This document shows, in pieces, positions 1-32,000 of a stretch of DNA of 32,000 nt. The stretch is taken from NCBI RefSeq assembly GCF_000012805.1, contig NC_007484.1:1140001-1172000 (forward strand). Reading direction: 5' to 3'. The stretch is from Nitrosococcus oceani ATCC 19707. Its GTDB lineage: Bacteria; Pseudomonadota; Gammaproteobacteria; Nitrosococcales; Nitrosococcaceae. The notes beneath the pieces are model-generated. The model ran no database searches. It was given only the letters and a program-made list of their open reading frames with translations, and had not been told where the DNA came from. The translations under genes were made by a program, and so were the position numbers. The first letter of the stretch is position 1. Each line of letters opens with the position of its first letter.

Positions 1-355
1 TCATCCATCTCCATGAACACCTTATCGAAAGCTACTCCCTGCCTGCCCCCCGTTCCGTGGGAGCCGCTTAGGGGCAGCTGCTAGCTGGCATTCTTTCCGA
101 TGAGGCGCCTTTTTCCCTCTATGCCTTCTTGGTGTGATTAGGGGATCGGAGCCGTTCCTCTTTGAGCGCGCTCATGATTCCAAAGTTCTTGCTTGTAGCA
201 TAGGCAGAATCAGCGTGATACGCATGGTTTTAGCTACGGGCGCTGCTCTTATTAAACTTCTTTCTTAACTAGATAGTAAGCATCGGCTCTAAGCGCACTT
301 GTTTTATAGCAGCGAGTTGCTAGTTTTAATCAAGGTGGAACATAAGAAATAATCC

Positions 356-1582
356 GTGCCCCCCCGTTTGAGAAAACGACTAGTCAAGTCAATTAGAAAC
401 CGGGCTCGAGTGAGGTCGTCGGCGTCACGAAAAGCGGCGTCTCTGCCACGCCGAGAGGTAGGTGTCCGTGCCTATGAGCGCGGTGCGCGATCCAGGCTGC
501 AAAAATTTCGGCAAGGAACGGCTTTAGCCGTTGCGTTGACCGCAGCGCTACTACTGCTGTTCGGCGGTATGGATGAAACGGCGGGTCAAGAGCCGAATAA
601 TACCACGGTGATTTCCGCGCTTGATAGCCCTGCGGTTAAACAGCCCATCAAGGCCGATCCCGAAGCCTCGTTGGAGGAAGCGACCACGACTATCCGTGAT
701 CTGCTAAGCGGTTTTTATGGGTTGCTGCCAAAAATTCTAATTGCCCTGCTCTTCCTGGTGGCAGCCTGGCTGTTAGGAAAAGCCTTGCGGGTGATTACCC
801 ACAGATTGCTGCGGGGATGGGAACGAAGTGAGGCGATTGCCGCCCTGGTGCGCATCGCTCTCTTTTTAGTAGCCATTGGAGCGGGCCTCAGCGTTATTGC
901 AGGTGATGCGAGAGCCTTGGTGGGATCAGTGGGGCTGGCTGGGCTGGCGCTCTCATGGGCGTTGCAAACGCCCATCGAAAGCTTTACTGGCTGGGTGCTT
1001 AATGCCTTGCGAGACTATTATCGGCCTGGGGACCGTATTGCAGTGGGTGAGGTTTTTGGCGATGTATACCGCATTGACATTTTGACAACGACGGTTTGGG
1101 AAGCAGGCGGATCTGGCAAGCACGTGGCGGGCGCGCAACCGACGGGAGCTTTTATTACCTTTCCGAATTGGGAAATTCTCCGCTCCAATATTATCAATTA
1201 CAGTCGGGACTTTCCCTATGTGTGGGATGAAGTCGTGTTCGGGATTGCCAATGAAAGCGATCTCGCCTACACCGTCGAGATCTTTCGGCGCGTTGCCGGA
1301 GAAGTGGTTGGACCGATGATGCGTCAACCTATCGCCGAGTATCGGCGCTTGTTAGAGCGCGAGCGGCTAGCGTTCGATGTGGAAGCCGAGCCGCAGGTGT
1401 ATCTCTCCTTGGCAGAGGCATGGACCAACTGCACCATCCGTTATCTGGTGCCGGTTCGGCAGCGGCGGCGATGGGCGAGCGAGTTAATTCTAGCACTCTC
1501 CATTGAGATGATACGCCCCGAACACAAGGATCGCATCATAGGAGGGTATCCCCGTAGGGAAATCGATTTACTCGACAATTAG
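356..1582 (+). CDS. Mechanosensitive ion channel, MscS family
   Basis: 408-aa ORF. Hydrophobic helices (TALAVALTAALLLLF, ILIALLFLVAAWLL, IALFLVAIGAGLSVI) are followed by an MscS-type pore helix and beta domain (GLAGLALSWALQTPIESFTGW ... PGDRIAVGEVFGDVYRIDILTTTVWE). GTG start at 356 is uncertain; an alternative in-frame GTG lies at 410. The N-terminus is very basic. Confidence 0.8.
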   Translation: MPPRLRKRLVKSIRNRARVRSSASRKAASLPRREVGVRAYERGARSRLQKFRQGTALAVALTAALLLLFGGMDETAGQEPNNTTVISALDSPAVKQPIKADPEASLEEATTTIRDLLSGFYGLLPKILIALLFLVAAWLLGKALRVITHRLLRGWERSEAIAALVRIALFLVAIGAGLSVIAGDARALVGSVGLAGLALSWALQTPIESFTGWVLNALRDYYRPGDRIAVGEVFGDVYRIDILTTTVWEAGGSGKHVAGAQPTGAFITFPNWEILRSNIINYSRDFPYVWDEVVFGIANESDLAYTVEIFRRVAGEVVGPMMRQPIAEYRRLLERERLAFDVEAEPQVYLSLAEAWTNCTIRYLVPVRQRRRWASELILALSIEMIRPEHKDRIIGGYPRREIDLLDN

Positions 1583-1659
1583 ACTTGAGCATCAGCAAGT
1601 TTTTCGTGGTGAGTTGGAGCGCCACAATGCTGCCCCCTCAGCTCACTTGGCGCGAGGGC

Positions 1660-2286
1660 CTATGCTTGCTTTATTTCCTTGATTGGCCCCAGCAGTTCGT
1701 CAAGGTGAGGGGAAATGGGCTCCCCGAGTGGCAGGAACCAGACTGGGGGTTTTCCTTGCTCGCGATATTGCCGGTCCAGGGCGTTGAGCACGTCTTGCGT
1801 TGACGGGGCCGGGCCGAGGAGTTTTTCCAGGTGGGAAGCTACTGGCTGATCCAGGGGCAGATCGAGTTGGGAGGGGCCAAGGAGCGCTTCCAAATGGGGC
1901 GCGATAGGCTCCGTGAGCGGCAAGAACCAAACGGCCGGCTTGTGTTCCCGCCGGTATTGTTCGTCCAGGGCGTTGAGCATCATCTGCACCGGCTGGGCCG
2001 GTCCCAGCAGCCGCTCGACTTCTTCCGGCGTGATGGGATTTAGCGGCCCTGGGGTCTGCGTTGCCGTTTGCAGCCACTGCTCGATGTCATCCGGCGGAAC
2101 ATCTAATGCGCTGAGTAAATGGCGGTAGTTTTCCAAATTCGATTGCATATACGGATGGGTATGGCCAGCCGTTTGCTGGGAACGGTAAAAGATTGCCGCC
2201 ATGCGACGGAAGAGGGGCTCGGCCTTGGTGAACAGAGCTTTGGCATTGAGCAATAGTGCAAGATTGTTCAGCAACGGTGCCGTCAA
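1660..2286 (-). CDS. C-terminal fragment of a disrupted STAND gene: terminal TPR_12-like repeats plus two 63-aa tandem repeats (likely pseudogene piece)
   Basis: N-terminus LLNNLALLLNAKALFTKAEPLFRRMAAIFYRSQQTAGHTHPYMQSNLENYRHLL matches the kinesin-light-chain-type TPR consensus. The annotated start is TTG. The same reading frame continues upstream through a single TGA (2350-2352) into the 99-aa ORF 2350..2649. Confidence 0.6.
   Translation of the reverse strand: MTAPLLNNLALLLNAKALFTKAEPLFRRMAAIFYRSQQTAGHTHPYMQSNLENYRHLLSALDVPPDDIEQWLQTATQTPGPLNPITPEEVERLLGPAQPVQMMLNALDEQYRREHKPAVWFLPLTEPIAPHLEALLGPSQLDLPLDQPVASHLEKLLGPAPSTQDVLNALDRQYREQGKPPVWFLPLGEPISPHLDELLGPIKEIKQA
1684..2034 (-). repeat. 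Coding tandem duplication, period 189 nt (63 aa), two units
   Basis: Residues 85-147 and 148-201 of the 208-aa ORF align at a constant 63-residue offset (ERLLGP/EKLLGP; LNALDEQYRREHKPAVWFLPLTEPIAPHLEALLGP vs LNALDRQYREQGKPPVWFLPLGEPISPHLDELLGP). The identical 16-mer tccagggcgttgagca occurs at 1775-1790 and 1964-1979, exactly 189 nt apart. Confidence 0.8.
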
Positions 2287-2401
2287 CGCGGTAATGTCGT
2301 GCTGGTCGGCTGCCGCGGTGGCGAAGGCGATATGGGCGCGTAGCGGCTCTCAACGCGGCCAGGTGCGCACATCCTGCGGATGCCCAGCCAGTTGTTGGGC
2401 C

Positions 2402-3307
2402 TCATCGACTAGCCTCAGAGCCAATGACAGCCAATAATAGTGCTGCCGGTGCTTGTGGAGGCCAAGTTTCCTCAAAACCGAGGTTAACCAATGGACCGCC
2501 GGCTTCGGCCAGATTCCGTTGCAGATTGGTTGGAGAATCGGCCGTCGCGAATAGCACCGCCGAATATTTATCCCTGTGCTGCCAGGTATATTCGACCGCC
2601 AGCCGCGTTTTGCCCACGCCCCCCAAGCCATGCACCGCCTTGCCAACAATGGCCGTTGCCTTGCTAGCCGCTTTCGTCAGGCTGGTGTGCAACTGCTGGA
2701 GAAAGGTTTCCCGGCCCTTGAACAGGGTACCCAGAGAGGAATAAGGGAGCAAGCAGGGGCGGTGTTGGGGAATCTCGCCGGGCCAAAGATTGTGCAAATC
2801 CCGCAGCACCCGGCGGCATAGGTGCTGCGCACCATCGAACGTGCCCCGATGTTCGCCCAGGTTTTTAAGCCATTCCCAATGGCGCTGCTGCGGGTGGCTA
2901 TCAGGCAGCGGGTTTTGATCCCAGCCGCCGGGTTGATAAAGATGGCAGCGCTTGCGGTGGTAGAGGGCTAGCCAGGCTTCCATTTGCGTGTAGGTCAGTG
3001 TCGGCGGGGAAGCGTGCAGTGCTGGCGCTAGCCATGGAAACCGCTCGGCGAAGTCGCCGTAGGTGTCAAGCAGCCAGAGAACTTCGTCCGGCTTGAGGGG
3101 TTGCCCTCCTTCGCGGCCCACCAAGTGGATCACGGCGTTGCAATGGTCGCGGATGTAGCGGTCGAGGGTTTGCAGCAGCTTGCCTCCGCCCTGGACCAGA
3201 TCGGCCTGCTCCTGCACCTTGATCCACGGCAGGTTAAGAGCGGCTTTCAACGTCTCGCGATGGGAGCCGAATTCGTCGGTGACAGCGGAGAGAAAGATCC
3301 GGCGCAT
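2402..3307 (-). CDS. N-terminal fragment of a STAND NTPase: DUF4062-like domain + NB-ARC-type P-loop, truncated about 60 aa after the Walker A motif (likely pseudogene piece)
   Basis: The N-terminus MRRIFLSAVTDEFGSHRETLKAAL ... AVIHLVGREGG ... TYTQMEAWLALYHRKRCHLY resembles the DUF4062 pattern (FISS..DL..ER, then SYTE.E...A). Walker A is GLGGVGKTRLAVEY. The ORF ends soon after, with no Walker B, winged-helix or other NB-ARC motifs. Confidence 0.6.
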   Translation of the reverse strand: MRRIFLSAVTDEFGSHRETLKAALNLPWIKVQEQADLVQGGGKLLQTLDRYIRDHCNAVIHLVGREGGQPLKPDEVLWLLDTYGDFAERFPWLAPALHASPPTLTYTQMEAWLALYHRKRCHLYQPGGWDQNPLPDSHPQQRHWEWLKNLGEHRGTFDGAQHLCRRVLRDLHNLWPGEIPQHRPCLLPYSSLGTLFKGRETFLQQLHTSLTKAASKATAIVGKAVHGLGGVGKTRLAVEYTWQHRDKYSAVLFATADSPTNLQRNLAEAGGPLVNLGFEETWPPQAPAALLLAVIGSEASR

Positions 3308-3355
3308 TTTAGACTCCAGTCTATTGGGGCATTTGCGGCCCTTGATTTCGCCTGC

Positions 3356-4360
3356 TCACCTTGCCAGCAGCGCCCTTGGACCAAGGCGGCAAGGGGGAAG
3401 CCAGGGGGTGTTTTCGCCAAGGTCTCCGTTCATTATGTCGAGGCCCATCGTCACCATGAGTTCGGCGTAACAGGATGAATAATAGCGTCTTTTATTAGGC
3501 GACGCCAATGCTACCGTGGCGCAGAGGGTCGCCAGGATATGCAGGGTAATAATCAAAGCGGCTGCATAGCGGAATAATTGTTGGTGCTTCTTGGCCCAGC
3601 CGCTGGCAAACTCTTTCCAATCGCTCGATCCATTGGGTGTCGCTGGGAATTTTTCCTCCCCTGCCAGGAGAGAAAATTGGTCCAAGGGTTCCGGGACAGC
3701 CGGCGGGCGAAAGGGGCGATCCGAATTGGAATGCCAGGTGTGATGGCAGACGGGGTGGCCGTTTTGAACGGCGATGCGAATTTCCAGCGCTGGGACGCCG
3801 ATGGCTTTGGCCCGTTCGAGCAGCTCGTTGGTCCCGCCCGCTTTATCCTGGGAATCGTCGCGCAGCAGGCACACGATGGCGTCGCTGACGCGGAGGATTT
3901 CGGCGTTCGTCTCGCGGAACCGCTCGGTGCGGTCCGGTGATTGGCTGATGACCCGCTGCTGGATGATGTGTTCCGAAGCGAGTAGCGATTCGGCCTCGCG
4001 CCGTTGAGCGGGCGTGAAATCAGGGGTTCCGCTGGAACTGGCGGCCGCTAGATAATCACCTGCCGGCTGCGGCAGGAAGAGGCGTTGCGGGATCTGTAAG
4101 GTCTGGCAGGCACGGCTAAAAAGCGTGTCCGCGCCGCAGGCGATTTGGGAGATTCCGCAGAGAAAGTGGTGGGAGGATAATTTCAACTGGCGAGGCAATT
4201 CGCCGAGGGATTTCACCAGGTATTGCTCCCCGGTGTCGCGCCATTGCCGCTCGGCATCGGGGTCGGCGGGCGGCTTTTCAAACAGTTGGCGCGATCCGGC
4301 AAAGCCGATTTGGACGACACAGGGAAGGGCGCGGGTTTGCTTCGTGGCCATGTGGGACAT
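3356..4360 (-). CDS. SLOG-like (LOG/DprA-type Rossmann) domain protein with a C-terminal transmembrane segment
   Basis: 334-aa ORF. Strand-loop VVQIGFAGSR, a DprA/LOG-like GISQIACGADTLFSRAC loop, and a late AIVCLL...KAGGTNELLERAKAIGVPALEI element fit the SLOG superfamily pattern. A hydrophobic helix YAAALIITLHILATLCATVALA lies near the C-terminus. The stop is 49 bp upstream of the DUF4062/STAND start on the same strand. The C-terminus may be truncated. Confidence 0.5.
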   Translation of the reverse strand: MSHMATKQTRALPCVVQIGFAGSRQLFEKPPADPDAERQWRDTGEQYLVKSLGELPRQLKLSSHHFLCGISQIACGADTLFSRACQTLQIPQRLFLPQPAGDYLAAASSSGTPDFTPAQRREAESLLASEHIIQQRVISQSPDRTERFRETNAEILRVSDAIVCLLRDDSQDKAGGTNELLERAKAIGVPALEIRIAVQNGHPVCHHTWHSNSDRPFRPPAVPEPLDQFSLLAGEEKFPATPNGSSDWKEFASGWAKKHQQLFRYAAALIITLHILATLCATVALASPNKRRYYSSCYAELMVTMGLDIMNGDLGENTPWLPPCRLGPRALLAR

Positions 4361-4446
4361 CAGGGGTACTCTCCTTCGACTCGCCTGCCCTGGGGCGGCT
4401 GGTTAGCATTCCAAGTTAACGACGTAGATGAAAAAAGGGGTTAGCC

Positions 4447-4728
4447 ATGCGTGTTATACACACTTCCGACTGGCACCTAGGGCAATATTTTATAGGAAAG
4501 AGCCGGAAGCGGGATCGCCAGGGAGAAACGCTGCCTATTATCGCTACCGGGCATCTCGCCACGGTTGGCAACGAATTTCTATCTAAATTAATTAAAAAAA
4601 CAATAGTTTATTGTATATCAACCTTGGCTGAAGGTTTTACAGGCTATGATGTTTGCGAAATACTAGCAGCTGTTAAGCAAGGGGTTACTGAATGGACCGG
4701 CCAGTGTATCCTTGATCTTTTAATTTAA
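4447..4728 (+). pseudogene. sbcD: sbcD (Mre11-type nuclease subunit) relic with internal deletion and 3' truncation
   Basis: MRVIHTSDWHLGQYFIGKSR is the canonical SbcD N-terminus (phosphoesterase motif I, D-x-H). It is joined after about 8 residues to LPIIATGHLATVG, which sits roughly 180 residues into intact SbcD. The intervening GD..D and GNHD motifs are absent. The remaining 52 codons are AT-rich and unrelated. No sbcC follows. Confidence 0.7.
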
Positions 4729-4778
4729 GTGGGCAATAAGGTTAGTCTAGCATTCGTTAGGTTTATTGATGTACCGTT

Positions 4779-5093
4779 ATGAGAACTAAAGATGTGATGA
4801 TGGTCCGTATTTACCTCACAGAGGCAGAGGGCCATCTGGATACGCTGCTGAAGCGGCTCCATGATTGGAGCCAGGTGCAAGGGGTTACCGTGTTTCATGG
4901 AATAGCGGGATTTGGGCCTTCGGGACCCATGCACCCAATTTCTCCAGCCCGGATTTCAGGGGATTTACCGGTAGTCGTTGAGTTTTTTGATGAACCGGCT
5001 AAAGCTGAAGTGATATTGGAGACCCTTTCCCATATTATTAAACCGGGTCATGTGGTGTGTTGGCCTGCACGTATTATTGTGGAAGATAAATAG
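4779..5093 (+). CDS. DUF190 (UPF0166, PII-like fold) protein
   Basis: 104 aa. VRIYLTEAEGH...LHDWSQVQGVTVFHGIAGFG...DLPVVVEFFDEPAKAEVILETL matches the DUF190 pattern (RIY.ge.d...G.TV.RGi.GfG...dLPvviE.vD). Confidence 0.75.
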   Translation: MRTKDVMMVRIYLTEAEGHLDTLLKRLHDWSQVQGVTVFHGIAGFGPSGPMHPISPARISGDLPVVVEFFDEPAKAEVILETLSHIIKPGHVVCWPARIIVEDK

Positions 5094-6383
<1,290 letters not shown>

Positions 6384-6458
6384 CCCTGTGAGGCATCATT
6401 TGACATTTTGCTTTCAAGCAGCGCCTGGCGCCGCCTCAATTGCAGGTATAATAAATTT

Positions 6459-7160
6459 ATGGAAGAGTTGTCAATCGTACAGCGGATTGCCATTTGGGTG
6501 TTGCCTATATTGTTCGCTATTACCGTCCATGAGGTAGCGCATGGTTGGATGGCGCTTCGATTGGGGGATCACACTGCGCAAATGATGGGCCGGTTAACGC
6601 TCAATCCCATCAATCATATCGATCCTATTGGTACTTTGGTCGTTCCAGGGGTTTTATTATTACTCGGCGGCGTTGTTTTTGGTTGGGCCAAGCCGGTACC
6701 GGTGTCCTGGGATAAACTTCGCAATCCTCAGCGGGATATGGCCATTGTTGCTTTGGCGGGACCGATGGCCAACCTCATTATGGCTGTTTTCTGGGCGGTA
6801 GTATGCCGCCTGGGAATTGCTTTGGCGCTAGAGTTTCCCATGATGGGGGTGCCGCTAGCTTATATGGGGATTGCTGGGATGCTCATTAATGCCATCTTGA
6901 TGATGCTAAATCTCATCCCCTTACCCCCTCTCGATGGAGGAAGAGTATTGGTTGGAATATTGCCTGGCCCGCTTGCCTATAAGGTAAGCCGTATTGAGCC
7001 TTATGGGCTTTTTATACTCCTTGGCCTGCTATTTACCGGTATTTTACAGGGTATCTTGGGACCCTTGGTAGATCTGCTTTTAAGTGGATTAGTAGAGCTA
7101 GTAGGTGTGCCAAAGCGGGAATTTGTCGGAGGATTGTTAACTCTAATGGGAGCCCAATAA
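6459..7160 (+). CDS. Site-2 protease family (peptidase M50) membrane metalloprotease
   Basis: HEVAHG zinc motif in the first TM helix, multiple TM helices, and LNLIPLPPLDGG (the second M50 motif). ATG at 6459 (MEELSIVQ...) is preferred over the TTG at 6408 given in the ORF track. Confidence 0.85.
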   Translation: MEELSIVQRIAIWVLPILFAITVHEVAHGWMALRLGDHTAQMMGRLTLNPINHIDPIGTLVVPGVLLLLGGVVFGWAKPVPVSWDKLRNPQRDMAIVALAGPMANLIMAVFWAVVCRLGIALALEFPMMGVPLAYMGIAGMLINAILMMLNLIPLPPLDGGRVLVGILPGPLAYKVSRIEPYGLFILLGLLFTGILQGILGPLVDLLLSGLVELVGVPKREFVGGLLTLMGAQ

Positions 7161-7181
7161 AGTGAAAGGAAGAGTAAACAC

Positions 7182-8399
7182 ATGGCTATGAGTTCCCTAC
7201 AATCCCAGCGCGTGCTTTCCGGAATGCGTCCAACCGGGCAGCTGCATCTGGGCCACTATCATGGCGTACTGAAAAACTGGGCCCGGTTGCAACACGAATA
7301 CAACTGTTTTTTCTTTGTGGCCGACTGGCATGCTTTGACGACGGAGTACGAAAATCCCCAGGTAATTACCGACAGCGTCTGGGATATGGTCATCGACTGG
7401 CTGGCTGCGGGAATTGAGCCTTCGGCAGCGACTTTATTTATTCAGTCGAAGGTGCCTGAGCATGCGGAGTTGCATCTTCTATTATCCATGATAACTCCCC
7501 TTGGTTGGTTGGAACGGGTGCCGACTTACAAGGACCAGCAGGAAAAATTAAAAGAGAAGGATCTGGCGACTTATGGTTTTTTGGGCTACCCGCTACTGCA
7601 AAGCGCCGATATTCTCGTTTATAAAGCAACTCGGGTTCCAGTGGGAGAAGATCAGGTTCCTCACGTGGAGATGAGCCGGGAAATTACCCGGCGTTTTAAT
7701 CATCTCTATGGCCGTGAACCAGGCTTTGAAGAGCTGGTGGAAGCGGCTATAAAAAAAATGGGTAAGAAAAATGCCCAGCTTTACCGGGAATTGCGCCGTC
7801 GTTTCCAGGAGCAGGGAGATGTGGAAGCCTTGGATAAAGCTCGTGCTTTTCTAGAAACGCAGCAGAATCTTACCCTTGGTGATCGGGAACGTTTATTCGG
7901 CCATCTGGAAGGGGAAGGTAAAGTCATTCTGCCGGAACCGCAGGCCTTGCTGACCCCAGCCGCTCGTATGCCAGGGCTCGATGGACAAAAAATGTCTAAA
8001 TCCTACGGCAATACGATTGCCTTGCGTGAGCCACCTGAGCAAGTGGAACGGAAGCTCCGCACCATGCCTACGGATCCAGCCCGCGTGCGGCGCACCGATC
8101 CCGGCGATCCCGAAAAATGTCCGGTCTGGCAATTCCATAGGGTTTACTCTGACGATGAGGTGAAGGAGTGGGTTCAGAAAGGATGCAGAACAGCAGGTAT
8201 TGGTTGCTTGGACTGCAAGCAGCCAATTATTGATGCTATTCAGTCTGAACTAAAGCCTATTCGAGAGCGGGCGCAAGAATATGCTCACCATCCCGAGGAG
8301 ATCCAACGGATTATCAAAGAGGGTAACGAGGCGGCCCGCGAAGTGGCCCGCGAGACGATGGCGGAGGTGCGCCAAGCAATGGGATTGTCCTATCGTTAA
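7182..8399 (+). CDS. trpS: Tryptophanyl-tRNA synthetase (long form)
   Basis: 405 aa. SGMRPTGQLHLGHYHG (HIGH-type motif), GEDQVPHVE and KMSKS present. Confidence 0.95.
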   Translation: MAMSSLQSQRVLSGMRPTGQLHLGHYHGVLKNWARLQHEYNCFFFVADWHALTTEYENPQVITDSVWDMVIDWLAAGIEPSAATLFIQSKVPEHAELHLLLSMITPLGWLERVPTYKDQQEKLKEKDLATYGFLGYPLLQSADILVYKATRVPVGEDQVPHVEMSREITRRFNHLYGREPGFEELVEAAIKKMGKKNAQLYRELRRRFQEQGDVEALDKARAFLETQQNLTLGDRERLFGHLEGEGKVILPEPQALLTPAARMPGLDGQKMSKSYGNTIALREPPEQVERKLRTMPTDPARVRRTDPGDPEKCPVWQFHRVYSDDEVKEWVQKGCRTAGIGCLDCKQPIIDAIQSELKPIRERAQEYAHHPEEIQRIIKEGNEAAREVARETMAEVRQAMGLSYR

Positions 8400-8448
8400 A
8401 TTGCCCAGAAGCCATGTGGTTAACTAAAACGCCACCGAAATCAGGACC

Positions 8449-9258
8449 ATGAGCGAATCATCCGGGCAAGTCCCATCTTCAGAAGCATCGGCGCTAGCTG
8501 TCGTCCGAGGACAGCCTCTTATTGAATTACCTACCGATCTTTATATCCCTCCTGATGCTTTAGAAGTTTTTCTTGAAGCTTTTGAGGGGCCGTTAGATCT
8601 GTTGCTTTATTTGATTCGGCGGCAGAATTTGGATGTTTTGGATATCCCGATTGCTGTTATTACCCATCAATATATGGAATATATAGAGATTTTGGGGGAG
8701 CTGCGTTTAGAATTAGCAGCCGAGTATCTAGTGATGGCTGCTTGGCTTGCGGAAATCAAGTCCAGGATGCTTTTGCCCCGTCCCCAGGAGAGCGCTGAGG
8801 AAGAGGGAGATCCCCGAATGGAACTGGTGCGCCGTCTGCAAGAGTACGAGCGTTATAAAAAAGCGGCTGAAGATTTGGATTCATTGCCTCGTGTGGGTCG
8901 GGATATCTTCGAGACCGGAGTTCATGTTCCCCCGGGGCAGGTGACCAAACCGCAGCCCACACTCGAGTTAACTGATCTCTTATTTGCGCTTAAAGGCGTG
9001 CTGGCCCGGGCAGATCTGTTTAGCCACCACCATGTGGCCCAAGAAACTCTATCGGTACGGGAACGTATGGGAGAGGTGCTAAGCCGGGTTGAGGCGGATA
9101 GCTTTTTTGAATTTACTGCTTTATTGCATCCAGAGGAGGGGCGCTTGGGGGTGGTGGTCACTTTTCTGGCAATTCTCGAGCTAATTAAAGAATCCCTGCT
9201 GGAAGTAGTTCAGGCTGAATCCTATGGTCCCCTCCATGTACGGGCGGTAGCAGCATGA
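8449..9258 (+). CDS. scpA: Segregation and condensation protein A
   Basis: 269 aa. FEGPLDLLLYLIRRQNLDVLDIPIAVITHQY is the ScpA signature. Overlaps the next gene by 4 nt. Confidence 0.92.
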   Translation: MSESSGQVPSSEASALAVVRGQPLIELPTDLYIPPDALEVFLEAFEGPLDLLLYLIRRQNLDVLDIPIAVITHQYMEYIEILGELRLELAAEYLVMAAWLAEIKSRMLLPRPQESAEEEGDPRMELVRRLQEYERYKKAAEDLDSLPRVGRDIFETGVHVPPGQVTKPQPTLELTDLLFALKGVLARADLFSHHHVAQETLSVRERMGEVLSRVEADSFFEFTALLHPEEGRLGVVVTFLAILELIKESLLEVVQAESYGPLHVRAVAA

Positions 9259-9923
9259 GTGAAGTGTGTTCCCTGAAAAACATTATTGAAGCCATTTTAT
9301 TGGTAGCAGATCGGCCCTTGACGATCGAACAGTTGAGTAAGCTGTTTGATGAGGAGATGCAACCTTCCCGCAGCCAGATAGGCAGCATCCTCGAGGAACT
9401 GGCGGTAGACTGGAGAAACAGAGGGATTGAGTTGAAGGAGATCCATAGCGGCTATCGTTTTCAGGCCCGCCGGGAACTGTCGCCTTGGATATCCAGACTC
9501 TGGGAAGAGCGGCCATCCCGCTATTCGCGGGCATTTTTAGAGACCTTGGCCCTTATTGCTTATCGTCAACCGATTACTCGGGGGGAAATTGAAGAAATTC
9601 GTGGCGTTTCCGTCAGCAGTTCTATCATGAAGACCTTGCAAGAGCGGGAGTGGGTCAGGGTGCTTGGACATCGGGAGGTCCCAGGGCGGCCTGCCCTATA
9701 TGGTACCACCCGTAAATTTTTGGACCAATTCAATCTTAGAAACCTAGATGAACTACCATCTCTGGCGGAGGTGAAGACTCTAGGTGAAGCTCAAATAGCG
9801 CTTACTTTGGTGGAAGGCGGTTTAGGTAAAGAAGGCGTGGTCCTAGAAAAAGGCCCATCACCCTCTAAAAAGTCTCTTGCTGAGTCTGACCTTGCTCCTA
9901 ATGAAGTGTTGCAAAAACAGTAA
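9255..9923 (+). CDS. scpB: Segregation and condensation protein B
   Basis: 222 aa. IIEAILLVADRPLTIEQL ... LETLALIAYRQPITRGEIEEIRGV ... YGTTRKFLDQF is the ScpB signature. Translationally coupled to scpA. Confidence 0.92.
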   Translation: MSEVCSLKNIIEAILLVADRPLTIEQLSKLFDEEMQPSRSQIGSILEELAVDWRNRGIELKEIHSGYRFQARRELSPWISRLWEERPSRYSRAFLETLALIAYRQPITRGEIEEIRGVSVSSSIMKTLQEREWVRVLGHREVPGRPALYGTTRKFLDQFNLRNLDELPSLAEVKTLGEAQIALTLVEGGLGKEGVVLEKGPSPSKKSLAESDLAPNEVLQKQ

Positions 9924-9946
9924 TTAGCGGGAAAGGTACTTATTCT

Positions 9947-10753
9947 GTGGCGGAACGCCTACAAAAAATATTGGCCCGGGGAGGACTGGGGTCCCGCCGG
10001 GAAGTTGAAGAGTGGATTAAGGCGGGCCGAGTCCGAATCAACGGCATTCCCGCGCGCTTAGGCGACAAGGTATCAGATGAGGATCAGGTGACTGTTAATG
10101 GGAGACCCTTATCGCCTAGGCGGTTGCAGGCTCCTTCTTCCCAGGTCATCCTTTATCATAAACCGGCAGGTGAAATCTGTAGCCGCAAGGATCCGGAAGG
10201 GCGCCCGACTGTGTTCCGGTCCTTACCTCGCCCCCGGCAGGGCCGTTGGGTAAGCGTTGGGCGTTTGGATATCAATACCTCTGGTCTCTTATTGTTCACG
10301 ACCGACGGTGAACTGGCTAACCGTTTGATGCATCCTTCCACCCAAGTGGAGCGGGAATATGCCGTGCGGGTTTTGGGTACTGTAACGGAAGTCATCCTTG
10401 AGCGCTTGCAGAGAGGGGTGCAATTGGAGGATGGTCTAGCCAGTTTTAAGCGAATACTGGATGCTGGCGGTGAAGGCGCTAATCACTGGTATCATGTCAT
10501 ACTCTGGGAGGGACGGAAGCGGGAAGTTCGGCGCCTTTGGGAATCCCAGGGGATTCAAGTGAGCCGGCTGATACGCATTCGTTTCGGTCCCGTCAGCTTG
10601 CCTCCTGGGTTGCGAATGGGCCGCTGGCGCTTTCTGGAACCATCTGAGTTTAAAGCTTTGTTAGAGATAGGGGGCGTGGAGCAGCGCACTACCAGGTTTC
10701 AGCCCCGCAGTAAAAATAATCGAAGGGGTAGGCAAGGTCGGAAACAAGGTTGA
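9947..10753 (+). CDS. rluB: 23S rRNA pseudouridine synthase, RluB/RsuA family
   Basis: 268 aa. S4 domain (ERLQKILARGGLGSRREVEEWI), catalytic GRLDINTSGLLLFT motif, basic C-terminal tail. GTG start. Confidence 0.9.
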   Translation: MAERLQKILARGGLGSRREVEEWIKAGRVRINGIPARLGDKVSDEDQVTVNGRPLSPRRLQAPSSQVILYHKPAGEICSRKDPEGRPTVFRSLPRPRQGRWVSVGRLDINTSGLLLFTTDGELANRLMHPSTQVEREYAVRVLGTVTEVILERLQRGVQLEDGLASFKRILDAGGEGANHWYHVILWEGRKREVRRLWESQGIQVSRLIRIRFGPVSLPPGLRMGRWRFLEPSEFKALLEIGGVEQRTTRFQPRSKNNRRGRQGRKQG

Positions 10754-10774
10754 TTTTCCTGCCGTAGATTTTTA

Positions 10775-11635
10775 TTAGCATTGGGGAACGAGACCCCGCC
10801 GGGCGCGGCGTGAGGTGCGCCAGGCGATCCAAAGCTTACGTAATGGGGTCAACGAAGTTCGCCGTTGTAGGACCGGGTAGCCGTCCTCTTCCATGGTATT
10901 CAAGATGTTCAGGCCGAGTGCTATCTGGGTTAGGCCGGCATACTGGGTTTGGCGATCATGTTTCCCTAGGTTCGCCAAGGCACTACGAAAATAGTGGCGG
11001 GTCTGGCCAGCTTGCTGGGCGAGGAGGGCAGTCATCCCCTGGGAGTTAGCATAGCTAGTGAAGATAGCTTCCGATGAGACCTGAAAACGGGTAAGTTCCT
11101 CCTGAGGTAGATAAATGCGGCCCCGATCGGCGTCTTGGCGTACGTTGCGCAGAATATGGGTCAATTGTAGGGCAATTCCAAGATTTTCAGCGTATGTTCG
11201 AGTCTCTGAGTCCTGATAGCCATAGATTTCAGCTGCCATTAAGCTAATGACTCCAGCAATTTGGTAGCAATAGGTGGTCAGAGCTTGAAAAGAAGGATAA
11301 GTCGATTGTTCTAGATCGCTCGCAGCTCCCCCAATCACCTGCAGGAAGGATTGTTGGGGGAGATCATAGGTTTTAATAGGAGTGGCTAGGGTTTGGGTTA
11401 CCGGGTGCCGGGGACAGCCCGCAAATAGACGGGTAATTTCCTCTTGCCACCACTGGAGCTTGGTTTGAGCAACACCTACATCGGAACACTCGGCCACGAT
11501 GCCGACGATTTCTTTTTGGTAAGCATAAAGCGCGGTAACGGTGTGCCGTTGAGCCTCAGGTAAAAAGAGAAGGCTATAATAAAGGCTGCTTCCCGGCGGC
11601 GTTGCCTTGTTGTGGCAGTATTCCCTCGGATCCAT
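10775..11635 (-). CDS. Squalene/phytoene synthase family protein (first Asp-rich motif degenerate)
   Basis: 286 aa. Family hallmarks YYSLLFLP..., YCYQIAGVI, LQLTHILRNVRQDADRGRIYLPQEEL. The usual first motif (YAFCR..DD..D) reads LYAYQKEIVGIVAE. Confidence 0.8.
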   Translation of the reverse strand: MDPREYCHNKATPPGSSLYYSLLFLPEAQRHTVTALYAYQKEIVGIVAECSDVGVAQTKLQWWQEEITRLFAGCPRHPVTQTLATPIKTYDLPQQSFLQVIGGAASDLEQSTYPSFQALTTYCYQIAGVISLMAAEIYGYQDSETRTYAENLGIALQLTHILRNVRQDADRGRIYLPQEELTRFQVSSEAIFTSYANSQGMTALLAQQAGQTRHYFRSALANLGKHDRQTQYAGLTQIALGLNILNTMEEDGYPVLQRRTSLTPLRKLWIAWRTSRRARRGLVPQC

Positions 11636-11689
11636 TAATTTCTTAGGAAACGGCTCTGATGACCATTCTTCATAGAGAAGAATACCCTA

Positions 11690-12004
11690 TTAGATCCGCA
11701 GACGTTCAACCGGATGGCCATTCATCAGGTGCTCAGTAATAATTTCATCGATATCCTTGCGGCTGGTGTAAGTGTACCAAGTCCCTTCAGGATAAACTAC
11801 AATGGCAGGTCCTTGGGCGCACCGATTAAGGCAACCCGCTGTGTTGATGCGCACTTGTCGGCGCCTCGCTAATCCCAGTGCTTTAACTTTTTCTTTAGCA
11901 TAGTTGCGAATTGCTAAAGCATCATGGTTCTGGCAGCAGGGGCGGCCATCATCCCTTTGGTTAGTGCAAAAGAATACGTGATAACGATAGTAAGACTCGC
12001 TCAT
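11690..12004 (-). CDS. Thioredoxin-like [2Fe-2S] ferredoxin
   Basis: 104 aa. HVFFCTNQR...CC ... TAGCLNRCAQGPAIVVYPEGTWY gives the cysteine pattern of thioredoxin-like 2Fe-2S ferredoxins. Confidence 0.85.
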   Translation of the reverse strand: MSESYYRYHVFFCTNQRDDGRPCCQNHDALAIRNYAKEKVKALGLARRRQVRINTAGCLNRCAQGPAIVVYPEGTWYTYTSRKDIDEIITEHLMNGHPVERLRI

Positions 12005-12091
12005 AAACGCTGATTCTATAATTTGGATGAAAATATGAATGTGCCCGTATCAGGGGTGGGTAGTAATAGTACTGCAAAAGAAAGCGAGTTT

Positions 12092-12442
12092 TTAAGGTGA
12101 GAAGGAAGAGCCACAGCCACAGGTAGTTTCGGCATTGGGATTGCGAATGACAAATTGAGCGCCTTCCAGCCCCTCAGTATAGTCGATCTCTGCGCCTACC
12201 AGGTACTGATAGCTTGTGGGATCGATAAGTAGGGTAACTCCGCCATTTTTCACCCGAGTATCGCCTTCATGAGAAGTTTCGTCAAAGGTAAAGCCATATT
12301 GGAAGCCTGAACACCCGCCGCCTGTGATAAACACCCGCAGCATTAGCTTATCATTGCCTTCCTCTTCGATAAGTTCTTTGACTTTACCAGCAGCGATATC
12401 GGTAAATATTAATGGGTTTGGCATGGCATTAGTTACGTTCAT
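12092..12442 (-). CDS. erpA: Iron-sulfur cluster insertion protein ErpA (A-type carrier)
   Basis: 116 aa. [20 protein letters not shown] ... [14 protein letters not shown]. Confidence 0.95.
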
Positions 12443-12502
12443 GATAGGATGCTCTCCAAAATTTTAAATTACTCTTTAATTATCTAAAACTTACTGGTTC
12501 AG

Positions 12503-12949
12503 TCAAGGGTTACCTTCCTTAAGACCGGATATAGGTGGTGGAGTTTCCTCCTCCGGTCCGGCAGCGAGCTTTAGTCTAGGAATCTGGTTTTCTTCCATGT
12601 GGATCAAATTGCCATTAATTTTGGCACCTATTGCTATTTCGATAAGGTAATAATACAAGTCTCCGTGGATCTGGGCTTGGTAGGCAAGTTCAATATATTC
12701 GCTGGCGTGGATATCCCCTGTGACTGAACCATTAAGGATGATACAAGGGACTTTGACGTGGCCTTCGATGCTCCCATCTTGGCTGATGATCAGGAGAGAG
12801 TCTTCATCTTCGGCGATAATATCACCCTTTACATGGCCTTCCACCCGTAGTCCTCCACTGAAAGTAATATCCCCTATCAGTTGGGTATGCCGTCCAATTA
12901 AGGTATCGAGTTGAGTGCGGCGTTTGGATTTTTTTTGGCGTTTGAACAT
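12503..12949 (-). CDS. Bactofilin (polymer-forming cytoskeletal protein)
   Basis: 148 aa. Repetitive beta-helix pattern (G.I.F.G.LRVEG.V.GDI..., G.V.G.I.A...I.L...A.I.GDL.Y..I.I..GA.I.G). Pro-rich C-terminal tail. Confidence 0.85.
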   Translation of the reverse strand: MFKRQKKSKRRTQLDTLIGRHTQLIGDITFSGGLRVEGHVKGDIIAEDEDSLLIISQDGSIEGHVKVPCIILNGSVTGDIHASEYIELAYQAQIHGDLYYYLIEIAIGAKINGNLIHMEENQIPRLKLAAGPEEETPPPISGLKEGNP

Positions 12950-13010
12950 TTGAGTTCTCCTAAGGAAAGACGGTCAATTTGAGGCATGGGACTGGAAAAT
13001 ATCTCCTGCT

Positions 13011-13733
13011 CTAGCCCCCTAATGATCTCCAACTGAAGGTTTGTTCCACGGCTTTAGAAGGATGTTCCTCGGGAAGCAGGGCAATTTTTACCCGGGTTGG
13101 TTTAAAATTTTTTGGTAAAAATACTTCCCCTTCTAGGATTTGAAAGTATTTAAATTTAAAACGAAGGGGATTGCCCTTGGAGAGGGTATCGAGTTCAAAT
13201 CGAACGGGTTTCCCCTTTAATACGCCATGGATGGCCAAATGCACTTGGCCCTGGGTCAGATGGTCCATTCTGCGGCCTTGGGTGAGCACCAGGCGATAAT
13301 GGAGTAACCGTTCCGTTGCTGTTTTACTAAACTTAAGATCGTGGATATGGATGCCTTGCTCCTCAAGAGACTCCGCCAGCCCTTTATAAATTGACAGTTG
13401 ACGTGTAAGTTCCACCATCTCATCTTGTAAGTTTACTAGATTGGCGTTGAGGTCAGCACGGGTATATTGTTCGACTTCTAGTTCTTGCTGGAGCCGGGCT
13501 AGGTGCTTCCGCAGACGGCTATTTTCCTGCTGCAAATGAGAAAGTTGTTTCTGGGAGATCGGTGCCGGTGAAGAGAGATTGCGATTGGGCGCCTGTTCTG
13601 GCAGTGGAGAAAGCCGATAGGAAAGCAACCAGCCAATAGCTCCACTGAAAATGATTAAGACAAAACTAAAGAGCCACCCGCGCCAGGGGCGATATTCCTT
13701 GATAATGATACGTGGAGTAGTGTTTTTTGTCAT
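13011..13733 (-). CDS. Membrane-anchored coiled-coil protein of unknown function, conserved between argC and bactofilin/erpA
   Basis: 240 aa. One N-terminal TM (WLFSFVLIIFSGAIGWLL), a heptad-rich segment (LQQENSRLRKHLARLQQELEVEQ...), and a beta-rich C-terminus. The same argC / hypothetical / bactofilin / erpA order is familiar from Pseudomonas. Confidence 0.6.
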   Translation of the reverse strand: MTKNTTPRIIIKEYRPWRGWLFSFVLIIFSGAIGWLLSYRLSPLPEQAPNRNLSSPAPISQKQLSHLQQENSRLRKHLARLQQELEVEQYTRADLNANLVNLQDEMVELTRQLSIYKGLAESLEEQGIHIHDLKFSKTATERLLHYRLVLTQGRRMDHLTQGQVHLAIHGVLKGKPVRFELDTLSKGNPLRFKFKYFQILEGEVFLPKNFKPTRVKIALLPEEHPSKAVEQTFSWRSLGG

Positions 13734-13765
13734 TTATTTAAGAGAACTTGATCGCGGGAAAACGA

Positions 13766-14797
13766 TCAAGGTATGACAGCAATGTGCATTAACCCGCGTG
13801 TTTCTTCTTGACCGAACATAAGGTTCATATTTTGTATTGCCTGGCCGGAGGCGCCTTTTATTAGGTTATCGGTTACTGAGAGCACAATTACAGTGTTGCC
13901 TGCCGATGGGCGGTGGATAGCGAGGCGGCACATATTGTTTCCCCGGACGCTGCGGGTTTCTGGGTGGCTTCCCGGCGGCAATACATCCACAAAGGGCTCC
14001 GGGGCATAACGTTGCTCATAAAGTTCTTGGAGATCAACCTCATGCTCAAGCTGGGCGTAGAGGGTTGCATGAATTCCCCGAATCATGGGGATAAGGTGGG
14101 GAACAAAGGTCAAGTCTACGGAGGATCGGCTGGCCCATTGAAGTCCTTGAATGATTTCAGGTAGATGCCGGTGTCCGCTGACGCTATAGGCTTTAAAATT
14201 TTCACCTGCCTCGCAAAGGAGGGTTCCTAAGGCTGCTTTGCGGCCTGCTCCGCTGGCGCCTGATTTCGCATCGGCGATAAGCCGGCTAGGGTCAACTAGT
14301 TGATGCTCTAGCAAGGGGAGAAATCCAAGCTGGACCGCAGTGGGGTAGCAGCCCGGACAGGCGATTAGGCGAGCTTGGCGAATCGCTTCCCGATTGATTT
14401 CAGGGAGTCCATAAACCGCTTCAGCCAATAAATGGGGTGCAGCGTGAGGACGGCCATACCATTGCTCCCATATCGTAGGATCAGCAAGGCGGAAATCGGC
14501 AGATAAATCAATGACGCGAGTATTTTGTGCGAGCAGGGCGGGCACCATATCCATGGCGACTCCATGGGGAGTTGCAAAGAAAACTACGTCGCATTCGGCG
14601 GCTAGCTGGGCGGGCTCAGGTTCTGTAAAGCAAATATCCAAATAGCCTCGAAGGTTTGGAAATAGCTTGCTCACCGGCCTGCCTGCCTCAGTGCGTGAGG
14701 TGATGGCTACGATTTCAACATTGGGATGATTGGCCAGTAGACGTAGTAGTTCAACGCCTGTGTATCCCGTTCCACCTACGATAGCTGCTCTGATCAT
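13766..14797 (-). CDS. argC: N-acetyl-gamma-glutamyl-phosphate reductase
   Basis: 343 aa. [19 protein letters not shown]-binding motif and catalytic CPGCYPTA. Confidence 0.96.
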
Positions 14798-14957
14798 AAT
14801 TTTTGGCCCTTATTTGAAAAATAATTAGAGACCATCATAAAAGCTGACTGGAGGGAGCGGAAGCCTTAATTAGAGGAAAATCATTTAGGCCATTGGTTTT
14901 TTTGTTTTTAATGATAGCTTTATTGCCGAGCGGGTCGGTTCATAATTGGGCTAGGGT

Positions 14958-16526
14958 TTAGTGGCGGAAATGGCGCATTCCAGTAAAGAGCATTGCCATA
15001 TCCCATTCATTTGCAGCGGCAATGACTTCCTTATCCCGCCTGGAACCCCCAGGCTGGATAACAGCACAGATTCCTGCTTTAGCAGCGGCTTCCAGGCCAT
15101 CCCGAAAGGGAAAAAAAGCATCTGAGGCCAGGACCGCATTTTGGGTTGAAAAACCTGCCTCTTTCGCTTTAAGTTCCGCAATTTGACTACTCATCACCCG
15201 GCTTGTTTGCCCCGCGCCCACGCCTATGGTCCGTCCATTCTTGGCATAGACGATAGCATTGGATTTGACGAATTTTACCACCTGCCAGGCAAAGAGGAGA
15301 TCCTTTAATTCCTGGGGAGTAGGGGAGCGTTCCGTAACAGTTTGAAGCGCCTCTAAAGGCACTGTATCGGTATCCTGGTCCTGGAGTAGTAAGCCGCCGA
15401 CAATTCGCTTATAGTCCCAACCGGCGGCAGTTTGAGATGACCATTCACCACAAGCCAAGACTCGTATATTAGGTTTGGATGTGAGTATTTCTTGGGCCGT
15501 TGTTGTTACTGCAGGGGCAATAATCACTTCGGCGAATTGGCGCTTGATGATGGTTTTTGCAGTAGTTGGATCTAACGGCTCGTTGAAAGCAATAATGCCA
15601 CCAAAAGCGGAAACTGGATCAGCGGCGTAGGCTCGTTCATAAGCTTCTTGTAGGTTTATTCCTGTAGCCACTCCACAAGGATTGGCGTGTTTTACGATGA
15701 CGCAGGTAGGAGCCTCGCGAAAAGCTTTAACACATGCTAAAGCGGCATCTGTATCCGCAATATTGTTAAAGGAGAGTGTCTTGCCTTGTAATTGTTGGGC
15801 GGTGGCAATGGTTCCCGCTGGAGGGGGTTGTTCTACATAGAAGGCCGCCCGCTGATGAGGATTCTCTCCGTAACGCATTTCTTGCTTTTTGGCAAATTGA
15901 ATATTGTAGCTGCGGGGAAACGCGCTCTTTTCGCCATTTGGAGTCAACGCTCCTAGGTAATTAGCGATGGTGGCATCGTAGCGTGCAGTGTGTTCAAAGC
16001 TTTTCACCGCCAATTCAAAACGGGTAGAGGATGAGAGGGCTCCGCCGTTTGCTTCCATTTCACGGAGGACTCTTTCGTAGTCGTCTGGATCGACGATTAC
16101 GGTCACCGCCGCATGGTTTTTAGCCGCAGCTCGGAGCAGGGTGGGTCCGCCAATATCGATGTTCTCGATAGCGGTAGCCAAGTCGCAATCTGGTTTTGCC
16201 ACCGTTTGTTCGAAGGGATAAAGATTAACGGCTACCAGATCGATGGGGGCAATATTATATTCCGCCATAGTGGTGGCATCGGTTTCCCTTCGTCCTAGAA
16301 TGCCTCCATGGATTTTGGGGTGGAGTGTTTTAATGCGTCCCCCCATCATTTCTGGGAAACCGGTATAGGTGGATATTTCTGTGGCTCCAATGTTGTTTTT
16401 TTGGAGTAATTGGGCGCTGCCACCAGTGGATAAGATTTTGACACCCCGCGCCTGGAGCCGGTGTGCAAAGGGAACGATGCCGGTTTTGTCGGAGACACTG
16501 ATAAGGGCGCGGGCTATGGGTTTCAT
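14958..16526 (-). CDS. purH: Bifunctional AICAR formyltransferase / IMP cyclohydrolase
   Basis: 522 aa. [34 protein letters not shown], ending FTGMRHFRH. Confidence 0.97.
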
Positions 16527-16595
16527 GGGTTTTATTGATAAGGTTCTGGTTTAGACTTTCTAAGTTTTAAAACAATACGCTCTTCCAGGATGATA

Positions 16596-16892
16596 TTAGC
16601 CAATGGCGCTGATGCCATATTGTCTTAGCTTTTTGCGAAGGGTGCTGCGGTTCATACCAAGAAATTTAGCAGCTTTGGTTTGATTACCTCCGGTATGCTT
16701 CAAGGTGGTTTGCAGTAAGGGGGGTTCAATCTCTTTCATCACGATCTCATAGAGATCAGCGGGATCATGCCCATTCAGACGATCGAAATACTCATCAAGT
16801 GCCTGTCGGAGGCACTCGCTAATGGGTGAATTGCGCTGTTCTTCGTTGATGGTCAGTTTGCGTTCAGTTGTTCGTGCAGGCTCGTCGCTCAT
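16596..16892 (-). CDS. fis: DNA-binding protein Fis
   Basis: The C-terminal 70 aa (LRQALDEYFDRLNGHDPADLYEIVMKEIEPPLLQTTLKHTGGNQTKAAKFLGMNRSTLRKKLRQYGI) closely parallel E. coli Fis. ATG at 16892 gives 98 aa with GGTGG 6 nt upstream. The ORF is open up to 16976, so the start is uncertain. Confidence 0.85.
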   Translation of the reverse strand: MSDEPARTTERKLTINEEQRNSPISECLRQALDEYFDRLNGHDPADLYEIVMKEIEPPLLQTTLKHTGGNQTKAAKFLGMNRSTLRKKLRQYGISAIG

Positions 16893-17321
16893 GTGGCCAC
16901 CACTCTCGGCTTGTAACGTCATTCGTTGAAATTTCCTGTATTCCGGCGGGCTTACCGCCCGCCAGCCAAGTTCCAAATACTAAAAGGGATCACCTGAGAG
17001 ATAGCTATCATACCTCCGGCAGTGAGTTGGATAAAGGTTTAAACTTTTATCTACCGGGGGAGGGCTACGGAGCGGATCTTTAAAGCATAGTATCGAAAAA
17101 GTTAGCTAGCCCTTTCGGCCTACTTACTTGAAGAAAATTATACCAGAAATGGTGAATTGCTCGGTATTTCTTGCAGGTATCTAACCTGCCTGGGACTTTA
17201 TCACATACTTACAATATGTATTGTATCTGTATGGTGGCTGCGCGAAACCCTATACAGCATGAAGAGAAAGAAGAAGTCTATAAAAGCATTTGATTTACAA
17301 TAAGACAATATGCCTTCTTAC

Positions 17322-18203
17322 CTAACGCCGATGTCCAGCCAGCAGAACCCAATTTTCTTTGATCATAGGAGTGTTAAAGGTAAACCAATTATTATAGGTT
17401 TGAAGGATTTGTTGAATTTGATCGGAGGTGATACCTGATAAAATGAGGTAAGCACCAGGGTAAGTCAATCTAGCAAAGAGAGAAGCTAGTCTTAGCAAAG
17501 GCTCCGCTAAGATATTTGCGACCAAGAAGTCCGCCTTTATTTCAATAAGTTCAGACGGCGATGAGACTTGGAGTTGAGAGATAACCCCATTGTGGGTGGC
17601 ATTTTCCTGGGTAGCCAATAGGGCTTGGGGATCGTGATCCACTGCAACAGCAGCAGTGGCCCCCAGTTTAAGAGCGGCAATGGCTAGGATGCCAGAACCA
17701 CAGCCATAATCGATAATACAAGCTTGGTTGAGATTGGCATTGGTTAGCCATTCCAAGCATAGTGCGGTGGTTGGGTGTGTGCCCGTGCCGAAGGCAAGAC
17801 CCGGATCAAGTAAGAGATTAACTGCTTCCGGCTCGGGGGGAGGGAGCCAGCTCGGGCAAACCCAAAGCTGTGAGCCAAAGCGTAGGGGCTTAAAGTGGTC
17901 CATCCAAGCCCGTTCCCAGTTTTGATCCGCCAAAATTTCCCAGCGGTAGGAGGGGAAGGACTCCGGAGCCCAGTCCTGTTTCAACTCCTGTAGCAAAGTA
18001 TCCGGATCAGAGGCCATTGGAAATAGGGCATTCACCCGAGTTCGGGACCACAAAGGGGTCTCTCCCGGCGGTGGTTCGAAAAGCGGCTGATCGGTTGCGT
18101 CCAGTAGCGTAACCGCTACCGCTCCCGCTTCGCTTAATTGGTCTGACAAGCGTTCAACTTGCCCGGCACTGACCTCGAGCTGAAATTGAATCCAAGGCAT
18201 CAA
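17322..18203 (-). CDS. prmA: Ribosomal protein L11 methyltransferase
   Basis: 293 aa. LDPGLAFGTGTHPTT, IDYGCGSGILAIAA SAM motif. Classic position next to accBC. Confidence 0.93.
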   Translation of the reverse strand: MMPWIQFQLEVSAGQVERLSDQLSEAGAVAVTLLDATDQPLFEPPPGETPLWSRTRVNALFPMASDPDTLLQELKQDWAPESFPSYRWEILADQNWERAWMDHFKPLRFGSQLWVCPSWLPPPEPEAVNLLLDPGLAFGTGTHPTTALCLEWLTNANLNQACIIDYGCGSGILAIAALKLGATAAVAVDHDPQALLATQENATHNGVISQLQVSSPSELIEIKADFLVANILAEPLLRLASLFARLTYPGAYLILSGITSDQIQQILQTYNNWFTFNTPMIKENWVLLAGHRR

Positions 18204-18217
18204 ATAGCTAACAGAGA

Positions 18218-19558
<1,341 letters not shown>

Positions 19559-19562
19559 GAGA

Positions 19563-20018
19563 TTACTTTATCACGAAGAGGGGTTGACCATATTCCACGG
19601 GTTGTCCATTCTCAACGAGGATGGCGGCAATGGTTCCCCCTTGATCAGCCTCGATTTGATTGAACATTTTCATAGCCTCAATGATGCATAACACATCGCC
19701 TGCCGTTACCTGATGCTCAATTTCTACAAAGGATTTTGTCCCTGGTGTTGCAGACCGGTAAAAAGTGCCGACCATGGGGGATTTTATAATATGACCGGAC
19801 GGAATTTCTTCTTCTTTTTTCTGGGCCGCCTCTTTTTGGGGTGGAGGCTCAGAGGCGATCGTGGTCGGCGCCGGCGTTGGCGCTACTACCGGGGAAATGG
19901 CCGTAGCTTGGCTATGACGGCAAATACGGACAGATTCTTCTCCTTCACGAATTTCTAGCTCGGCGACTCCAGAGGATTCTAGCAACTCAATCAGCTTCTT
20001 AATCTTTCTTATGTCCAT
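19563..20018 (-). CDS. accB: Acetyl-CoA carboxylase, biotin carboxyl carrier protein
   Basis: 151 aa. Pro/Ala linker and [11 protein letters not shown] biotinylation motif. Confidence 0.96.
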
Positions 20019-20069
20019 AAAGGTCTCGTCTAAATCAGCAAAAACATCGTTAGTTATATAGAATGGGCT

Positions 20070-20513
20070 TTAGGGAGGCAAGAGGCGGGCGAATACCGCT
20101 TGTAAAGCTAATTCGTAGCCCGTAGGTCCCAAGCCACTAATAACCCCCTCGGCAATATCGGAAAAATAGGAATGACGGCGAAATGCTTCCCGCCTATGGA
20201 CATTCGATAAGTGCACTTCGATAAAGGGTATGGCCACCGCCGCTAAGGCATCCCGCAGAGCGATACTGGTATGGGTAAAAGCTGCCGGATTAATAATAAT
20301 AAACGCTATATCTTGATGAGCTGCGCTATGAATTTGCTCGATGAGAATATGTTCCGCATTAGCCTGGAAGCAAGTTAAATGATGGCCTGCTTGAGCCGCT
20401 TGATGCGTTAAATTGCTATTAATAGCCTCTAAAGTAATGGAGCCATAATATTTGGGTTCTCGGGTACCGAGCAGATTAAGATTAGGACCGTGAATGACCA
20501 ATAGGTTTGCCAT
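20070..20513 (-). CDS. aroQ: Type II 3-dehydroquinate dehydratase
   Basis: 147 aa. [47 protein letters not shown]. Confidence 0.95.
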
Positions 20514-20773
20514 GATTTTGGGTGTAAGTAAATCAACAAGGCCGATGCATAATGGTTTTCTACCACCTAGGTAGGCTATTAGTCTGCTGCGAATTGTGCA
20601 CTTTCTGCTGGTAAATGTCTAGATGTTAGCGATTTGCGGTTAGCGGTATTAATATGAAGCCGCGTACCCCTTATGATATTTGGAAATGGGGGATTAAAAA
20701 TGGTAGCCGCTCAAAATTATGGCTTACCCAACATTGTCGTTCCGAGAAGAGACAATATGCTGGGCGGCTGTAA

Positions 20774-21295
20774 CTATAGCAATGGTAAAATAAAGCTTTT
20801 TGTGGTCTCTTTATCTAAAACCCCTGCGTGAGTATAGACAATCTGGCCAGCTCGGTTAATGAAGGCAGTATAAGGAACGACATCCAGTTCGTTACCGTAA
20901 TCCATAGCTACCCTAGGGGCTTTTTCTTCGCTCACGAGGATGGGATAGTTAATGCCATACTCCTTGATAAATGCCTTGACTTTATCGGGCCTGTCGATGG
21001 CTACTCCGATAAACTGGAGTCCCTGCTCTCCCAGAGAACGCTGTAACTCAATAAACTCAGGAATCTCCTCTAGGCACGGTGGGCACCAGGTTGCCCAAAA
21101 ATTGATAACCACTACCTTGCCATCCCACTCCCGGATATCATGCTCGGTGCCATGGGCATCTGGAAGTTTAAACACTGGCCGAATGGGTCCCGTAGTAGGA
21201 CGATCATCTTGCTGCGTTTGGTATAGAATATATCCCCCAATTCCGGCTAATAGGGCCACGGTGAGGATTAAAGGCCAGCGGATAATTTTATTCAA
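20774..21295 (-). CDS. TlpA/ResA-like periplasmic thiol:disulfide oxidoreductase
   Basis: 173 aa. N-terminal membrane anchor and WATWCPPC thioredoxin active site. Start lies 3 nt after the dsbD stop. Confidence 0.85.
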   Translation of the reverse strand: MNKIIRWPLILTVALLAGIGGYILYQTQQDDRPTTGPIRPVFKLPDAHGTEHDIREWDGKVVVINFWATWCPPCLEEIPEFIELQRSLGEQGLQFIGVAIDRPDKVKAFIKEYGINYPILVSEEKAPRVAMDYGNELDVVPYTAFINRAGQIVYTHAGVLDKETTKSFILPLL

Positions 21296-21297
21296 GA

Positions 21298-23178
21298 CTA
21301 TGCTCCCTTGGATGTCTGCTGCGCTAGCAAAGTGTTTACCTGTTGTAAGTGTCGCAAGAACTCTTCCGGCGAGGCTTGGCCAATAAGTCGAACTTGTCTA
21401 AGTTCTCTTCCGTCCGGCCCAAAAAAGAGTATTGAGGGGGGACCATAAAGAGAAAGTTGATTAAGCAGTGCCTTATCTTGGTCGTCGTAGGCGGTGACAT
21501 CAGTTTGTAACAATAGGGTATTGCGAAGCGCATTTTTCACTGTGGGATCGCTAAAGGTAGTGGCTTCCATTCGCTTACAATCCACGCACCAATCAGCGTA
21601 AAAGTCTAGCATAACCAAACGCTCTCCCGCTCCTTGGAGTGCAAGCTGGAGTCCCTGGATGCCTTTTACAGGCTGGAAATTTAGGCTTTCAGTGCTGGTT
21701 GGCGTATTGGCTGATCTTGCTACGGTTAATCCTCGCAGGGGCTGCCACTCCGTGCCTCCGCCGCTCGCAGCGCCTATGATGAGCAAGGTGCCATAAACTA
21801 AGGAGATGAGTCCCATTCCCTTCCACAGTCTGCTCCAGCCAGTAGTATCCGGCCCTAGCGCTTCCAACGCACCGAGATAGACGGCGCCAATAATAAACAG
21901 TGCTCCCCAAAGGAGCATGATGATCGCCTGGGGTAGGATGCGCGAGAGGAGCCAGATAGCCACGGCGAGCAATAAGACCCCAAAGAGATACTTGATCGGT
22001 TGCATCCAACTACCGACATGGGGCAGAAGTTTGCCCGCCGAAGCGCCGAGGAATAGTAGAGGCGTTCCCATCCCCATGCTTAAGGCAAATAGAGCCGAAC
22101 CGCCTAATAAGGCATCCCCGCTTTCGCCAATATAGATTAAGGCGCCTGCCAAGGGGGGGGCGACACAGGGGCCGACAATAAGGGCCGAGAATAAGCCCAT
22201 TAGTCCCGCTCCTAGCAGCGTGCCCCCTTTTTGTTTCTGGCTGAGGCGAAGCAGCCGTGTCTGGAGACGGCTAGGTAGCTGGATGTGATACAAATCAAAC
22301 ATAGAAAGAGCCAGCAGCACAAAAATTAAGCTGGCGCCAATTAGAATGCCGGGATGCTGGAAGGTAGCTTGCAGGTTTTCTCCAAGCAAACTGGCGACAA
22401 TGCCCGCCACGGTATAAGTGAGCGCCATGGCGAGGACATATGCAAGGGACAGCATAAAGCTGCGCCAAGTCGTGATATTTTTGCCTTGACCAACGATAAT
22501 CCCTGACAAAATAGGGATCATAGGAAAGACGCAGGGTGTGAAGGACAATAATAATCCAAAGCCGAAGAAGGCGGCTAAGGTAAGCCAGATCTGGTCATTA
22601 AACAGGGTTTGAACGATACGGTCTTGAGTAGATAGGGCAATAGCGGGAGATTGTTCCGGGGTTAGACCAGAATCTGCTTCTATGGAGCCCGCTTCATCAA
22701 TGGAAGGCGAAGGTAGTTCCAGGCTAATCCTCTGCGTAGCGGGGGGATAGCAGATTCCGTGAATTTCGGAGCATCCTTGCAGGGATGCCTCTAGGATGAC
22801 CGTCTCGGGCGTCGTGCCTTGCCGGTTCAGCTTAATGGGAATTTGGAGTTCGGTTTTGCCTTCATAAACCTCCGTGGTACCGAAAAATGGATCCTCTTTG
22901 ACCTTGCCAGGCGGTAGTTTCGCCGTGGATACCTTAACTTCCGGCGTATCCAGTATTTGGAAGGCGAATTTATCCCGGTACAGATAATAGCCCTCGACGA
23001 TATTCACCCGGGCTATAATGGTGTTGCCGTCTTCTACTGCGGCATTGTAGATAAAAGCCTGGTCAACTTTCAGCAGCGGAGGTTTTTCCGCTTCCCCGAG
23101 CCCCAGCCGGTCTAGCAGGCCCGCAGTAGCTGAAGTATTGCCGAGTAGCATTAAAGCCAAAGCAAGGAATATTCTCAT
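21298..23178 (-). CDS. dsbD: Thiol:disulfide interchange protein DsbD
   Basis: 626 aa. Signal peptide, alpha domain, multi-TM core with FTPCVFPMIP and GPCVAPP, and a C-terminal thioredoxin domain YADWCVDCK. Confidence 0.93.
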   Translation of the reverse strand: MRIFLALALMLLGNTSATAGLLDRLGLGEAEKPPLLKVDQAFIYNAAVEDGNTIIARVNIVEGYYLYRDKFAFQILDTPEVKVSTAKLPPGKVKEDPFFGTTEVYEGKTELQIPIKLNRQGTTPETVILEASLQGCSEIHGICYPPATQRISLELPSPSIDEAGSIEADSGLTPEQSPAIALSTQDRIVQTLFNDQIWLTLAAFFGFGLLLSFTPCVFPMIPILSGIIVGQGKNITTWRSFMLSLAYVLAMALTYTVAGIVASLLGENLQATFQHPGILIGASLIFVLLALSMFDLYHIQLPSRLQTRLLRLSQKQKGGTLLGAGLMGLFSALIVGPCVAPPLAGALIYIGESGDALLGGSALFALSMGMGTPLLFLGASAGKLLPHVGSWMQPIKYLFGVLLLAVAIWLLSRILPQAIIMLLWGALFIIGAVYLGALEALGPDTTGWSRLWKGMGLISLVYGTLLIIGAASGGGTEWQPLRGLTVARSANTPTSTESLNFQPVKGIQGLQLALQGAGERLVMLDFYADWCVDCKRMEATTFSDPTVKNALRNTLLLQTDVTAYDDQDKALLNQLSLYGPPSILFFGPDGRELRQVRLIGQASPEEFLRHLQQVNTLLAQQTSKGA

Positions 23179-23516
23179 GATAATTGGCGTAACTCTTTAT
23201 CTATCCAATGCAAATAGCCATCCAGGCCCCTGCCGATAGGGACCGCAATAATTTCTGGAAGTTCATAGGGATGCTGTTCCTCTATGAGCCGTTCCAGTGC
23301 CGAGTAATGAGTAGCACGGGATTTTATTAATAGCAAACATTCACTGTCCGTTTCGATTTTTCCCTGCCAACGGTACACTGATGTCAGTCCCGGGACAATA
23401 TTTACGCAAGCGGCGTGCCGTTTCTCCACCAGTCGGGCCGCAAGTTTTTCTGCCGTCTCTTGGTCGGGACAGGTGCAAAAGATAAGCTGATAATCCTCAT
23501 CGTTGGAGCTAGACAT
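23175..23516 (-). CDS. cutA: Divalent-cation tolerance protein CutA
   Basis: 113 aa. ACVNIVPGLTSVYRWQGKIE ... YELPEIIAVPI. 4-nt overlap with dsbD, the classic cutA-dsbD arrangement. Confidence 0.92.
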   Translation of the reverse strand: MSSSNDEDYQLIFCTCPDQETAEKLAARLVEKRHAACVNIVPGLTSVYRWQGKIETDSECLLLIKSRATHYSALERLIEEQHPYELPEIIAVPIGRGLDGYLHWIDKELRQLS

Positions 23517-23558
23517 GGCGTATATTTTTCCAGGGCTGTGCGAACATAAGAGAGACGG

Positions 23559-24023
23559 CTATTCCGTTTGAGAAGATCCTTCTTTTCTAAAAGCGGGATT
23601 CGCCGCGGTTGTTTCTGGTACCGATTGAGCCGCTCCAGTAGTTGGATTCGGCGGTTGAGGGGAGGGATTCCTTCCCGTGGTCGCTTCCCCTGCGTTTGGA
23701 GTAAGGGGATATCCTAGCCCTGTGGGCATATTTTCTGGTCTGGGCCAATCGGTAAATGGAAACGGCCGTTCCTCGGTATTGTAGGTTAAATATAGCAACA
23801 AGTGATAGATATAGGCGGATACTTGCCTGCCAAAGGTGACGGCCCGTTCATTGCTACCGCCAGTAATCAGGTTATAGAAGATGAGGAATATAACTGCCGC
23901 CCAGACTGCAAACTCGGCAAGGGTATAGGCCACGGCGAATAGCATCATGAAGAGGAAGCGTTTCCAGAAAGCTGGGTTTTTTAAGTTTTGGGTAAAATTG
24001 CTATCTTCTTTATTTGTCATCAA
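23559..24023 (-). CDS. DUF4389-like small membrane protein
   Basis: 154 aa. WKRFLFMMLFAVAYTLAEFAVWAAVIFLIFYNLITG..NE....FGRQVSAYIYHLLLYLTYNTEERPFPFTDWP matches my recollection of the DUF4389 pattern. Pro-rich tail. Confidence 0.6.
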   Translation of the reverse strand: MMTNKEDSNFTQNLKNPAFWKRFLFMMLFAVAYTLAEFAVWAAVIFLIFYNLITGGSNERAVTFGRQVSAYIYHLLLYLTYNTEERPFPFTDWPRPENMPTGLGYPLTPNAGEATTGRNPSPQPPNPTTGAAQSVPETTAANPAFRKEGSSQTE

Positions 24024-24089
24024 AAAGTCTCCAATTTATCTCATTTACAGGTATTTTAGCTGCTTGTTATGATATAACAATTTGAATGC

Positions 24090-24854
24090 CTAGTGAGTAA
24101 GATAAATATCAAATCGGGTGGTTTTGCTCTCAATTGAAAAATCTGGTTTTACTCCCGCCAGGAAAACTCCTGGCCGGGGACGCTTGACAACTACCCGTTG
24201 CCGCGCGCATTCCAGGGCCACTTCGAGGAGTAGAGGGGCATTCTCATCTTTACCTGCCAGGATACGCAGTAGGCGCATTTCCTTCTTGACCAGGGCGCTT
24301 TTAGTGCGTTCAGGATACATGGGATCGAGGTAGACAACGTCCGGAAAGTCCTGGGCGTTGAGGGTACCCATCCAATCTACGGCGTTCGCTTGCATTAATG
24401 TCATTTGAGCGATGATGGGGGCCGTTTCAGGGGTTTTCCGGGCGCGTGCCAGACCATCTTCTAGCAATGCTCCGATGACGGGCGATTGTTCTATTAAACG
24501 CACGGGACAACCTAGCATAGCGAGGACAAAGGCGTCCCGCCCCAGGCCAGCGGTAGCATCCAGCACATCGGGACAGACGTTCCCCTTGAGGCCGATAGCG
24601 CGCGCCAGTGGCTGCTTGCGTCCTTCGCCCTGGCGACGGCGGTAGCCCATGGCTCCCTTGACGAAGTCTACAAAGAGAGGGGCTCCTAGCTCAGGGTGGT
24701 GGAGTTCCAGACGCTGGGCACTCAGGACCAGAGTTATAGTGGGCCGGCCCAGGTTCAGGGGAGGCGTAAGCAGAGGGAGACCCAGCCGGCAGGCTAACTG
24801 GCGGGCAGCGTTTAGCTGCTCTAGGCTGTCAAAAGCAATACCAGCGTTTTGCAA
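24090..24854 (-). CDS. rsmJ: 16S rRNA (guanine1516-N2)-methyltransferase RsmJ-like SAM-dependent methyltransferase
   Basis: 254 aa. VLDATAGLGRDAFVLA SAM motif, VYLDPMYP, VVVKRP. This is the typical RsmJ (UPF0341) layout. Confidence 0.8.
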   Translation of the reverse strand: MQNAGIAFDSLEQLNAARQLACRLGLPLLTPPLNLGRPTITLVLSAQRLELHHPELGAPLFVDFVKGAMGYRRRQGEGRKQPLARAIGLKGNVCPDVLDATAGLGRDAFVLAMLGCPVRLIEQSPVIGALLEDGLARARKTPETAPIIAQMTLMQANAVDWMGTLNAQDFPDVVYLDPMYPERTKSALVKKEMRLLRILAGKDENAPLLLEVALECARQRVVVKRPRPGVFLAGVKPDFSIESKTTRFDIYLTH

Positions 24855-24886
24855 GTCTAGTGACGGGTGATTTAGTGGGAGCCTGG

Positions 24887-24920
24887 AGGAAAAACCCCGC
24901 CTCTAAGCGGAGTTTTTCCT
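24887..24920 (-). terminator. Putative intrinsic (bidirectional-type) terminator downstream of the Spy/CpxP-like gene
   Basis: The - strand reads AGGAAAAACUCCGC-UUAGAG-GCGGGGUUUUUCCU. This is an 11-bp stem with one G-U pair, a 6-nt loop, and A- and U-tracts on either side. It lies 22 nt after the stop at 24942. Confidence 0.5.
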
Positions 24921-24941
24921 GTATTTATAGGATCTTATCGG

Positions 24942-25412
24942 TCAGTCGTCATCCTCGTCATCTTCGTCTTCATGCTTCTTTTTCATGGAGATTAGTTTAT
25001 TTTTCTGCTCTTCAGTCAACACGTTGTTAACTTCACTGCGCTCTTCCAAGGCATTTTCTACCAGCTTATTGAATATCTCATTGTGTTTTTTGGCCACGGC
25101 ACGTAGGGCATCTTCTTCAGTAGCCGGATTCATCAATCCTTTATAGGCTTCAGCCATGCTGTGGTGCATCTTTTTCATGAGAGCCTTTTGGACTTTTTGA
25201 TGGTCTAGGTGGCTCCGCATGATGGTGCCTAATTGATTATCGGAGAGATTTAATTCTTCGGCTTTAGAGAGCACCGTGTGGGCATATCCTGAGTGGTGTT
25301 TTCCATGGTGTCCACGATGCTTCCCGTGATCATCGTCTCCTCCGGCCAAGGAGAGAGCAGGGAAGGTAAAGGCGAACATGAGGACAGAAACGGTTAGTAG
25401 TGCTTTTTTCAT
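24942..25412 (-). CDS. Periplasmic Spy/CpxP/ZraP-family-like protein, His-rich with acidic tail
   Basis: 156 aa. Signal peptide MKKALLTVSVLMFAFTFPALSLA, a His-rich stretch DDDHGKHRGHHGKHHSGYAH, two L(S/T)xxQ motifs (LSDNQL, LTEEQK), and C-terminal HEDEDDEDDD. Confidence 0.65.
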   Translation of the reverse strand: MKKALLTVSVLMFAFTFPALSLAGGDDDHGKHRGHHGKHHSGYAHTVLSKAEELNLSDNQLGTIMRSHLDHQKVQKALMKKMHHSMAEAYKGLMNPATEEDALRAVAKKHNEIFNKLVENALEERSEVNNVLTEEQKNKLISMKKKHEDEDDEDDD

Positions 25413-25502
25413 CTAAGACCTCCAAAAATTAGGGGGAATATAAAGATTCTTTATCGAATAGAGCAGCAGTGCATTTGAGTACCAACCTGCTTTCCCTGCT
25501 AC

Positions 25503-25976
25503 CTAGCCAAGTGACTTGTCTGCAAGGCCTTTAGTTCCCTTAAGATTGGCATTACCGAGTTTAGCGCCACGGAGGTTAGTCTTATAAAGGTTGGCATGGG
25601 ACAGGTCAGTCCATTCCAGGTTGGCAGCGGAGAGGTCGGCGCCCCGCAGGTCGGCTGCCTGTAACTTGGAGCTATCAAGATTAGCTCCCCGAAGTTTAGC
25701 GTTGATCAAATTGGCCCCCTTAAGGCTAGCGAGAATAAGGGTACACTCTTGAAGATTTGCATTTTCCAGATTGACCTGCTCTAGGCAGGCCAAGGTCAGG
25801 TTGGCGCGTTGGAGATTTACGCCTTTCAGATCGGCCCCTCGGAGGATAATGCCATCCAGATTAGCCTGCTGGCCTTCTTTCCCCCCAGATTGTAGCCACT
25901 GTTGATGAGCTGTAAGGATATCTCTGAGTTCGTTTTTATGAAGATGAAGCGTTTCTTCGTTAGGTGGTATCGACAT
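25503..25976 (-). CDS. Pentapeptide-repeat protein
   Basis: 157 aa. More than 20 consecutive A(D/N)LxX-type pentapeptides (ANLDGIILRGADLKGVNLQRANL...). Confidence 0.9.
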   Translation of the reverse strand: MSIPPNEETLHLHKNELRDILTAHQQWLQSGGKEGQQANLDGIILRGADLKGVNLQRANLTLACLEQVNLENANLQECTLILASLKGANLINAKLRGANLDSSKLQAADLRGADLSAANLEWTDLSHANLYKTNLRGAKLGNANLKGTKGLADKSLG

Positions 25977-26069
25977 TATCCTAGCGTTTAGTGGTTTCTG
26001 GTTTAAAAATAAATAAAATTCGCGCTTTCTTGTTGGCTGGTTTTGGTTTGAGCCATAGCGCTTGACTTA

Positions 26070-26714
26070 TCACCAGGCAGAGGGCAAGCGATGGGGGATA
26101 ATAATGGTTTTGGAGGTAACTTCAATATAGCCACCAGTGGCAAGATCTCCCATAATGCGGCTAACCATTTCCCGGGAAGCTCCTACTCTCTGTGCAATCT
26201 CTTGATGGGTAGGACGCTCTTCGATAATTAGTTTACCTCCTTTTTCAATGGCAAGGTCTAGAAGAGTGCGGGCTACTCGGCCGTAGACATCAAGTAATGC
26301 TAAATTTTTTACGTTTTCGGTCAGGGAGCGAACTCGCTGAGTTAAAGCGCAAAGAAGCTTAAGCGCAAAATCGGGATGCTCGGTAAGGCAGCGGTTAAAA
26401 ATAGTTTTTGAAACCACCGACAAGCGGGATTTATCAAGGGTCATTACCGAGGCTGAACGAGGTCCTTTATCAAGCAACGCCAGTTCTCCAAAATACTCTC
26501 CTGCTTTTTGAGTCCGGAGAATGACTTCTTTGCCACCCTCATCGCTGATATACACTTTCACCTTACCGCTTAAAATGATATACAGGGAATCGCTGAGATC
26601 TCCTTCGTGAATCAAGATTGTATACTTCGGGTAAGTTCTAGTAACGCCGCAACCGCGAAGCAACTCCAGATCCTCTGGAGAAAACGCTATCGGGGATAGT
26701 ATGTTTAAAGGCAT
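26070..26714 (-). CDS. Crp/Fnr-family transcriptional regulator with cNMP-binding domain
   Basis: 214 aa. cNMP-binding cassette (YFGELALLDKGPRSASV) and C-terminal HTH (THQEIAQRVGASREMVSRIMGDL). Confidence 0.9.
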   Translation of the reverse strand: MPLNILSPIAFSPEDLELLRGCGVTRTYPKYTILIHEGDLSDSLYIILSGKVKVYISDEGGKEVILRTQKAGEYFGELALLDKGPRSASVMTLDKSRLSVVSKTIFNRCLTEHPDFALKLLCALTQRVRSLTENVKNLALLDVYGRVARTLLDLAIEKGGKLIIEERPTHQEIAQRVGASREMVSRIMGDLATGGYIEVTSKTIIIPHRLPSAW

Positions 26715-26830
26715 TGTATGTCATCCTGCCGGGGTACCCAGCCGTCGTAGTTCAGATAGAAATATTCCTTCCTACAAACTACTGTATAGAATTATAGGCG
26801 ATAACCCTATCCCTAACAGGGGAAAGATTC
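26715..26830. promoter_or_regulatory. Divergent intergenic region between the Crp-like regulator and the CHASE2 cyclase (presumed promoters)
   Basis: 116-bp gap between divergently oriented start codons. I could not recognise a clean TGTGA-N6-TCACA site or a -10/-35 pair by eye, so this is a positional inference only. Confidence 0.3.
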
Positions 26831-29065
26831 ATGCCAAGGCTAGCTAAGGCCATCATGCTAGGATTGCTCACGGCATGGGTCGGCTTTCTGGCAACGATGG
26901 TACCTCCTCTGGGTCGCCTTGAGGTTGAGCTAGGACTGGCTTGGCTTTTCGAACTGCGGGGTTCCCGTGCCGCCCCGGAAGAGGTTGTTATTGTCACCAT
27001 TGACAGGGAGTCCTCGGATTGGCTTGGTCTGCCCAATGAGCCGGATAAATGGCCGCGGGAACTTCATGCCCACCTGGTGCAGCGCCTTGTTCAGGAAGGC
27101 GCTGCGGTGATTGCTTTTGATATCATTTTCGATGAGCCACGCGATCCTGTCCAGGATCGCCTTTTTGCGGAGGCCATCCGGAAAGCGGGTAATGTGGTGC
27201 TCTTCGAATATTTAAAAAAACACCGGAAATGGGTTGCGATAGGAGGCAGGCAAGCAGAGATTGAAATCGAGGAGCGGGTCCCCCCTGTTCCCGAATTTGC
27301 CAGCGCTGCTGTTACATTAGCGCCTTTTCCACTCCCGAAAGTGCCCGCTAGGGTAAGCCAAGCCTGGCTTTTTAAATTTGGCGTACCCACACTGCCCGTT
27401 GCCGCCTTGCAGGTTTATGCACGCCCCTATTATGGAGATTTATTCCGTTTACTCAAGGAGGTGACCCCCGAGAAAATTCGGTGGTTAAAAAACGACTGGC
27501 GGTCCGTTCCAAGCCAACCTGCATTGATAGCGCTTGCTAGGCATCTGCGAGAATGGTTTCAGGGGGATGCTCAACTGCCACAAAGTCTATTGGCCCGCTT
27601 ACAGAGTCCTGAAGCCCTGAGTCGTTTTCAGGGGCAATCAATTGTTGCCGCTTTGATCCGGGGCTTGAGCCAGGAAGAAAGCTTTTTTCTTGATTTTTAT
27701 GGCCCGCCTCATAGTATTGTCACCTTCCCTTATTACCAGTTACTAAAAGAGAATGGCGGTGCTCCTTTGCCTGTTTCATTTAAGGGCAAAGCCGTTTTTG
27801 TCGGTTTTAGCGAGCAATTTCAACCTGAGCAGAAGGACGGGTTTTACACCGTGTATTCCCAGCCCGATGGCTTGGATATCAGCGGAGTAGAGATTGCGGC
27901 AACGGCCTTTGCCAATCTTTTGGAACAGCGAAGCGTGACCCCTTTGCCCCTTCCCCTCCATTACCTCATTATTCTGTTATGGGGAGCAGGGATAGGATTT
28001 TTTTTCCTTTACTTACCTATTTATGCCCTGCTTCCTAGCGCGGCGGTTTTAGGCATGGGCTATATGAGCGTAGCCCATCACTTGTTTACGGGTAACGGGC
28101 TATGGCTGCCTGTAACCGCGCCTTTACTCTGGCAGTTGCCATTAGGATTGCTGGGAGCCTTGTTCTGGCGGTATTTAATGATGGAGACGGTGATTAAGCC
28201 TTATCTCCCGGCGTGGTTTTGGCGGTGGTGGAAATGGCACTCTGAATCGCCACCGCCACAAATTGCCAACGGCATTTGTCTTGCCACCGACGTTCAGCAA
28301 TATACTGCGCTTGCAGAACGATTTGACCTTGAGCGGCTGCGCCCGCTTCTTAATCGCTATTTCCGAAGTATTTTTGAACCCGTCAAGTACCGGGGAGGAT
28401 TTATCGCTGATATCAAAGGTGATGCGATAATGGCTATCTGGGCGGATCTTATTAGCAAAGAGGACATTAGGGAGCAAGCCTGTTTAGCAGCCCTTGATAT
28501 TGAGAAGGCTGTTGCGGAATTTAACCGTTGTACCCCCGAAGCCCCCCTACCTACACGGATCGGACTCCATTACGGCAAGATAGTCATTGGTAGCGTAGGC
28601 TCTAGCGAGCATCTCGAATACCGAGCGGTTGGAGATGTGGTTAATACGGCCAGTAGGATTGAGAATTTAAATAAGCTTCTTGGAACCCGCGTATTGGTTT
28701 CCCACGAAGTCGTTGTGGGACTAGAAAGTATTTTTACCCGAGAGCTAGGGGAATTTTGCGTAAAAGGCAGACAACAGCCTTTAGCGATTTATGAATTAAT
28801 AGGCCGTGCAGAAGAGGTGAAGGAGTCTTTACGGCGTTACTGTAAGCAATTCGACAGGGCTCTCCAAGTGTTTCAGCGCCGCCGTTGGCTGGAGGCTCTA
28901 GAGGCTTTTAAGGCGTTATTGGCACGCTACGGTAACGATGGTCCTTCCCTTTTTTACTTACAATTATCTAAATATTATGCTCGAACCCCCCCGCCTGTTT
29001 CTTGGAATGGCATTATTAATCTGAGCAATGTGGAAGAACGCCATAATTTTGGTCAAGGCAGATAG
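26831..29065 (+). CDS. CHASE2 sensor domain-containing class III adenylate/guanylate cyclase
   Basis: 744 aa. N-terminal TM, a roughly 350-aa periplasmic CHASE2-like region (VVIVTIDRESSDWLG ... AVIAFDIIFDEP ... KAVFVGFSEQ), a 3-4 TM block, then the cyclase domain with metal Asp residues (LATDVQQYTAL, IKGDAIMAIW) and VGDVVNTASRIE. The C-terminal tail is TPR-like. Confidence 0.88.
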   Translation: MPRLAKAIMLGLLTAWVGFLATMVPPLGRLEVELGLAWLFELRGSRAAPEEVVIVTIDRESSDWLGLPNEPDKWPRELHAHLVQRLVQEGAAVIAFDIIFDEPRDPVQDRLFAEAIRKAGNVVLFEYLKKHRKWVAIGGRQAEIEIEERVPPVPEFASAAVTLAPFPLPKVPARVSQAWLFKFGVPTLPVAALQVYARPYYGDLFRLLKEVTPEKIRWLKNDWRSVPSQPALIALARHLREWFQGDAQLPQSLLARLQSPEALSRFQGQSIVAALIRGLSQEESFFLDFYGPPHSIVTFPYYQLLKENGGAPLPVSFKGKAVFVGFSEQFQPEQKDGFYTVYSQPDGLDISGVEIAATAFANLLEQRSVTPLPLPLHYLIILLWGAGIGFFFLYLPIYALLPSAAVLGMGYMSVAHHLFTGNGLWLPVTAPLLWQLPLGLLGALFWRYLMMETVIKPYLPAWFWRWWKWHSESPPPQIANGICLATDVQQYTALAERFDLERLRPLLNRYFRSIFEPVKYRGGFIADIKGDAIMAIWADLISKEDIREQACLAALDIEKAVAEFNRCTPEAPLPTRIGLHYGKIVIGSVGSSEHLEYRAVGDVVNTASRIENLNKLLGTRVLVSHEVVVGLESIFTRELGEFCVKGRQQPLAIYELIGRAEEVKESLRRYCKQFDRALQVFQRRRWLEALEAFKALLARYGNDGPSLFYLQLSKYYARTPPPVSWNGIINLSNVEERHNFGQGR

Positions 29066-29175
29066 TCACCGCCGGGCCTACTGAAAAAAGCTGGAAGAGA
29101 TCTCTTATGTAGACTATTTATAAATTAATAAAGCTATAAAAAAGTAGGGTTCTCCTAAGAGAGGAGAGAGCCGGT

Positions 29176-32000
29176 ATGCGCTTAAGATTTTCTGTGCTAG
29201 GGATAGCGCTTTTTGTTTTTGGGTTTTCCTGGGTAGGGGCGGATGAGCGTTGCGCCTCGCCGGTGGCGCAAATTGTTTCCCTCCAGGGGCGGGTGGAGGT
29301 CACTCCAGTGGACGAAAGGCGTTGGCGATCGGTGGGGTTGCGAGAGAAATTTTGCGCCGGAGACAGGATTCGCATCGAGGCTTATAGTCGTGCCTTGGTG
29401 CAGCTTCAAGATAATACTCTCCTGCACCTGGATGGGGGTACCCTAGTGACTTTTTCAGGCATTGAACCTAACAAGCCTTCCTGGTTTGAACTCCTGAAGG
29501 GCGCTATCCACTTAATCAGCCGTTTTCCCCATCGGCTGGAAGTCAAAACGCCCTTTGTGAATGCGGCGGTGGAAGGCACTGAATTTGCGATTCGGGTAGA
29601 ACCGGAAAAAGCCTTGCTCTGGGTCTTCGAGGGGCGGGTCCTTTTTCACAATCCTACTGGCCAGCTCACCGTCACCAGCGGCGAGGCGGCGGTGGCCGAG
29701 GCCGGCCAAGCGCCGCGGCGGCGGCTGGTGATCCAACCCCGGGAAGCAGTGCAATGGGCGCTCTATTATCCGCCGCTCATTGATCTGCGTCCCAGCGTTT
29801 ATCCAAGCGGTCCAGAAGCCCAAGGAATTCACGTGGCGTTGCGGGCCTATCGGGATGGGGATTTGCTCACCGCCCTGGGCCGCTTGGAACAGGTTCCGAT
29901 TGGAGCGCGAGAGGCCAGCTATTTCACTTTGCAGGCGGCCTTGCTCCTAGTGGTGGGGCGCATCGATGAAGCCCGCCCCAACATTCAGCGTGCTTTGCAG
30001 CTCGATCCCGACCACGGAACCGCTTATGCCCTGCAAGCCATCATCGCCCTGGCGCAGAACCGAAAAGAGGACGCCCTTCGGTTGGCCCGGCAGGGGGCTA
30101 AGCTCGATCCCCAGTCCTCCATTCCTCAAATCGCCCTGTCCTATGTTTATCAGGGAAGGTTTAATATCGAGCAAGCGTTACAACATGCCCAGCAGGCTAC
30201 CGAGCTTTTCCCTGGCGAGGCCCTTGCCTGGGCGAGGGTAGCGGAATTACAACTCTCCCTGGGTGATTTGGATGGAGCCGCCAAAGCCGCCCAACAGGCG
30301 GTAGCCCTCGACCCGGATTTAGCTCGGACCCAAACCGTGCGGGGCTTTGCCGAGTTGACGGCCATTGATATTGAGGAAGCCAAAGCGAGTTTTCAGCGGG
30401 CCATTGAACTGGACCCCGCCGATCCCCTCTCCCGCCTTGGGTTGGGACTGGCCAAAATCCGCCAGGGGGATCTCAAGGCAGGCACTGAGGAAATCGAAAT
30501 TGCCGCCAGCCTGGACCCCAATAATTCGCTGATTAGAAGTTATCTCGGCAAAGCCTATTACGACCAGAAACGGGGAGAGGCGGCCGCAACGGAGCTGGCG
30601 ATAGCCAAGGAACTCGATCCTAACGATCCCACCCCCTGGTTCTACGACGCCATTCGCAAGCAAACGACGAATAGGCCGGTGGAAGCCTTGCATGACATGC
30701 AAAAGGCCATTGAACTGAATGATAACCGGGCGGTGTACCGCTCGCGATTACTTATGGACCAAGATCTGGCCGCAAGAAGTGCGAGTCTCGGACGCATTTA
30801 CAACGATTTGGGCTTTCAGCAACGGGGCCTATTGGAGGGATGGAAATCGGTTAACACTGATCCCAGCAACTACTCCGCCCATCGGCTATTGGCGGACAAC
30901 TATGCGGCATTACCAAGGCATGAAATTGCCAGGGTAAGTGAGTTATTGCAATCCCAACTTTTGCAACCGCTTAACCTCACGCCCGTGCAGCCAAGCTTGG
31001 CAGAAAGTAATCTGCTTCTTTTAGAAGGTGCCGGTCCTTCAGGGCTTGCGTTTAATGAGTTTAACCCATTGTTCACGCGCAATCGCCTAGCCTTGCAGGC
31101 ATCCGGTGTTTTTGGCAGCAATGATACCTTGGGTGATGAGGTGACTCAGTCGGGGCTGTGGAAAAATTTCTCTTATAGTGTGGGACAGTTTCATTCTGAA
31201 ACGGACGGATTTCGGGAAAATAGCGACTTTGCGCGAAACACTTATAATGTATTTACTCAAGGGGCTTTATCTCCTAATACAAACTTGCAAGCGGAATTTA
31301 GACATGATGAGCGCATACAAGGAGATTTAGCTCTTAGATTTGATCCAAATTTTTCCAAAGTTCTTCGCGAAACCAGTCGTGTCAACACATACAGATTAGG
31401 AGCGCGGCATGCTTTTTCGCCTAACTCGCAGATTATAGCTTCATTAAGTTATCAAAACGTTAATGTTAAGCAAAAAACACAAACCCAAAGAACCATTTCC
31501 ATTCCTACCCCACTTGGCCCGTTAGAAACAGAAATTCTGATTCCTACAGAAGCTACGATTAATAGAAATGGATTTATAGGCGAATTACAACATTTCTATA
31601 CTAATGAAAAAGCCACGGTAATTTCTGGTTTCGGTCATATTAACAATGATGTTATTCAAAATGTCACTTTTCCTGAGAATAAACCGCCTTTGACTGAAGT
31701 TATTACCCACCCAGATATAAGAAAAGTTAACATTTATAATTATTCTCAGATCCGTGCTTTTGATAAGTTAACTGCAATACTGGGGTTAAGCATAGATTCT
31801 TTGGAAATAAGAGGTCAACTCGATAAAACTCAAGTGAACCCAAAATTCGGTCTAATTTGGATGCTGCATTCTTCAACGACTCTTCGGCTGGCAGGGTTTA
31901 GAAGCATGAGTACCACAAGAACTGCTAATCAGACTATTGAGCAGACACAGGTTGCTGGTTTTAATCAATTTTTCGATGATGTAAATGGGACCGATGCTTG
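29176..32000 (+). CDS. Secreted FecR-domain + TPR-array + beta-barrel-like protein (3' partial, runs off the window)
   Basis: I hand-translated frame 1 from ATG 29176 (GAGAGGAGAGAG RBS upstream) and found it open for 941 codons to the window end. It is absent from the ORF track, presumably because no stop lies in the window. Signal peptide MRLRFSVLGIALFVFGFSWVGA. FecR-like beta region (GDRIRIEAYSRALVQLQDNTLLHL ... TPFVNAAVEGTEFAIRVE ... VFEGRVLF). At least 8 TPR-like units follow (ALQLDPDH, GAKLDPQS, AVALDPDL, AIELDPAD, AASLDPNN, AKELDPND). The C-terminus has alternating-hydrophobic beta-strand character (FSYSVGQFHSETDGF, YNVFTQGAL, LQAEFRH). Confidence 0.85.
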   Translation, partial: MRLRFSVLGIALFVFGFSWVGADERCASPVAQIVSLQGRVEVTPVDERRWRSVGLREKFCAGDRIRIEAYSRALVQLQDNTLLHLDGGTLVTFSGIEPNKPSWFELLKGAIHLISRFPHRLEVKTPFVNAAVEGTEFAIRVEPEKALLWVFEGRVLFHNPTGQLTVTSGEAAVAEAGQAPRRRLVIQPREAVQWALYYPPLIDLRPSVYPSGPEAQGIHVALRAYRDGDLLTALGRLEQVPIGAREASYFTLQAALLLVVGRIDEARPNIQRALQLDPDHGTAYALQAIIALAQNRKEDALRLARQGAKLDPQSSIPQIALSYVYQGRFNIEQALQHAQQATELFPGEALAWARVAELQLSLGDLDGAAKAAQQAVALDPDLARTQTVRGFAELTAIDIEEAKASFQRAIELDPADPLSRLGLGLAKIRQGDLKAGTEEIEIAASLDPNNSLIRSYLGKAYYDQKRGEAAATELAIAKELDPNDPTPWFYDAIRKQTTNRPVEALHDMQKAIELNDNRAVYRSRLLMDQDLAARSASLGRIYNDLGFQQRGLLEGWKSVNTDPSNYSAHRLLADNYAALPRHEIARVSELLQSQLLQPLNLTPVQPSLAESNLLLLEGAGPSGLAFNEFNPLFTRNRLALQASGVFGSNDTLGDEVTQSGLWKNFSYSVGQFHSETDGFRENSDFARNTYNVFTQGALSPNTNLQAEFRHDERIQGDLALRFDPNFSKVLRETSRVNTYRLGARHAFSPNSQIIASLSYQNVNVKQKTQTQRTISIPTPLGPLETEILIPTEATINRNGFIGELQHFYTNEKATVISGFGHINNDVIQNVTFPENKPPLTEVITHPDIRKVNIYNYSQIRAFDKLTAILGLSIDSLEIRGQLDKTQVNPKFGLIWMLHSSTTLRLAGFRSMSTTRTANQTIEQTQVAGFNQFFDDVNGTDA

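Follow-up and report, generated by a model that had tools for sequence, protein, structure and literature searches.

The two-gene cassette at positions 1660-4360 of the window, the 32,000-nucleotide stretch of Nitrosococcus oceani ATCC 19707 DNA that was analysed, is probably a decayed anti-phage module that was acquired horizontally, a Thoeris-like pair that no longer functions in N. oceani. Gene 1 (ORF-A) joins a predicted SLOG domain to the start of a membrane module, and gene 2 (ORF-B and ORF-C) is a broken DUF4062-STAND-TPR gene. By itself the window documents only a dead foreign cassette of apparent defence type in Nitrosococcus, and its value is as a pointer to the intact loci at which the pair can be studied (L016, L001, L005, L035 and L010).

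Structure and decay of the cassette

Both genes lie on one strand, as the earlier note had it, here the minus strand, with a gap of 48 nt rather than the 49 bp given there (Table 1). The cassette has a GC content of 0.599, against 0.509 for the whole window, and its GC3 of 0.67-0.69 stands apart from that of the 23 other ORFs of the window (0.505 +/- 0.039; z > 4). The region is thus compositionally foreign to its surroundings, as had been proposed from spot counts of 41/60 G+C at 3781-3840 and 29/60 at 5701-5760, both exact on recount. A search of the borders for signs of a mobile element yielded no tRNA and no Rfam match, and direct repeats flanking the cassette amounted to short, chance-level matches.

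Table 1. Features of the cassette, in window coordinates
Feature	Position	Strand	Basis or remarks
ORF-A, SLOG-4TM (SLOG-SLATT) family, truncated gene	3356..4360	-	334 aa; homology to ~540-aa proteins
Predicted SLOG domain, aa 1-210	3731..4360	-	AF2 model and Foldseek; pLDDT ~95 in span
Long helix, aa 244-286, with first membrane helix; last family-homologous segment	3503..3631	-	Alignment, AF2 model
48-aa non-homologous tail and stop, past deletion junction	3356..3502	-	No profile match to tail
ORF-B, DUF4062/NIR TIR-like domain and NB-ARC start, pseudogene fragment	2402..3307	-	301 aa; profile matches, homologues
NIR/DUF4062 domain, aa 1-175	2783..3307	-	E110 = GAA at 2980-2978; (S/T)YTQ(W/M)E motif
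Linker and NTPase P-loop segment	2465..2782	-	Walker A GLGGVGKT at 2629-2606; Walker B onward absent
Deletion junction, frame -2 to -3	2434..2464	-	blastn/tblastn against N. watsonii locus L022
STAND-gene 3' remnant: last TPRs and C-terminal module	1660..2433	-	N. watsonii comparison
ORF-C, mechanical ORF within 3' remnant	2286..1660	-	ORF list
Two tandem ~60-aa C-terminal repeats, PxVWFLPLxEPIxPHLxxLLGP	1663..2046	-	Copies 60% identical, E 2e-23

ORF-A shares 38-60% identity with its ~540-aa relatives, most of which carry SLATT_1 (PF18181). None of the sequence-profile searches of ORF-A (Pfam, NCBIfam, PADLOC, PDB profiles) returned a match, to SLOG or otherwise, and the domain was resolved by structure prediction only. 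In the AF2 model (overall pLDDT 87) the N-terminus is predicted to adopt the SLOG fold, as the earlier note had suggested for this protein, with Foldseek matches to YpsA 2nx2 (TMt 0.64), DprA, ShosA 8zva and the LOG-like structures 1rcu, 1wek and 9us2, each at probability 1.00 (0.89-1.00 if TRPM8 is included); the model of an intact homologue gave the same matches. The motifs comprise a Gly loop, GFAGSR (19-24), GISQIAxGAD (69-78) and GGT (175-177); across 57-71 homologues, conservation of their residues is 90% or higher.

A set of polar residues, R24, S71, Q72, D78, R93, D114, R144 and D160, is near-invariant in the family, as might be expected of an enzyme. The SLOG domain could then be an N-glycosidase of LOG/YpsA type, producing or breaking down a nucleotide signal and so tuning or feeding a TIR-like or STING neighbour, with the membrane part as an anchor. 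SLOG domains of the LOG clade act as hydrolases, and a role for some SLOG domains in generating or processing ADPr derivatives is predicted by Aravind's group (PMC9503650); moreover, no cyclase was found among the tested flanking ORFs of the STING-type neighbours described below. Against catalysis, the acidic residue (Glu) of the LOG motif PGGxGTxxE is not conserved, the family consensus being GGTxxLLxxA, the conserved C-terminal SLATT_1 serves CBASS and Thoeris type VII as an effector module, and Thoeris types I and III use SLOG as their receptor. An enzymatic role is accordingly judged very improbable, and a receptor role for the SLOG domain is preferred.

The intact relatives have a fixed layout of SLOG, four transmembrane helices and SLATT_1, the last scoring 33.5, 30.9 and 29.7 bits in P0002, P0023 and P0064 (Pfam gathering cut-off 26.3). 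The AF2 model of the intact homologue P0004 (pLDDT 92.6, pTM 0.90) has four long helices (239-289, 300-329, 394-451 and 461-486). P0004 thus shows the SLATT-type arrangement of paired membrane helices with a cytoplasmic helical region behind them, of which the window copy keeps the first helix only. A Foldseek search with the full-length model of an intact homologue returned nothing meaningful for the membrane part. The SLOG-4TM family comprises 418 representative clusters (E <= 1e-30), with no relatives found in viral contigs, and PADLOC models cover neither of the intact proteins, SLOG-4TM or DUF4062-STAND.

By alignment and tblastn, the homology of ORF-A to this family ends at aa 286 (nt 3503), and the family profile aligns to aa 4-292 only. 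The missing ~250 aa hold membrane helices 2-4 and SLATT_1; this domain is deleted, and Pfam finds no match to it in ORF-A. The 48-aa tail (…GDLGENTPW…) was considered as an in-frame SLATT C-terminus and rejected, the family profile having no match there. ORF-A is therefore a dead, truncated remnant and not a whole SLOG-membrane gene. The hydrophobic helix of a SLOG-membrane fusion had been correctly noticed in the earlier note, but it is the first of four in a SLATT-type module rather than a single helix, and decay, there attributed to the STAND gene only, extends to ORF-A.

ORF-B has weak Pfam matches to DUF4062 (PF13271; E 0.04, 14.5 bits, cut-off 24.7) and to AAA_16, and its P-loop region matches NCBIfam FxSxx_TPR (3.5e-16). 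Many of its homologues carry PF13271, which reaches 41-53 bits in the relatives paired with SLOG-4TM genes, and PF00931 (NB-ARC) is also present among them. The TPR signal is weak in the window copy (a single TPR_10 match, E 0.25) and clear in the N. watsonii orthologue, which has NB-ARC and TPR_12. The DUF4062-like, NB-ARC-type P-loop and TPR calls made from the window alone are thus backed by homologues. E110, whose codon was confirmed in ORF-B, is conserved in 90% of 121 homologues; NIR domains have a reported catalytic Glu (10.64898/2026.09.04.749371), and the shared motif, rather than an alignment, suggests that E110 is the counterpart of E108 of PsAvs2.

The lesions of the STAND gene were defined by comparison with N. 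watsonii, whose protein aligns over aa 54-310 to window positions 3232-2465 in frame -2. A deletion of ~0.93 kb has removed ~296 codons (N. watsonii aa 311-606), which encode the remainder of NB-ARC together with the winged helix and the first TPRs. In the 3' remnant the frame is interrupted by a TGA at 2352-2350, a Trp position in N. watsonii, and one 42-aa TPR unit is absent; within this remnant, ORF-C is 58% identical to the C-terminus of a 938-aa DUF4062-TPR protein at L014. The window holds Walker A and not a complete NTPase (Walker A, Walker B and winged helix). Effector, NTPase and repeat sensor occur in one protein at L016 (1048 and 1053 aa), at L035 and in N. watsonii (904 aa), but not in the window copy. 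The STAND gene of N. oceani, already described as decayed in the earlier note, is dead.

In N. watsonii the cassette sits at the equivalent place in the chromosome with different deletions: the N. watsonii copy retains 560 bp of SLATT sequence at the site of the ORF-A tail, absent from the window, and its SLOG domain lacks the N-terminal half. Because the cassette occupies the same site and is differently broken in the two species, it was acquired before their split and was already present in their common ancestor. Between the species, dS is similar in the cassette (0.17-0.24) and its flanks (0.18-0.29), synonymous change is in excess within the cassette (P = 5e-8), and dN/dS is 0.3-0.5 in the cassette against 0.04-0.14 in the flanks. 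The value for the ORF-C segment of the cassette is protein-guided, since an indel invalidates the ungapped comparison.

These values bear on whether the remnants still function in N. oceani, for example as a SLOG-plus-one-helix nucleotide sponge or regulator. The dN/dS of the cassette is below 1, and the reading frame of ORF-A is intact, annotated (as a hypothetical protein) and 99% identical between N. oceani strains. The dN/dS of the cassette is nonetheless three- to ten-fold above that of the flanks, the loss in N. watsonii of the N-terminal SLOG half instead leaves the two species no common surviving unit, and neither promoter-like nor terminator-like sites exceed shuffled expectation. Residual function is thus very improbable, and the cassette is best read as nonfunctional.

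Linkage of SLOG-4TM genes with TIR-superfamily genes

The function of the module must be sought in its intact relatives. Of 45 informative loci, 27 place a gene of the TIR superfamily no more than 3 kb from an intact SLOG-4TM gene, and in 19 of the 27 that gene follows immediately downstream in the same orientation. The gap usually ranges from a small overlap to ~220 nt, and at L005 and L010 it is ~430 nt with a NIR fragment between the genes. Linked loci span Planctomycetota, Verrucomicrobiota, Binatia, Gemmatimonadota and Proteobacteria, and two or three TIR-like genes surround one SLOG-4TM gene at L016, L025 and L038. Neighbours were called by simple ORF finding, with home-made HMMs for part of the set. 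The adjacency is non-random.

The constant feature of the neighbours is the TIR-like domain. In many of them it is joined to a STAND NTPase and to TPRs, and what accompanies it varies: NB-ARC, NACHT or nSTAND1 with TPR, STING, SIR2 or nothing. Homologues of both cassette genes are adjacent at L001, L005, L016, L045, L048, L055, in N. watsonii and elsewhere, so that the pair does recur, as the reading in the earlier note requires. The conserved partner of SLOG-4TM is nevertheless drawn from the TIR superfamily at large (TIR_2, DUF4062 or NDT-like fused to STING) and not specifically the DUF4062-STAND gene proposed there. Profile matches, adjacency in other genomes and atypical composition were all found, each the opposite of an outcome that the earlier note had named as counting against its reading.

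It is somewhat unlikely, though a serious alternative, that the cassette comprises two independent single-gene defence systems in one islet, brought together by the clustering typical of islands and exchanging no signal. The DUF4062-STAND-TPR protein would be a self-sufficient Avs-type NAD+ depleter, and the SLOG-4TM protein would answer another signal or a distant generator. Because published NIR-Avs proteins defend alone by NAD+ depletion, the STAND gene needs no partner (10.64898/2026.09.04.749371). Consistent with independence, none of the seven distinct loci checked for the closest DUF4062-STAND relatives (42-72% identity) has a SLOG-4TM neighbour, 18 of the 45 SLOG-4TM loci (40%) have no TIR-like gene nearby, and some have defence-type genes of other kinds close by, such as a patatin (L014) or another SLATT protein (L006). 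Left unexplained by independence are the fixed order, common strand and gaps of tens of nucleotides at 19 loci in several phyla, and the consistent TIR-superfamily identity of a neighbour whose other domains vary. A functional pair is therefore favoured.

Proposed mechanism and significance

In the Thoeris-like pair, the product of gene 2 would be NLR-like, beginning with a TIR-like DUF4062/NIR NADase domain and continuing with an NB-ARC STAND NTPase and with TPRs that sense a phage component. Oligomerisation driven by the NTPase would activate the NIR domain, and NAD+ would be cleaved. ADP-ribose, or a nucleotide derived from it, may then be bound in the cytoplasm by the SLOG domain of gene 1, upon which the four-helix SLATT-type module would open or assemble, breaching the membrane and leading to abortive infection. 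We infer the cross-talk of the two proteins, the SLOG domain as receptor, its ligand and the membrane disruption. That the NLR-like TIR/NIR heads of these relatives not only drain NAD+ but also make a nucleotide signal read by the SLOG-4TM effector is a tentative proposal, with the odds somewhat against it. If true, it would provide the first evidence of NIR domains (DUF4062) as signal generators.

SLOG-4TM is a candidate Thoeris effector type that awaits validation, and NLR-like proteins headed by a TIR-like or NIR domain are among its preferred neighbours. This class was left out of the published Thoeris survey, which deliberately excluded Avs-type TIRs (10.64898/2025.12.03.692087), and is treated as a self-contained NAD+ depleter in the NIR papers.

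Comparison with known systems

In Thoeris, type I pairs a ThsB TIR with ThsA (SIR2-SLOG), type III combines several TIRs with a DprA-type SLOG effector, and type VII consists of a TIR and a SLATT effector responding to cADPR. SLOG thus serves as signal receptor in types I and III and SLATT as effector in type VII (10.64898/2025.12.03.692087). Like these systems, the SLOG-4TM loci place a TIR-superfamily gene next to an effector gene, one in which a SLATT-type membrane module accompanies a SLOG receptor fold. One effector may be surrounded by several TIR-like genes, much as Thoeris loci often have several thsB genes, with four TIRs in a type III example (10.64898/2025.12.03.692087, Table S1). 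The type III SLOG is of YpsA/DprA type (PMC13276650), structurally the nearest to the SLOG fold predicted here. Unlike in Thoeris, DUF4062/NIR or TIR is fused to a STAND NTPase, usually with TPR, here and at seven or more other loci, in place of a small stand-alone ThsB; and SLOG and SLATT are joined in one protein in the SLOG-4TM family. "TIR + SLOG and 4TM" is listed among the candidate Thoeris types; on testing in E. coli, two such operons conferred no defence, and the type was not validated (10.64898/2025.12.03.692087, Table S2). Membership of these operons in the SLOG-4TM family is supported only indirectly, by a TIR with 33% identity to that of L056 (E 1e-16).

NIR-Avs proteins such as PsAvs2 share with gene 2 an N-terminal DUF4062, a central STAND NTPase, C-terminal TPRs and a conserved Glu in the TIR-like domain. 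They differ in being single-gene NAD+-depleting systems, and the window copy lacks most of the NTPase. DUF4062 is the NIR domain, the NADase effector of Avs proteins, and yields ADPR (10.64898/2026.09.04.749371). The earlier note knew of no described system made of this pair; the parts themselves are known, this NADase and the "TIR + SLOG and 4TM" candidate both being published. Swarozyc and Evangelion are further DUF4062 systems, and a SLOG or SLATT partner goes unmentioned in three papers on DUF4062.

CBASS likewise uses SLATT_1 as a nucleotide-triggered membrane effector module. Its CD-NTase/SMODS cyclase, by contrast, was not seen among the flanking ORFs tested beside SLOG-4TM genes, whose receptor domain would be SLOG. 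TIR-STING effectors have counterparts in the TIR-like-STING proteins that adjoin three SLOG-4TM loci (L007, L018 and L030). YpsA, DprA, ShosA and LOG have the predicted fold in common with gene 1 (Foldseek probability 1.00; TMt 0.64-0.66 to YpsA), but sequence identity is 11-18% and the SLOG domain here is fused to a four-helix membrane module.

The proposed logic of an NLR sensor, a TIR-like NADase and a separate membrane permeabiliser resembles the plant pathway from TIR-NLR through a small molecule to the EDS1/helper-NLR channel. The analogy is one of logic only, with no homology claimed for the downstream parts. Should the pair signal, bacteria would have a counterpart of the plant route from TIR-NLR through a small molecule to a membrane channel, and STAND pattern recognition would be linked to TIR small-molecule signalling in bacterial immunity.

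Two gene remnants in a GC-rich cassette

The cassette at 1660-4360 holds ORF-A, which shares 99% identity with a hypothetical protein of N. oceani, followed by ORF-B and ORF-C, opposite ends of a single dead DUF4062-NB-ARC-TPR (STAND) gene. Identification and decay of both cassette genes are close to certain. The earlier note placed the genes on one strand, as is the case, and 49 bp apart; 48 nt separate ORF-A from ORF-B. GC in the window peaks in the cassette (0.599 versus 0.509 for the entire window), whose GC3 is 0.67-0.69 versus 0.505 +/- 0.039 in 23 other ORFs (z > 4). Thus the proposal that it is compositionally foreign holds within the window, and the spot GC counts on which that proposal drew were reproduced exactly. 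The bordering mscS-like gene is of intermediate composition (GC 0.557, GC3 0.579, z about 1.7-1.9). A second GC-rich stretch, of about 0.585 and preceded by a 744-aa ORF, lacks tRNAs, Rfam matches and any ORF of more than 127 aa, and may be another decayed foreign segment.

Features of the cassette and its surroundings (window positions)
Feature	Position	Strand or frame	Length	Remark
mscS-like gene	356-1582	+		one border of cassette
ORF-C	2286..1660	-	208 aa	
STAND C-terminal repeats	1663-2046	-	two of ~60 aa	
Match to N. watsonii aa 607-904	2433-1663	frame -3		
In-frame TGA	2352-2350			Trp in N. watsonii
ORF-B	3307..2402	-	301 aa	
Match to N. watsonii aa 54-310	3232-2465	frame -2		
ORF-A	4360..3356	-	334 aa	
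First half of SLOG domain	4362-3966			absent in N. watsonii
sbcD remnant	4447-4728	+		directly upstream of cassette
DUF190 gene, then serS	4779-6383			other border of cassette
ORF	26831-29065		744 aa	
Second GC-rich stretch	29100-31100			

The N-terminus of ORF-A had no match in the sequence libraries searched. With 71 homologues as input, AlphaFold2 gave a confident model (pLDDT 87), whose top Foldseek matches all belong to the SLOG superfamily at probability 1.00 (ShosA, YpsA, DprA, LOG-like 1rcu, 1wek and 9us2), with a TM score of 0.64 over the target for B. subtilis YpsA; the TRPM8 N-terminal domain is matched at probability 0.89. The SLOG motifs recognised in the earlier note (GFAGSR following the first strand, GISQIAxGAD, and GGT late in the domain) are each at least 90% conserved across the SLOG-4TM family, the relatives of ORF-A. 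These are proteins of about 540 aa, most of which match Pfam SLATT_1 in their C-terminal half, with scores that pass the gathering threshold on rescan. The model of an intact homologue, P0004 (pLDDT 92.6, pTM 0.90), has SLOG at 1-210, then four long helices as two pairs. The family is large, with 418 representative clusters (E <= 1e-30), and its architecture is uniform, the best 150 almost all covering the entire profile. The LOG-type motif has the consensus GGTxxLLxxA without a conserved acidic residue, which mildly favours a role for SLOG as a receptor, not an enzyme.

Homology of ORF-A to this family ends at aa 286 (nt 3503) and is followed by a 48-aa unrelated tail. The hydrophobic helix reported near the C-terminus is therefore the first of four membrane helices. 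ORF-A is a truncated SLOG-4TM gene that lacks about 250 residues, the SLATT_1 domain among them.

Homologues of ORF-B contain PF13271 (DUF4062) and PF00931 (NB-ARC), and ORF-B itself retains E110, the conserved Glu of the (S/T)YTQ(W/M)E motif, and the Walker A GLGGVGKT. At the corresponding site, the N. watsonii chromosome has this cassette too, and in it an NB-ARC/TPR ORF of 904 aa. Residues 311-606 of that protein have no counterpart in the window, so about 0.93 kb is missing from the window copy: Walker B with the remaining NB-ARC, the winged helix and the initial TPRs. The window copy also has a frame change, lacks one 42-aa TPR unit and is interrupted by an in-frame TGA. The earlier note was right that the STAND gene had decayed, as the deletion, frame change and TGA relative to N. 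watsonii attest, but the SLOG gene is broken too, and the window holds the wreckage of both. The C-terminal repeats (PxVWFLPLxEPIxPHLxxLLGP, in tandem, copies 60% identical), a module that occurs also at 16211-16792 of locus L014, match no family, the sole Pfam match being weak and sub-threshold (YscX). The entire ORF-C is 58% identical to the DUF4062-TPR protein of L014.

Age and decay of the cassette

The N. watsonii copy has other lesions: its SLOG domain is missing the first half, and its DUF4062 the first ~25 codons. The NB-ARC region and 560 bp of SLATT sequence, both lost in N. oceani, are still present. Since the breaks differ between the two sequences, the lesions are independent and the cassette predates the split of the species. 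Synonymous divergence in the shared cassette segments (0.17-0.24) is similar to that in serS, trpS, DUF190 and mscS (0.18-0.29); dN/dS is 0.3-0.5 versus 0.04-0.14 in the same flanking genes. The dN/dS values, together with an excess of synonymous changes over the neutral expectation (P = 5e-8), indicate that the cassette genes were under relaxed selection for part of the time since the split and died later. The mscS-like gene is kept in N. watsonii, with dN/dS 0.09.

Most of sbcD has been deleted, and only SbcD residues 1-26 (MRVIHTSDWHLGQ...) and 186-205 align to its remnant, a third decayed gene beside the cassette on a flank that N. watsonii shares. This corner of the chromosome is thus a small gene graveyard.

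Neighbours of intact relatives

Loci encoding SLOG-4TM relatives were collected from genomes (21) and metagenomes (39), and their neighbours were annotated with Pfam and with HMMs built for this analysis. A TIR-superfamily gene lies within 3 kb of the SLOG-4TM gene in 27 of 45 informative, non-redundant loci. In 19 of these 27 it directly follows the SLOG-4TM gene on the same strand, mostly with anything between a slight overlap and a gap of about 220 nt; in L005 and L010 a gap of about 430 nt contains a NIR (DUF4062) fragment. STAND NTPases are fused to many of the TIR-like neighbours and TPR repeats occur in several; two or three TIR-like genes surround one SLOG-4TM gene in L016, L025 and L038. 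The hosts are Planctomycetota, Verrucomicrobiota, Gemmatimonadota, Binatia and Proteobacteria. Because fewer than 10% of genomes carry DUF4062 genes (10.64898/2026.09.04.749371), the adjacency appears to be far beyond chance, as judged from that genome frequency.

Neighbours of SLOG-4TM genes (L016, Binatia MAG CAYJOD010000029.1, range 18353-39921; L001, JAGQOZ010000659.1; L005, Kuenenia JAYTAK010000267.1)
Neighbour	Loci
DUF4062/NIR	L001, L005, L007, L010, L014, L016, L035, L036, L038, L045, L048, L055
DUF4062/NIR by homology to L035	L024, L029
TIR_2	L002, L004, L010, L025, L028, L033, L044, L046, L049, L052, L056, L058
Nucleoside-deoxyribosyltransferase-like domain fused to prokaryotic STING	L007, L018, L030
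NTPase type of neighbour	NB-ARC, L010; NACHT or AAA_16, L016; nSTAND1, L024, L029, L035; P-loop, L004

The STING proteins, of ~365 aa, directly follow the SLOG-4TM gene (L007 2331-3422, L018 9425-10534, L030 11683-12768); in L007 and L018 the N-terminus also matches the nucleoside-deoxyribosyltransferase family, and no nucleotide cyclase was recognisable among the scanned flanking ORFs of the three loci. Elsewhere, another protein, in which SLATT_1 is joined to a thioesterase-like domain, lies directly upstream of the SLOG-4TM gene (L006 7985-9934), and fragments of a second SLOG-4TM copy lie upstream in L023 (7508-8845).

Viewed from the other gene, none of seven distinct loci of the closest DUF4062-STAND relatives (42-72% identity) has a SLOG-4TM neighbour. 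The link is therefore asymmetric, SLOG-4TM genes having TIR-like neighbours while DUF4062-STAND genes mostly stand alone, and the co-occurrence anticipated for the pair is seen from the SLOG-4TM side only. Several of these relatives are split into two or three ORFs (gene from 6001; L062 276+657, L065 432+227, L067 472+297+217 aa), which could reflect frequent decay of the gene family or assembly errors. Two are paired instead with a trypsin-like protease: in L069 (311-2916) and L070 (176-2787), 362-aa DUF4062 proteins (70-72% identity) precede a protease gene of ~507 aa. Trypsin_2 genes also lie upstream of the DUF4062-STAND gene in L062 (3555-8774), and DUF4062 with a trypsin-like protease may be another recurrent pairing.

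A putative signalling pair and its published relatives

DUF4062 is a TIR-like NADase, renamed NIR, that converts NAD+ to ADPR and nicotinamide and forms the N-terminal effector in NLR-like defence proteins, those of Avs included (10.64898/2026.09.04.749371). In the intact ancestor, the NLR-like protein would sense a phage component through its TPR arm, the STAND NTPase would drive oligomerisation and the NIR head would then cleave NAD+; ADPR or a derivative would be bound by the SLOG domain of the partner, whose SLATT-type membrane module would permeabilise the membrane. That the ancestor was a coupled two-gene signalling module is, overall, somewhat favoured, whereas for the signalling step between the two proteins the balance is about even. 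The competing explanation, two independent neighbours with no coupling, draws its main strength from NIR-Avs proteins acting alone and from the partnerless DUF4062-STAND relatives. It is nevertheless rather unlikely, given that the TIR-like domain is constant while the sensor varies (STAND-TPR, STING, SIR2 or none), that gene order is fixed and that gaps are short, which together make the strongest argument for coupling.

The domain calls of the earlier note were good and its observation was real, although the parts are already published. Besides Avs, DUF4062 occurs in Swarozyc (10.64898/2026.05.01.722283) and Evangelion (10.64898/2026.06.25.731849); neither these two papers nor the NIR study (10.64898/2026.09.04.749371) mentions SLOG or SLATT, and the latter speculates that some NIR domains may make signalling molecules. 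SLATT was predicted by Aravind's group to be an "ADPr derivative-regulated effector", and TIR-SLOG systems were described (PMC9503650, PMC7159879). In Thoeris, TIR proteins make ADPR-derived signals, read by a SLOG domain in types I and III, whereas type VII has a SLATT effector triggered by cADPR (10.64898/2025.12.03.692087; PMC13276650).

The SLOG-4TM effector type has itself been flagged as an unvalidated candidate: a possible Thoeris type with a "SLOG and 4TM" effector (IMG 2862473379, 2691454910), of which two operons gave no defence in E. coli (Table S2), was listed in a survey that removed Avs-type TIRs from its analysis (10.64898/2025.12.03.692087). The Nitrospira TIR of one such operon shares 33% identity (E 1e-16) with the TIR adjacent to the SLOG-4TM gene in L056, which indirectly supports membership of both effectors in one family. 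No description of SLOG-4TM paired with NLR-like NIR or TIR proteins was found in the accessible literature. The intact ancestor of the cassette was probably a signalling pair of the Thoeris kind combined with an Avs-like sensor.
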